A stretch of DNA of 54,973 nucleotides from Promethearchaeota archaeon. GTDB taxonomy: Archaea > Asgardarchaeota > Lokiarchaeia > Sigyniarchaeales > SOKP01. Below the pieces are notes generated by a model. It had not been told where the DNA came from and ran no database searches. It worked only from the letters and a program-made list of their open reading frames with translations. The stretch lies in contig JBHLMP010000021.1 of the NCBI GenBank assembly GCA_048938025.1, forward strand, positions 1-54,973, given 5' to 3'. Below, in pieces: positions 1 through 54,973 of this stretch (within the stretch, counting starts at the first letter, position 1; each line of letters opens with the position of its first letter). The translations under genes were made by a program, and so were the position numbers.

Positions 1-384
1 AAACCAAACAGGGCTCTTATCATCAACAACTCCATTATAATTCATTGTTAATTCTTCACCCTTAGAAATATCTCTTATTGCTATGAACTTTATAGAATCA
101 TTTCTATAATTATACTCATATCGAACATTTGGAGTATAAGAATGATTCATAAACTGACAGTTAGTCATAGCAAGAGCCATTTTGTATTCTGATTTATATT
201 TTGGATTTTCCCACATAAAACAATAATTTGAAACAATAGTTTTATCAATTAGTTCATAATCTTTATTAGGAATTAAGAGGACGTTAGCAACGTTAATAAC
301 TTTTCCTTTCTTAATTTGCTGTTTAGCAAATAATCCTTTCCCTTTTTTAAAAGATATATATTTAACTTCTATTAAATCATTCAT
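1..384 (-). CDS. SET-domain protein (putative lysine methyltransferase), 3' end runs off the window
   Basis: Missing from the ORF track; translated by hand from ATG at 384 (GGTGA 5 nt upstream): MNDLIEVKYISFKKGKGLFAKQQIKKG...CQFMNHSYTPNVRY...FIAIRDISKGEELTMNY, containing the SET motifs GxGLFA, NHSxxPN and GEELTxxY. Confidence 0.9.
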   Translation of the reverse strand, partial: MNDLIEVKYISFKKGKGLFAKQQIKKGKVINVANVLLIPNKDYELIDKTIVSNYCFMWENPKYKSEYKMALAMTNCQFMNHSYTPNVRYEYNYRNDSIKFIAIRDISKGEELTMNYNGVVDDKSPVWF

Positions 385-491
385 AAATTTCACCAATTTA
401 TTTAAAATGCACAATAATATATTTAAATTTTTATTATTTCATATGTGGAAGTTTCATAAATTTTTGATTTAAAAAAATAGTATGATATATT

Positions 492-935
492 TTGATTAAA
501 AGAACAAATATCCAAGTACTTATTTTTACCAGAACTCCAGAATTAAAATTTTTAATTCTTAAAAGAACTCCTGAACGGAGTGGATATTGGCAACCTGTTT
601 GTGGAGGTTTAGAGAAAGGAGAGCAACCAATAGAAACAGCTAAAAGAGAAATTCTAGAAGAAACTGGAATTGAAAAATTAGAGAATATATATGATTTAGA
701 TTATACTTTTACCTATAAAGAACCAAAAAATGGAATTCTCATGAAAATGCGAGATATTTGTTTTGCTGCCGAAGTTAGTAATGAAATTGAAATAGTTTTA
801 AGCAATGAACATGAAAAATATATATGGTCTACAGAAAAAGAAACAAAAAAGACACTAACATGGAAACCTAGCTTAAAAACTCTTGATAAATTAATGAAGA
901 TATTAAGAAATGAAGAAAAAACTAAATCAGTTTAA
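492..935 (+). CDS. NUDIX hydrolase (NudB/dATP pyrophosphatase-like)
   Basis: Nudix box GGLEKGEQPIETAKREILEETGI; WQPVCG and LSNEH motifs. Confidence 0.9.
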   Translation: MIKRTNIQVLIFTRTPELKFLILKRTPERSGYWQPVCGGLEKGEQPIETAKREILEETGIEKLENIYDLDYTFTYKEPKNGILMKMRDICFAAEVSNEIEIVLSNEHEKYIWSTEKETKKTLTWKPSLKTLDKLMKILRNEEKTKSV

Positions 936-970
936 TGATTTGCTTATTTGAAATATTTTAACATAGATTT

Positions 971-1570
971 TTATTCAATTGAAGCATGACGTTTATCAAT
1001 GTCATTTTCAGTAACGTTTAAGAGATTCATTAAAACACTTCCAATTGCATCTAAAACCGATAATGTAGAAATGTCAAATAGACTTGTATAGGGAGCAAGA
1101 GTTTCTTTAGTTACTGCAGCATCTTTACTCTTTCCTTTAAGTTCTATAACGATATCACTTACTTTTCCAATTGAACTGTCGATATTTGTAGTAAATAACG
1201 CAACTTTTCCTCCTATTTCCCTAGCTTTTTCAGCTATTGCGACTGGAGATGTTGTCTCTCCACTACCACTAATTAAAATAAGAAGATCATCTTTAGTATA
1301 GCGAGGTGTTGTTGCATCAGATATAAAAGTGGAATTAATATCTAAATGCATTAATCTTTGAGCAAAACAGCGACCTATATAGCCGGATCTCCCTGCCCCA
1401 TACACAAATACCTTATTATTTTCAGTTTTTATTCTAAGAATGAGATTTACCAATTTCAAAATTTTATCAAAATCAAGCATTTCAGAATTTATATTGATTT
1501 GATTTGCTATTTCGAGCAAGGTTTCTTTAAATCTTTTAAGTATCTTCTCATTTTCCATTTTTACACTCAT
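971..1570 (-). CDS. hxlB: 6-phospho-3-hexuloisomerase (SIS domain)
   Basis: VFVYGAGRSG, FAQRLMHL, ISGSGET and C-terminal RHASIE; start moved to ATG 1570 to avoid overlap with the upstream gene. Confidence 0.85.
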   Translation of the reverse strand: MSVKMENEKILKRFKETLLEIANQININSEMLDFDKILKLVNLILRIKTENNKVFVYGAGRSGYIGRCFAQRLMHLDINSTFISDATTPRYTKDDLLILISGSGETTSPVAIAEKAREIGGKVALFTTNIDSSIGKVSDIVIELKGKSKDAAVTKETLAPYTSLFDISTLSVLDAIGSVLMNLLNVTENDIDKRHASIE

Positions 1571-1577
1571 ATGAGAT

Positions 1578-2822
1578 TTATTCTTCTCTAAAGATTTCTG
1601 GATGGACACATCTTCTCCATTCTTCTACAGTCTCTTTAGGACCTAGACCAATAAGTAAATCACCTTCTTGAAAAATAAAATCAGGTTTAAAAATGTAAAT
1701 CCACCTTTTTTCTCTTTTCAAGGCTATTATATGGAAACCTCTCTTATAACGTTTATCTTGAAGCTCTTTATACGTTTTTCCTTTAAAGTAGGAATCTTCT
1801 GATAATGTTTCACGAACGACGATTTCAGCTGTTTCTTCAATAGCTTTTTGAAGTATGATATGAGGTTCAAATCCCTTTAAAATATTTTCTACTATATGGG
1901 CGGCAGCATCAGATATTTGTTCACATGAAAATACAATACGCATTATACCAGTTAAAGCTCTTGGATTATCAAGCTCATGAGCAAAATCTAGCAAATCTTT
2001 TTCAAATGTAATATTAAGCCCATCCATTAATTCTTCCATCTCTAAAACATCTTCAGCAACTTCATAACTATTAAAAAATAAAGCAGCTAAGGCTAATTCA
2101 ATCATCGTCTCAGAAATATCAGTTATATAAATATAATCCCTTTTTAAATCTTGAAGGTATTCAAAAATTTCCGGATTTTGTAAATCAAATTCAGGTTGAT
2201 TTTGCTCTTTTTCTAAATTAAATCTAATTTCTTCATCGTCTAGTGCTATTTTTTTAACTTCTCTAATCAGTTCTAGTTCCCCTTTCACAATTAAAATATC
2301 ATCTTTAAGAACTTGTTCGTCTTTACTGAAAAGCCAATTATTATTCCTTCGTATTGCTATTAGATCTACACCATGCCAGGATCTAAAGTGAATTTCTCTT
2401 CGAGGTTGATTAATAAATTCACAACCTTCTCTTACTGTAATTTTCACTATTGGTTCTGGAACTTCATCCCAGAATAATTGAGTAAATTCACTAATATTAC
2501 TATTAATAAAAACAACTTTAGCAATATCTGCAAGTGCATCTGAAATTTTATCAATAGAATATCCCATTACTACGATTGGTTCTAATTTCTTTGCCTCTTC
2601 AAATCCCCCTATCTGAGTTTGAACAATTTGTACATTCAGGAGGAATGTCAATTCGTGAATACGCTTTTCAATTTTAGAGACTTCATCAGCAAGTTCTTTA
2701 CTACTGAACTTAATTGCACTATAAGCTAAATCTATCATTAAATCGATATTTTGTTTCATCTCTCTTAAAATATCTTTTAATGATAAAGGCTTGTATTTAA
2801 ATTTCTTCTTTTTTTCTGGCAT
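1578..2822 (-). CDS. Duplicated PhoU + TrkA-C (RCK-C) domain protein, probable transporter regulator
   Basis: Two PhoU-like helical units (LMIDLAYSA...DKISDALADIA; TMIELALAA...EQISDAAAHI), each followed by a TrkA-C unit (GVDLIAIRR...DDILIVKG; GFHIIALKR...GDLLIGLG). Confidence 0.8.
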   Translation of the reverse strand: MPEKKKKFKYKPLSLKDILREMKQNIDLMIDLAYSAIKFSSKELADEVSKIEKRIHELTFLLNVQIVQTQIGGFEEAKKLEPIVVMGYSIDKISDALADIAKVVFINSNISEFTQLFWDEVPEPIVKITVREGCEFINQPRREIHFRSWHGVDLIAIRRNNNWLFSKDEQVLKDDILIVKGELELIREVKKIALDDEEIRFNLEKEQNQPEFDLQNPEIFEYLQDLKRDYIYITDISETMIELALAALFFNSYEVAEDVLEMEELMDGLNITFEKDLLDFAHELDNPRALTGIMRIVFSCEQISDAAAHIVENILKGFEPHIILQKAIEETAEIVVRETLSEDSYFKGKTYKELQDKRYKRGFHIIALKREKRWIYIFKPDFIFQEGDLLIGLGPKETVEEWRRCVHPEIFREE

Positions 2823-2856
2823 TCTAATTTAAAAACTCTTTTCTCCTTTGATTATT

Positions 2857-3408
2857 TTAAATAAAAATATATATAAAAATTATTAGAAGTAATGGTGTTA
2901 AAAAATCTAGTAAAGAGGTGATGAAAGGGATTAAAAAATTATTTGGGTCATTACCTCGTTTAAAAAGAAAAATAGAACTAATAAATAAAAAAGTAAATAT
3001 ACAACCAAATAATAATAACACTGTAAGTAAAAGGATTATGAATATTAAAAACGGATTAACAAGATCCATTCCAGTAGCAATTCCCATACTATATCCTAAA
3101 ATAATTAAAGCAATTAAACTTAATAAAATTGTTATTAATAATCCAAGAAAATCTTCTTTTAGTCTCTCTGATTTTTGAATTTTGGGAGGAATTGTACCTA
3201 TATAGAGATGAGTAGTTAATCTTGAAATTAAAACGGTCGAAATATCACCAGTCAGGGAATTTAACGCGGGAAGTATTAGAAGTATAACAGGGAAACTATA
3301 TAATATTTCTTCATTACTTGATAACACTGAACCAGAAAAAATTCCTATAATAGATGACAAAATAACTATTATTATAGATTCCTTTATAATTTTTTTAAAA
3401 TAATCCAT
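2857..3408 (-). CDS. MgtE/SLC41-type divalent cation transporter membrane domain
   Basis: Five hydrophobic segments; LPALNSLTGDISTVLISRLTT and DPNNFLIPFITSLLD motifs. Confidence 0.8.
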   Translation of the reverse strand: MDYFKKIIKESIIIVILSSIIGIFSGSVLSSNEEILYSFPVILLILPALNSLTGDISTVLISRLTTHLYIGTIPPKIQKSERLKEDFLGLLITILLSLIALIILGYSMGIATGMDLVNPFLIFIILLLTVLLLFGCIFTFLFISSIFLFKRGNDPNNFLIPFITSLLDFLTPLLLIIFIYIFI

Positions 3409-3963
3409 TTAGGGCACCTCTAATATTACTAGCGTTAAATAGAAACAGATCACCATCATAAAATCACCAACGGCCGTCATAACAGGATTAACGATATTAT
3501 TTGGATTTAAACCATATTTAAATGTAATATAATTTAGGATTGTAGAAATTGGGATTGTAATTGATAAAGTTAAAAGGATAGAAACAATTGGGATTAAAAT
3601 TAAGTTTTTTATTGAAATGCTAAATATTCGAATAAAGAAGAAGTTTAAGAAAATACCAAAAAATGCGATTATGAGGGCAGTTATTATGGATAAAAAATAT
3701 GTAGCAATAACATTTTCTAACCATCTTCTTATGTGAAATTCTCCAATTATAAAATTACTCGCTGTTCGTGCAATAAAAGGAGCAGTAATATTCCCCCTTA
3801 ATGATAACAATGCTGGAATAATTAATATCAATAGAGGAAAGCTTTTAAAAGGCAAAATTAATAGTGAGAGAGCTATTCCTGCAAAAATATCTCCCACAAT
3901 TGAAATAATTTCTGATGGAAATGTCTCTTTAACGATCTTTCCTTTAGTGTCTTGAGACGACAT
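3409..3963 (-). CDS. MgtE/SLC41-type divalent cation transporter membrane domain
   Basis: IPALLSLRGNITAPFIAR and NPNNIVNPVMTAVGD motifs; its stop abuts the next start (TAA ATG). Confidence 0.8.
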   Translation of the reverse strand: MSSQDTKGKIVKETFPSEIISIVGDIFAGIALSLLILPFKSFPLLILIIPALLSLRGNITAPFIARTASNFIIGEFHIRRWLENVIATYFLSIITALIIAFFGIFLNFFFIRIFSISIKNLILIPIVSILLTLSITIPISTILNYITFKYGLNPNNIVNPVMTAVGDFMMVICFYLTLVILEVP

Positions 3964-4242
3964 ATACCATCCTCATCAGAATTCATTGTTTCAACTATAA
4001 TACTTTCATTCATAATTTTTTAAATTTTCTAATGATTAAAGCTATTAAAAGATTCCTAGAAAAGGTTTATTAGTTAATTATTAAAGATCTCCTTCAATTT
4101 AAATATTTATTTAACACTAATTTGATTACAATCTTGCTTAAATTTTAATCAAGTAAGATTTCATAAGAAAATTGATAAGTATAATTAGTCATACCTAATA
4201 AGAAAATAAAAAAAAAGGAATTAATTGGAAATTTCCTACAAA

Positions 4243-6666
4243 TTATTTTCGTTGTCTTTTAATTATTATACCAGAAACAATAAGTATTCCTATTATGAAG
4301 ACTATTACATTATATCCTGGGATTATAGGTTCTTCCTCTGGTGCAGTTACTGGAATATAAGACATCGCCGAAATTACTCCCATTGGTCCCCAAGCTTCCA
4401 TTTCAATAGTGATTGAGTTGGTTCCATAATCGTAGATAATAGATGCATAAAAGTCTGGAGGAGCCGGATCCCATTCTAATGTTCCGCTCATGTTATAAGC
4501 AAAAAATAATGGTGCAATATCGTGGAGATCGAGTGAAGACGGAAATGTAATTGTCATAGTCAAATTACCAACTATTAATCCATTATTAACTATAAGTTGA
4601 TCAAAATAGGCTAAAGCAGTACCATTAGGCAAGGAAGCATTCACAGGATTATAGGGAAGAAAATTATAGATATATTCAACTCCAGGACCTCCAACAGCAA
4701 CATCAAACTCAACATTTACGGTCATATCTGTTATAAAATCACTCTGTAATGGAAAACTGTGTGTACCAGGAGCACATGCCCTATAAAATTTAGGATAAAC
4801 TGACATGTAATTCCATCCTCCTCCTGGCCCTGGCAAATTACCCCAGCCATCCATCATGGTCATTCTACCCGAAGCCTCATCAAAGTAGAAGTGTAGCGTT
4901 CTATCTAATGTGGAATTTCTAAGGATTACATGTCCAGTACTATATGTTATATCGTCGTAAACAGGACTAAACGCATCAAAAATATTTGTAAGTTCTGAAA
5001 CAGAGGTATCTTCAGGCATTAAGATTGGCATTAAGCGCATTTCAAAAATTATTGGTGAAATTGGCCAATAGATATTTGCTATAGCAAAGAAATCTGTACC
5101 ACCATAATCCCATAAGAGTGTTGATGGATTCCATCCTTCATAAGAAGCAAATGGACAAGAGAAAAACTGATACTCTGGTTGACCTGAAGGTAAAGTCCAT
5201 GGAATTCCATAATAATTATAATATTCTTCTATAAATGTTAGATTCGCGAAATATGTATAAGTTGCAATTATTGTTGCTTTAACATCTCTAAATCCATTCT
5301 CATAATCATCATTTTGTTTGAAATATATAATATCACCAATATTTACCGACCAATCAACTAAACTATGCGTTTTTAATTCGTATAACATAAAACTACCGTT
5401 AATAAACATTTCAAAAGAATTAGCCATACCGGTAGTTTTACTTATAATAATTCTTACATAGTCTGTACCAGTGGAATTCCTTAAAAAAACGTCATAATAT
5501 CCATTTTCATTATAGTGGATCTCATCAAATTGCATAGTCTCCGAGATACGAAGTGTATCATTATTCCACATAAATTCAATGTGTTCCCGGGGAATATTAA
5601 TAGGCCAGAGAAAAGGCATTATATTTTCCTCTTGGGCATCATCATAATATTGAGGATAAAAATTATTGGCTGCGCCTACTATAACATTATCCATGAATTC
5701 ATAATCAGTTCCATTCCACCAGGATCTATCAGCATAAGCAACTTCATAAACCATATAAACAGGTTCTTCCTCTGAGAATCCATTTTTAGTCTTATTAAAT
5801 AAAATTGGAGAAAATCCTGTAATATTTATTTTCCATTCCATAGCTTCTTCAAAAGGATCAGGATCCTCAACGGAATCATAGTAAAAGGTATCTCCGGGAC
5901 TTACACCCCACTCAACCTCGTCGGTGATATCATAATCGAAGACTTGTCTCATTGTAGCGTTAATATAAACCGGACCCTCACCCATATTAGCAATTAAAAA
6001 TGCACTGCCCATTTCCATTGTACCATTATTAAAATACGTCCCATCAGTGAAATAACCTTCAGTTTCATTATAAAAGTATATTCTATTTCCAGGACCAGTT
6101 GAATAATTACTAAAACTATTAAATGCCATTTGATACATCGGTGATCCATAAAAAGATTCATTTAGAATGCCAGCTATAATATCCACGTCGAAGTTTGAGC
6201 CGTTAATTGGTAGAAGAAAAGGCATTCCATTACGACCTGCCATATATTTATGCTTAATTGGATCAGCATCATGATATCCGAAGAGGGCAAGTTCTTGGGA
6301 ATCGTCATATGCTTCTAGCTCAGAGAGGTCATTATAACATTGTGTAGCGTTTACTTGGGAATAGTCCCTGACTCCATAACCAGCATCGATTGTAACGTTA
6401 TTAATAGATGTTATATTATAAATCCAGATATCCTTAAACATCATATAGATTTCACCAGTACTGGCATTTGTTAATATGAATTCTCCTTCAAAATAGATTT
6501 GATCTCCTACCTCAACATCCCAGTGCCATCCATTGTTAGGATGTGCGACAGGTATATCGTCGGGGCCTCCTTGAACATTTGTCATCAGTGAACTTAACGC
6601 TAATAGTGTAGGAATAGTAATTAAAAGAATTAATATATATTGTTTGCTCTTTTTTAAATTTCTCAT
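4243..6666 (-). CDS. Large secreted cell-surface glycoprotein with IPGY (Loki-CTERM-like) C-terminal anchor
   Basis: N-terminal signal peptide; many N-x-S/T sequons; ends IIPGY + hydrophobic helix + KRQRK; three internal WxVxxGDxxY units. Confidence 0.8.
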   Translation of the reverse strand: MRNLKKSKQYILILLITIPTLLALSSLMTNVQGGPDDIPVAHPNNGWHWDVEVGDQIYFEGEFILTNASTGEIYMMFKDIWIYNITSINNVTIDAGYGVRDYSQVNATQCYNDLSELEAYDDSQELALFGYHDADPIKHKYMAGRNGMPFLLPINGSNFDVDIIAGILNESFYGSPMYQMAFNSFSNYSTGPGNRIYFYNETEGYFTDGTYFNNGTMEMGSAFLIANMGEGPVYINATMRQVFDYDITDEVEWGVSPGDTFYYDSVEDPDPFEEAMEWKINITGFSPILFNKTKNGFSEEEPVYMVYEVAYADRSWWNGTDYEFMDNVIVGAANNFYPQYYDDAQEENIMPFLWPINIPREHIEFMWNNDTLRISETMQFDEIHYNENGYYDVFLRNSTGTDYVRIIISKTTGMANSFEMFINGSFMLYELKTHSLVDWSVNIGDIIYFKQNDDYENGFRDVKATIIATYTYFANLTFIEEYYNYYGIPWTLPSGQPEYQFFSCPFASYEGWNPSTLLWDYGGTDFFAIANIYWPISPIIFEMRLMPILMPEDTSVSELTNIFDAFSPVYDDITYSTGHVILRNSTLDRTLHFYFDEASGRMTMMDGWGNLPGPGGGWNYMSVYPKFYRACAPGTHSFPLQSDFITDMTVNVEFDVAVGGPGVEYIYNFLPYNPVNASLPNGTALAYFDQLIVNNGLIVGNLTMTITFPSSLDLHDIAPLFFAYNMSGTLEWDPAPPDFYASIIYDYGTNSITIEMEAWGPMGVISAMSYIPVTAPEEEPIIPGYNVIVFIIGILIVSGIIIKRQRK

Positions 6667-6868
6667 AAAACATCAAATATATTCTTATATTTTAAATTAA
6701 AAAATTGATTAAGAAAATAAGAGGTCATTTAAGTTTTTATATTTATTGGTACTTTCGAAAAAAATGTAAAAATTAGAGTTAAATCTTCTTTTAAAATGTA
6801 ATTTAGAAAAGTTAAATAAACTGACTATAGTAGAATAACTTTATTTATTATTATATTATTTTTTAGTA

Positions 6869-7579
6869 TTGATGAGATTTCAACAATATGAATCTAGGTT
6901 TAAAGCAGGGGAATTTTTAGCAGAATTTATTAAAGAGGAAGCTAAAGTTTTAAATAACCTCATCAATCAAAATTCAAATTATTTTTTTTGTTTTGCTATT
7001 CCTAATGGGGGAATTTCTGTAAGTGAGGGTTTTTGCTCCAAATATAACATCAAATATGATATTTTAATCGTCCGAAAAATAAAAATACCTTTTAATACAG
7101 AAGCAGGCTTTGGATCTGTAACTACAGATGGCACTATTTTAATTAATGAGCCTCTCCTAAATCAATTACGGCTTACTGAAAAAGCAGTAGAAGATTCAAT
7201 TGATTTAACAAAACAAGAGATTCAAGATAGACTGAAATTTTATAATAAAGATGTAAATTTGGAAGAACTTTATAAGAAAAATATTCAAAATAAATATATT
7301 TTCATATTTGATGATGGATTAGCTTCAGGTTTTACGATGTTAGCGGCAATTAAAATGATAAAAAAGTATAACCCTATGAAGATTTTTATAGCTGTACCAA
7401 CAGCTCCTTCAAGAACAATTAAAAGAGTTATTCAGGAGGTAGATGAGATCTTTTGCCCTAACATACGAGATGTCATGTGGTTTGCTGTTGCTGATGCATA
7501 CAAAAATTGGTATGATGTTCCTGAGAGGGAAGTTATAGAAATATTAAATAATTCCCAGTATTATATCTCTAATATTTAA
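6869..7579 (+). CDS. Phosphoribosyltransferase-family protein
   Basis: AIPNGG, VRKIKIPFNTEAGFG, PRPP-binding IFDDGLASGFTM, AVPTAP. Confidence 0.85.
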   Translation: MMRFQQYESRFKAGEFLAEFIKEEAKVLNNLINQNSNYFFCFAIPNGGISVSEGFCSKYNIKYDILIVRKIKIPFNTEAGFGSVTTDGTILINEPLLNQLRLTEKAVEDSIDLTKQEIQDRLKFYNKDVNLEELYKKNIQNKYIFIFDDGLASGFTMLAAIKMIKKYNPMKIFIAVPTAPSRTIKRVIQEVDEIFCPNIRDVMWFAVADAYKNWYDVPEREVIEILNNSQYYISNI

Positions 7580-7689
7580 TTCGAATTAATTCAAGATTAA
7601 AAAATTTCCATGCCATCTAACTAAAATTTAATTTTGAAGTACTTAATTCGTATGATAACAAAAGAAAAGTAAAAAAAAAAAGAGTATCT

Positions 7690-7956
7690 TTATGAACTAA
7701 TCAAATGGAACAAGATAGAGGCATGCGGGATGTAAAATTCATCGCGTTTTTTAATTACAACAGTGTGAAAATATTCAGCTAGTCCTAGAAAACCTCTGAT
7801 TACAGATTCATCTTCTTCAAATCGGAAAGTAACAACTGCGACTGCAGATGAAGTACTAAAACCCACTTTATCGTATACACGCTCATCAATCAATGGGATT
7901 TTAAGTTCATTGACAATCTCATACACCCTTTTAATGAAAAGTTCCTTTTTTGGCAA
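7690..7956 (-). CDS. Small hypothetical protein, divergent from the proline-rich/actin pair
   Basis: 88-aa ORF with TTG start preceded by AGGTGG; globular composition. Confidence 0.7.
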   Translation of the reverse strand: MPKKELFIKRVYEIVNELKIPLIDERVYDKVGFSTSSAVAVVTFRFEEDESVIRGFLGLAEYFHTVVIKKRDEFYIPHASILFHLISS

Positions 7957-8247
7957 CTTTAACCCACCTAATATTAAAAACGTTAAAGATTATCTTATTT
8001 TAAAAAATTTAATTAATTTTTAATTTTTAATAAATACAATGAAATATAGTATATAATATTATTAGATTTAGGATTTATAATAGTTAATGTTTTTTGTTTT
8101 GAATTTGGAAATACTAAGGATTAAAATTTTGTTTACGGATGGAATAAAAATATAAATACATATTAATATAATAAAAATATAATCAATTATAATAATAATA
8201 TGAATTATTATCTATTTTTCAAAAACAAGAGAGGATTTGAATAAAAC

Positions 8248-8973
8248 GTGGTTTCAAAAGAACAGAAAAAAATCGAACGCGTTATTAACTTTATGAAAAA
8301 AGGCTTAACATCTCTCGCTGATGATCTAGGAGAAACTGTAAAAGGAATAAATGATTTTATTAAATCTTTAGCAAAAGCTCAAAAAGATTTAAAGGAGATT
8401 TCTATTATAGAAGAAGTTACAACTGTAAGTACCTCCTCTAAAAAAGTTGTTGCACCAGCTAGTAGTTCTGCGAAAACAAAAGCTGCAAGTACATTGTTTA
8501 GTTTATTGAGTGGTAGTGGTCAAGAAGGTGCAGCTGTGCCTGCAACAACAGCAGCGACTCTTGGCGCTTCTCCTATCGCCGGTGGTCCTCCAAAACGTCC
8601 AAATAAGAGAGCTACTCCATCAGTACCAACTGTTGGAGCTCCTCCAAAAGCGCCTAGTGGTGGTCCTCCTCAACGGGGCAATTTACCCCCTGCTCCAAAA
8701 TTACCTCCAGCACCAACTCCTGGGGCTGCTCCTCCGACAGCTCCAACTACTGGTGGCCCACCTGCAAAACCACCTTCGTTTGCTAAAAGACCCGGTCCTC
8801 CTGCGGCTCCAACTGGAGCTCGTCCTCCAACACCATCTGCTGGAGCAACAGCTGCAATGCCACCTCCTGCAGCATCGGCAATGGCTCCTAGAGCTGGTGG
8901 AGGATTAAGTTCTCTCCGTGATGAGATGTTAGATGAATTAAACCGATTAAAAAAGATAATGAGAGGAGAGTAA
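8248..8973 (+). CDS. Proline-rich protein with N-terminal helix and C-terminal WH2/VASP-like helix (putative actin regulator)
   Basis: GAGGA before GTG; helical residues about 1-55; about 100-aa P/A/G/T tract (GGPPKRP, LPPAPKLPPAP, GGPPAKPP); ends GGGLSSLRDEMLDELNRLKKIMRGE. CDS is firm, function is inferred. Confidence 0.75.
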   Translation: MVSKEQKKIERVINFMKKGLTSLADDLGETVKGINDFIKSLAKAQKDLKEISIIEEVTTVSTSSKKVVAPASSSAKTKAASTLFSLLSGSGQEGAAVPATTAATLGASPIAGGPPKRPNKRATPSVPTVGAPPKAPSGGPPQRGNLPPAPKLPPAPTPGAAPPTAPTTGGPPAKPPSFAKRPGPPAAPTGARPPTPSAGATAAMPPPAASAMAPRAGGGLSSLRDEMLDELNRLKKIMRGE

Positions 8974-8991
8974 AAAACTTAAAGATACTTG

Positions 8992-9005
8992 TTTTTCTTT
9001 TTCTT
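8992..9005 (+). terminator. Probable oligo-T archaeal terminator
   Basis: TTTTTCTTTTTCTT about 20 nt after the stop at 8973. Confidence 0.35.
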
Positions 9006-9161
9006 CAATTTATATTTGTTTCACTTGTAATATTTTCTTAGACAGTTCTAAAAATTTTATTAGTGTAAAAGTAATTAATATTTTAGACTTAATATAATAT
9101 TATATTAGATATAGTTATTTAGGGATTTTATCTTAAAATTAAATTCTAACTATCATAAGGT

Positions 9162-10283
9162 ATGGGAAATCTTACTGTTGTTTTAGATATCGGTCAATTT
9201 TCTTCAAAAATTGGATTTGCAGGGGAAGACACACCATCTCAAGTTTTTTTAACGATAGTTGGAAAGCCAAAATATCAATCTTTAGATACTCAATATGGTT
9301 TGAAGGACTTAGAGGAAAAAGAATTATATGTGGGGGATGAGATTCAATCGATTGGCTTATATAAAATATTTCAACCTATTGAAAAGGGCATTATTGTCGA
9401 TTGGAAGCATTTTGAAAATATTATAGACTATATCTTTTATAACTTAAGAGTAGATCCTAGTCTTGTAAATTTATTATTTGCTGTGCATCCATTATTTCCA
9501 TATACAGATTTGGAAAGAATTTTTGAGCTCTTTTTGGAACGTTATCAGTGTATGGCGTTCTATCCAGTATTAGATTCAATGTTAACATTATATTCTGGAG
9601 GATTTCAAACTGGTTTAATTATCGAAATTGGTGATAGCAATACCAGAATAGTACCCATTTATCAGGGTTATAAAATAGAGCATGCTGTAAAGATTTTAGA
9701 TATTGGGGGGAGAGTACTAACTCGGTATATGGAAACAATTTTAGAATCTATTGGGTGGTCTGTAGACTCTTCTATCAGAAGAGAATTAGTCAGAGTGTTG
9801 AAGGAAAAAGCTTGTTTTGTCTCATTAGACTATAAGGAAGATTTAAATAGGAGTGAACAATATACAAAAGATTATTCTTTACCGGATGGTTCTACTATAA
9901 CGCTGAATCAGGAGCGATTTATGATTCCAGAACTTTTATTTAATCCATCTTCAGAATTAGAAGAAGAGTCATTACCACATGCAATTATGGATGTAGTAGA
10001 AGCCTGTGATTTGGATATTCGTCCTGATTTATTAAATAATATTTTTTTATCTGGGGGTTCGAGTATGTTTCCAAACCTTAAATCACGTATCTACCAAGAA
10101 TTAGAACTTGAATTGGCAAGGAGAAAGAAAAAAAATCAAGTTATTAGAATTATTGCACCAACTGAAAGAACTTATTCTGTTTGGATAGGTGGTTCAATAC
10201 TTGCTATGATCCCTGAATTTTCAGAAACTTGGATAACACGTGCTAAGTATTTTAATGAGGGGATCCCACCAAATCTTTTATAA
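9162..10283 (+). CDS. Actin-family protein (divergent Asgard actin-related protein)
   Basis: Colinear with actin: VVLDIG..SKIGFAGEDTP, IVGKPK, PIEKGIIVDW, IEIGDS..IVPIYQGY, LDIGGRVLT, KEKACFVSLDY, YSLPDG, ERFMIPELLFNPS, LSGGSSMFP, APTERTYSVWIGGSILA. Confidence 0.95.
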   Translation: MGNLTVVLDIGQFSSKIGFAGEDTPSQVFLTIVGKPKYQSLDTQYGLKDLEEKELYVGDEIQSIGLYKIFQPIEKGIIVDWKHFENIIDYIFYNLRVDPSLVNLLFAVHPLFPYTDLERIFELFLERYQCMAFYPVLDSMLTLYSGGFQTGLIIEIGDSNTRIVPIYQGYKIEHAVKILDIGGRVLTRYMETILESIGWSVDSSIRRELVRVLKEKACFVSLDYKEDLNRSEQYTKDYSLPDGSTITLNQERFMIPELLFNPSSELEEESLPHAIMDVVEACDLDIRPDLLNNIFLSGGSSMFPNLKSRIYQELELELARRKKKNQVIRIIAPTERTYSVWIGGSILAMIPEFSETWITRAKYFNEGIPPNLL

Positions 10284-10370
10284 ATGTGTTATAGTGATAA
10301 TATATTTTATTAAATAACTGAATATGCTATTCATTCTTAATATTACAACTCGTTTTATAGGTATTTAAAA

Positions 10371-10709
10371 ATGGAAGATCTTAAAGAAGATGAGTTTTAT
10401 AAACCAGATTATTCAAATTTATTCAATAAAATTAAGGATATAAAGACTCCTGTGAAAAATGAGATATTGATAGCTTTGCTTGATGGTCAGTGGCATTCCG
10501 AACTTGATTTAATAAGGATTACTAAGAAAAATCAAAATTATATGGGCGCAGTTGTACTAGGTACTATGATAAATGCTTTGAATCACTACATTAAAAATAA
10601 TTATTTAGAAAGAAGAGTGATAAATGGTAAAATGTACTATAAAATTTCAGATAATTATGTAGGACTAACTAGAGCAGCATTTAGACTTAATACAAAAAGT
10701 TTGCTTTGA
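10371..10709 (+). CDS. Small winged-helix protein
   Basis: KNEILIALLDGQWHSELDL...YLERRVINGKMYYKIS fits a helix-turn-helix plus beta wing. Confidence 0.6.
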   Translation: MEDLKEDEFYKPDYSNLFNKIKDIKTPVKNEILIALLDGQWHSELDLIRITKKNQNYMGAVVLGTMINALNHYIKNNYLERRVINGKMYYKISDNYVGLTRAAFRLNTKSLL

Positions 10710-10741
10710 AAAAGGAAAAAAATTTTGAAAGATTAATCATT

Positions 10742-12913
10742 CTATTTTTTAACACATCGATTATTCAAAATCATATACTCTTCACATTTGGAACAGAACA
10801 TATTCCCTGAATTCTCTTTAAGACTTTTATTCCAACAATAAGGACAAAAATAATAACTCAATTGTTTATTATTTCTTCGATAATAAACTCTAAAAACATT
10901 AAATCCACATTTGAGACATTTTGAGTCTAAAATGGTTATCTTACCCCTTTGTGGTAAAGATAAATAACTCTTACAATTATCATCAGAACAGACAAGGAAT
11001 CTCTTTTTTTTAATCGTAGTTATTAATTTCATTGGAGATCTATTACAATAAGGACACATTGAAAATGTTAAGGGTACTGAAACACTTTTCTGCAAAGAAG
11101 TTCCATCTTTAATTTTATAATTATTAATACGCTTAAAAATTTCATTTTTCTTTGAAATGAATAAATCAAATAACTCTAAAAATTTCTTTTTAACATTATT
11201 AACTACATCCTCCATTTTTTTTCTATTTTCTTTAATTTCATCTAGTTGAACTTCCACATCTTTAGTAAAATTTGGTTCTAAAAAGGGTAACCAAATTTCT
11301 TTTAAGCATTCAATTAAAAAAGTACCTAATTCTGTAATTATGTATTTACCTTTATTACGATAAATTAAACTACGTTTTTGTAATAATTGAATAATAGTAG
11401 GACGTGTCGATTTTGTACCTAAATGATTCTTTTCCATTAACTTTAAAAGCGAAGTATCTGTGTATCTTGCTGGTGGTTTTGTTTCTTTTTCATTCAAAAA
11501 GATTTCATCCACTGGAATTTTATTTCCAACGATTTTTATAAATATATCATAATTTTTTTTAAGGAAGGGAGCTATTGCTAAATATCCCTCAGATATTAGA
11601 GCAAGAATCCTTGATTTAAATGGTTCATCTTTTATAGATAGTTCTAAAATTGTTTTTGATTCAATAGCATCAGATCCAAAGAGTGCTAAATAATGTCGAG
11701 CTAATATATCATATACTCTTTTTTGAATATTGGTTTTGAACCGAGAATCATTTAATTCCACGCTTTCTAAAGGTGTTATTGGAGGATGATCTCCAGCATC
11801 TTTTTTTCCTTTTGTTGGTTTGACTCTATTATTTTTCAGTAGATTTTGGGTATAATTCCAATATTGAGAATGAGTTATGAATTTCTTTAGATACTGAAGG
11901 TGATCAAAATTTGGTTTGTATATATCACTGTCAGTTCTTGGATATGATATTATTTTATTAAGATATAAAGAATTCATTGTCTTTAAGGCTAGATTTGCAT
12001 TAATCTTTAAAACTCTTGTAAGTAAAATAAGAGCTTTTGAAGTATTAAGGGGTGTGGGTGGAGGATTTTTAATTAAATTTGTTGTATTGTTAATTACGTT
12101 AGCAAATTTTTCATCCTTAATTTTATTGAATATAATCTTCACTAAAGCTTTAGCTGCTTTTTGAAATGGATTTTTTTGATGGTATGCTTTAAATTTTCCA
12201 TCTTTATGATTTAAATTAGCTTCAATCGTGAAATAAGGTTCTGGTACAAAATTTTTAATACATTCTTCTAATAGATAGATTAAGTATAATAATGAGGTCT
12301 GAACTCTACCAATTGATATAAATTTAGCATTAAATTTATCCAAAAGAGGTCTAAAAGTATTAGTAGCTTCTTTTGTTGCAGAAAAGCCTATTACAGCATC
12401 TATAATTGCCCTTGCCTCACCTATTTTTGCCCAATTATACTTTGGTGGAATTGTTTGATTAAATTTTTTTATAATTTCATCTTTTTGTAGTGAACTAAGC
12501 CACATTTGTGACAATCTGATATTTGGATTCTCTTGAATAACAAAAGGTAATGCATCTATAAGCCCAATATTGCATCCTTCAATATCTGCATCTGTTCCAA
12601 TTATACAGTAATTACAAATTTTTGCATACTCTTTTAATGCTTTTATATAAGCTCCTATATAATTGATCGGTACCTTCCTAATTGATTTTGGATTAGTGAT
12701 AATATCGCGAGGATTAATATTAGTCCACCCTTTGAACGCATCTGTGTTTCTATATTCAAGTAGATGCCCTCTTAGTGGTAACACATAAATATTTCTTGAT
12801 GGTACATAACAAATGCTTAAACTTTTTGTTTTTTTTATTAATTTAACTGGTCCAAGGGCTTCTGCTATAGCTTCTGCGGCTTTTTTTTTCTCAGCTATTA
12901 TTAGAATTGCCAT
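10742..12913 (-). CDS. topA: Type IA DNA topoisomerase (archaeal TopA/Top3-like) with C-terminal zinc ribbons
   Basis: TOPRIM IIAEK and GTDADIEG, SIGRVQT, catalytic ISYPRTDS, DHPPITP, GTKSTR, several C-terminal CxxC pairs. Confidence 0.93.
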   Translation of the reverse strand: MAILIIAEKKKAAEAIAEALGPVKLIKKTKSLSICYVPSRNIYVLPLRGHLLEYRNTDAFKGWTNINPRDIITNPKSIRKVPINYIGAYIKALKEYAKICNYCIIGTDADIEGCNIGLIDALPFVIQENPNIRLSQMWLSSLQKDEIIKKFNQTIPPKYNWAKIGEARAIIDAVIGFSATKEATNTFRPLLDKFNAKFISIGRVQTSLLYLIYLLEECIKNFVPEPYFTIEANLNHKDGKFKAYHQKNPFQKAAKALVKIIFNKIKDEKFANVINNTTNLIKNPPPTPLNTSKALILLTRVLKINANLALKTMNSLYLNKIISYPRTDSDIYKPNFDHLQYLKKFITHSQYWNYTQNLLKNNRVKPTKGKKDAGDHPPITPLESVELNDSRFKTNIQKRVYDILARHYLALFGSDAIESKTILELSIKDEPFKSRILALISEGYLAIAPFLKKNYDIFIKIVGNKIPVDEIFLNEKETKPPARYTDTSLLKLMEKNHLGTKSTRPTIIQLLQKRSLIYRNKGKYIITELGTFLIECLKEIWLPFLEPNFTKDVEVQLDEIKENRKKMEDVVNNVKKKFLELFDLFISKKNEIFKRINNYKIKDGTSLQKSVSVPLTFSMCPYCNRSPMKLITTIKKKRFLVCSDDNCKSYLSLPQRGKITILDSKCLKCGFNVFRVYYRRNNKQLSYYFCPYCWNKSLKENSGNMFCSKCEEYMILNNRCVKK

Positions 12914-13045
12914 TTCAGTTACGTTATTAAAAAAAATATTCCTTTCTAATTTATTTATCCAATATTCAATAAAAAAAATATAACTGAATAATGGATTATT
13001 AATAACTATTTAAAAAGAAAAATTTTCATTTCTTTGAATATCAAA

Positions 13046-16000
13046 TTATGAAGGAAGAAAGAATGAAAATGTTGTACCTTTATTTAATCCTTCGGATTTA
13101 GCCCAAATTTCGCCACCATGGGCTTCAACTATTCCTTTGGAGATATATAGACCAAGTCCTGTTCCTGAATCTTTGATACCAACATTTTTGGCCCCAATTG
13201 GATGGTTTATCCTTTCAAACTTTTTAAATAATCTGCCTATTTCATCTTTAGTTAGACCAATTCCATTGTCTTTAATTTCAAAAAAGTACTTCTCATTAAC
13301 TTTTTTAGCCGAAATTTCAATCCAACCATAGTCAGGTGTAAATTTAATAGCATTTGAAATTAAATTAGTGAAAACAAGAAAAATACGTGTGGGATCTATA
13401 TTTAAAGTTATCTCATAATCAATATTAAGGATGATCTCAAGATTTTTTTCATTAATCAGATAACTTAATTCGTCCAAGCAATTGCTGATTATTTTACTTA
13501 CATTTATTTTTTCAATTTGTAATTGTAATCTACCTTCATCAATCCTCATAACCTCCAATAGCTGATCCATTAAAATTTCTAGGCGTTTAATGTTTCTCTG
13601 GACGGTTTTCAAATCTTCAAAAATTTCCGGAATTAAGGCGTTTTTATGCTTGAAAAGAATATAATCAGTAAAACCTGAAATAGAGATTAATGGAGTTTTT
13701 AGCTCATGAGCTGCCATAGTAATAAAATCATTTTTAATTTGATCTAGTTTTCTTAACTCAATGTTTTGTTCTCTTAATTTCCTTTCAGATTCAATTAATT
13801 TTTGTTCTATTTTCTTTCTTTCAGTGATATCACGTATTATGGTGATTACTTGGGCTACTTTCCCTTGTACAAAAATGGGGAATTTTCGAGTTTCTGTAAT
13901 TACATCAATCTCTGGTAAAATAGTAGTTTCTGTAGTGATAAGAGATAAACCAGTGTCAAATACTTGTCGATATTCTTCATAAATGTTGTCTTGTAAAAAT
14001 GGAAAAACTTCCGAAATCTTGGCACCAATAATCTCTGTTTTAATATTGAGCTCTCTGAGCCATTTTTTAAGTGCCTGATTCATTAGAATAATTCTCAAAT
14101 CTCTATCAACAACATGCAGCGAATCACCTAGCGAATCAATAGTAGTATGATATTGTTGCTCTGACTTTCTCAATTCAAGAGTCCTTTCTAATATTTTTTG
14201 CTCTAAGAGTCTATTTAATATTTGTAACTCTTTTTGAGATTTTTTCAATTTTTGTTCAGCAATTTTTTTTTCAGTTGTATCTTGAATTATTACCTGCAAT
14301 AGTGTGTCATTACCTACTTTTACTATAGTAGTCTGGAGATCTAGCCAAAATTTTTTTCCGTCGACTCTAGTTATCTGAAATTCAAATGAACTTAGATTAT
14401 CTCCCTTAATAAATTTTGCCAATCGCTCCTTTAATATATTTATAAGAAATTCAGGTCTTTTAATTATTGATAATACTTCAGAAAACTTTTTTCCTATTAG
14501 ATCTTTTCTCTCATAAGCAGAAAGTAAATTATTCATTGTAGAATTACAATCTAGAATTGTTCCATCTAATTCCATCAACCAAATGGCATATGGAGAGCTT
14601 TCAAACAAATGACGATATCTTTCTTCTGATTCTTTTAATTTTTGTTCTGCTATCTTTTTGTCAGTGACATCTCTTAATAGGGTAATAAAGCCAATCACTT
14701 TCCCATCATCATTATAGTAATTTTTAGACGAACTTGATAACCAAATATAATGCCCATCTTGATGCTTCGCACGAAATTCAACTTCTTCAGTCATCAGTAT
14801 ACTCTCTTGACTAATTGCCTTTGAAAATAATTCTGTTAAATGTTGAATTTCATCAGGATGAATATTTTGGAATAATTTAGTTTTTAGATTAATTTCACTA
14901 CCAAGCATCTCAGAAAATTGAGGAGAAACATATAGAAATTTACCATCTAGTCCAGTAATCACTATTACATCTTTTGTATTTTCAATGATATTTCGATATT
15001 TTTTTTCAGATTTTTTTATTTCTTGCTCTAACTGGAATTTTTCCGTAATATTTCGTGCTAAACCGCTAAAACCTATCTTATTTCGATTTGAATCATATCT
15101 TAAATATATTGAGGATTCACATATCACTCCTTCTCCATTTCTTTTCAGAAATTGAAATTGAAAATCACTTTCAGGAATTTCAGTTTTATAAACATTTTTA
15201 TATACTTGGAAAATTTTATTCCTATTTTCTTCATCTACTAAATTCTTAAAATTTAATCCTAATAATTCATTCCTAGGGATTCCTTGAAGATCACATAAAG
15301 CATCATTAAAAAAAGTAAAATTTCCTTTTAAATCAACTTCAAAATAGCTTTCTTTAATGTTTTCAAGAATATTTCGATATTTTTCTTCAGACTCTCTTAA
15401 TTTTTGTTCTGCTACTCTTCGAATTGTGATATCTCTATAAGTGGAAAGAATTCCTACAACCTCTCCGTCTAAATTGTGGAGTGGAATTCTATTTACTTCA
15501 AACCAAATTTTGTTACCATTATGTAAAACTAAAAATTCTATAGTGTGGTATTCAGCTTTATTATTTACCATTACTCTTCTTTCGTTCTCTTGAATTTTTG
15601 TAAGATCTTCCTTAACCCAGAGTAAATCATCATCTTTTTCGCCGATTATATTTATTGGGTTTTTAATTCCAGTTAAAACAGCAAAATTTTGATTACATCC
15701 TAAATAATTCAAATTTGTATCCTTCCAATAGATTAATTGTGGGATATTATCAATCACTAACTCTAGCATTTCTCTAGTTTTTTGATATGCTGCAATGCCT
15801 TTCTTAGATTGAAGAAATTTCCAATATCTAATTTCAGGTAAGGTTTCTGTTAATTCGTTGAATCTTGCTTGACGAACCTTTATTTCTTGTACCATTTTTT
15901 TAAACTTTGTTATTTCTCTAGAGAATAAAATAACTTTATTTTCTTTAGATGTATCCACAAATCGTTTACTTTTTATCTCGTACCAATTGAAAATTCTATC

Positions 16001-16261
16001 TCCATATTTAATTCTAATCTCGGCAATTCCATATCCTAATTTAAATGTTCTTTCCAACAAGTCAATCATTGGAACGGTATCATGTGGATGGATAAAATGA
16101 TGTAATTGTTTATTTTCAGTTGAAACATGTAATTCTTCCAAATCTATGTTTGTATTCGTATACTCACATTTGAAGTTCATATCATATATAAAAATCAGAT
16201 CCTCAATATTCTCAGATATTATTTGGCCAATATTATAAGTGGTTTTAGATGAACTTGACAT
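13046..16261 (-). CDS. Cytoplasmic multi-PAS sensor histidine kinase
   Basis: About six PAS/PAC units ending RDITxRK..E..L.ESEE.YR; H-box AAHELKTPL, N-box NLISNAIKFT, G boxes DNGIG and GTGLGLYIS; no TM segment. Confidence 0.93.
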   Translation of the reverse strand: MSSSSKTTYNIGQIISENIEDLIFIYDMNFKCEYTNTNIDLEELHVSTENKQLHHFIHPHDTVPMIDLLERTFKLGYGIAEIRIKYGDRIFNWYEIKSKRFVDTSKENKVILFSREITKFKKMVQEIKVRQARFNELTETLPEIRYWKFLQSKKGIAAYQKTREMLELVIDNIPQLIYWKDTNLNYLGCNQNFAVLTGIKNPINIIGEKDDDLLWVKEDLTKIQENERRVMVNNKAEYHTIEFLVLHNGNKIWFEVNRIPLHNLDGEVVGILSTYRDITIRRVAEQKLRESEEKYRNILENIKESYFEVDLKGNFTFFNDALCDLQGIPRNELLGLNFKNLVDEENRNKIFQVYKNVYKTEIPESDFQFQFLKRNGEGVICESSIYLRYDSNRNKIGFSGLARNITEKFQLEQEIKKSEKKYRNIIENTKDVIVITGLDGKFLYVSPQFSEMLGSEINLKTKLFQNIHPDEIQHLTELFSKAISQESILMTEEVEFRAKHQDGHYIWLSSSSKNYYNDDGKVIGFITLLRDVTDKKIAEQKLKESEERYRHLFESSPYAIWLMELDGTILDCNSTMNNLLSAYERKDLIGKKFSEVLSIIKRPEFLINILKERLAKFIKGDNLSSFEFQITRVDGKKFWLDLQTTIVKVGNDTLLQVIIQDTTEKKIAEQKLKKSQKELQILNRLLEQKILERTLELRKSEQQYHTTIDSLGDSLHVVDRDLRIILMNQALKKWLRELNIKTEIIGAKISEVFPFLQDNIYEEYRQVFDTGLSLITTETTILPEIDVITETRKFPIFVQGKVAQVITIIRDITERKKIEQKLIESERKLREQNIELRKLDQIKNDFITMAAHELKTPLISISGFTDYILFKHKNALIPEIFEDLKTVQRNIKRLEILMDQLLEVMRIDEGRLQLQIEKINVSKIISNCLDELSYLINEKNLEIILNIDYEITLNIDPTRIFLVFTNLISNAIKFTPDYGWIEISAKKVNEKYFFEIKDNGIGLTKDEIGRLFKKFERINHPIGAKNVGIKDSGTGLGLYISKGIVEAHGGEIWAKSEGLNKGTTFSFFLPS

Positions 16262-16409
16262 TTTTAAAGCTACCTAATATTATTTATTTAAAAATTGGGA
16301 TAAATAATGATAATTTTATAGTATTATACTATAATAAATATTAAAGCAAACATGAATTTATTTCTTAAATAAAAATAAATAAAATAACTTATCTTTATGT
16401 TATATATAA

Positions 16410-17036
16410 ATGCCTTTTATAGAACCTAATTTTGAAATAGATGATAAAGGAAGGGTTATTTGCCAACAACACCCAAATTATCCGTTTTTCATAATGCCAA
16501 ATAAAAGTTATTTTGAAGAGAGAAAATTAGAACTTTTATTAACATGTAAAACCTGTTCTCATTATCAAAATAATGATTGCTATTTTTCAAAATCTAGAAT
16601 TAATAATATTGAGCAGAAGAGACTAAAAAAATCAGATTATTTATGCAAATTGTGTGGAAATCGCATTGATAGAATGTTTACTATTATTCATAAAATATAT
16701 TTTAAAGAAAGGTATAATATTGATATGCCATTAATCTGTTGTAATTGCTATGAAAGTTTAAAAAGAAATGAGTTTGTTTCAAGTTCTAAATGGAAAATTT
16801 ATCTTATTTTAACTAGTCTATTTTCTACAGTCTTTTTTCTTATTTATTTTTTAACATTTGGGTTAATTTTTGGCTCATCTCTAAGCTCGTCTTTTACTTT
16901 TTTGCTAATAGGGATTATATTATGGGCAATTATTGTATTTAGAGATCTAAGGAAATTGAAACAGATAATCTCAGGAAGAAAATTTTATAAAAAAAATTTT
17001 ATAAATAAAGAATCTATTAGTGGGGACAAAAGATAA
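16410..17036 (+). CDS. Cys-rich (putative zinc-binding) protein with two C-terminal TM helices
   Basis: CQQH, CKTCSHY..C, CKLCG, CCNCY followed by two hydrophobic segments. Confidence 0.7.
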   Translation: MPFIEPNFEIDDKGRVICQQHPNYPFFIMPNKSYFEERKLELLLTCKTCSHYQNNDCYFSKSRINNIEQKRLKKSDYLCKLCGNRIDRMFTIIHKIYFKERYNIDMPLICCNCYESLKRNEFVSSSKWKIYLILTSLFSTVFFLIYFLTFGLIFGSSLSSSFTFLLIGIILWAIIVFRDLRKLKQIISGRKFYKKNFINKESISGDKR

Positions 17037-17039
17037 AAG

Positions 17040-18143
17040 TTATCCTAAAGAACCTGCCCTTCCTCTCACACTTTTTCGCATTTGCTCTTGCCTTGTAACT
17101 ATTTTACTAAATTCATCTTTTGATTTATTAGTTAAATTAACAATTTCAGGTACAAAATTGTTTTTAATAAAATATTTTTTACATTCTTCTGAGATTAATC
17201 CATTAGAGATATTCACAGGATTCTTTTTAAAATAATTAAAATTAGACTCCCATTCATCTAAAAAGATATCTAAATTTTTCCTTAATTGAAAAATAGGTAA
17301 AACACCCATACTATTTGGAGTATTAATTGCTATATTTGCATATTTGGCAGAAAATCTATTTCCATTGAACGAAATTGCTATACCACCTTCATCATTTATT
17401 CTCTGGAGCATATTAATATCTGTTATTGAATCACCTAATGCAATCATTTTAGAAATAGGTGTACCGGTTCTTTTTGAAATTTCTTCCACAGCTAATTCCT
17501 TCCTTTTTCCCCCTCTAACTTTTACTTGATTCATGACCTTAATATAATCTGAATTTTTATTTTTCCAAAAGAAATCATTTAAATCTTCTATAACACTATT
17601 AAGATCCTTATTATTATCTATATAATTTTGATAAATTTCTCTTACTAAAACATTTACTTCATGATTTATGTTTGATAGCCCTTCCTTTAAGTCATAAATG
17701 TTTAGTTCAGTACAATAAACATGGTCCCTCGGTATTTGTAATGCTGATGAAACATTATGAGCAAATTGAGCATAGCTAGTAGAAATAACAAAAATCTCCC
17801 ATTTCTTTTGAAGAATTTGCATTATTTCTTGGCATCCAGGTAATAATCCTAGATTCTGTATTGCTAAATCAATTAAATCTTTTTTAGAAAAACAAGCAAC
17901 GTAGATAGGTGCCATTAGACGTAAAGTATCGCCTGGTTGATAATCAGGTATTTTTAGCTTTTTCTTAACTCCAGGGACATCTATTATATAATCATCATAA
18001 GTAGAAATCATGGAGAAGAATTCTCCCATATCATAATTATGAAAATAGAGATCTTTTTTTTTATTTAATAATTGCCCCATTTCGAAAGCAAAATCTAAAA
18101 CACTAATTGGTCCCTCCAGATCCCAGCAGCAAACATTATGCAT
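17040..18143 (-). CDS. HAD-superfamily protein (EhaR-like family)
   Basis: WDLEGPIS motif I, YQPGDTL, VISTSY, GGKRK, ALGDSITDINML, ISFNGN. Confidence 0.75.
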   Translation of the reverse strand: MHNVCCWDLEGPISVLDFAFEMGQLLNKKKDLYFHNYDMGEFFSMISTYDDYIIDVPGVKKKLKIPDYQPGDTLRLMAPIYVACFSKKDLIDLAIQNLGLLPGCQEIMQILQKKWEIFVISTSYAQFAHNVSSALQIPRDHVYCTELNIYDLKEGLSNINHEVNVLVREIYQNYIDNNKDLNSVIEDLNDFFWKNKNSDYIKVMNQVKVRGGKRKELAVEEISKRTGTPISKMIALGDSITDINMLQRINDEGGIAISFNGNRFSAKYANIAINTPNSMGVLPIFQLRKNLDIFLDEWESNFNYFKKNPVNISNGLISEECKKYFIKNNFVPEIVNLTNKSKDEFSKIVTRQEQMRKSVRGRAGSLG

Positions 18144-18274
18144 TTTTTATCCTTTTCTAATATTTTTTACATTACTTTAAATAAAAAGAATTTAAATTTC
18201 TTAAAAAACCTCTTATTACGAGCTTGTTATAAATACTGAGTAAAATCTATTAATAGTGACACAAATCTTCATGA

Positions 18275-18760
18275 TCAAAGTTTTTCTTTGAATATTTCCT
18301 CAATAGATTTCTCCATCTTTGCTTTTTTAATTATTTCACGCCAATTGGGTTCTATTGCATCAAAACTACCCTCAGCAAGTTTCCTTAATTCTACATCTGG
18401 AGAATTTAGAAAAGATCCAATATAAGTTAAAGCTCTTTTATCTTTAAGCCTTGTTAGGCTTTCTAAGATACAAATAATCCTAAATTTATCTATTTCTTTT
18501 TTTTTTAATTCTTCTTTTAAAATATCAATTATGCTTAAAGTAACTTTTGCATCTCCTATTCTTCCCATTGCTTCGATTATCCTATTAATTACCATATATT
18601 CTTTTTCTGATTTAATAGCCCTCCATAGTAAATTTGATGCGCGAGGATCCTTTAAAAGCCCTAACTTTCTGGCGGCTTCAGCTCTTTTTTGCCAGTCATC
18701 ACTATTAAATAATAGACGAATTAGTTCATTGAAATTAGCATTTTTAGAATAAGCGGACAT
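18275..18760 (-). CDS. HEAT/PBS-lyase repeat protein
   Basis: DDWQKRAEAARKLGLLKDPRA, IIEAMGRIGDAK, ILESLTRLKDKRA. Confidence 0.85.
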   Translation of the reverse strand: MSAYSKNANFNELIRLLFNSDDWQKRAEAARKLGLLKDPRASNLLWRAIKSEKEYMVINRIIEAMGRIGDAKVTLSIIDILKEELKKKEIDKFRIICILESLTRLKDKRALTYIGSFLNSPDVELRKLAEGSFDAIEPNWREIIKKAKMEKSIEEIFKEKL

Positions 18761-18832
18761 ATTTCAAGTTAAAATAAAATTGGATATTATTATAATGTGT
18801 TGATTATAAAATATTAAAAATTTCTCATTGGT

Positions 18833-20152
18833 TTATTTGTTCAAGAGTGAATTCATATGATCAATCCTTTTCTGGAGCAAGTTTAATGTTCCCACATCTT
18901 TTCTATGAAATAGTTTTCCTTCAATACAACTAACACCGCGTTCGGCAATTTTTTCTGCATCCTCAAGTGTGTTAGCAATCCCTAGGATTCCCATTGCTCT
19001 AGATGTTGTCGTATAAATATTATTACCTTCCCGATATACAGAAGCATAATAATATTTCGCACCAATTTCATTTAGTTTTTCCTTGTTAATTTTTACAATT
19101 TGATCTCTTTTTGGAGATACTGGATATCCTTCTGGAGCTAGATATTTACACACAGTTGCCTTATTTTCATAATTAATATTCCCTGGTAAATTTCCGTCAA
19201 TAACTTTCCAGCATATATCTACAAAATTAGCTTCAAGCAACGGTAGAACATTCATTGCCTCAGGATCACCCCATCTTGCATTATATTCAATTAACTTTAA
19301 TCCCCTTGCAGTTTTCATAAATTGTCCATAGAGAAATCCTTTATATTCTACACCAGTTTCAGCTTTCACAGCTGCTACGGTTTTATTCATATCTTCTAAT
19401 GCCATTTTAACATCTTCTTGAGTAATAAATGGCAAAAGATGATTTTCTATACTATACGAGCCCATCCCTCCTGTATTTGGACCTTTATCACCATCATATG
19501 CCCTCTTATGGTCTTGAACTAAAGGTGAACCTACAACATTTTTACCATCTACAAAAGTTTGTAATGTAAACTCTTCTCCTTCACATTTCTCTTCTATAAG
19601 AAATCTACTTTTCTTATTAATTAATTCATGGCAATACTCCAAAATCTCTTTTTTCGAAAAAAGATGATCACCATAAACCTTTACTCCTTTTCCCCCTGTT
19701 AAACCTTCTGGTTTTATAACTATATGTTCCTCCCCAATATCTTTAATGTAGGTTTCTACACCATTCATTGAGTCAAACATTTTACTTTTCACATTAGAGG
19801 ATATTTTATATTTTTCAAGTAAAAATCGTGTAAATATTTTTGATCCTTCTAATTGCGCAGCTTCAATTCGTGGACCAATACATGGAATACCGTTCTTTTC
19901 TATGGCATCGACAATCCCAACACATAAAGGAGCTTCTGGTCCTATAACCACAAAATCAATTTTTTTACTTTTGCAGAATTCTACAATTTCCTTGAAATCG
20001 GTTTCAGAATGAATTTTTATATCTCTACTTAAATCTTCTAATCCTGCATTTTTAAAACTCATAAAAGCAAAAAGTTTAGCACCACCATTAACAAGAGCTT
20101 CTCCAATAACATGTTCTCTTGCGCCATGACCAACAATTAAACAATTAACCAT
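18833..20152 (-). CDS. purD: Phosphoribosylamine-glycine ligase
   Basis: VGHGAREH, IGPEAPL, LEGSK, GGKGV, QDHKRAYDGDKGPNTGGMG, EYNARWGDPE; start at ATG 20152. Confidence 0.95.
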   Translation of the reverse strand: MVNCLIVGHGAREHVIGEALVNGGAKLFAFMSFKNAGLEDLSRDIKIHSETDFKEIVEFCKSKKIDFVVIGPEAPLCVGIVDAIEKNGIPCIGPRIEAAQLEGSKIFTRFLLEKYKISSNVKSKMFDSMNGVETYIKDIGEEHIVIKPEGLTGGKGVKVYGDHLFSKKEILEYCHELINKKSRFLIEEKCEGEEFTLQTFVDGKNVVGSPLVQDHKRAYDGDKGPNTGGMGSYSIENHLLPFITQEDVKMALEDMNKTVAAVKAETGVEYKGFLYGQFMKTARGLKLIEYNARWGDPEAMNVLPLLEANFVDICWKVIDGNLPGNINYENKATVCKYLAPEGYPVSPKRDQIVKINKEKLNEIGAKYYYASVYREGNNIYTTTSRAMGILGIANTLEDAEKIAERGVSCIEGKLFHRKDVGTLNLLQKRIDHMNSLLNK

Positions 20153-20305
20153 AATCAACCAACAAAGAGAAAATAACAATTTGAATTCTTAATATTAACT
20201 ATTTAGGTTAACAAATAATTTTAACCTTAATTATTAACCAAGCAATTAATAATTAAACAAATCAAAGGAAAAATTGAATAATTAAATTATAATACTTTCG
20301 ATCAC

Positions 20306-22039
20306 TTAGCCTTGTTTCATATCTTTAGCCCTAGCCAGATATTCCTCCAGATTCTTCTTGATCTCCCTTTTATTATATTTTCCTACACTTGTCTTGGGCA
20401 CTTCGTCGACAATGGTCACCAGTTTAGGAAGCATCCATTTGGTTATCTTACCTTTCTCCACACCTTCAATCCTGAGGAAATCAATCAGGTCATCTTCCTT
20501 TTTGTTGGAATCAGGTACAAGCTTTATGATGGCAAGGGCTTTCTCTCCCCATACGTCATCAGGAACACCTACAACAGTAGCTTCAAGGATGAAATCAGCC
20601 GTTGCAGCCAAATTTTCGAGTAAAACGGTCGGAACCATCTCTGCACCGCTTCTAATAACATCTGACATCCTATCAGCAATCACTATGAAATCTTCATCAT
20701 CAACCGTTGCTATATCCCCAGTATGAAACCACTCCTCGTACCACACATTCCCAGTCTTTTCAGGATTCTTATAATATTCTTCCATGACCCAAGGACCACG
20801 AATTACTATCTGTCCTAAGGTCCTATTGTCGTGGGGAACTGGTATTCCATTCTCGTCGACAACTTCAACCTCAATCCCAGGAATAGGAAGACCCGTTTTC
20901 ACCCTAACTTCATCCAATTTTTCCTTTGACCAGTTTGTCATATATTTTTTTACCCAAGCGATAACTGTAACTGGTGCTGTTTCAGTCATTCCATATCCTG
21001 AGGTCGCAGTAAATTCAGGAATCTTTTTCTCGACTTTTTTTTTTAATCCTAGCGGAAGAGCTCCCCCTCCCACACCAACATCTACAAGGCTGGATAAATC
21101 ATATTTGTCTAAATCTTTATACTCAATAAGCATAGCTAAAATTGTTGGGACCACTGCTACATATGTTACCTTTTCAGTTTGAATCAACTCGCAAAAGCCC
21201 TCAACCGTGAATGTCCCTGGCAATACTATTTTTACTGCCTGAAATACATTAATGAAAGGTGCTCCCCATGCGTGTATGTGATAGAGAGGTGTGAGCATCA
21301 TAGGAACCGTATTTTCACCAAGAAATACACTAGTTGGATCATTTCTAAAAAAGAAATAAGCAATTATGTGCAAACTCTGAAGATAGAGCGCTCTGTGAGT
21401 GAACAACGCTCCCTTCGGAAGTCCTGTAGTACCAGTAGTATAACAAAGAGTAGCATAGTTATCCTCACTTAAATAAGGCCACTCGAATTCTTCAGATTCC
21501 TGTTTAAGCAACACTTCATATTCAAAAAGATTCTCTATCTTCGTATCTGGCAATCCTGGTTTATCTGACATATATATAAATGTCTCTATAGTGTCTTTTA
21601 TTTTATCATAGATGCTTTCAACTAGGGGAAGAAGTAGATCATCAAAAAATATCACTTTATCCTCCGCGTGATTTATAATGTACATTATATGATCCAAGGC
21701 AAGTCTCACATTGATCGGATGGAGCACTGCCCCACTGCAGGGTACAGCATAATAAAGTTCTAGGTGCCTGTGTGTATTTAGTGCTATGGTAGCAACTCTA
21801 TCACCTGGTTCACTAGGTTTTCCAGGCTTTACGCCAAAAGATTTCAAAGCATTTGCTAAACGGCAAGTACGTTTATACCACTCAAGCCATGTAAAACGCT
21901 GGTATTCACCCGTGATATGGTTTCTATAAACAACGCCAATCTCATTTGGATAAATCTTCACTGGTCTTTTCATAAAAGTCGTGAGGAGTAGTGGATAGTG
22001 AGAACTAAATTCAGGATAGGTTTTATGTTCCATTATCAT
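20306..22039 (-). CDS. Long-chain fatty-acid--CoA ligase (AMP-binding)
   Basis: YTTGTTGLPKG, GYGMTETAP, WFHTGDIA, PKTSVGK. Confidence 0.92.
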   Translation of the reverse strand: MIMEHKTYPEFSSHYPLLLTTFMKRPVKIYPNEIGVVYRNHITGEYQRFTWLEWYKRTCRLANALKSFGVKPGKPSEPGDRVATIALNTHRHLELYYAVPCSGAVLHPINVRLALDHIMYIINHAEDKVIFFDDLLLPLVESIYDKIKDTIETFIYMSDKPGLPDTKIENLFEYEVLLKQESEEFEWPYLSEDNYATLCYTTGTTGLPKGALFTHRALYLQSLHIIAYFFFRNDPTSVFLGENTVPMMLTPLYHIHAWGAPFINVFQAVKIVLPGTFTVEGFCELIQTEKVTYVAVVPTILAMLIEYKDLDKYDLSSLVDVGVGGGALPLGLKKKVEKKIPEFTATSGYGMTETAPVTVIAWVKKYMTNWSKEKLDEVRVKTGLPIPGIEVEVVDENGIPVPHDNRTLGQIVIRGPWVMEEYYKNPEKTGNVWYEEWFHTGDIATVDDEDFIVIADRMSDVIRSGAEMVPTVLLENLAATADFILEATVVGVPDDVWGEKALAIIKLVPDSNKKEDDLIDFLRIEGVEKGKITKWMLPKLVTIVDEVPKTSVGKYNKREIKKNLEEYLARAKDMKQG

Positions 22040-22183
22040 TCTCCATTGTTCTTAAAGATTTCATAGATTAATTCTATAAATTCATTAAAAAAATTATTAT
22101 GATTGATTTTTTACAATATCAGAATATTATTAAATATTCTTTGATTGGGTTATATTTAAAAATAATTAGAAAAAAGATAAGAA

Positions 22184-23326
22184 ATGTTAGAGGAAAATTA
22201 TAGAAAAGCTGCACGAACAATTGTTAAAGCTGGTTATATTCCATTTCCTATAAATGATACTATGATTGAATTATTAAAACTATTAATTGATAAAGAACAA
22301 TTGCCCTTTATAACGGCATTCAGAAGAAAGGCTTCTCAAACTATGGAACAATTAAAAGACAGTAGTAAAATGTCAGAAGATGAGATAGAAAAGCATGTGG
22401 ATAAATTAGCTAAAACTGGTTTTATATTCAATCAATTAAATTCAAAAGGAATAATGGTATATCGATTAATGCCAATATTTTCGATTGGATCCTTTGAATA
22501 TTTCTTTATGAAAAAACTCGAAATTTCTAAAGAAAATGAAAAAGTAGCAAAGTTATTCGCTAAATTATTCGATGAATTAGCACGTTTTGTTCAACAAAAT
22601 TACGATACTATAGTTCCTATATTTAAAAATTTCCCTCCAATGGATAGGACTGTACCCATATTAGATAAAACAACGACAGGTGAAGATCTTGATATTTTAA
22701 TTAATGAAGAGATAAGCATCCCTGAAGAGAAAATATTACCAACTCAAAAAATTGAAGAACTTATAGAAAAATTTGAGGATATTGCTGTGGGTCATTGTTT
22801 TTGTCGGCATCATAAAGATTTATTAGGAAATCCTTGTAAAACTACAAACATAAGAGAAAATTGCTTTACTTTTGGAAAATCTGCACGCTATACAAGTGAG
22901 CAGGGATTTGCGAGGATGATTTCTAAAGATGAAGCATTTAAAATTTTAAAAGAGTCTGAAAAAGCTGGTTTAGTCCATAAAGCTTTTCACCCTCATGAAA
23001 ACATTGAAAGGGATGAAACAAGTATATGTAATTGTTGTGAATGTTGTTGTGCAACTTTTGAGATGTGGAGAACAGGAGCCATCTCTATGATAAATTCAAC
23101 TAATTATTTATCATCCATAGATGAGAGTTTATGCGTTGGATGTGGGACATGTGTAGAAAAATGTCCTGTTAAGGCAATCGAATTAAATGATGATAATAAA
23201 GCCGAAAGAAATGCAGAATGGTGTATAGGATGTGGAGTTTGTGCTCATTTCTGCCCTGAAAATGCCATATCTTTATTGGAAGGAATGCGTAAAGTCTACG
23301 TCCCTCCTCCTAAATTGCGAAATTAA
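22184..23326 (+). CDS. 4Fe-4S dicluster protein with N-terminal HTH-like region
   Basis: CVGCGTCVEKCP and CIGCGVCAHFCP; also CFCRHH and ICNCCECCC. Confidence 0.88.
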   Translation: MLEENYRKAARTIVKAGYIPFPINDTMIELLKLLIDKEQLPFITAFRRKASQTMEQLKDSSKMSEDEIEKHVDKLAKTGFIFNQLNSKGIMVYRLMPIFSIGSFEYFFMKKLEISKENEKVAKLFAKLFDELARFVQQNYDTIVPIFKNFPPMDRTVPILDKTTTGEDLDILINEEISIPEEKILPTQKIEELIEKFEDIAVGHCFCRHHKDLLGNPCKTTNIRENCFTFGKSARYTSEQGFARMISKDEAFKILKESEKAGLVHKAFHPHENIERDETSICNCCECCCATFEMWRTGAISMINSTNYLSSIDESLCVGCGTCVEKCPVKAIELNDDNKAERNAEWCIGCGVCAHFCPENAISLLEGMRKVYVPPPKLRN

Positions 23327-23361
23327 CATATTATTTTATCTTTCTTCATTATTTAATTCCC

Positions 23362-23922
23362 TTAAGAACCTTGAAGCTTTTGCTTGAATATGTCAATAGT
23401 GTTAGAAATCTCTTCAATTTGTAAATTAAATTCTTTAGGATGAACCTTTTTCAAATTTTCAAAATTTAAAATTATTTGTTTTAGTTCATCAATCCATAGT
23501 TTCATTAATATTTCATCTTCTTTACCAGTAATTACATTTTTTAACTCTGCCCTTATCATAGTTTTTAGTTTCTCTAAAAGTTGATTTTCGTTTACAGTGA
23601 AGGAGATTTTCATTACATCAAATTGAGTTTTAACTGCTTCTAAGTCAGATATGATTTTGTTTTTTTCTAATAAAAATTGGTCATTAAATTTATGTACCAT
23701 ACTGATAATAATATCTTCTTGAGTTCTAATCGTTTCTTCAGTTTGTTCTTTATATATTGTAATCTCCTCTTTTATTTTTCTAATATTTTCATTAATGAAT
23801 TCAACATTTTCTTTAAGTTCTTTATTGATTAATTCGATATTTTCCTCAAGTTTATTAACTTGGTCTCCTAATTTCTGAATTAACTTTGGAGTTACTTCCT
23901 TAATAACCTCTTTTTTAGGCAA
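23362..23922 (-). CDS. Coiled-coil hypothetical protein
   Basis: Heptad-like E/K/I/L composition; TTG start 6 nt after GGTGA; 23 nt downstream of the GTPase gene. Confidence 0.75.
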   Translation of the reverse strand: MPKKEVIKEVTPKLIQKLGDQVNKLEENIELINKELKENVEFINENIRKIKEEITIYKEQTEETIRTQEDIIISMVHKFNDQFLLEKNKIISDLEAVKTQFDVMKISFTVNENQLLEKLKTMIRAELKNVITGKEDEILMKLWIDELKQIILNFENLKKVHPKEFNLQIEEISNTIDIFKQKLQGS

Positions 23923-23945
23923 TATTATTCACCATTTCTCTTTTT

Positions 23946-24923
23946 TTATTTAATCTTTTTATTATGTTGTGTTTTTTTCTCTTTTTCTAGTTTTAATATT
24001 GATTGCAACTTTAACTCAAAATCCTCTTTGAAATAATTTAAATCTTTGGATGTTTTATCAATTATCTCGTTGAGTGAAGCTATTGGAGTGTTCTTTAAAT
24101 TTAGAATTAGATCTTTAATTGCTGTTAAATTATTGCTATAAGCATTTATAACATTCTCTTTAATTTCATCTAATTTGGGAATATGATATTGAATATCTTT
24201 ATGTTCCTTAGATCTTTCAGGTAATTCGATATCTCTTTTAGACGAAACTGAAACTTTTTTTGCAATAGATTTCTTTTTAAGAGTATGTAAATCAATCTCT
24301 GCTAAATTTGTAAATAAATCATTTAGATCATTCTCACTTTTACTGATAAATCCTAAAAAATCTTCTGAAAGTCTATTACCAGTATCTTCAATTTGCTTTT
24401 CCCAGTCCTGCAAAAAATTAAAAATGGACAGTTCAAAAAGATCTTGGACTTGATGTTGCGTTTTAGCAGAAATAAGAATTAATGGGATTTCTTTAATACT
24501 AAATCGAGCAGAAATTTCCTTTATATCATCTTCCGTTGATATTAAATCTAATTTATTTCCAATCAAATAAGTTAAGCAATCTTCAGAAGACTCTGTTAAT
24601 CTTTTTAAATACGTTTTTTGAAGTTCTAAAAGTGTTTCTTTTGTTTTAGATAAATCAAAAACTAATAGAGCTACATCAACATTGTTAAAATATACTGGGT
24701 TTAGCGGATTAAAAGAAGGTTGACCACCAATATCCCAAATATTCATACGAATAAAATAATCAGTCAATTTATATTCTTTTCTAGAAATATTACTTCCTAT
24801 TGTAGGAATATATCTTTCTGGGAAACCTTTATCCAAATAAGAATTGATAATGGAAGTTTTACCAACACCAGCATCCCCAAAAATAACTAATTTTAAATTA
24901 ATTTCATTACTAGACATTATCAT
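23946..24923 (-). CDS. Rab/Ras-like small GTPase with C-terminal helical extension
   Basis: G1 GDAGVGKTS, G2 YIPTIG, G3 WDIGGQ, G4 GNKLD, G5 SAK; about 150 additional residues. Confidence 0.92.
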   Translation of the reverse strand: MIMSSNEINLKLVIFGDAGVGKTSIINSYLDKGFPERYIPTIGSNISRKEYKLTDYFIRMNIWDIGGQPSFNPLNPVYFNNVDVALLVFDLSKTKETLLELQKTYLKRLTESSEDCLTYLIGNKLDLISTEDDIKEISARFSIKEIPLILISAKTQHQVQDLFELSIFNFLQDWEKQIEDTGNRLSEDFLGFISKSENDLNDLFTNLAEIDLHTLKKKSIAKKVSVSSKRDIELPERSKEHKDIQYHIPKLDEIKENVINAYSNNLTAIKDLILNLKNTPIASLNEIIDKTSKDLNYFKEDFELKLQSILKLEKEKKTQHNKKIK

Positions 24924-25105
24924 GTAAGAAATCTAATTGAATAAATTATGATAGATTTAATATATAAATTTGTTCTGAGAATAGGACTGATAATTTATGG
25001 AATTTAAGAAAAAAAACTATGAATCCAAATATAATTATGGTATAGTAAATTTAAAAATTTAGATAATTTAATTCAATTAGATTAAATAAAATACATGTTT
25101 AAAAT

Positions 25106-26053
25106 ATGAGCCAAAATCGTTGTATTGAAATACGTAATCTTTCTAAAAGTTATAAAGATCTTCTTGCTTTAAATAATGTCTCTTTTAACATAGAAAAAGG
25201 AGATATCTTTGGATATATTGGTCCTAATGGGGCAGGAAAAACTACAACTATTAAGATTTTAGTTGGATTAATCACACAATATAAAGGAGAAGTATTTGTT
25301 TATGGAAAATCTATTTCCAATTATAAAGATCTTCATAAGCTTATAGGATACCATCCTCAAGAAGTAGGATTTCAAGAATGGAGGACAGTTAATCATGCTC
25401 TAACTACTTTTGGTCTTTTATCAGGAATAAGTAAAGATAATCTCGAAGATCGTATTCAAGATGTTTTAAAATTTACCGAACTTAGAGATGTAAGATATAA
25501 AAAAATTAAACATTTATCAGGTGGTATGATCCAAAAACTTAGATTATGTCAAGCCCTCTTACATGAGCCAGAAATTCTGGTTTTAGATGAACCATTATCT
25601 GGTTTAGATCCTTCGATTAGGTATCAAATAAAAGGATTGATCAAATCACTTGCTAAAAGTGGGAAGACTATTTTATTTTCTTCACATATTCTAAGTGATG
25701 TTCAAGATATAGCAAATGTTATTGGAATTTTGCATAAAGGAAAGATTCTTAAAATTGGAAGTCCTAATGACTTACAAAGTGATTTTAATATAGGGAACAT
25801 GATAAGAATCGAAGTTGCTAAAAATTCATTGTTGTATCAAGATTTAGAAAATATTGATGTGGTAGAAAAAGTAGAAAATTTGGCTTCAAACATTCAAATT
25901 GTGCATTTAAGTTCTAATATTGATTTAAATTCTGCAATTAATCAAATTCTTAAATTATTATTAGAAAATGATTGTAAGATTAGAAATTTTAGTATAGTTC
26001 AACCGAGTCTAGAGGAAGTATATTTAAAGTATGTTGGAGGTGAACTTAAATAA
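25106..26053 (+). CDS. ABC-2 type exporter ATP-binding protein
   Basis: GPNGAGKTT, LSGGM, ILVLDEP, SSH. Confidence 0.93.
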   Translation: MSQNRCIEIRNLSKSYKDLLALNNVSFNIEKGDIFGYIGPNGAGKTTTIKILVGLITQYKGEVFVYGKSISNYKDLHKLIGYHPQEVGFQEWRTVNHALTTFGLLSGISKDNLEDRIQDVLKFTELRDVRYKKIKHLSGGMIQKLRLCQALLHEPEILVLDEPLSGLDPSIRYQIKGLIKSLAKSGKTILFSSHILSDVQDIANVIGILHKGKILKIGSPNDLQSDFNIGNMIRIEVAKNSLLYQDLENIDVVEKVENLASNIQIVHLSSNIDLNSAINQILKLLLENDCKIRNFSIVQPSLEEVYLKYVGGELK

Positions 26054-26715
26054 CATTCTTATTGCTTTTTTTTGATGAGTTAAGAGGTTATATTAAATCT
26101 AAGGTTATGATTATTCTATGGTTTGGAATGCCATTATTAGCTGTTCTAATCCGCTTCCTGTATCAACAGGCAGAGGTTGAGGGATTTTTAACCTCATTAT
26201 TAATAGGAATGGTAATTTCAAGTATAGGTAGTACTCTCTCTTCTGTAATGTTAAGCACATCAATAGTAAGCGAAAAAAATCATAAGGTATATGAATTATT
26301 CTTAGTAAGACCCGTTAAAAGGTGGTATTTCCTATTAGCTAAATTTTTTGCTGTTTACCTATGTTTAGTAGTAGCAGTTTTCATTTCCTACATAGTTGTA
26401 TTAATACTAGATGCCATTGATTTTGGAGTAACTGCAGATGACATAATAGAGATTTTAAAATCTATGTTAATGCTTATGGCTTTTATGGCCGTTTCATGTT
26501 CAATGGGAATCTTTTTTGGAGTATTAGTCCCCTCAGTAGCAGCTGCAGCAATCTTATCAGTTTATTTGGGAAATCAATTATCGTCAACAATTTTCATTTT
26601 ACCTCTTCTTTTAGATATTGGTGATCCAGCTGTAATAACTCCGATAGCTGGATACTCCATCGCTAGTATAATTATGCTTTTAAATATTCTCATCTTCAAC
26701 AGAAAGCAATTCTAA
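26050..26715 (+). CDS. ABC-2 type permease
   Basis: Six TM segments, EKNHKVYELFLVRPV motif; start is ATA 26050 (best SD spacing) or TTG 26062. Confidence 0.85.
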   Translation: MTFLLLFFDELRGYIKSKVMIILWFGMPLLAVLIRFLYQQAEVEGFLTSLLIGMVISSIGSTLSSVMLSTSIVSEKNHKVYELFLVRPVKRWYFLLAKFFAVYLCLVVAVFISYIVVLILDAIDFGVTADDIIEILKSMLMLMAFMAVSCSMGIFFGVLVPSVAAAAILSVYLGNQLSSTIFILPLLLDIGDPAVITPIAGYSIASIIMLLNILIFNRKQF

Positions 26716-26738
26716 TTTATTCTTTTTTTTTAATAATT

Positions 26739-27329
26739 CTAAACCAAATCTTGTTTCTTTTTAGAAAATTTATTATAAGCATAAAAAATTCTATGAATAG
26801 CAGTAATATTAGTTCCGATTGCCAAAATTATCATTGTCCACCAAATAGCGGTTGGAAACCAAATTTGGAATATTGATCCTATAAACAAAATCGGGATACG
26901 ATCTGTTCTTTCAATTAATCCTACTCCGTACATACTTTTGACTCCTAATGCTTCGATTTTGGCTCTAGTATATGAAGTTAAAAACGCCCCAATTATCACA
27001 ATGAGACCTATTTCAATTGAAGTGTAGCCCCCCAATATTACTCCAAAAAATAGAAAAAAATCTCCGATTCGATCTAAGGTAGAATCAAGAAATGCTCCCA
27101 TCTTTGTAGGACCTTGAAGACGTGCTACCACGCCATCTAATTGATCAAAAAACTCAGTAATAAATAAGAATGCAATAATTAAAGGGAGAATTTGAAAAAG
27201 GAAAACAAAGAATGTTATGATGGCAGATATCATGCCCAAAAGAGTAAAATAATTTGCAGGTATTTTTACTAACTTTCTTCCTAAGGGAAGTAATAACTTT
27301 TCTGAGAATTTTTTTACTTGTAATAGCAT
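26739..27329 (-). CDS. CDP-alcohol phosphatidyltransferase (archaetidylinositol-phosphate synthase-like)
   Basis: DQLDGVVAR...GAFLDSTLDRIGD signature; SYTRAKIE, ERTDR. Confidence 0.9.
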   Translation of the reverse strand: MLLQVKKFSEKLLLPLGRKLVKIPANYFTLLGMISAIITFFVFLFQILPLIIAFLFITEFFDQLDGVVARLQGPTKMGAFLDSTLDRIGDFFLFFGVILGGYTSIEIGLIVIIGAFLTSYTRAKIEALGVKSMYGVGLIERTDRIPILFIGSIFQIWFPTAIWWTMIILAIGTNITAIHRIFYAYNKFSKKKQDLV

Positions 27330-27435
27330 GCTATCCTAAATATGATGTTATATAGTCTCTTTCTTGAATTAATATTTAAAATATTTTAGAATATTTTATC
27401 AGTTTTATTATTATAAAATTTTAATAAAAATAAAA

Positions 27436-28932
27436 TTAGAGATTATAAATTGGATAATATTTCTTTTTAAGATAATCCATAAAGTATTCTGGGTTTAAGT
27501 CTTCCCCTGTGATTCTTTTTATTAAATCGCTTGCTCTATAGATACTTCCATGTTGATGCACATTTTCTCTTAAGTAATTCAATAAATTGGAAAATTCACC
27601 TTTTCTATAATCCTCAGGTAAGTTTGGCATCCTTTTTAATGCATCTGAATAGATTTGGGCACCATATAAATTCCCTAAAAGGTAAGTAGGAAAATATCCA
27701 AAATCTCCCCACGACCAATGTACATCTTGTAGAACACCTTGTGCATCGTTAGGTGGTATAATCCCTAAAAGTTCTTCAAATTTAGAATTCCATGCTTCAG
27801 GTAATTCGTTTACTTTAATTTTACCATCGATAAGTTCCTTTTCTAATTCAAAGCGTAAAATAATATGAAGCCCATATGTTACCTCATCAGCATTTACTCT
27901 TATAAATGAAGGCTTAACAACATTTATAGCTCTATAAAATTCTTCTAACGGATAATCTTTTAAAATTTCTGGAAAATATTTTTGAAAGTGTGGATACCAA
28001 TAAATCCAAAATTCCTTACTACGTCCTACAAAATTTTCCCACATTCTAGATTGAGATTCATTGATTCCCAACGAAGTGGCAGTACAGAGAATAGTATCAT
28101 GAAGTTCTTTTCTAATACCCATGTCATAAAGACCATGACCACATTCGTGTATTGTTCCAAATATACAATCACTTAAGTTATCTTCTATCGTCCTTGTAGT
28201 GATACGAATATCCATTGGAGCAAGAGATGTTGTAAATGGATGGGTTGATCTGTCTTGACGCCCATAACCAAGATCAAAATTCAATTTTTTTATTATCTCA
28301 ACACTAAGTTCAAATTGCTTATTTGGATCATAGTTTTTTCTTAAAATTGAATCAACAGGTTTATCCGAAGAAGATTCTAATTTTTTAACAAATTCAATTA
28401 ATTTGGTTTTTATTGGATTAAAGATATTGACAATCCACTCATATGTAGCACCAGGTTCATATAAATCTATTAAAGTAGAGTAAGTATTTGGGTGAGTCCC
28501 TAGTTTAATTGCTTTTTCTTTATGTAATTCAAAAGTTTTTTCTAACATTTTTTGGAAGAGTGAGAAATCACTTTTAGATCTAGCTTCTTGCCAAGCTTTT
28601 GATGCTAATGTTCCAGTTTCAACTATTTCCATAACCAGTTTCTCTGGTAATTTTGTTTTAAGATTATATTCTCTAGTAATTTCTCGCAACATAGCACTTT
28701 CAATTTCATTGAGATTAGAAAGCTTTTCTGCTTCCTTTATTAATTTCCCGACCTTTTCTGAAGTTATTCTTTTGTGAATTAATTTTTCCAACAGTGACAT
28801 TTGTTTACTTCTTCCTTCAAGTGAAGTATAATTTCGCATATTGACTTCTCGATCCCAACTTAGTACACTTTGTATATAACTTAATCTCATTATTTCGGTA
28901 AAAATGTCCTTAAGTTCCTCTATTGCATTCAT
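27436..28932 (-). CDS. Carboxypeptidase, M32 (Taq) family
   Basis: HPF, DIRITTR, HECGH, ESQSR, IRVNADE, GVLQDVHW, GYFPTY. Confidence 0.95.
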   Translation of the reverse strand: MNAIEELKDIFTEIMRLSYIQSVLSWDREVNMRNYTSLEGRSKQMSLLEKLIHKRITSEKVGKLIKEAEKLSNLNEIESAMLREITREYNLKTKLPEKLVMEIVETGTLASKAWQEARSKSDFSLFQKMLEKTFELHKEKAIKLGTHPNTYSTLIDLYEPGATYEWIVNIFNPIKTKLIEFVKKLESSSDKPVDSILRKNYDPNKQFELSVEIIKKLNFDLGYGRQDRSTHPFTTSLAPMDIRITTRTIEDNLSDCIFGTIHECGHGLYDMGIRKELHDTILCTATSLGINESQSRMWENFVGRSKEFWIYWYPHFQKYFPEILKDYPLEEFYRAINVVKPSFIRVNADEVTYGLHIILRFELEKELIDGKIKVNELPEAWNSKFEELLGIIPPNDAQGVLQDVHWSWGDFGYFPTYLLGNLYGAQIYSDALKRMPNLPEDYRKGEFSNLLNYLRENVHQHGSIYRASDLIKRITGEDLNPEYFMDYLKKKYYPIYNL

Positions 28933-29065
28933 TTCACAAACCTTAAATAGTGATAATTACAATTAAAAAAATTAGGTAATAATATACAATAAAATTTTGT
29001 TTTTTCCACTAAAACTATAGTATAAATATTAAAATTTTATACTTAAAAATAAGGATTTTATGTGG

Positions 29066-30631
29066 TTACATTTGTTCCTGCTTGACAAAAAAGTCTGCTG
29101 CTAGGTTAATATCCTCCTTAGTCAATGCTCTTCCTAAGGAATTTTGTAATTCTGATATTAATAGTTCACACAATTTTAAACTCAAGGTACTACCTTTTTC
29201 AGTTATCATGTTTTGTAACTCGGTAGCGAAGTCACCTAATTTAGCTTCATCTTTTTTTACCTGTGATTCATCCAATTTTGGAAATAAATCAGTAGGCAAT
29301 TTAGTTTCTTTAATTTTCACTTCTTTTTCGGTGGGTATTACTATCTTTAAATCTTTTGGAGTTAATGTAAGTTTTTTAGGTTTGGGAGTAACTTCCTCAG
29401 TTTTGAAAATTTTCAATTCTTTTGGTTTCTTTTCTAGTTGTTTAAATGACACCATTTTATCAGTCGTCTTAATAGCTGTGTCAAATGCTTTTGTTTGAAC
29501 AGAATCCTCTGGTATAGGTTTTGTACTAGGCAGAGGTTTTACCATTACTTTTTTCGCAAATTTTAATTTAGCAGGGACTGCAAATTCTTTCTTTCTATCC
29601 ATTTCTTTTCTAATCTTTACTTTTTCGTCAATTATTTTTCTAAGATTATCTGCTTTTGTTTGAAGACTTGGTAAATACATAAAATCTTGATATAAATTAC
29701 ATACATTGATTAATTCATTATATTTCGCTAATGCTTGGACATTATTTCCAACAGTAACTAATTCATCAGCTTCTTTTATTAATTCGTTAAAATTTGGTGG
29801 TAGTGTTTCCTTTAAACCTACAGTCTTTTTTATTAATTCCTCAATATTTTGTTTTACTTCAGGATCATTTAGAGAAAGTTCAATAAAATCATCTATATCT
29901 AATTCGTTCTTAATTCTTCTTATATCTTCATCATCTACTAAATCTCGTTTATTAGCAATCATTAATAATCTGGAAAAATTACTTTCAAGTTTATGCAAAT
30001 TTATAAAATGATTAAATACCTTCAAATGATAGTTTGATAAGTCAAATAATAGAATAACTAAATCAGATCCACTGATGAACTTAGACCACAAAGGAGAAAA
30101 ATTATCTTTTATTTGAAAATCCCATAAATCAAAATTTAAACCATCCATCTCAAAAATTGATGATTTAGCAAAATTCATTATTGATCTTTCTCCACCACTA
30201 CGGAGCATGTTATAGAGTGTTGTTTTTCCAGAACCAGTTGGTCCAATAATTGATATCTTTGAGTGAAGATCTTTTTGGATCAAATCTAAGAAGCGCATAA
30301 ACTCATATTTGGAAGGACTTGATTCTCTAATCTTAGAGGGGTCAGGAAATAATTCGTTAAACTTTTCCATCGTATTTTTTATAATATCATTCAAGATGTC
30401 AAGTGAATCGACTAAATCAGCTATAAACAAAAAATACAATTCTCCAGTTCCCCTATGAAATATCTGAAAATTTGAAACCGGACGACTAAATGTTTTACCA
30501 GACAGTGGCATATCGATATATTCTTGGATAATTTCTTTAACGTTATTTAATTCCTTGCCACTTAATGCCATTGCATAATCCTTACAAAATAGATGTTCAG
30601 CTTTAAGAAAAATGTGAATTTGTCTTAACAT
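29066..30631 (-). CDS. Longin-like + small GTPase (degenerate G3) + helical/low-complexity C-terminus
   Basis: N-terminal MLRQIHIF...LYFLFIAD...KFNELF longin pattern; G1 GPTGSGKTT, G3 WDFQIK, G4 ANKRD. Confidence 0.8.
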   Translation of the reverse strand: MLRQIHIFLKAEHLFCKDYAMALSGKELNNVKEIIQEYIDMPLSGKTFSRPVSNFQIFHRGTGELYFLFIADLVDSLDILNDIIKNTMEKFNELFPDPSKIRESSPSKYEFMRFLDLIQKDLHSKISIIGPTGSGKTTLYNMLRSGGERSIMNFAKSSIFEMDGLNFDLWDFQIKDNFSPLWSKFISGSDLVILLFDLSNYHLKVFNHFINLHKLESNFSRLLMIANKRDLVDDEDIRRIKNELDIDDFIELSLNDPEVKQNIEELIKKTVGLKETLPPNFNELIKEADELVTVGNNVQALAKYNELINVCNLYQDFMYLPSLQTKADNLRKIIDEKVKIRKEMDRKKEFAVPAKLKFAKKVMVKPLPSTKPIPEDSVQTKAFDTAIKTTDKMVSFKQLEKKPKELKIFKTEEVTPKPKKLTLTPKDLKIVIPTEKEVKIKETKLPTDLFPKLDESQVKKDEAKLGDFATELQNMITEKGSTLSLKLCELLISELQNSLGRALTKEDINLAADFFVKQEQM

Positions 30632-30827
30632 ATTCTACTTATCCTAACACATTCTATTCTATCCTACAAAGAAAGAAGTAATACTTCTTAATAATTCTTT
30701 ATAATTCCTTTCTAATAAAAGTTTAAGTATTTTTATAGAATAATATAAAATTGATAAAAAATATTAGATTTGAAATTAATTTCTTTATAAGATCTATAAT
30801 AAAATTTTGATATTCTAATTCAAAAAA

Positions 30828-31784
30828 ATGCCTTTACAACCAGAACATCTATTAGATTATTTGGCAAATGAATCAGAAACTAAATACAAGTCAGATTTGA
30901 TTGACTTATTAATGAATAGAATTGATAAATTATGTTTTGAAGAATGTCAGATTGATAGAATTCAATGTACATTGACGCCATTATGTGCTAGACGCTTTTT
31001 ATTGAAACTAAGAATAAAAAATGGTTTAATATTAGATGATCTGCCAAAATTTTGTTATAGCGTTCATAAAGGGGTCATCGAAAGGGATTTTAGAAATAAG
31101 ACTGTTGTATATAGACCGTATGATACTTATTTATATCTAATAGACTTTTTAGATATCTTTTTTCATGGAGATTATCGAAAGTTAAATAAATTTATTTCTT
31201 TCCAAAAATGGAAAGATGCTTTAAAGATATTCGATGATAGGATTCAAAATCGAAATGAGAATTTTAAATACATATTAATGAATAATTATATGATTTTCAA
31301 ATATGATGATCGTATACATGTTATCTTTATTAATGAAAAATATGTTCTTTGTAATGCTAATCGCGAAAATATTGTTAGTCTTGAATTATTGTTGGGTTTA
31401 ATCATATTGTATGCTCAAATCTATTTTCCTGAGGTTAGTATGAAACTAATTCCATCCAAATATGTATCAATTTCAACAATGGTGCCTCATGATGTGCTTT
31501 TAAAAATTAAAGATAAACGTCCAGAAGAGAATATTTCAAAAATAGATCAATATTTTTGGAATGTTTTTGTAGAAGATCTAGATGCTCTTACACAGTATTG
31601 TGAAGAAATACATTTACAAATGGATGATAAAGAAAACTTAGAAATAATGTTGAATATTAGTGTAGAATCTAATGATTATATAGGATATAATAAGCGGTTA
31701 CCTTTAAGATTTAGAGATTTACGATTAATATTTAATTTTATTACGCGAATTTATAATGATTATTATATTATTTGGGTAGATTAG
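30828..31784 (+). CDS. Hypothetical protein with N-terminal Cys cluster
   Basis: 318-aa ORF; CFEECQIDRIQCTLTPLC...FCY. Confidence 0.75.
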   Translation: MPLQPEHLLDYLANESETKYKSDLIDLLMNRIDKLCFEECQIDRIQCTLTPLCARRFLLKLRIKNGLILDDLPKFCYSVHKGVIERDFRNKTVVYRPYDTYLYLIDFLDIFFHGDYRKLNKFISFQKWKDALKIFDDRIQNRNENFKYILMNNYMIFKYDDRIHVIFINEKYVLCNANRENIVSLELLLGLIILYAQIYFPEVSMKLIPSKYVSISTMVPHDVLLKIKDKRPEENISKIDQYFWNVFVEDLDALTQYCEEIHLQMDDKENLEIMLNISVESNDYIGYNKRLPLRFRDLRLIFNFITRIYNDYYIIWVD

Positions 31785-31813
31785 ATAAATTAAAAAATAA
31801 GAGGTTAATAATA

Positions 31814-33058
31814 ATGAATGAGGTTGAGAATAATGGTAATAAAATTCAAATGATTAAAGATCTTATAAAAGATGGAAGAATCGATGATGCTGTGAAAATA
31901 ATCGCACTTTATTTGGGTGATTCAACAGAAGAAAATTATATTGAAAAATTAGAAAATATTATAGAAACGTTATTACCTCTTCATGGAGGGAGAACAGTAT
32001 TAAGATTTTTGATTGAAAACTTAATTATTGATATACCTACTTTATTAGAAAATCTTTCAAAAAAAGACTCATTACTAAGATATACTTTTTTACTATTACT
32101 GAAAACAATCTGTGAAAATGAATATGATTTATTCCTCCCATATAGTCAAGATTTATTAAATTCTGATGATCCTAATGTCCGAGAAGCGGCTTTACAATTA
32201 TTGATATATATGGCAGGAGGAGAAACTGATATTGACGATGAAGCGATTATTAAGACAATTATGTTAAAGTTAACAGATGAAAAAGATTTTGTAGTTGAAA
32301 AGGCTATTCAAACTTTAAAAGCGATAGGTAGAAAAAACCCGACCGTATTAACAAGAATCTTAACTGATTATGCAAAAGAAATACTAAATGTTCCTGAAAA
32401 TGAAGATTTAAAGAAATCAATAGACTCAATATTAAAATCCATAGTTTCCATTGATAAAATAGGAGAATTAGTAGAAGAAGAAAAGATGGAAAAACATTTG
32501 GAAAAGGAAGAATCAGAAATTTTAGATAAAAAATTGGAACTAAAAAAGAAAGGATTAGAGATTAAAAAGAAAAAATTGGAATTAGAAGAAAAAGAGAAAG
32601 AAATTGAAGAAAAGGCAATACAAACGAAAGAAGAGACATTAAGATTGAAAGAGGAAATAATAACGAAAGAACAAGAATTAACAGAAGATATAGAAAGTAA
32701 AGAAAAGCTTGCAAAAGTAAAAATACCAAAAAAGCTAAAGAAGGAAGAATCAGAAATAATTGATAAAGAATTGGAACTAAAAAAGAAAGATATAGAAATT
32801 AAAAAGAAAAAATTGGAATTAGAAGAAAAAGAGAAGGCATTAGAAGAAAAAGAAATCTTAGAGAAAGAAAAGACCTTAAAATTAAAAGAAGAATTAATTG
32901 AAAAAGAAAAGGAATTATCTCAAGTAGAGTTAGAACTAAAGCAAAAAACGATTGAACAAAAAGAACAGAAACTTAAAGAAGAAGAAACAAGAAGGATTAA
33001 AGAAGAGCTTAAAAAGATAGAACCTGACGAAGAAAAAAATAAAGAATTCCAGGAATGA
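31814..33058 (+). CDS. HEAT-repeat protein with long charged coiled-coil tail
   Basis: LLNSDDPNVREAALQLL and LTDEKDFVVEKAIQTLKAIG; E/K-rich C-terminal half; ATG 31814 follows GAGGT. Confidence 0.8.
   Translation: MNEVENNGNKIQMIKDLIKDGRIDDAVKIIALYLGDSTEENYIEKLENIIETLLPLHGGRTVLRFLIENLIIDIPTLLENLSKKDSLLRYTFLLLLKTICENEYDLFLPYSQDLLNSDDPNVREAALQLLIYMAGGETDIDDEAIIKTIMLKLTDEKDFVVEKAIQTLKAIGRKNPTVLTRILTDYAKEILNVPENEDLKKSIDSILKSIVSIDKIGELVEEEKMEKHLEKEESEILDKKLELKKKGLEIKKKKLELEEKEKEIEEKAIQTKEETLRLKEEIITKEQELTEDIESKEKLAKVKIPKKLKKEESEIIDKELELKKKDIEIKKKKLELEEKEKALEEKEILEKEKTLKLKEELIEKEKELSQVELELKQKTIEQKEQKLKEEETRRIKEELKKIEPDEEKNKEFQE
32504..32836 (+). repeat. Intragenic direct repeat, about 95 bp, 237-bp period
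   Basis: aaggaagaatcagaaat...attaaaaagaaaaaattggaattagaagaaaaagagaa starts at both 32504 and 32741. Confidence 0.8.
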
Positions 33059-33061
33059 ATT

Positions 33062-34087
33062 TCATTCCTCATCAAAATCAATACTAGATTGAGGTTTATT
33101 CTCGGTAATAGGAGCTTTATGTAACCTTCTTACTAATTTTCGAACTTCTTCTATTTTCATACTTTCTGGAGCTAAACTCAATTGAATTTTTTTTGCTAGA
33201 TCATATGCTAGCTCAATGTAATTTAGATCTTCGAGGAATTCGACAATTTGAATTTTATAATCTGTATCTTCTACACCTTCTCCATATTCTAATAATTTTT
33301 CTTTAAGTAAAATATCTATTTTATCAGATCTCTCAACATATTTTACCTTTTTGACTAATTGCTTAAAGCTGTTCATTATATTGTAAATTTCAGATTTAGC
33401 ATAGCTATCAATATTTTTCAAAACATGAAAAATATAAATTTCAGCTTTTTCCCATCTTTTAAATTTTAAACTGGATTCAATTAATTCTAAAAGAGCTAAC
33501 TCATAGAGAAATTTACTTTCAATATTAGGTATAATTTTTTCAAAGATCCAGTCTAATAAATTAGGTAAATCGAACTTCTCAACGATATCTAGTAAGAATT
33601 TCTCTACAGTAAAATATAACTTTGCATTTTCTGTTTTTGTAGAAGTTAGGAATGACACTAAAGCATACTTAACTCTACCCATAGCATCTTCAAGATTTAA
33701 AGGTTTTTCTGCAAATTTGTAAAATGCTGATTCTAAAATCGGTTGAACTTTATCTTTAACATTGAAATCATATACAAAATATTCACCCCAACTTGGCGTT
33801 GGTCCAATATTTTTTCCAGATTTCGTAGATTGTTTCTGCTTGGGTTTTTGAGGTAATTTTGGTTGTTTAGTCTTTAATTCATCAGATAGTTGTTTTGCTT
33901 GTTCTTCAGATATAAATTCAAGAATTATTTTATCTTTTTCTTTTGGAACAGTTAATCGGAAAAATACGTCTACTTCTTGATCTTCAAATAATATATCTCT
34001 TAAATTCTTTGGAAAGGTAATTCCAGTTTTAGTTTTTTTAACTATTTCCTCAAATAAAGGAGTACCTTTGGAATTCTCTTCTTCCAT
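33062..34087 (-). CDS. Hypothetical protein, AbrB/SpoVT-like N-terminus plus alpha-solenoid-like C-terminus
   Basis: KTKTGITFPKNLRDILF resembles the AbrB GxITIPKxxRxxL motif; the rest is amphipathic helices. Confidence 0.6.
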   Translation of the reverse strand: MEEENSKGTPLFEEIVKKTKTGITFPKNLRDILFEDQEVDVFFRLTVPKEKDKIILEFISEEQAKQLSDELKTKQPKLPQKPKQKQSTKSGKNIGPTPSWGEYFVYDFNVKDKVQPILESAFYKFAEKPLNLEDAMGRVKYALVSFLTSTKTENAKLYFTVEKFLLDIVEKFDLPNLLDWIFEKIIPNIESKFLYELALLELIESSLKFKRWEKAEIYIFHVLKNIDSYAKSEIYNIMNSFKQLVKKVKYVERSDKIDILLKEKLLEYGEGVEDTDYKIQIVEFLEDLNYIELAYDLAKKIQLSLAPESMKIEEVRKLVRRLHKAPITENKPQSSIDFDEE

Positions 34088-34160
34088 ATTATTAAATTAT
34101 TTAGTTATTTTATAACTATTTCTTAGTATTTTATTATTAATTTAATTTATTTTTTTATTA

Positions 34161-34754
34161 TTATCCTGTAATATTAACTAATTCTATTCCACGTACATCA
34201 AAATTCTGGTCAATAAAGCATAAAATGGCGTGTCCCTCATGAACATATACTATTGGAACAGGATAAGATTCAGCATTTTCAATAAAATTTTTTTTAATAA
34301 ATAAAGTTAGAACTTTATTACATACTCTACATTCAACATTTATTCTTTTTATTAAGCCTAAATCTGCAAACTTTTCGATAATATCTTCAATTTCATTTTT
34401 AAAAGCATTAAAAATATTAATAGAAAAATTTCCATAAGACAAAATTACATCCACATCATATATCTCATGAAATTTAAGACTTACATGATCCAACAAAGCT
34501 TCCAGTAATTGAAATTGTACCTCATTTCTAGAACCAACAGTATATATTAAATTATCTTTTCTGATATGTATAATTTTCATATTTCCTTTAGTTAAATGAA
34601 AGAAAATATCGTTAACTGGATTTTGTTTGACAATATTTAAGTCTAAATCATACCTTTTATATGATCTAGCTGGTTTCCACTCAAATAAGGTGAACTTCTC
34701 AGTACTTATATTGATAAATTCAAGATACTCTCCGATATTTTTATATATAGGCAT
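34161..34754 (-). CDS. Longin-like domain + C-terminal CxxC/HxxH zinc domain
   Basis: GNMKIIHIRKDNLIYTVGS...LLDHVSLKFHEIY; ECRVC...YVHEGHAILCFIDQNFDVRG. Confidence 0.65.
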   Translation of the reverse strand: MPIYKNIGEYLEFINISTEKFTLFEWKPARSYKRYDLDLNIVKQNPVNDIFFHLTKGNMKIIHIRKDNLIYTVGSRNEVQFQLLEALLDHVSLKFHEIYDVDVILSYGNFSINIFNAFKNEIEDIIEKFADLGLIKRINVECRVCNKVLTLFIKKNFIENAESYPVPIVYVHEGHAILCFIDQNFDVRGIELVNITG

Positions 34755-35038
34755 TTAACTCACATTAAATGAAATTAAATCTTAATGAAATATAAGAATA
34801 ATAATTTAAAATTACTATTATAACTAATTAATGGCGATTTCAATATAAATATCTTTCATGCTTTCTTTTTTTGTTTAAGATAAAATTGCTATTTTCTATA
34901 TAAATTTTAGCAATTAAGGTTAAAAGCCATGTTTTAAAGTTCTTAATAAATAATATAAATTATATAAAGGAAGATTTTCAATTTTTAATTACTCTCCTTG
35001 ATTAATAATTTGAAAATTTCATTAAAGAGTGAGCAATT

Positions 35039-35881
35039 TTGGATAAAAAGAAAATTAAAAGAGGATTTGACTTTTTTCAAGAAACACATATAGCAAAAGA
35101 GTATGAAAATTTATCTTTTTTTATAGTATTGGTTCAACCTGAGCATGCCGGGAATATTGGTTCTATATCACGTGTAATGGAAAATTTCAATTTCAAAAAA
35201 CTGGTTATATTCAATCCAATTGAAGAAATTGAAAAAATATTCAGTTATGAAACCCAAGGATTTGCTATGCATGGAAAAGATATTCTTTTGGATGCTGAAG
35301 TAATAATTATTCAAGACCAAGAAGAATATCTCTCTAAATTTAAAAAGTATCTAGAAGGATTTGATTTAGTTATTGCTACAACTGCTAAAGGCCAAAGTTA
35401 CTCAAATATTAGAAGATTAGCGATTTTCCCTGAAGACTTAATATTTCCAAAATCCGAAATCCCATTAAAAATAGCTATACTTTTTGGTAAGGAGTCAAGA
35501 GGTTTAACTAATGAAGAACTCAACTTTGTAGATATATTATTAAGAATCCCTACAGGATCCAATTATCCTACTTTAAATATTTCACACGCTTGTGGAATAG
35601 TATTATATGAAATATTTAAAAAAATAAGCGTATTAACAATTGGAAGAGGTAAAAAACCTGTTCTTTATGCAAATAAAGAAGATCGTCTTACTCTTTATAA
35701 CTTTATAGATTGTCTTATTGAAAAGTTGAAAATAAGATCTCATAAAAAAGAAAATGTATTTTTTGCGTTTAAAAATGTTTTTGAACGTGCTTTTATGTCA
35801 AAAAAAGAATTGCGTTTAATAACAGGATTATTTTCTAAAGTAAATTCAATATTTAGTAATATAAGATTATATGAAAGTTGA
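35039..35881 (+). CDS. trmJ: SPOUT tRNA methyltransferase, TrmJ/LasT family
   Basis: VLVQPEHAGNIGSISRVMENF, IATTA, FGKESRGLTNEEL, IPT..YPTLNISHA. Confidence 0.9.
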   Translation: MDKKKIKRGFDFFQETHIAKEYENLSFFIVLVQPEHAGNIGSISRVMENFNFKKLVIFNPIEEIEKIFSYETQGFAMHGKDILLDAEVIIIQDQEEYLSKFKKYLEGFDLVIATTAKGQSYSNIRRLAIFPEDLIFPKSEIPLKIAILFGKESRGLTNEELNFVDILLRIPTGSNYPTLNISHACGIVLYEIFKKISVLTIGRGKKPVLYANKEDRLTLYNFIDCLIEKLKIRSHKKENVFFAFKNVFERAFMSKKELRLITGLFSKVNSIFSNIRLYES

Positions 35882-35915
35882 TTTAAGAAAATTAAAAAAA
35901 ATTAAATTAAAAAAC

Positions 35916-36566
35916 TTAAATAAGATATTTTTGCTGTAATTCAACATAATCATAATAATCTTGAAATTCTTCTTCTACAAATTCCAAAGTTATCTCGTAA
36001 AATTGTCGAAACAGTTCTTCTGGAAAGATATTCTCCTCAAAAATTATTTTTGAAATTAATTGTTCAGTTAAAATTTGTGAGTTGATTGGCTTATTATATA
36101 ATAAAAACTTCATCATAGATTTTTCAACAGTAGTTTTAACTATATTTTTCACAAACTTTAAACCTAAGTCAGAATCTGGGTCAAGAAAATATGGATAATT
36201 CATGTCATCCAAGATTGTTATCAAGTTTAATTTGCTTGAGATCTTATCCACTCCATATTCTAATGAACTAATCTGAATTCCAAACTTCTCACAAAAATCC
36301 TGTTTTGATTCATGAAGAGGAAATGCTAAAGGGTGTCTTGAGACGATGTAATATGCAGAAATTAGGAATTTAAACAAGTTATGAGGAATTTTTTCACAGT
36401 TACTCAAATATCGATATATTAATGTAACTGTATCTAGTAATAAATCAAAATTAATGTCGAGTTGTTCCAAAAATTCTTGGCTATCTTTTAATAAATCAAC
36501 CGTTATCCTTTCTTTTGTATTAAGTATTTCATAATTTGGTGTATAAAGTTCTAACATTTCACACAC
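35916..36566 (-). CDS. Hypothetical helical protein, possible TFIIB/cyclin-like repeat
   Basis: ISAYYIVSRHPLAFPLHESKQDFCEKFGIQISSL resembles a TFB core repeat; CDS firm, fold speculative. Confidence 0.65.
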   Translation of the reverse strand: MCEMLELYTPNYEILNTKERITVDLLKDSQEFLEQLDINFDLLLDTVTLIYRYLSNCEKIPHNLFKFLISAYYIVSRHPLAFPLHESKQDFCEKFGIQISSLEYGVDKISSKLNLITILDDMNYPYFLDPDSDLGLKFVKNIVKTTVEKSMMKFLLYNKPINSQILTEQLISKIIFEENIFPEELFRQFYEITLEFVEEEFQDYYDYVELQQKYLI

Positions 36567-36630
36567 ACATTCGATACTTATTATTGTCGGAAAATATAAT
36601 TTGTGGATAATATTAAAATGACATCCGTGA

Positions 36631-36660
36631 TATATAAATGCATCGTTTGTGATGCATTTA
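36631..36660. promoter_or_regulatory. TATA box overlapped by a perfect 10-bp inverted repeat (putative operator)
   Basis: TAAATGCATC-gtttgt-GATGCATTTA at 36635-36660 with TATATAAA at 36631, between divergent genes. Confidence 0.6.
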
Positions 36661-36744
36661 ATGATCGCTGAAACAGAAGATTTAAATATTCAAAATTTTT
36701 TCTCTTTAATAAGTAATTTCAATTTTGTCGTATTGATCTGAAAA

Positions 36745-37155
36745 ATGCCATCAAATTCTACGGAAATGCCTAGAATAACTGTTAGTCTTGATTTATTTGA
36801 TGAGACAATTATAAGTATGATGGCTAAAAAAAGACGTAAATCAAAATCTGAAGCGGTACGTTTTATTGTAACTCAATGGATCTCTTCAAATTCGAATTTA
36901 TTAAAAGAGCAATTCGGTATTGACACTGAACATGTAAGTAAAGAATTAGAAATTGAAGATATAGATGATTTTATCAAAGAAAAAATTAAACAGCTCATGG
37001 AATTTTCAAAAACTTTTAAAAGCATCGATATTGATTTGCTTGCCGAGAGCCTTGAAATGAGCCGAAAACGATTAGTTGAAATAATTTTTAAACATCATGA
37101 TAAATTCGAAATAGAGCTTAGAATAGAAGGAAATCAAGTTATTAAAGAAGTGTAA
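36745..37155 (+). CDS. Ribbon-helix-helix (CopG-like) regulator with C-terminal winged-helix/PCI-like domain
   Basis: PRITVSLD...MAKKRRKSKSEAVRFIV; SIDIDLLAESLEMSRKRLVEII...LRIEGNQV. Confidence 0.7.
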   Translation: MPSNSTEMPRITVSLDLFDETIISMMAKKRRKSKSEAVRFIVTQWISSNSNLLKEQFGIDTEHVSKELEIEDIDDFIKEKIKQLMEFSKTFKSIDIDLLAESLEMSRKRLVEIIFKHHDKFEIELRIEGNQVIKEV

Positions 37156-37174
37156 TTTAGATTATTGCAAAGAG

Positions 37175-37444
37175 TTGGTTGAAATGAGTTCTGGAAAACT
37201 GGTAAAATTTTACAATGATGTTTTAAAAAGCAGATATAATAATTCGGTAGATCATTATTTTTCTCTTTCTAATTGTGTAGTTTCATTTTCTTCTTTGTCT
37301 AAAAACAAACAAACTTCTTGGATTTATTTCGGAAATGAAAAGATACCATTTAAAGAGAGACATCCAGTATTCAAGATGATATTAAGAAATGAATTTTCTA
37401 ATGCTATAAAGGAATTTAGTAGAAACCTTAATAAAAATAAATAA
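37175..37444 (+). CDS. Small hypothetical protein (paralog of 41965-42222)
   Basis: IYFGNEKIPFKERHPVFKMILRNEFSNAIKEF is shared with the 41965 ORF. Confidence 0.7.
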   Translation: MVEMSSGKLVKFYNDVLKSRYNNSVDHYFSLSNCVVSFSSLSKNKQTSWIYFGNEKIPFKERHPVFKMILRNEFSNAIKEFSRNLNKNK

Positions 37445-37539
37445 AGATTTTTTGACATTAATAGGAAAAAAGTATTGTGTTAAAAAATACTAATTTTTCT
37501 CTTTAGACGTATTAATTTATATTTAGTAAGAAAAGTCCA

Positions 37540-37553
37540 AATTATTTAAATAA
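37540..37553 (+). promoter_or_regulatory. Probable TATA element of surface-protein copy 1
   Basis: AATTATTTAAATAA is conserved at an equivalent position upstream of both paralogs (37540 and 38490). Confidence 0.5.
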
Positions 37554-37617
37554 CTGAAGTACTAATATCAATTTATCTAAAAAAATTTTATAAGAAAAAA
37601 GCCTATATTGAAAGAAA

Positions 37618-38343
37618 ATGATAAAAAGAAATGCATTATTAGCTGTTTTTGGTATTCTTGTCTTTTTTTCAGTATTAAATTTCTTGCCAGTCGTAAATGG
37701 TTATGATTATATATTTACTGATGTTGAAGACGATGTTTATAGATATTGTGAAAGTACTGATCAAACAGTTGTTGGAGATTATCATGACGAAATTGATATT
37801 GTTAAACTTAATGTTACTGGAAAGTACGCAAGTTTTACTGTAGCAGGTGATCTTGGTGATTGGAACGGTAGTTATTGGGCCGCTCTTATTTTTTCTTCTC
37901 AATTTATTCCATGGGAGGGTCCTCTCAATTTTGCCTGGAGGGTTCCTTATTATTATATAGATTTTGACTCCCCTTCTTTTGTATCTTTAGAGAGAGGTTA
38001 TAGTTTGGGAGAGGGCGATTTTGCTTATGAAGTATGGAATGGTACAGCTTGGGAAGATGAAATTACTGGTACAGCAGCAAATATACTTAATGAAAGTTCA
38101 CAACATTCAATAATTGCCTATATTCCTGATGCAGTTGAGGAAATTCCCAGCAATATGAAATGTCTGCTATATATAAAGTGTTGGGAACCCCCTTCTTATG
38201 ATTGTACGTATGCGGATTTTGCCCCTGCTCTGCCTACTGCTGGAGGAGGAGGTAACATTCCAGGTTATAACTTATTCATACTGTTCTGTGTGATGATTGG
38301 TATTTCTATACTTCTTGTAAGAAGACGAAATAAATTAAAATAA
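37618..38343 (+). CDS. Secreted surface protein with IPGY anchor, tandem copy 1
   Basis: Signal peptide, DVEDDV and DEIDIVKL acidic motifs, GGGGNIPGY-TM-RRRNK. Confidence 0.85.
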   Translation: MIKRNALLAVFGILVFFSVLNFLPVVNGYDYIFTDVEDDVYRYCESTDQTVVGDYHDEIDIVKLNVTGKYASFTVAGDLGDWNGSYWAALIFSSQFIPWEGPLNFAWRVPYYYIDFDSPSFVSLERGYSLGEGDFAYEVWNGTAWEDEITGTAANILNESSQHSIIAYIPDAVEEIPSNMKCLLYIKCWEPPSYDCTYADFAPALPTAGGGGNIPGYNLFILFCVMIGISILLVRRRNKLK

Positions 38344-38363
38344 TTTTCTTTTTTTCTTTTTAA

Positions 38364-38463
38364 TTATTCATAAAGAACGCAAGCCATCAAGGTAAATTTC
38401 CATGGAATGTCATTTCCATCATATACTAGAGATTTAACTTCATCAAAAGGTTCTTTTCCAGAA
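38364..38463 (-). pseudogene. Duplicated 3' fragment of the 39332-39691 gene
   Basis: 100 bp matching 39332-39431 with one mismatch by eye (agaacg vs aggacg). Confidence 0.85.
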
Positions 38464-38489
38464 GAAGAGAGAGGCCTCAAATTATTGCC

Positions 38490-38503
38490 AATTATTTAAA
38501 TAA
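38490..38503 (+). promoter_or_regulatory. Probable TATA element of surface-protein copy 2
   Basis: Same AATTATTTAAATAA as at 37540. Confidence 0.5.
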
Positions 38504-38563
38504 TCGATTAGCTTATTTTTATACAAAAAAGGTTAATTCTTAAAAACTATATATTGAAAGAAA

Positions 38564-39292
38564 ATGCCAAAAAGAAATATCTTATTAGCTGTTTTTGGTA
38601 TTCTTGTCCTTTTATCAGTAATAACTTTCTTACCAGTCGCAAATGGTTATAATTATATATATATTGATGCTGAAGACGATGTTTATCAATACTGTGATAG
38701 TACTGATGAAACTGATATTGGTGATTATCATGATGAAATAGATATTGTTAAACTAAATATTACTGGAAAGTATGCAAGTTTTACTGTAGCAGGTGATCTT
38801 GGTGATTGGGATCCTCATCATCATGCCGTAATTATTTTTTCTTCACATTTTACATATAATGGACCACACGAGGGTCTCTCTTGGAGATCTCCTTTTTACT
38901 TAATAGACTATGAATCCCCTTCTTTTGCTTCTTTAGAGAGAGCTTATAGTTTGGGCGGAGACGGATATGTTTATGAAGTATGGAATGGTACAGCTTGGGA
39001 AAATGAAACTACAGCAACTCCAGCAAATATACTTAATGAAAGTTCACAACATTCAATAATTGCCTATATTCCTGATGCAGTTGAGGAAATTCCCAGTGAT
39101 ATGAAATGCATACTAAATACCGAGGTAATACCGTGGTTTATACCTTCTGATTGTTGGTACGAGGATATTGCCCCTGCTCTGCCTACTGCTGGAGGAGGAG
39201 GCAACATTCCAGGTTATAACTTATTCATACTGTTCTGTGTGATGATTGGTATTACTATACTGCTTATAAGAAAACGAAATAAATTAAAATAA
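38564..39292 (+). CDS. Secreted surface protein with IPGY anchor, tandem copy 2
   Basis: Paralog of 37618-38343 with the same architecture. Confidence 0.85.
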   Translation: MPKRNILLAVFGILVLLSVITFLPVANGYNYIYIDAEDDVYQYCDSTDETDIGDYHDEIDIVKLNITGKYASFTVAGDLGDWDPHHHAVIIFSSHFTYNGPHEGLSWRSPFYLIDYESPSFASLERAYSLGGDGYVYEVWNGTAWENETTATPANILNESSQHSIIAYIPDAVEEIPSDMKCILNTEVIPWFIPSDCWYEDIAPALPTAGGGGNIPGYNLFILFCVMIGITILLIRKRNKLK

Positions 39293-39331
39293 GTCCTTAT
39301 TTTTTCTTTTTATTTACACAATATAAATCTA

Positions 39332-39691
39332 TTATTCATAAAGGACGCAAGCCATCAAGGTAAATTTCCATGGAATGTCATTTCCATCATATACTAGAGA
39401 TTTAACTTCATCAAAAGGTTCTTTTCCAGAAAAATCTTTAAAAGTTTTCCATGCGAGTTTTCCTATGGCTTGCTCATTTTCCGATATTTCTAAAAATCGT
39501 TCTTTAATCCCTGCCCAGTAAATTCGTTTCATATCTATTATTTTTTTTAATTCAGGCAAATCAATTAAGCCTTCCGTAACTAAATTCTCACTAACCAGTT
39601 GGAAGTGTTTACTAAATTTTCTAGAAATCTCTTCTGGATTACCTTCTGTTCGATTGTATAAAAAAACTAATCCAATTGCTTTCATTTTCAA
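39332..39691 (-). CDS. Hypothetical protein
   Basis: 119-aa ORF with globular composition. Confidence 0.7.
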   Translation of the reverse strand: MKMKAIGLVFLYNRTEGNPEEISRKFSKHFQLVSENLVTEGLIDLPELKKIIDMKRIYWAGIKERFLEISENEQAIGKLAWKTFKDFSGKEPFDEVKSLVYDGNDIPWKFTLMACVLYE

Positions 39692-39837
39692 CTAAGTGTT
39701 TTTAATTATATGATTTGAAAAATTAATCTTCTTTTTAATAACTTGATATTATTAATCATAAAGCTTATTATTGTTTTTATTAAATATCTGAATTGATTAG
39801 ATTTTTTTTCTTATATCATATAAAAAGGAATTTAGGT

Positions 39838-40035
39838 ATGCCAAAAGTATGCAAATGGTATTTTTGCTGTCCCATAAAATATTATGTGGAAAAGGGTAAA
39901 CTTGAGAGAAAATGGATTGAAGAATATTGTTTGATAAGTAATAATGATTGTGTGAGGTATGAAATGGAAGAAAAAGGTGTACCCCACCCCGATAATTTAC
40001 TTCCAAACGGGGAAATCAGAGAAGATTTAAAATAG
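39838..40035 (+). CDS. Small Cys-rich protein
   Basis: MPKVCKWYFCCP...EEYC....DCVRY...HPDNLLPNG; ATG 39838 is the more plausible start. Confidence 0.7.
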   Translation: MPKVCKWYFCCPIKYYVEKGKLERKWIEEYCLISNNDCVRYEMEEKGVPHPDNLLPNGEIREDLK

Positions 40036-40086
40036 ATAGTTTTGAAATTAAATAAATATAATAATTGATGAAGATCCTTAAAATTA

Positions 40087-40923
40087 TTAATAAACTTTGT
40101 TTATTTGATTCTTTCTTTTCTTAAATGTTAATGTTTTTGGTCCAAATAATAATAAAACAATTACTACAACAATATCAAGTAAAATTGAAAAAAGCAAATT
40201 GCCTAGTAATGTAAGATATTGTAGAAATATAAAATTAGATGCATTAATCGATGTGTGAAAAGTCATAGCTACTAATATACTACCATTTGTATTGTTATTT
40301 AACCAAGTGAATAATATCGATAATATAATTGTGGAAGATACAAAGAAAAAAAAGGTTTGATTCACATAAAGCGACCCAATTATATAAAATAAAGGAAAAT
40401 GCCACAGACCCCAAATCCCACCAAGAATTATACTCGAGTTAAGCGCATCATATACAGATTGAAGGTGCTCTAGTAAATAGCCTCTCCATCCAACTTCTTC
40501 TTGAAGAGGACCTCCAAGGAAAAAAATTATAATATATAAATAAATAATATTTTTGAAATCTATTAAAGGATTTAATCCTTGGGGAGTATTTCCATCAATA
40601 CTTAATGCAAGTATAAAGGAAACACCAAATAAAGCAGGAACCAAAAAGATTGATACTAAAAAATAATACCATTTATGCCAATGCCAACATCGGTGCCAAA
40701 GATTTTGGGTAGCTTCAAAACCCTCGCCGAAAAGAGTGAGGAAAAATCCTGCAAGAGAGGGACCAAATGACCCTATTAGCATTAAACCATTAAAAACTAA
40801 AGAGTAATTAAATAATCCAAAGGAAGAAAGCAAACTAGGCAACCATAAAAGCCACGAAAATGAAAATGTAATTATGATAAATAAAGTTACATTCTTATTA
40901 TGAGGGTAATAGTCGTCTAACAT
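40087..40923 (-). CDS. CPBP (Abi/CAAX type II) intramembrane protease
   Basis: EEVGWRG, WGLWH, FHTSIN; multiple TM segments. Confidence 0.92.
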   Translation of the reverse strand: MLDDYYPHNKNVTLFIIITFSFSWLLWLPSLLSSFGLFNYSLVFNGLMLIGSFGPSLAGFFLTLFGEGFEATQNLWHRCWHWHKWYYFLVSIFLVPALFGVSFILALSIDGNTPQGLNPLIDFKNIIYLYIIIFFLGGPLQEEVGWRGYLLEHLQSVYDALNSSIILGGIWGLWHFPLFYIIGSLYVNQTFFFFVSSTIILSILFTWLNNNTNGSILVAMTFHTSINASNFIFLQYLTLLGNLLFSILLDIVVVIVLLLFGPKTLTFKKRKNQINKVY

Positions 40924-41228
40924 TCTATAATTTTATTAAAATCGAAAATTCGTTTACATCTTCATTAGTATTAGATAATATTTTCAGTAATCGAATATTA
41001 ATTGCGAATTTATATAGTTTACCTCTTGAAATGAGGATAGTTTTTATAATTGGACATTTTTACATAACTCAACACACTTTTTCTTTTTCTATAAAGATTT
41101 GGTAATAAGTTCTATAAATTCTTATGACATTGCTTATTAGATTTAGTATTTTTTGAACAAAAATCCTCTTTCTTTTTATATATTGGTAAAGAATTACCTT
41201 TAAACTAATATTCTGACTTGGAATAAAA

Positions 41229-41555
41229 GTGAATTCGCAATTATTAGAAAAGAAAGTTGAGGGTCTTTTAGAAAATATTCTAAAACCAGAGGAATCAGAA
41301 AATAAAAGGAGAATTCAAAGAATAAAATTTCGGCTATTATCTAAACTTGTAGCTGATCTATTTGATAACAAGGATTCAAGAGAATGTTTTCATAATATCT
41401 CAAATCTAATAATTTTGATGCTTAATTTGTATAAAGATACTTTTCCTGTTGATATATTTCTAAATAAAGAAAAAGAGAGAGAAGTAAAGTCGACAACTAA
41501 ACATAAACAAATCTTGAAGCAAGAATTTCTAATGAAAGATAATTTTAGGAGGTAA
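41229..41555 (+). CDS. Small hypothetical protein
   Basis: 108-aa helical ORF; PVDIF...KQILKQEF loosely matches the 37175/41965 family. Confidence 0.65.
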   Translation: MNSQLLEKKVEGLLENILKPEESENKRRIQRIKFRLLSKLVADLFDNKDSRECFHNISNLIILMLNLYKDTFPVDIFLNKEKEREVKSTTKHKQILKQEFLMKDNFRR

Positions 41556-41558
41556 GAG

Positions 41559-41879
41559 ATGGGTTTAAATGTTGGAAAGATAAAACAATCAGAAAGAATC
41601 CATCTCTCACCAGACTTTAATAAATCATCTGTAATTAAAAGTAAAAATAATAAATTTGATTGCATTATTACAAAAGATTCTATCATTATTGCTAATGAGA
41701 ATTTGGCAATTATCACAATTCTACATTCTCTTTTGTTAACTAACTCAGATCTAAATAATAAACAAAAGCTGGATTATTGTAAAAGTGAAAGATTCTTCAT
41801 GAAATTATATTTGAGAGAGTTAATAACTAATCTTAGTTCAAGAGATTTTGAAATTAATGTTAATTTAAATCCATATTAA
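41559..41879 (+). CDS. Small hypothetical protein
   Basis: AGGAGGT SD; starts 3 nt after the previous stop. Confidence 0.65.
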   Translation: MGLNVGKIKQSERIHLSPDFNKSSVIKSKNNKFDCIITKDSIIIANENLAIITILHSLLLTNSDLNNKQKLDYCKSERFFMKLYLRELITNLSSRDFEINVNLNPY

Positions 41880-41964
41880 TATTCAGTTTTAGTTTTATTA
41901 CTAAATTTGTCGAGAGTTTTCTTTTAAATAACACTGATATTATAATATGCTTAAATAAATTAGT

Positions 41965-42222
41965 GTGAGATTGAAATTGAGTTTAGAATTAATTAATAAA
42001 GGAATTAATAATATAGAGAAAAGAAAACAAGTTAATGCACCTCAAGAGTTTATTGACATTTCAACTTTAGCAACTCCTTTTTCTAGTATTTTTGAGAAAT
42101 TTTCTCCTTCAGATATTTATACTGGAAATGAGATTATTCCTTTTAAAAAAAAAGACCCAGAATTCAAACTTATATTAATTTATGAGTTTGGAAATGCGTT
42201 AAAAGAGTTAAAAAAAAAATAG
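41965..42222 (+). CDS. Small hypothetical protein (paralog of 37175-37444)
   Basis: IYTGNEIIPFKKKDPEFKLILIYEFGNALKEL. Confidence 0.7.
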   Translation: MRLKLSLELINKGINNIEKRKQVNAPQEFIDISTLATPFSSIFEKFSPSDIYTGNEIIPFKKKDPEFKLILIYEFGNALKELKKK

Positions 42223-42330
42223 GATAACATATCTTTTTATGTAATATTTGTACTCTAATACTTTCAAAAACATTTAATTGAAATAATTATAAATATGACT
42301 TGAATTCTATATAGTTTTAATAAAAATTAT

Positions 42331-42981
42331 ATGGTAAAAACAACAATGGAAAAACTAAATAAAATCTATGAAAAAATTCATGCAAGTTATTTTGCTATTA
42401 TAGGAGTCTTGGTCTTCATAATTGGGCTTATACCTGCGATTTTAGTACACCCGGATTTTAGCTTTTTGTCTACATTTATCAGTAACTTAGGAGAACCGTC
42501 ATCGAATGACTTATGGATATATTTTAATGCACTATGGTTTATCACAGGAATATTAATGATCTTTTTTATATTTGGTTTTACTCAATACCTGCTAGAAAAA
42601 GGAGCTTATAAACTGGGAACCTGGATAATGTGTATTTTTGGTGTACTTTCAGCAGTAGGGATTCTAGGTTTAGCGATATTTAATGCGGAGGATGCATATA
42701 AAATGCACTACACATCAGAATTACTTTTCTTCTTTACAGGAATACTATATCTTTTTGGATATGCAGCTTTAGAACGTAAGCTATCAAGTTTCCCTAAATG
42801 GCAGGTTATATTTAATATAATAGTAGCATTCTTCTTTATTCTATATTTGATTTTGTTGATAGTCAATAGAATAAACGAAGATATTGCAGTTGAAGCCCGA
42901 ACTCTTGCTGAATGGTTATTTCTCTTCGCAAACCTTACTTGGTTCGTTGAAAATGGAGTTTTTATACTGAAAAAAAAATAA
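42331..42981 (+). CDS. DUF998-like membrane protein
   Basis: FISNLG, FN, MH...LFF and EW motifs; six TM segments. Confidence 0.75.
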   Translation: MVKTTMEKLNKIYEKIHASYFAIIGVLVFIIGLIPAILVHPDFSFLSTFISNLGEPSSNDLWIYFNALWFITGILMIFFIFGFTQYLLEKGAYKLGTWIMCIFGVLSAVGILGLAIFNAEDAYKMHYTSELLFFFTGILYLFGYAALERKLSSFPKWQVIFNIIVAFFFILYLILLIVNRINEDIAVEARTLAEWLFLFANLTWFVENGVFILKKK

Positions 42982-42998
42982 TCAATTTCTAATCTTTT

Positions 42999-43337
42999 TT
43001 ATCCTAATTTTTTTAATTGAAAAATAGTAGGATTTAAAAACACATTTTGGCACATAGGACAAGCATTATATTTCATCAACCAAGATGATACGCAATAATC
43101 ATGATATTTACTACCACAAAAGGAGCAAGTTATGGTTCTAGCTTCATTATAATTGATATATTTATGGCAGATTGTACATTGAATTCTTTGATTAGATATC
43201 TTGGTCTTTTCAATCCTTAATGGCTTTCCACAATAACAACAAAAATTCGCTTTGTTCTTATTACGATCAGGTAGTTTATTACCACAATAGGTACAATAAT
43301 TATAACTATATTGAGACAAGATACATCTCACTTTCAT
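42999..43337 (-). CDS. Zinc-ribbon + RING finger protein (putative E3 ligase)
   Basis: CTYCG...FCCYCG, then CTIC...CSFCGSKYHDYCVSSW....ACPMC. Confidence 0.85.
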   Translation of the reverse strand: MKVRCILSQYSYNYCTYCGNKLPDRNKNKANFCCYCGKPLRIEKTKISNQRIQCTICHKYINYNEARTITCSFCGSKYHDYCVSSWLMKYNACPMCQNVFLNPTIFQLKKLG

Positions 43338-43455
43338 CTATTTATTAGATCACTCTTTAACATAATATCCAATATTAATATAAGTAATAAAATGATCTTT
43401 AGTCCAATTTTTAGAAGAAAAAAAGATTTCTTAGAAGCGAAAAAAAAAGATATAT

Positions 43456-44244
43456 TTATTTATATTTAGAGATAAATTCCTTCAAGGGAGTAATATATTC
43501 CTTTCTAAAAGAAAAGATATTATTATGGCCAGCTCCCTCTATTAAAATTATATTTTTTTCAACGTTTTCAGGGAGAATTTTATGTATTACTAATCCCTCT
43601 TCGATTGGAATAATCCAATCTGCTGTTCCATGAATAACTAGAACGGGTTTTTTAAATTTCTTTATTCTTGTATCATTGGAATACTCTTTTAAAGATTCTG
43701 GAGTGATTTTAGGGCTACTAACTCTAAATAACCGTGTCATTATATTATAAGCACTTGCAAATCCACTCTCAAAAATGATTCCACGCAAACTATCGGGATT
43801 ATGAGCACCAATTTCAGAAGCACAAATACTTCCAAGTGAACGACCTAGGATAAATAGAGAATCATTTAAATTATTATTATGCATCCACTTATAAAATTCA
43901 TTATATATTGGCATAGCATCTGTTATTAGACTACTATAAATTGGTTCACCGGAGCTAAATCCATACCCGCGAAAATCAACAACTGCTAAGTTAACATCAC
44001 ATTCAAAAAAAAAGTCTAAAAAGTAGCGATATTCTAATGCAACCTCTCCATTTCCATGGAAGAGTAGAATTGTTGGCAATTCTTTATGGTTTAAATAGAA
44101 AAATCCACCAATTATTATGTATTTACTAATTTGAAATTGTAAAACTTTAATATTGGCCTCCAAATTTTGTGGAATTGGTGTTTTTCGAGGATAAAAAACA
44201 ACATTGGAAATAACAGGATTATCAATAATCGATTTTTTTACCAT
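43456..44244 (-). CDS. Alpha/beta hydrolase (ABHD13/17, BEM46-like)
   Basis: FHGNGE, DFRGYGFSSG, GRSLG, IHGTAD, GAGHN. Confidence 0.9.
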   Translation of the reverse strand: MVKKSIIDNPVISNVVFYPRKTPIPQNLEANIKVLQFQISKYIIIGGFFYLNHKELPTILLFHGNGEVALEYRYFLDFFFECDVNLAVVDFRGYGFSSGEPIYSSLITDAMPIYNEFYKWMHNNNLNDSLFILGRSLGSICASEIGAHNPDSLRGIIFESGFASAYNIMTRLFRVSSPKITPESLKEYSNDTRIKKFKKPVLVIHGTADWIIPIEEGLVIHKILPENVEKNIILIEGAGHNNIFSFRKEYITPLKEFISKYK

Positions 44245-44407
44245 TTTAAAATGTCTCTTATAATATTTTAATAAAATTACTCAAATGCTTATATTATTTT
44301 TTCAAAATTTTTGTACAAAATGCATAAATTTTAAATAAAATTGAGATCCATATTTATCTGCATTTGAATCCAATTTTTTAAAAAAATAAAAGAGGTTTAG
44401 ATAAGTT

Positions 44408-44713
44408 ATGGGAATTTTTATGATAACTGTATGGTATCCAATGCATAAAGCTACTGATGTAGCTAAAACCTATCTAAAACAGCCTAGAGAGATACCTTTT
44501 GTAACAAAATGGAGAGCTTTCAATACTACTGGTGGAAAAGATGGATTTAAGCAATACCATGTAATTTACACTGAAAGAGGGAAAGCCGAAGAGGCAGGAT
44601 TAGAAGTATTTAAATATTTTAGTGCTTTTATGAATATTGAAGGTTTTAACTTGCTGGTTGAATCACTAACAGGAGTATCAGATAGCTTTAAACTAATTGG
44701 AATGAACTGGTAA
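44408..44713 (+). CDS. Small hypothetical alpha/beta protein
   Basis: 101-aa ORF with GAGGT upstream. Confidence 0.7.
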   Translation: MGIFMITVWYPMHKATDVAKTYLKQPREIPFVTKWRAFNTTGGKDGFKQYHVIYTERGKAEEAGLEVFKYFSAFMNIEGFNLLVESLTGVSDSFKLIGMNW

Positions 44714-44739
44714 TTAATAAATATTTTAAATTTTTTTTT

Positions 44740-45294
44740 TTATTTTCTATGTACTTTTTTCTTATATGCAACTAAAAGAACCGATACTGTACTTAGCAGT
44801 ATTAAAAAGAATATTCCAAATGCAAAATTAACAACTTGTCCATTTTCATCTAAGCATATTTCATAATCAGCAGCTTCCCATGCTGTAATACCTCCAAGCA
44901 TATTGTAGACTTTCGTAAAATTTTGATTTACAAGAAACAGACTTCCAGTTTGACTTCTACCACCAGTTCTGCAATATACAATAATCTCTGTATCCTTATA
45001 AGGTTCAAGCTCGCTAATTCTTGTTGCAAGTTCACCAAGCGGTATCAAAATTGCATCACATAAATGACCCTCATCATATTCCCATTGATCTCTTACATCC
45101 AAAACAATTAGATCAGGATATTGGGCATTATTGTTTATCATGTCACGTGCTGTGGATACATCAATATCTGTATAACTTTGTGCTTTAACATTAACGATTG
45201 AGACGTAATTAAAAGATAAGAAAAATATCAATAAAAATAGAATAAGAAACATATATCTATGGATTTTAGAATTTAAACGTACTTTTGAATTCAT
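44740..45294 (-). CDS. Exported rhodanese-domain protein with C-terminal TM anchor
   Basis: Signal peptide, LDVRDQWEYDEGHL, YCRTGGRS, GGITAW; TM + KKKVHRK. Confidence 0.88.
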   Translation of the reverse strand: MNSKVRLNSKIHRYMFLILFLLIFFLSFNYVSIVNVKAQSYTDIDVSTARDMINNNAQYPDLIVLDVRDQWEYDEGHLCDAILIPLGELATRISELEPYKDTEIIVYCRTGGRSQTGSLFLVNQNFTKVYNMLGGITAWEAADYEICLDENGQVVNFAFGIFFLILLSTVSVLLVAYKKKVHRK

Positions 45295-45315
45295 TTCAAA
45301 TCACCTTCTAATAAT

Positions 45316-46062
45316 TTATTTTGCTTTTCCTTGAGCTGCTACAGCTTCCATTGCTTCTTTGACTTTCTCAGCTTCTCCAAGGTAATAATGTTTTATTGGC
45401 TTTAAATCATCATCAAGTTCATAAATAAGGGGAATTCCTGTAGGAATATTGAGACTTACTATTTCATTTTCGGGTACATTATCTAAGTATTTAACTAATG
45501 CACGTAAACTATTTCCGTGGGCAGATATTAGCACTCTTTTTCCAGATTTAATAGTTGGTGCTATTACATCATGCCAGTAGGGTAAGAATCGCTCAACCGT
45601 ATCTTTTAAGCATTCCGTTTGTGGTATATCCTTTGGATCTAATTCTTTATATCTTGGATCATTTCCAGGATATCTTGGATCTGTCGTTTTAAGAGCGGGT
45701 GGAGGGGTATCATAACTCCTTCTCCAAATAAGTACTTGTTCTTCACCTACTTCTGCTGCCATTTTCGCCTTATAAAAACCCTGTAATGCTCCGTAATGCC
45801 TTTCATTTAATCGCCATGAACGATAGACAGGTATCCACATTAAATCCATATGATCTAATACAATCCATAGAGTTCTTATACCTCTTTTCAATACAGATGT
45901 ATAAGCTATATCAAACGTATAACCTCCTTCTTTTAATAATCTGGCAGATTCTTCCGCTTCTTCAATTCCTTTTTCTGAAAGATCAACATCAGTCCATCCA
46001 GTAAATCTGTTTTCTTTATTCCAAGTGCTCTCTCCATGTCTTAGAAGCACTAATATATAGAT
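45316..46062 (-). CDS. gpmA: 2,3-bisphosphoglycerate-dependent phosphoglycerate mutase
   Basis: [45 protein letters not shown]; start ATC 46062 or GTG 46050. Confidence 0.95.
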
Positions 46063-46172
46063 ATTAATTCACCTCATTAAACATCTTATTTTAACTTAAA
46101 TATATGTATTAATATTTTAAATTAAATTATTTCTTTGTTAGTTATAAAACTTACACTTATAGGAGATAAATC

Positions 46173-46847
46173 GTGATAAAAGAAGGTATACTAAAAGGAG
46201 GAAGACGCAAGGAAGAAAATTGGAATAAGACTAAATTAGGTGAACCTTTTAAAGAAGCAGTAGATCAATTTAGAGAGAAGGTTTTAAATCGAAAGGATTT
46301 TGATCCAACCTCATTGCTCCAATTTGGGTTGTTTATGTCCTTGGGAGTAATAAATATTTTAAAAGAGAATGAAGCTAGATTTGGAGTAGAAGGTCAAAAA
46401 GCCGTAAATGATGCGTTAATAAAAACCGGATATATGGTCGGAGAATATATAGTAAAAGATATTAAAATTCCATCAGGAATAAGCCCAATAGAATTGATGA
46501 GTTTTTTGGCAACAATTATAAACACACAAGCATGGACATCTATAGAGGATCCACGAATAGATAACGATAAGCAGTGTTCATTTGATATTTTATGGTGTCC
46601 ACTACAAGATATATATTCTGCTTTTGATTGTCGAGTTCAAAGATACCTAGTACAAGGAATTATAAATGCATTTAGAGATTCTAATATATTAAATAATGAA
46701 TATCATATAGAATTCACTAAAACAATTCCCGCTGGAGCAGAATGCTGTACTTTTATAATTTCTGAGAAAAAACCGGGAGAAAGAGATAAATGGGTAGTTT
46801 ATTCTAAATTCTTAGAAAAGAAAGCACTAAAACAAAAAAGAAAATAA
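46173..46847 (+). CDS. ATC-hydrolase/V4R-like small-ligand-binding protein
   Basis: FDILWCPL...DC...FTKTIPAGAECCTF pattern. Confidence 0.6.
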   Translation: MIKEGILKGGRRKEENWNKTKLGEPFKEAVDQFREKVLNRKDFDPTSLLQFGLFMSLGVINILKENEARFGVEGQKAVNDALIKTGYMVGEYIVKDIKIPSGISPIELMSFLATIINTQAWTSIEDPRIDNDKQCSFDILWCPLQDIYSAFDCRVQRYLVQGIINAFRDSNILNNEYHIEFTKTIPAGAECCTFIISEKKPGERDKWVVYSKFLEKKALKQKRK

Positions 46848-47053
46848 AAAAGTTTTATTAATAAAATAATTTTATTATTCAGTTTTTAATCATTTTTTCT
46901 TTAATGTCCCATCTCTTTCAGTTTTTTATGTTTCGCATCATGTAACATAAATATATCCTTATAATAAAAAAAATTATATGTATAAATATCCAATTTTATT
47001 TTAATATAAAATTTTACAAAAAATGTGAATCCAATAAAAAATTAGAGTTATTA

Positions 47054-47710
47054 GTGTTTAAAATGAAAAATTATAAAAAATCATTATTATTTTTAGCTAT
47101 TATTTTGTTTTTGATGTCTTTTTTAAGCCATAAGGCAGTGTGTGATACTACTTTAAGAGATACAACTTTTTATCCTGAGATTGGCGATAAATTTACATGG
47201 AATGCTCCTGGGGGATATAAATATGAATTAACTATAGAGGATATGTATGATAGCAATCCTTATTTTCAAATTAATACGACATTAAGATATTATAATGCCT
47301 CTATTTCAACATGGCAGTTTTTAATGTACGATGAATTTATGGTGGGTGCTAATGAAACCCAGAATTTGATCAATTATAATATAGAATATGTCCTAAGTGC
47401 ATTCATTTTTTTAATACCTAAACCTATCAATTTAACAATGGTTGGAGAATATTTAATAACTACATATTATGATGATTATGAAATCTCAGGGAAGACTTTA
47501 ACTTTAGATCCAGAAAGTTTTATTAGTTATGCCATTACATATAATTCTAATGGAATTGCAACTAAAATAGTAGCGACAATTTTTGGTTACTCAGTGGCTA
47601 TAACATTACAAAATGGTGGTAATGAGATATCTTTCGGGTTTAATTTTCTAGTTATCGCTGTAATTGGCGTTGTAACACTTGTTTTAATAAAAAAAAAACT
47701 TATTAAATAA
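47054..47710 (+). CDS. Secreted surface protein with ISFG-type C-terminal anchor
   Basis: Signal peptide, YPEIGDKFTW, ends GGNEISFG-TM-KKKLIK. Confidence 0.75.
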   Translation: MFKMKNYKKSLLFLAIILFLMSFLSHKAVCDTTLRDTTFYPEIGDKFTWNAPGGYKYELTIEDMYDSNPYFQINTTLRYYNASISTWQFLMYDEFMVGANETQNLINYNIEYVLSAFIFLIPKPINLTMVGEYLITTYYDDYEISGKTLTLDPESFISYAITYNSNGIATKIVATIFGYSVAITLQNGGNEISFGFNFLVIAVIGVVTLVLIKKKLIK

Positions 47711-47730
47711 ATATTGCTGCACTAAGTTAA

Positions 47731-48627
47731 TTAATTAAATACTTTTTTTTTCTCTCTAATAAATTGATCTACATCAAATGGAATCTTTTCACCTGTATCT
47801 ACCACTCTTCTTATTGCTAGTTTTTTGCTCTCTTCAATAGCTTTTTGGACCGGTTGATATTTTCTAGCAGGATTTCCAAAATAAATCCAATCAGGATCCA
47901 AGATTTGATTGATATGAGTAACTGTCCACACGCCTAATGTTGTTCCTTTACAAACAATAGTACCGGGAGTAACGATACAATTTGCTCCAAGTACAACATG
48001 ATCTCCTATAACTACTTTTTTAATTAAAAGATAGTCTAAATTATCTATTCTAATAATTATACTTGAAAAAATTTGGGCTCCTTGTCCAATCATTATATTG
48101 TTTCCAAAATCTATAAATTCAACATCACTCCAACCATCAAACATGGTACTTTTAAAGTCTGCTCTCATATCACACATCTTGAAAGCAAAATTACTAACCC
48201 AAGGAAAACAGAAATTATTCCAAATCCAAAAGATGTATTTTTTCACAGTTACTCTTAAACAAAAGTAATGATAATCTCTATTATGCTTATCCACTTTAAA
48301 AAGCCCTTCTTTAGGTTTATGAATTAATTTTAGGATTATTAAAATAAGCTTGCCAAAGAGTAAACTAATAAGAATATATATTCCCCACCATACAAAAATA
48401 TCAACACCTATGACTAAAATACGCCAGTGTAGGAAATTTGAATCCATTGCAAAGCTATAGAAAGTTAAAATCAGCACTGATGGCATTATAAAAGATAAAA
48501 TATGCAATACTAAGAATAGAATTATTGCTATAAAATCCCAAGTAAAAGCATTTGTATTTATAGGGATTTTTGTTATATCGATCGAATTAATATTTTCAAT
48601 TTTTGAGTTTGTAATTTCATTCGCCAT
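47731..48627 (-). CDS. Membrane protein with one left-handed beta-helix (hexapeptide) acyltransferase domain
   Basis: Two TM segments, HKPKEGLF, IDFGNNIMIGQGAQI, VVIGDHVVLGANCIVTPG, GNPAR; ATG 48627 follows GGAGGAG. Confidence 0.85.
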   Translation of the reverse strand: MANEITNSKIENINSIDITKIPINTNAFTWDFIAIILFLVLHILSFIMPSVLILTFYSFAMDSNFLHWRILVIGVDIFVWWGIYILISLLFGKLILIILKLIHKPKEGLFKVDKHNRDYHYFCLRVTVKKYIFWIWNNFCFPWVSNFAFKMCDMRADFKSTMFDGWSDVEFIDFGNNIMIGQGAQIFSSIIIRIDNLDYLLIKKVVIGDHVVLGANCIVTPGTIVCKGTTLGVWTVTHINQILDPDWIYFGNPARKYQPVQKAIEESKKLAIRRVVDTGEKIPFDVDQFIREKKKVFN

Positions 48628-50077
48628 GGTATTCTCCTCCAAAAATTTTACTAATTTCGTTTTTATCAAGTTTTTTAGCAGGAAATCCCCCGTATATTCC
48701 ATTGTTTCCAAGTTTATCATATTTTATTGTCGCACACATTGGTAATATAGTTGAATTATTTCCCATTTCCAATCCGGGTAGTGCCCCATTTGAAGCACTT
48801 AAAACACAATTATTGCAAACCTTCGCTCCAAAAAAAGTTAAATTCTCCTCTCCATATACACCATCAACTACATGATTAGTAATATGAGTAAAGGTCCCCA
48901 TATAACAATTCTTCCCAAATTTGATATGACTATGGAAGAAAGTCTCCTCAAAGATTGTATTTTTTTTAACTTGGTTGGATCCTATAAAATTTAATTCCCA
49001 ATTTATTAACCAAGGAAATGGGGAACGCATAAACGCAAAAATAGGATATTTGAATAAGAAGGATCCAAAATGATAATAATCTAAGACGGTAGAAGATTCA
49101 TCTAAGTTTCGATCATAAACACCTTGTTCTGGTCCCCTTTTATCTGCTAATTTATAAAACCACTTTGTAAATAGAGCCACAAAAAATAAATGAAATAAAT
49201 AAATTCCGATTATTATTAAAGGTGTTAATAATAATATAATAAGGTTTAAACTCAAATATGATTCTACTGACAAAGCTGTTGATAAGGTATTTGGAATTAA
49301 AAATACAAAGAGAAATAAAATAAATAAAAATCCAGGGATTATAAAAGAACATCCTATAATAATCCAGCCAGTAATAACGTAAAAATGAAATGGTACCGAT
49401 AATTCTTTAACATGTGCTCTTAAAAATTCTTCATTAACCTCTTGTTCGAATTCTTTTTCGAAAATGGAGGTTTTAAGTGCATCTAAATTATTGTTTGATT
49501 TACTTTTTTCAATCTTTTTGGCAGGTACACCGCAATATATTGAATCTCTTTCAAGATATTGATTCATAGTCGTCATAGATATTACGTCAAGAATAGTATT
49601 TTGTTCTATTATAGTTCCTGGCAAAACAACAGCATGAGCACCAATAATTACATTATCTTTAATTATTACCTTTTTTATTATTAATTTATCTTGAACAATT
49701 ATGTTAGACATTATAAGACTGCCTTGTCCGATTTTAATATTTTTACCAAATTCAACAAATTCACAATCAACCCATCCTTCATTTAAGGAATTAGAAAAAG
49801 AGGTTTTAACCCCTAAAATTTTGAATGCTATCATTTCGAATAAGGGTAACGATAATTGACGAGCCAACCATACAGGCCATTTTTTTATTACAGATCTTAG
49901 ACTCCAATAACAATAGTCTTTATCTAATTTAGTTCTATTAAATATTCCTTCTTTAGGTTTATGTAATAAATTTACAAAAGATACAACAACTTTAGCAACT
50001 ATAATAGAACTCAAAATTAAAAGAATAATACCTAAGAAAAAAACTAAAGGAAAAAGTACATAAAACATTAATTCCAT
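48617..50077 (-). CDS. Membrane protein with two LbH acyltransferase domains
   Basis: HKPKEGIF...FGKNIKIGQGS...GVPAK, TM pair, GPEQGVY...FGKNCYMG...GFPAK; frame stays open upstream to 50239. Confidence 0.85.
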   Translation of the reverse strand: MELMFYVLFPLVFFLGIILLILSSIIVAKVVVSFVNLLHKPKEGIFNRTKLDKDYCYWSLRSVIKKWPVWLARQLSLPLFEMIAFKILGVKTSFSNSLNEGWVDCEFVEFGKNIKIGQGSLIMSNIIVQDKLIIKKVIIKDNVIIGAHAVVLPGTIIEQNTILDVISMTTMNQYLERDSIYCGVPAKKIEKSKSNNNLDALKTSIFEKEFEQEVNEEFLRAHVKELSVPFHFYVITGWIIIGCSFIIPGFLFILFLFVFLIPNTLSTALSVESYLSLNLIILLLTPLIIIGIYLFHLFFVALFTKWFYKLADKRGPEQGVYDRNLDESSTVLDYYHFGSFLFKYPIFAFMRSPFPWLINWELNFIGSNQVKKNTIFEETFFHSHIKFGKNCYMGTFTHITNHVVDGVYGEENLTFFGAKVCNNCVLSASNGALPGLEMGNNSTILPMCATIKYDKLGNNGIYGGFPAKKLDKNEISKIFGGEYHGE

Positions 50078-50465
50078 TTTGGGAAAATGCTGCCAGAAAT
50101 ACCAGATCCATAAAATTGATGGTTGAGCGCTTAAACTTATAACTATAAAATATAAAATTAAGTATCTTTTTTTAGCTAAGGTATTTGTTGTTCTTGGTCC
50201 TTCTCGTAATGATGCTGGAATAGAAATCTTAGATTCACTTCACTTTTAAGTGTGGTCTGGTATAAATATTAAAAATAAAGAAAGAACAGTAGTTAAATCT
50301 TTTTGTCAAAGATTCGATATTAAGGAGAATTGAATTTTTTATTTTTTTCTCGAAATAATTGTAAAAAATTGATTGAAAAAAGCATTTTTAAAGAAAATTG
50401 AAATACAATTTACTATTATTTCATATAAATTTTCATATTGTAAATTTCATGAGGTTAAAATAAGA

Positions 50466-51995
50466 ATGATTGAACCATTTTTTTGGTGGACAGATGAACA
50501 AAAGGAAGTGGCTAAAAGAGTTTCACAGTTTGTTGAAGATAAATATGAAGAAGCTGAAAAGTATTTTTGGAATACAAAATTTCCTTGGCCCTTAGTGAAA
50601 AAAGTAGCCGAAGAGGGTTATTTTGGAGCAGGTGTTCCTAAAAAGTATGGGGGTTTAGAATTGGGTGCTACTGGAGGTTGCATTGTAGCTGAACAATTGG
50701 GACGTCTATATGCAGTGGGACATGTATTTACAGTGAGTATGTTAGCTGGTTTGGAACAGATGTTAAGATTTGGAAATGAAGATCAGAAGGAAAAATGGCT
50801 TCCAAAAATCGCTAGTGGAGAGGAATTAGGGGCGCTGTGTATAACTGAACCTTTTGCAGGATCTGATGCTGCAAATATTTTTACCACCGCAGAAAAAGAT
50901 GGAGATGAGTGGATTTTAAATGGTAAAAAACGATTTATTACAGGCGCTGGTGTTTCGAATAGATATTTCATATATGCAAAAACAAGTGATGATCTCACAG
51001 TTCGTAAGCAATACGGGCATTTAACTTCTTTTATCGTAGAAAAAGGGAGACCTGGGTTTACACTTGAAAAAATTAATCCATTAATTGGATTTGATAACGT
51101 ACCAAATGGATATATTGACTTTGAAAATGTAAGAATACCAGATGAGAATCGTATAGGAGCTGTAGGCAAAGGGTGGAATGTCATGATGGCAGGATTGAAT
51201 TTTGAAAGATTAATTGGTGCCACTGTGTTTGGAGGTTTATTCGAAGACCTCATTTCAATACTCTTTTATTATACGAAACGTCGAGTACAATTTAGGAGAG
51301 CTACGATTCAGTTTCCTGGAATTCAGAATGAGATTGCAGATATTATCGCGAAAGCAAAATTAGCTAGATTGTATTCCTACCACTGTGCCAAATTAATAGA
51401 TGATGGCAAAGAGCCTATGATTGAAGCATCCATTGCAAAAATGGTAAGTACCGAATTTGTTCGAGATGTTGGGATTAAAGCAATTCAAGTTCTTGGTGGA
51501 GATGGTCTCACACGATTCCTTCCAGTAGAAAGAATCTTAAGAGAATCTAAAATAGGAGAAATAGCAGCAGGAACAACAGAAGTTCAAAAAATGATTATTT
51601 ATAGGTTCTCTTCAATGTTACCAATTTATAATAAACATATAAGATTAAGATGGAATAATGAAGTAAATGCTCCCATAATTTCTAAAAGAGAGTCTAAATT
51701 TAAGGGATTAGATGTAACCGAGGAAAATGTTTTAAAAGTCATTGCTCACGATTATAAAGTTAATCCGGGAATATATATGACTCCTGAAGATGTTAGAGAG
51801 GATATAGGTGGAAGCCGTTCGGCAATAAAAAATATATTTGAATCCTTAGAGAAACAAAAACTAATTGTTACCCATCGAGATCGTCAAGGTAAGATTGTTT
51901 TAGTGAAAGCAACTTATCTTGGTTTACAAAAAGCATTTCCTAAAGAATATTACCAATGGTTTCCAGAGTGGTATGATGATTCAGATAAGTTTTAA
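50466..51995 (+). CDS. Acyl-CoA dehydrogenase with C-terminal winged-helix extension
   Basis: CITEPFAGSD, LNGKKRFITG, RVQF, IQVLGGDG, GTTEVQK; start ATG 50466. Confidence 0.92.
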   Translation: MIEPFFWWTDEQKEVAKRVSQFVEDKYEEAEKYFWNTKFPWPLVKKVAEEGYFGAGVPKKYGGLELGATGGCIVAEQLGRLYAVGHVFTVSMLAGLEQMLRFGNEDQKEKWLPKIASGEELGALCITEPFAGSDAANIFTTAEKDGDEWILNGKKRFITGAGVSNRYFIYAKTSDDLTVRKQYGHLTSFIVEKGRPGFTLEKINPLIGFDNVPNGYIDFENVRIPDENRIGAVGKGWNVMMAGLNFERLIGATVFGGLFEDLISILFYYTKRRVQFRRATIQFPGIQNEIADIIAKAKLARLYSYHCAKLIDDGKEPMIEASIAKMVSTEFVRDVGIKAIQVLGGDGLTRFLPVERILRESKIGEIAAGTTEVQKMIIYRFSSMLPIYNKHIRLRWNNEVNAPIISKRESKFKGLDVTEENVLKVIAHDYKVNPGIYMTPEDVREDIGGSRSAIKNIFESLEKQKLIVTHRDRQGKIVLVKATYLGLQKAFPKEYYQWFPEWYDDSDKF

Positions 51996-52032
51996 ATAGC
52001 TTGTTTTTATTTTCTTTTCTTTTTCCTTTTAG

Positions 52033-52386
52033 TTATTCAATTTCAAAATCCTTAATCATATCAACCCTTTTATCTATATCAAGAGTGATTGCTATAAGCT
52101 TTGGATTTTCGTCATCCTCATCTTCAGGATCATACATTACAAAGTAAAAAATGTTACCTTCACTATCAAATCCAACTTCCATTTCACCAACTTCTGGTAA
52201 TATCTTTTTAATATTATCTGGTGCATTATCTTTAAGTATATTAAATATAGAATCTTCAAGTTTTTTCTGTTTTTTTCTTATTTCCTTAATTTTAGAGAAA
52301 TCAAATTGTCCAAGGGATTCTTGAGCTTGGTTATTTAAATCATTCCATTCTTGGAACATACTTTTTAAACTAAGTTCAGATGTCAT
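52033..52386 (-). CDS. Hypothetical acidic protein
   Basis: 117-aa ORF. Confidence 0.7.
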   Translation of the reverse strand: MTSELSLKSMFQEWNDLNNQAQESLGQFDFSKIKEIRKKQKKLEDSIFNILKDNAPDNIKKILPEVGEMEVGFDSEGNIFYFVMYDPEDEDDENPKLIAITLDIDKRVDMIKDFEIE

Positions 52387-52495
52387 AAGAACTTATTTCA
52401 TTTGATAAAAATAAAACTTGTTATTATCAAGGGAATAAATATTAATTGAATATTCTTTATTAGATTATTGAATCTTAAATTGAAGGTGTTAAAAA

Positions 52496-53068
52496 ATGGC
52501 AATCCAACTTCCAAAGCCAAATTTAAGGGGTACTAAAAGTCTTGAAGAATGTATTTTTGAACGGGAGAGTGTTAGAAGTTATAAATCTAAACCTATCGAA
52601 ATTGAGAAGATTTCTCAAATTCTATGGGCAGCACAAGGAAAAAAAGGATTTAAAAGAACAGTACCATCTGCTGGAGCTACATATCCTTTAGAGATTTATG
52701 TAACAATAAAAGATAAAGGTTTTTTTCATTATGATGTAGATAAGCATTCTTTAAAATTAGTAACTGACGAAAAATTAGAAGAAAGACTTTCTGGTGCTTC
52801 TTGGGATCAAGAATTTATCGCTGAGGCTTACTTAAATATAATAATATGTGCTGAATTCTCAAGAACTACTGAGAGTTATCGTCAAAGAGGGATTAGATAT
52901 GTATATATCGAAGTTGGTCATTGTGCTCAAAACGTTCATTTAGAGGCTGTTGCCTTAGGTTTAGCCTCAGTGCCGATAGGAGCGTATGAAGATGACAGAG
53001 TTAAAAAACTGTTAGCACTTCCAAAAAAGATTGAGCCTCTCTATATTATTCCTATTGGTTATCCATAA
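52496..53068 (+). CDS. SagB/ThcOx-family nitroreductase-like protein
   Basis: RESVRSY, RTVPSAGATYPLEIY, EVGHCAQNVHL. Confidence 0.92.
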   Translation: MAIQLPKPNLRGTKSLEECIFERESVRSYKSKPIEIEKISQILWAAQGKKGFKRTVPSAGATYPLEIYVTIKDKGFFHYDVDKHSLKLVTDEKLEERLSGASWDQEFIAEAYLNIIICAEFSRTTESYRQRGIRYVYIEVGHCAQNVHLEAVALGLASVPIGAYEDDRVKKLLALPKKIEPLYIIPIGYP

Positions 53069-53119
53069 TTATTTTTAATAAAGAATTTATATAAGAATAA
53101 CAGAGAAAGATACTATTTA

Positions 53120-53929
53120 ATGCTAAACAGCGATACCAAAATAGAAACTAAAATTTTGAATAATATCATCTATTATATAGTTATTTTTTTTATTTTCTTA
53201 TTTTGGTTCTTTTATTCTACTTATGACAATATCTCTATTCTAATTTTAATCTGTTTTTCTATGTTATCCCTAATGATATACTCATTAATTAAAAATCTAA
53301 GGAAAGGCATGGAATTAGAAACCAAAATTTTTCATATTTTATTACTTTTCATTCCAATTACTTTTCTTTTAGATATAATTTATTTTTATGACCCATTTAC
53401 TCCTCCTTTTTTAATTCCCTTTTATGATTTAATAGGTATTAAACATCAATATAGCCTCTTTTTAATCCTACTATTATTTTCACTAATTTTTCTAAAATTA
53501 ATAGGTGTTAAAATCTATTTTTCGATAAGTATGAAAATTAATACAGATTGGAAGGGAGATGAGATATTTGAATTTTTTGCTCATAATATAACCAACAAGA
53601 AAATAATTCTTTTAATAATTCTGTTTCCTCTTGGAGCCTTTGTGGAGGAATTTATTTACCGATGTTTATTTTTAAGTGTTTTGATTTATTCCCTTAATTG
53701 GAATCTTGTATTTAGCATATTTTTTATTTCAGGTCTATTTGGAATAGTTCATTATTCGGCTTCGAAAAATCTGGGCCATGTGCTTTCTACGCTAATATCA
53801 TCTTTAATTTATTTTTATGCATTAATTAATTTAGGGTTATTATATCCTTGGATATTTCATTTCATGACAAACCTGTTAGTTGTATTGTTTTATGTCCAAA
53901 ATAAAAAGAAAAAGTTAAATCTAGAATAA
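53120..53929 (+). CDS. CPBP-family intramembrane protease
   Basis: VEEFIYR, FGIVH, FHFMTN; multiple TM segments. Confidence 0.82.
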   Translation: MLNSDTKIETKILNNIIYYIVIFFIFLFWFFYSTYDNISILILICFSMLSLMIYSLIKNLRKGMELETKIFHILLLFIPITFLLDIIYFYDPFTPPFLIPFYDLIGIKHQYSLFLILLLFSLIFLKLIGVKIYFSISMKINTDWKGDEIFEFFAHNITNKKIILLIILFPLGAFVEEFIYRCLFLSVLIYSLNWNLVFSIFFISGLFGIVHYSASKNLGHVLSTLISSLIYFYALINLGLLYPWIFHFMTNLLVVLFYVQNKKKKLNLE

Positions 53930-53936
53930 TAAAATT

Positions 53937-54973
53937 TTAATGTCCCATTGAGTTCATCACTGGATAATTCCAGATTTTTATAGTTTTATCGTTTGATCCA
54001 CTGACGATATATTTTCCATCAGGAGAGATGGCAATTGAATCTACTTCTCTTCTGTGCCCTTTGATTGTTTCCACCAATGCACCAGTTGCTAAATCCCATA
54101 TTTTTAGTTCCTTATCAAATGAGCTGCTAACCACATATTTACCATCTGGAGAAATTGCTACAGATAAAACATAAAAAGTATGCCCTTTGAGAGTTCGAAT
54201 TAGCTCACCAGTGGAAAATTCCCATACTTTCACAGTTTTATCATTCGAACCACTAACGATATATTGTCCATCAGGAGAAACCACCACTGAGGTAATAAAT
54301 TTTTTATGTCCATCTATCGTTCTTATAATTTTACCACTATTGAGTTCCCAAATTTTTATAGTTTTGTCATTCGATCCACTAACTACGTAATTACTATCAG
54401 GAGAAATGGCGATTGAGCTAATTTCTTTTCCATGCCCCTCGAGCGTTCTCACGAGTTCGCCAGTTGTAAAATCCCATATTTTAATTTCCTTATCAAATGA
54501 GCTGCTGACTACATAATTACCATCTGGAGAAATAGCTACAGATAAAACATAAAAAGTATGCCCTTTGAGAGTTCGAATTAGCTGTCCTGTGGAAAATTCC
54601 CATACTTTCACTGTTTTATCATTTGATCCACTGATTATGTATCTTCCATCAGAAGAAATAACCACCGAATTTACGTATTTTTTATGTCCTTCGAGAGTTC
54701 TTACAAGCTTACCTGTATGTAATTCCCAAATTTTTATTGTATTGTCTTTTGAACCACTCACAATGTATTTACCACTTGGAGAAAACGCCACCGAAGCCAC
54801 ACCCTTTCCATGCCCTTCAAAAACCCTAGCAACTTTGCCTATTATTAGTTTTTCTATAGGTACTTCTTCTTCTACTTCCTCTGGGGGGATAGGTTCAGGT
54901 ACAACTTTAGGTGGTACTACTTCTTCTTCTACCTCCGCTGGGGGGATAGGTTCAGGTACAACTTTAGGTGGTA
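53937..54973 (-). CDS. WD40 beta-propeller protein (7 repeats) with N-terminal P/E/V/K-rich repeats; 5' end outside the window
   Basis: GH...V.SVAISPDG.YIVSGS.DKTIKIW repeats; frame is open from the window edge, so GTG 54800 is not the true start. Confidence 0.93.
   Translation of the reverse strand, partial: PPKVVPEPIPPAEVEEEVVPPKVVPEPIPPEEVEEEVPIEKLIIGKVARVFEGHGKGVASVAFSPSGKYIVSGSKDNTIKIWELHTGKLVRTLEGHKKYVNSVVISSDGRYIISGSNDKTVKVWEFSTGQLIRTLKGHTFYVLSVAISPDGNYVVSSSFDKEIKIWDFTTGELVRTLEGHGKEISSIAISPDSNYVVSGSNDKTIKIWELNSGKIIRTIDGHKKFITSVVVSPDGQYIVSGSNDKTVKVWEFSTGELIRTLKGHTFYVLSVAISPDGKYVVSSSFDKELKIWDLATGALVETIKGHRREVDSIAISPDGKYIVSGSNDKTIKIWNYPVMNSMGH
54861..54973 (-). repeat. 57-bp tandem repeat encoding VPPKVVPEPIPP(A/E)EVEEEV
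   Basis: acaactttaggtggta occurs at 54901 and 54958; two copies are visible before the edge. Confidence 0.9.

What the first reader, a model, noticed from the sequence alone, without database searches (positions are those of the whole stretch)
37540..39431. Recent tandem duplication of a surface protein with hypervariable patches
The duplicated unit includes the promoter, the gene and 100 bp of the neighbouring gene. That non-functional 100 bp differs at about one base, and framework segments are near-identical, yet two patches have diverged sharply with indels: WNGSYWAALIFSSQFIPWEGPLNFAW vs WDPHHHAVIIFSSHFTYNGPHEGLSW, and LYIKCWEPPSYDCTYADF vs LNTEVIPWFIPSDCWYEDI. The patches are aromatic-rich, like binding loops. 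Inference: diversifying selection or cassette-like recombination on an adhesin or virus receptor, with constant framework and variable loops.
Basis: partly seen in the sequence, partly recalled or inferred. Interest (0 to 1): 0.72.

Follow-up and report, generated by a model that had tools for sequence, protein, structure and literature searches.

The report
Old surface-protein gene pair, partly homogenised
Two neighbouring genes of an Asgard archaeon encode anchored cell-surface proteins with two very variable loops; they are an old gene pair whose tail ends were recently copied onto each other, not a fresh duplicate that mutated fast.

Summary
The tandem repeat is real. Gene A (37618-38343) and gene B (38564-39292) each have their own upstream region, and a 104-nt relic of the convergent gene orf119 lies between them. 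Contigs from public runs bridge the junction.

Both proteins have a signal peptide, one beta-sandwich resembling the glucodextranase C-terminal domain/CBM9/DOMON group (Z 9.3 and 10.1), and a Loki-CTERM anchor. The family is small, has no Pfam model, and every named member comes from an Asgard genome assembly.

The "recent duplication" reading fails:
- The 5' non-coding part (56 matches, 15 mismatches, 12 gap columns) and the framework (dS 0.32) are as diverged as between species.
- Only the core, the C-terminus and the relic are near-identical (dS 0.07; 102/104).
- In the 5' part, B groups with another assembly's second copy; an AU test rejects A+B (p 0.008). The 3' part joins A+B.
- A congener carries the same spacer with a decayed relic and has no orf119.

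Best reading: an old tandem pair with recent 3' gene conversion.

The two patches are the family's two most variable regions. Positive selection is not shown (pairwise omega is mostly below 1). No donor cassettes and no reverse transcriptase were found. The ligand is unknown.

The parts
37541..37617 (+). Upstream region of gene A. It holds an AT-rich TATA-like motif (about 37541-37555) and a conserved 17 nt before the ATG.
   Evidence: The motif and the pre-ATG stretch are conserved in copy B, G050 and G075. Promoter function is inferred, not tested.
37618..38343 (+). Gene A, 241 aa: signal peptide, beta-sandwich ectodomain (about residues 28-203), Gly-rich linker, Loki-CTERM anchor (214-240). 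Its patches are of the form seen in most close relatives.
   Evidence: NF033507, 27.9 bits against a cut-off of 19.9; pLDDT 83.4.
37864..37941 (+). Patch 1 of A (residues 83-108): a strand plus a beta-hairpin. This is the family's most variable region.
38075..38150 (+). A 76-nt run identical to copy B, lying in the conserved core. Putative conversion tract or recombination site.
   Evidence: in 10,000 permutations the longest identical run averaged 25.5 nt and never exceeded 63; the core is 98% identical between A and B but 89% between A and G050.
38161..38226 (+). Patch 2 of A (residues 182-203): the second variable region. It includes the nearly invariant Cys196.
   Evidence: It is 84% identical in DNA to patch 2 of G075's downstream copy.
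38344..38362 (+). Short form of the 3'UTR. It lacks about 19 nt that are present behind gene B and behind the G050 copy. G075's inter-copy spacer has the same short form.
   Evidence: alignment.
38363..38466 (-). Non-functional relic of the last about 100 nt of orf119. It is 102/104 identical to 39331-39434.
   Evidence: It is 96/104 identical to the G050 orthologue. A decayed homologue lies in the G075 spacer (local score 46, against 17.3 +/- 2.4 for shuffles; 0 of 1000 shuffles reach it).
38467..38563 (+). Duplication junction and the upstream region of gene B (TATA-like motif about 38487-38501).
   Evidence: Bridged by contigs of runs X1 and X2.
38564..39292 (+). Gene B, 242 aa, with the same architecture as A but derived patches.
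   Evidence: 27.3 bits; pLDDT 82.8, same strand order as A; 1ulv_A, Z 10.1.
38810..38887 (+). Patch 1 of B (residues 83-108). Its best match anywhere is 42%, to the second copy of assembly ACFE9T.
39107..39175 (+). Patch 2 of B (residues 182-204).
39332..39691 (-). orf119, a convergent neighbour of unknown function. It is the source of the relic and the likely donor that keeps the relic near-identical.
   Evidence: An 88-89% identical orthologue lies next to the single copy in G050 and in locus L046. It was not found in G075.

Best explanation
Window 37541-39434 holds a genuine tandem pair of paralogous genes for small cell-surface proteins of an Asgard (Promethearchaeota) archaeon. Each protein has a signal peptide, one beta-sandwich ectodomain of the glucodextranase-C/CBM9/DOMON-like fold, a glycine-rich linker and a Loki-CTERM membrane-anchor signal.

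The pair is old. A duplication that carried the upstream region, the gene and the last about 100 nt of the convergent gene orf119 predates the split of this genome from congeners. The two copies then diverged unevenly: A kept the common form of the two variable hairpin regions, and B acquired a derived form.

In this lineage the 3' third of the unit was recently homogenised by non-reciprocal recombination (gene conversion) between the two units. The homogenised parts are the conserved core, the linker and anchor, and the orf119 relic, which was refreshed from the intact orf119 968 nt downstream. The tracts stop at the diverged patch 2 and at the 3'UTR indel.

Shown: the repeat is real, divergence is mosaic, segment phylogenies conflict, a decayed relic sits in a relative, the two patches are the family's variable regions, and the anchor signal and the fold resemblance are present.

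Inferred: the direction and mechanism of conversion; that both copies are expressed from their own promoters; and that the patches form a ligand-binding surface (glycan or partner/virus contact) for which the two copies offer two specificities.
For: Real tandem: (junction contigs in X1 and X2; B-specific upstream region in X4 from another study).

Mosaic divergence:
- DNA identity A/B against A/G050 by segment: signal 86/84, N framework 89/90, patch 1 64/69, middle 80/70, core 98/89, patch 2 65/71, C-terminus 96/85.
- dS between A and B is 0.32 in the framework and 0.07 in core plus C-terminus (Fisher p 0.010). dS of seven neighbour genes between G000 and G050 is 0.18-0.60.
- Non-coding parts: 5' region 56 matches, 15 mismatches, 12 gap columns; relic 102/104 (p 3e-5).
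- Identical runs of 87, 76 and 51 nt, against a permutation mean of 25.5 and a maximum of 63 in 10,000 permutations.

Conflicting trees: in the 5' part (157 columns, 18 rows) B groups with ACFE9T_10655 at 98/97 support, and A+B is rejected (AU p 0.0077). In the 3' part without patch 2 (66 columns) A+B is supported at 96 SH-aLRT.

Old spacer: G075's two copies are separated by 222-226 nt (220 nt here). That spacer holds a decayed orf119 3' end with three deletions (score 46 against shuffles 17.3 +/- 2.4, 0 of 1000) and the same short 3'UTR form. The two spacers align with score 60 against 22 +/- 2.8 for shuffles. G075 (94% complete) has no orf119 by this query, so its relic had no donor.

Pairs elsewhere: adjacent or near-adjacent locus tags in 3 other assemblies.

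Both ORFs are intact, with omega below 1 in every segment except the signal peptide (1.47, from 2 synonymous and 9 nonsynonymous differences).

Protein: Loki-CTERM over the cut-off. AF2 models have pLDDT 83.4 and 82.8. The top structural match for both models is 1ulv_A residues 775-1020, with Z 9.3 (146 aligned) and Z 10.1 (152 aligned). It is followed by 4jpq_B, 2ivf_C and 1i82_A (CBM9) in the top five rows of both lists, and by 7b04_C further down (rank 9 for A, rank 15 for B). The ESM Atlas gives a lead to PF09985 at 0.89.

Patches are the family's variable regions.
Against: - The order of copy types differs between genomes. Here the common type is upstream and the derived type downstream; in G075 the common type is downstream. 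Simple positional orthology therefore fails, and extra unequal crossovers or losses must be assumed.
- G050 and locus L046 carry a single copy next to orf119, so copy number is unstable. A later re-duplication in this lineage cannot be ruled out.
- Patch 2 and a 19-nt 3'UTR indel lie inside the near-identical 3' third, so several short tracts or patchy repair are needed.
- The 3' tree rests on only 66 columns. An AU test planned for it did not run (one search gave no answer).
- DNA of two of the paired assemblies (ACFE9T, ACFFD2) could not be fetched, so their spacers are unseen.
- The fold match (Z 9-10) is only modestly above the tool's stated background of 7-8. No Pfam model matches, and no ligand is known.
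- No expression data were examined.
Confidence: 0.65

Rival explanations
1. One reading: a very recent tandem duplication, dated by the near-identical 104-nt relic, followed by rapid in-place diversification of two binding loops under positive selection.
For: The relic is 102/104 identical. Patch dN is high (0.41-0.42 between A and B). Patch omega exceeds 1 in 2 of the 5 closest independent family pairs. G050 and L046 have only one copy.
Against: Synonymous and non-coding divergence outside the patches is at between-species level: framework dS 0.32, and the 5' non-coding part has 15 mismatches plus 12 gap columns over 77 nt. An AU test rejects A+B as sisters for the 5' part (p 0.0077). G075 has the same spacer with a decayed relic. 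Patch omega between A and B is 0.55, and the two values above 1 are not significant (p 0.29 and 1.0).
Confidence: 0.08
2. A recent duplication in this lineage, after which the 5' two-thirds and patch 2 of the downstream copy were replaced by homologous recombination with a diverged allele imported from another strain.
For: The same mosaic pattern as in the best explanation. Single-copy relatives exist. Other alleles are present in the same kind of sample, for example a contig in run X4 with 105 unlike letters at patch 2. Orthologues themselves look mosaic: A's patch 2 is 84% identical to G075's downstream copy but 71% to G050's.
Against: It needs an independent origin of the same spacer, with the orf119 relic and the short 3'UTR, in G075. 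No close donor is known: B's nearest relative in the 5' part is 42-80% identical by segment. B's own upstream non-coding region is also diverged.
Confidence: 0.17
3. An assembly artefact: two strain alleles of one locus chained in tandem.
For: The genome is a metagenome-type assembly of 88 contigs with 5.1% contamination. In run X1 the junction contig has a lower word depth (17.8) than the flanking contigs (45-60).
Against: Contigs of X1 and X2 join the orf119 relic to B's own upstream region with no differences. The junction carries about 20 nt found at neither flank. The two upstream regions differ by indels. G075 was assembled independently and has the same architecture.
Confidence: 0.02
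4. Programmed diversification: a diversity-generating retroelement, or silent donor cassettes feeding the patches.
For: Two sharply bounded variable patches sit in an otherwise conserved surface protein.
Against: There is no RVT_1 reverse transcriptase in the 96.7%-complete genome. No second copy of any patch was found by blastn-short or tblastn; only the self hits stand out. The patch differences include indels and all base types.
Confidence: 0.02

Closest known systems
[quoted passage not shown]
   Same: A beta-sandwich of about 180 residues. It is the best structural match for both copies (Z 9.3 and 10.1, 146-152 residues aligned), and other DOMON-like or CBM9 chains rank close behind. The language-model lead points to the same family. 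In the dextran debranching enzyme MdDDE such a domain is followed by a C-terminal transmembrane region and appears to recognise glucan chains (PMC10074034, passages read).
   Different: There is no sequence match to PF09985 or to any other Pfam model, with about 10% identity in the structural alignment. The domain here stands alone, with no enzyme attached. It carries a Loki-CTERM anchor. Its ligand is unknown.
lpl tandem lipoprotein-like paralogue cluster of Staphylococcus aureus (Tsuru and Kobayashi 2008, PMC2568036; abstract and outline read)
   Same: Tandem paralogues for surface-exposed proteins. A highly conserved stretch inside each ORF serves as a recombination site. The 5' and 3' parts of one ORF give conflicting phylogenies. 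The intergenic region travels with the flanking gene parts.
   Different: This case is archaeal, with two copies rather than a long array. Here recombination homogenises the 3' third and a neighbour-gene relic. The protein fold and the anchor are unrelated.
Gene conversion between paralogous merozoite surface antigen genes of Plasmodium falciparum (PMC10919680; search listing and start of abstract only)
   Same: Non-reciprocal exchange between neighbouring paralogues of a surface protein produces mosaic divergence.
   Different: That is a eukaryotic parasite under host immunity, where conversion is proposed to create dimorphic alleles. Here it erases divergence outside the variable patches.
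PGF-CTERM/archaeosortase-anchored archaeal surface proteins (recalled from general knowledge, not from a call)
   Same: A C-terminal tripartite signal: a short motif (here Pro-Gly-Tyr), a hydrophobic helix and a basic tail. The signal follows a Gly-rich linker on a secreted protein.
   Different: The signal matches the separate Loki-CTERM model. No exosortase or archaeosortase (PF09721) was found in this genome, so the processing enzyme, if there is one, is unknown.

Membership tests
Loki-CTERM sorting-domain proteins (NCBIfam NF033507) | Match to the 27-position model over its curated cut-off, at the extreme C-terminus | tested here: met
   A scores 27.9 bits and B 27.3 bits against a cut-off of 19.9, at residues 214-240 and 215-241. 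They are the two best of 13 places over the cut-off in the genome.
Loki-CTERM sorting-domain proteins (NCBIfam NF033507) | N-terminal secretion signal, so that the domain is outside the cell | tested here: inconclusive
   A basic N-terminus is followed by a hydrophobic helix at residues 2-22 in both models. No signal-peptide predictor was available.
Loki-CTERM sorting-domain proteins (NCBIfam NF033507) | A cognate sorting enzyme in the same genome | tested here: inconclusive
   PF09721 (exosortase/archaeosortase) was not found in the 96.7%-complete genome. A CPBP/Rce1-like protease lies at 40087-40923, but no link to the signal was tested.
Glucodextran_C (PF09985) / CBM9 / DOMON-like superfamily | Sequence match to the family model | tested here: not met
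   Neither A nor B has a Pfam hit at E <= 0.1. PF09985 has no match anywhere in the genome. Of 54 family representatives scanned, 52 have no Pfam family at E <= 0.01 and the other 2 have unrelated hits.
Glucodextran_C (PF09985) / CBM9 / DOMON-like superfamily | Shared beta-sandwich fold covering most of the domain | tested here: met
   1ulv_A residues 775-1020: Z 9.3, rmsd 3.9, 146 aligned; Z 10.1, rmsd 3.9, 152 aligned, 3.3 Z units above the next row. CBM9 1i82_A gives Z 6.0 and 6.2; 2ivf_C gives 6.4 in both searches. Foldseek alone found nothing at E <= 0.001.
Glucodextran_C (PF09985) / CBM9 / DOMON-like superfamily | Binding of a sugar or haem ligand at the known site | not testable with these tools
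   Model coordinates are not readable here, and no binding assay is possible.
Tandem paralogues under gene conversion (concerted evolution) | Conflicting phylogenies of different segments of the same genes | tested here: met
   5' part: B groups with ACFE9T_10655 at 98/97, and A+B is rejected at p 0.0077. 3' part: A+B is supported at 96.
Tandem paralogues under gene conversion (concerted evolution) | Identical runs and low silent divergence beyond chance, also in non-coding DNA | tested here: met
   Identical runs of 87, 76 and 51 nt against a permutation maximum of 63. dS is 0.07 against 0.32. The relic has 2/104 mismatches against 15/71 in the 5' non-coding part.
Tandem paralogues under gene conversion (concerted evolution) | Duplication older than the homogenised tracts | tested here: met
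   A decayed homologous relic and the shared short 3'UTR are present in G075's spacer. The relic is 96/104 identical to the G050 orthologue but 102/104 to its own genome's orf119.
Diversity-generating retroelement targets | Reverse transcriptase and a template repeat matching the variable region | tested here: not met
   There is no RVT_1 in the genome, and no second copy of any patch.
Cassette-based antigenic variation (silent donor copies) | Donor cassettes homologous to the variable patches elsewhere in the genome | tested here: not met
   For all four patches, blastn-short and tblastn over the whole assembly gave only self hits above chance level. The assembly is 96.7% complete.

The most novel reading that the evidence does not exclude
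The pair is a two-receptor recognition module on the Asgard cell surface. One paralogue keeps the common binding face, and the other explores new specificities in two hairpins that face viruses or syntrophic partner cells. Gene conversion preserves a shared scaffold and anchor. The 104-nt direct repeats let the population gain and lose the second copy; the junction contig has about a third of the flanking word depth in one sample, and close relatives carry a single copy.

A still bolder variant: the invariant His163 and Met180, in a DOMON-like sandwich, bind haem for extracellular electron transfer.
Probability: 0.12. Interest if true: 0.7.

Novelty: new member of a known kind. Interest (0 to 1): 0.36.

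Why it matters
Asgard archaea are the closest known relatives of eukaryotes, and they live in tight partnership with other cells. Almost nothing is known about the proteins on their surface. This locus defines a small surface-protein family that has no Pfam model and whose named members all come from Asgard genome assemblies. The family has a sugar-binding-module-like fold, two hypervariable regions, and a habit of occurring as tandem pairs.

The locus also gives a clear worked case of gene conversion between tandem paralogues in an Asgard genome. The case carries a methodological warning: a near-identical non-coding relic does not date a duplication when an intact donor copy lies nearby. The mechanism itself is textbook, so the interest is moderate.

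Tried and rejected
- Sequence-family searches. Pfam and a profile search against PDB sequences gave nothing usable. The only PDB sequence hits were Rtt107 BRCT chains at E 0.002, judged spurious.
- Structure searches. Foldseek against the PDB and against viral models gave no match at E <= 0.001.
- Search for PF09985 in the genome: none found.
- Search for donor cassettes: none found.
- Search for a reverse transcriptase: none found.
- Comparison of spacers between the two subfamilies. The tandem spacers of subfamily 2 are homologous to each other but mostly not to this one: three comparisons with this spacer were at chance level and one was weak (G088, score 35 against 22.5 +/- 3.1). The two arrays are therefore not shown to share one origin.
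- A/B heterodimer test (complex prediction, ectodomains). The job was lost twice on the remote machine and the queue was then full. There is no result, so nothing is claimed about binding.
- Mapping the patches onto one face of the model. This was not possible because model coordinates cannot be read.
- AU test on the 3' tree. One search returned no answer. The tree was rebuilt with the quick method without the test.
- Literature. 'Loki-CTERM' occurs in 0 papers of the library. A search for Asgard plus archaeosortase listed 8 of 24 papers, none on this family judging by title and abstract.
- Holes in read cover over B's body in run X1 are not interpreted.
Full report
**What is there.** The window has about 28% G+C. 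Between 37541 and 39434 a unit of about 950 nt occurs twice, head to tail.

Each unit carries an AT-rich TATA-like motif about 65-75 nt before the ATG, an identical 17 nt just before the ATG, and one ORF. Gene A is 37618-38343 (241 aa) and gene B is 38564-39292 (242 aa).

Behind gene A lie 19 nt of 3'UTR and then 104 nt (38363-38466) that copy the 3' end of the convergent gene orf119 (39332-39691, minus strand). The copy has two mismatches, at 38376 and 38464. About 20 nt of junction sequence found at neither flank follow, and then B's upstream region.

**Is it real?** Logan contigs of two runs from one study cross the junction with no differences and with 33 nt on its left: X1 at 38434-38752 and X2 at 38434-38608. 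Either run may be the source sample. A run from another study (X4) holds A's 5' half, B's private upstream region and B's patch 1 without differences. A congener (G075) was assembled independently with the same architecture. A mis-assembly of two alleles is very unlikely.

**What the proteins are.**
- Both copies end in a Loki-CTERM sorting signal (NF033507; 27.9 and 27.3 bits against a cut-off of 19.9). They are the two best of 13 such places over the cut-off in the genome.
- Both begin with a basic and then hydrophobic N-terminus, modelled as a helix at residues 2-22.
- AF2 models built on a 30-sequence alignment are confident (pLDDT 83.4 and 82.8). They give the same order of 16-18 strands in one beta-sandwich at residues 28-205.
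- Foldseek found nothing at E <= 0.001 in the PDB or in viral models.
- The exhaustive aligner put the C-terminal domain of glucodextranase (1ulv_A, 775-1020) first for both models: Z 9.3 with 146 aligned, and Z 10.1 with 152 aligned and 3.3 Z units clear of the next row.
- Behind it came other members of the same DOMON-like/CBM9 group: 4jpq_B, 2ivf_C, 1i82_A, 7b04_C, 4zel and 4qi6/1d7c. The ESM Atlas lead to PF09985 (0.89) agrees.
- One paper (passages read) places Glucodextran_C in the DOMON-like superfamily, calls it CBM9-like, and describes an enzyme in which it precedes a C-terminal transmembrane region.
- Sequence membership is not met: no Pfam hit for A or B and none for PF09985 in the genome.
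- The family is small. There are 33 proteins at E <= 0.001 among 390 candidates, and every named one comes from a Promethearchaeota, Hodarchaeota, Hermodarchaeota or Lokiarchaeota assembly or from marine sediment.
- In the order, 19 of 154 genomes have a match at E <= 1e-10, all in one family.
- Among 1.84 billion cluster representatives, 64 match at E <= 0.001. I scanned 54 of these against Pfam, leaving out four near-identical or fragmentary close hits and six short fragments. Of the 54, 52 have no Pfam family.

**Is the duplication recent? No.** Divergence along the unit is very uneven, and it is uneven in silent and non-coding positions too.

DNA identity by segment:

| Segment | A vs B | A vs G050 single copy |
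|---|---|---|
| Signal peptide | 86% | 84% |
| N-terminal framework | 89% | 90% |
| Patch 1 | 64% | 69% |
| Middle | 80% | 70% |
| Core | 98% | 89% |
| Patch 2 | 65% | 71% |
| C-terminus | 96% | 85% |

- dS between A and B is 0.32 in the framework and 0.07 in core plus C-terminus (p 0.010). Seven neighbour genes between G000 and G050 have dS 0.18-0.60.
- The 5' non-coding part of the unit has 56 matches, 15 mismatches and 12 gap columns. That is no better than either copy against G050. The relic has 102/104 (p 3e-5).
- Identical runs of 87, 76 and 51 nt exceed all or nearly all of 10,000 permutations (mean 25.5, 99.9th percentile 52, maximum 63).

Selection on protein loops cannot produce this pattern. 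Recombination can.

**Phylogeny and relatives.**
- In a tree of the first 161 alignment columns (18 of the 30 aligned rows: the 12 close ones plus 6 outgroups), B groups with the second copy of assembly ACFE9T at 98/97 support. Forcing A+B together costs 16.1 log-likelihood units (AU p 0.0077).
- In the 3' part without patch 2 (66 columns), A+B is supported at 96. The two copies of assembly ACFFD2 also draw together there, which hints at the same process in that assembly.
- Pairs occur in three other assemblies by adjacent or near-adjacent locus tags.
- In G075 the two copies are separated by a spacer of nearly the same length. It aligns to this one with score 60, against 22 +/- 2.8 for shuffles.
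- That spacer starts with the same short 3'UTR form, whereas the stretches behind B and behind the G050 copy have the long form.
- It also contains a decayed orf119 3' end with three deletions (score 46 against 17.3 +/- 2.4; 0 of 1000 shuffles reach it).
- G075, 94% complete, has no orf119 by this query. Its relic had no donor and decayed.
- Here the donor lies 968 nt away, and the relic is closer to its own genome's orf119 (102/104) than to the orthologue in G050 (96/104).

The simplest account is an old tandem array with recent gene conversion of the 3' third in this lineage.

**What does not fit neatly.**
- The order of types differs. Here the common type is upstream; in G075 it is downstream.
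- G050 has a single copy, with an in-frame TAA. Locus L046 shows a copy next to orf119, but its contig is cut within that copy, so its copy number is unknown.
- The array has therefore expanded, contracted or exchanged copies. A re-duplication followed by import of a foreign allele remains a rival, which I put at 0.17.
- Patch 2 and a 19-nt indel sit inside the homogenised third. Several short tracts or patchy repair must be assumed.

**The patches.**
- Over 30 family members, the 25 most variable 10-residue windows all start at residues 88-102 or 181-190. These are the family's two hypervariable regions, so the 'constant framework, variable loops' picture holds at family level.
- Both patches are modelled with pLDDT 78-91 in both copies (A 86-91, B 78-91), as a strand plus a hairpin.
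- A has the form seen in most close relatives (65% identical to two of them in patch 1). B's patch 1 matches nothing better than 42%.
- Pairwise omega in the patches is 0.29-0.71 in the 8 pairs.
- Among the five closest independent pairs of subfamily 1 it is 0.40, 1.08, 2.39, 0.47 and 0.15. The two values above 1 rest on about 3 synonymous differences each (p 1.0 and 0.29).
- Patch dN is at or above framework dN in all five of those pairs. This fits relaxed or episodic selection, but positive selection is not shown.
- No donor cassettes exist for any patch, and the genome has no reverse transcriptase.

**Function.** The ligand is unknown. I commit to an extracellular binding module, most likely for a glycan, judging by the nearest folds. 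The two paralogues would offer two specificities on a shared scaffold. I rate the ligand-binding role at about 0.4. The test for an A/B complex could not be completed.

**Novelty.** Gene conversion between tandem surface-protein paralogues is well known; the S. aureus lpl cluster is one example (abstract read). The protein family and its Asgard setting are undescribed in the searched library. My verdict is a new member of a known kind, of moderate interest.

Noticed in passing
L034 (G050:C37), reverse strand, gene start at 5015 of the reversed locus: The single orthologous copy in congener G050 has an in-frame TAA where relatives have a Tyr codon (TAT). It is either a fresh pseudogene or an assembly error.
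   Followed up: partly
window 40087-40923 (-): A CPBP/Rce1-like intramembrane protease lies between orf80 and orf108 here but is absent from that place in G050. It has a weak hit to the myxosortase core model (E 1.2e-4). The genome has 13 Loki-CTERM signals over the cut-off but no exosortase or archaeosortase. A CPBP protease is therefore a candidate for processing this signal.
   Followed up: partly
G000:C77:16980-18701 (-); G050:C44; G054:C57; G088:C264: A second, distant subfamily (30-37% identity) also occurs as tandem pairs. Their spacers of 190-230 nt are homologous among themselves, and the upstream and downstream copies fall into separate clades. Pairing is a trait of the whole family.
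   Followed up: partly
window 38434-38752, against 37389-38463 and 39402-39683: In run X1 the contig across the junction has a word depth of 17.8, while the flanking contigs have 45-60. Contig depths are crude. If the difference is real, part of that population lacks this B copy, as deletion through the 104-nt repeats would produce.
   Followed up: no
window 38106-38173 and 39234-39287 (run X4, record 20): A 227-nt contig matches the core and the C-terminus with 5-6 differences each but has 105 unlike letters where patch 2 lies. This is a further allele or relative with another patch 2.
   Followed up: no
window 37175-37444 (+) and 41965-42222 (+): Two small ORFs (89 and 85 aa) are paralogues at about 37% identity. 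One lies directly upstream of gene A and the other upstream of a 216-aa membrane protein. Both are conserved in G050.
   Followed up: no
proteins A and B, residues 141-143, 163, 180, 44 and 196: An Asn-Gly-Thr sequon has Asn and Gly invariant and Thr nearly invariant across 30 members. His163 and Met180 are invariant. Cys44 and Cys196 are nearly invariant and may form a disulfide that ties patch 2 to the N-terminal sheet. His plus Met are haem ligands in some DOMON proteins (recalled, not tested).
   Followed up: no
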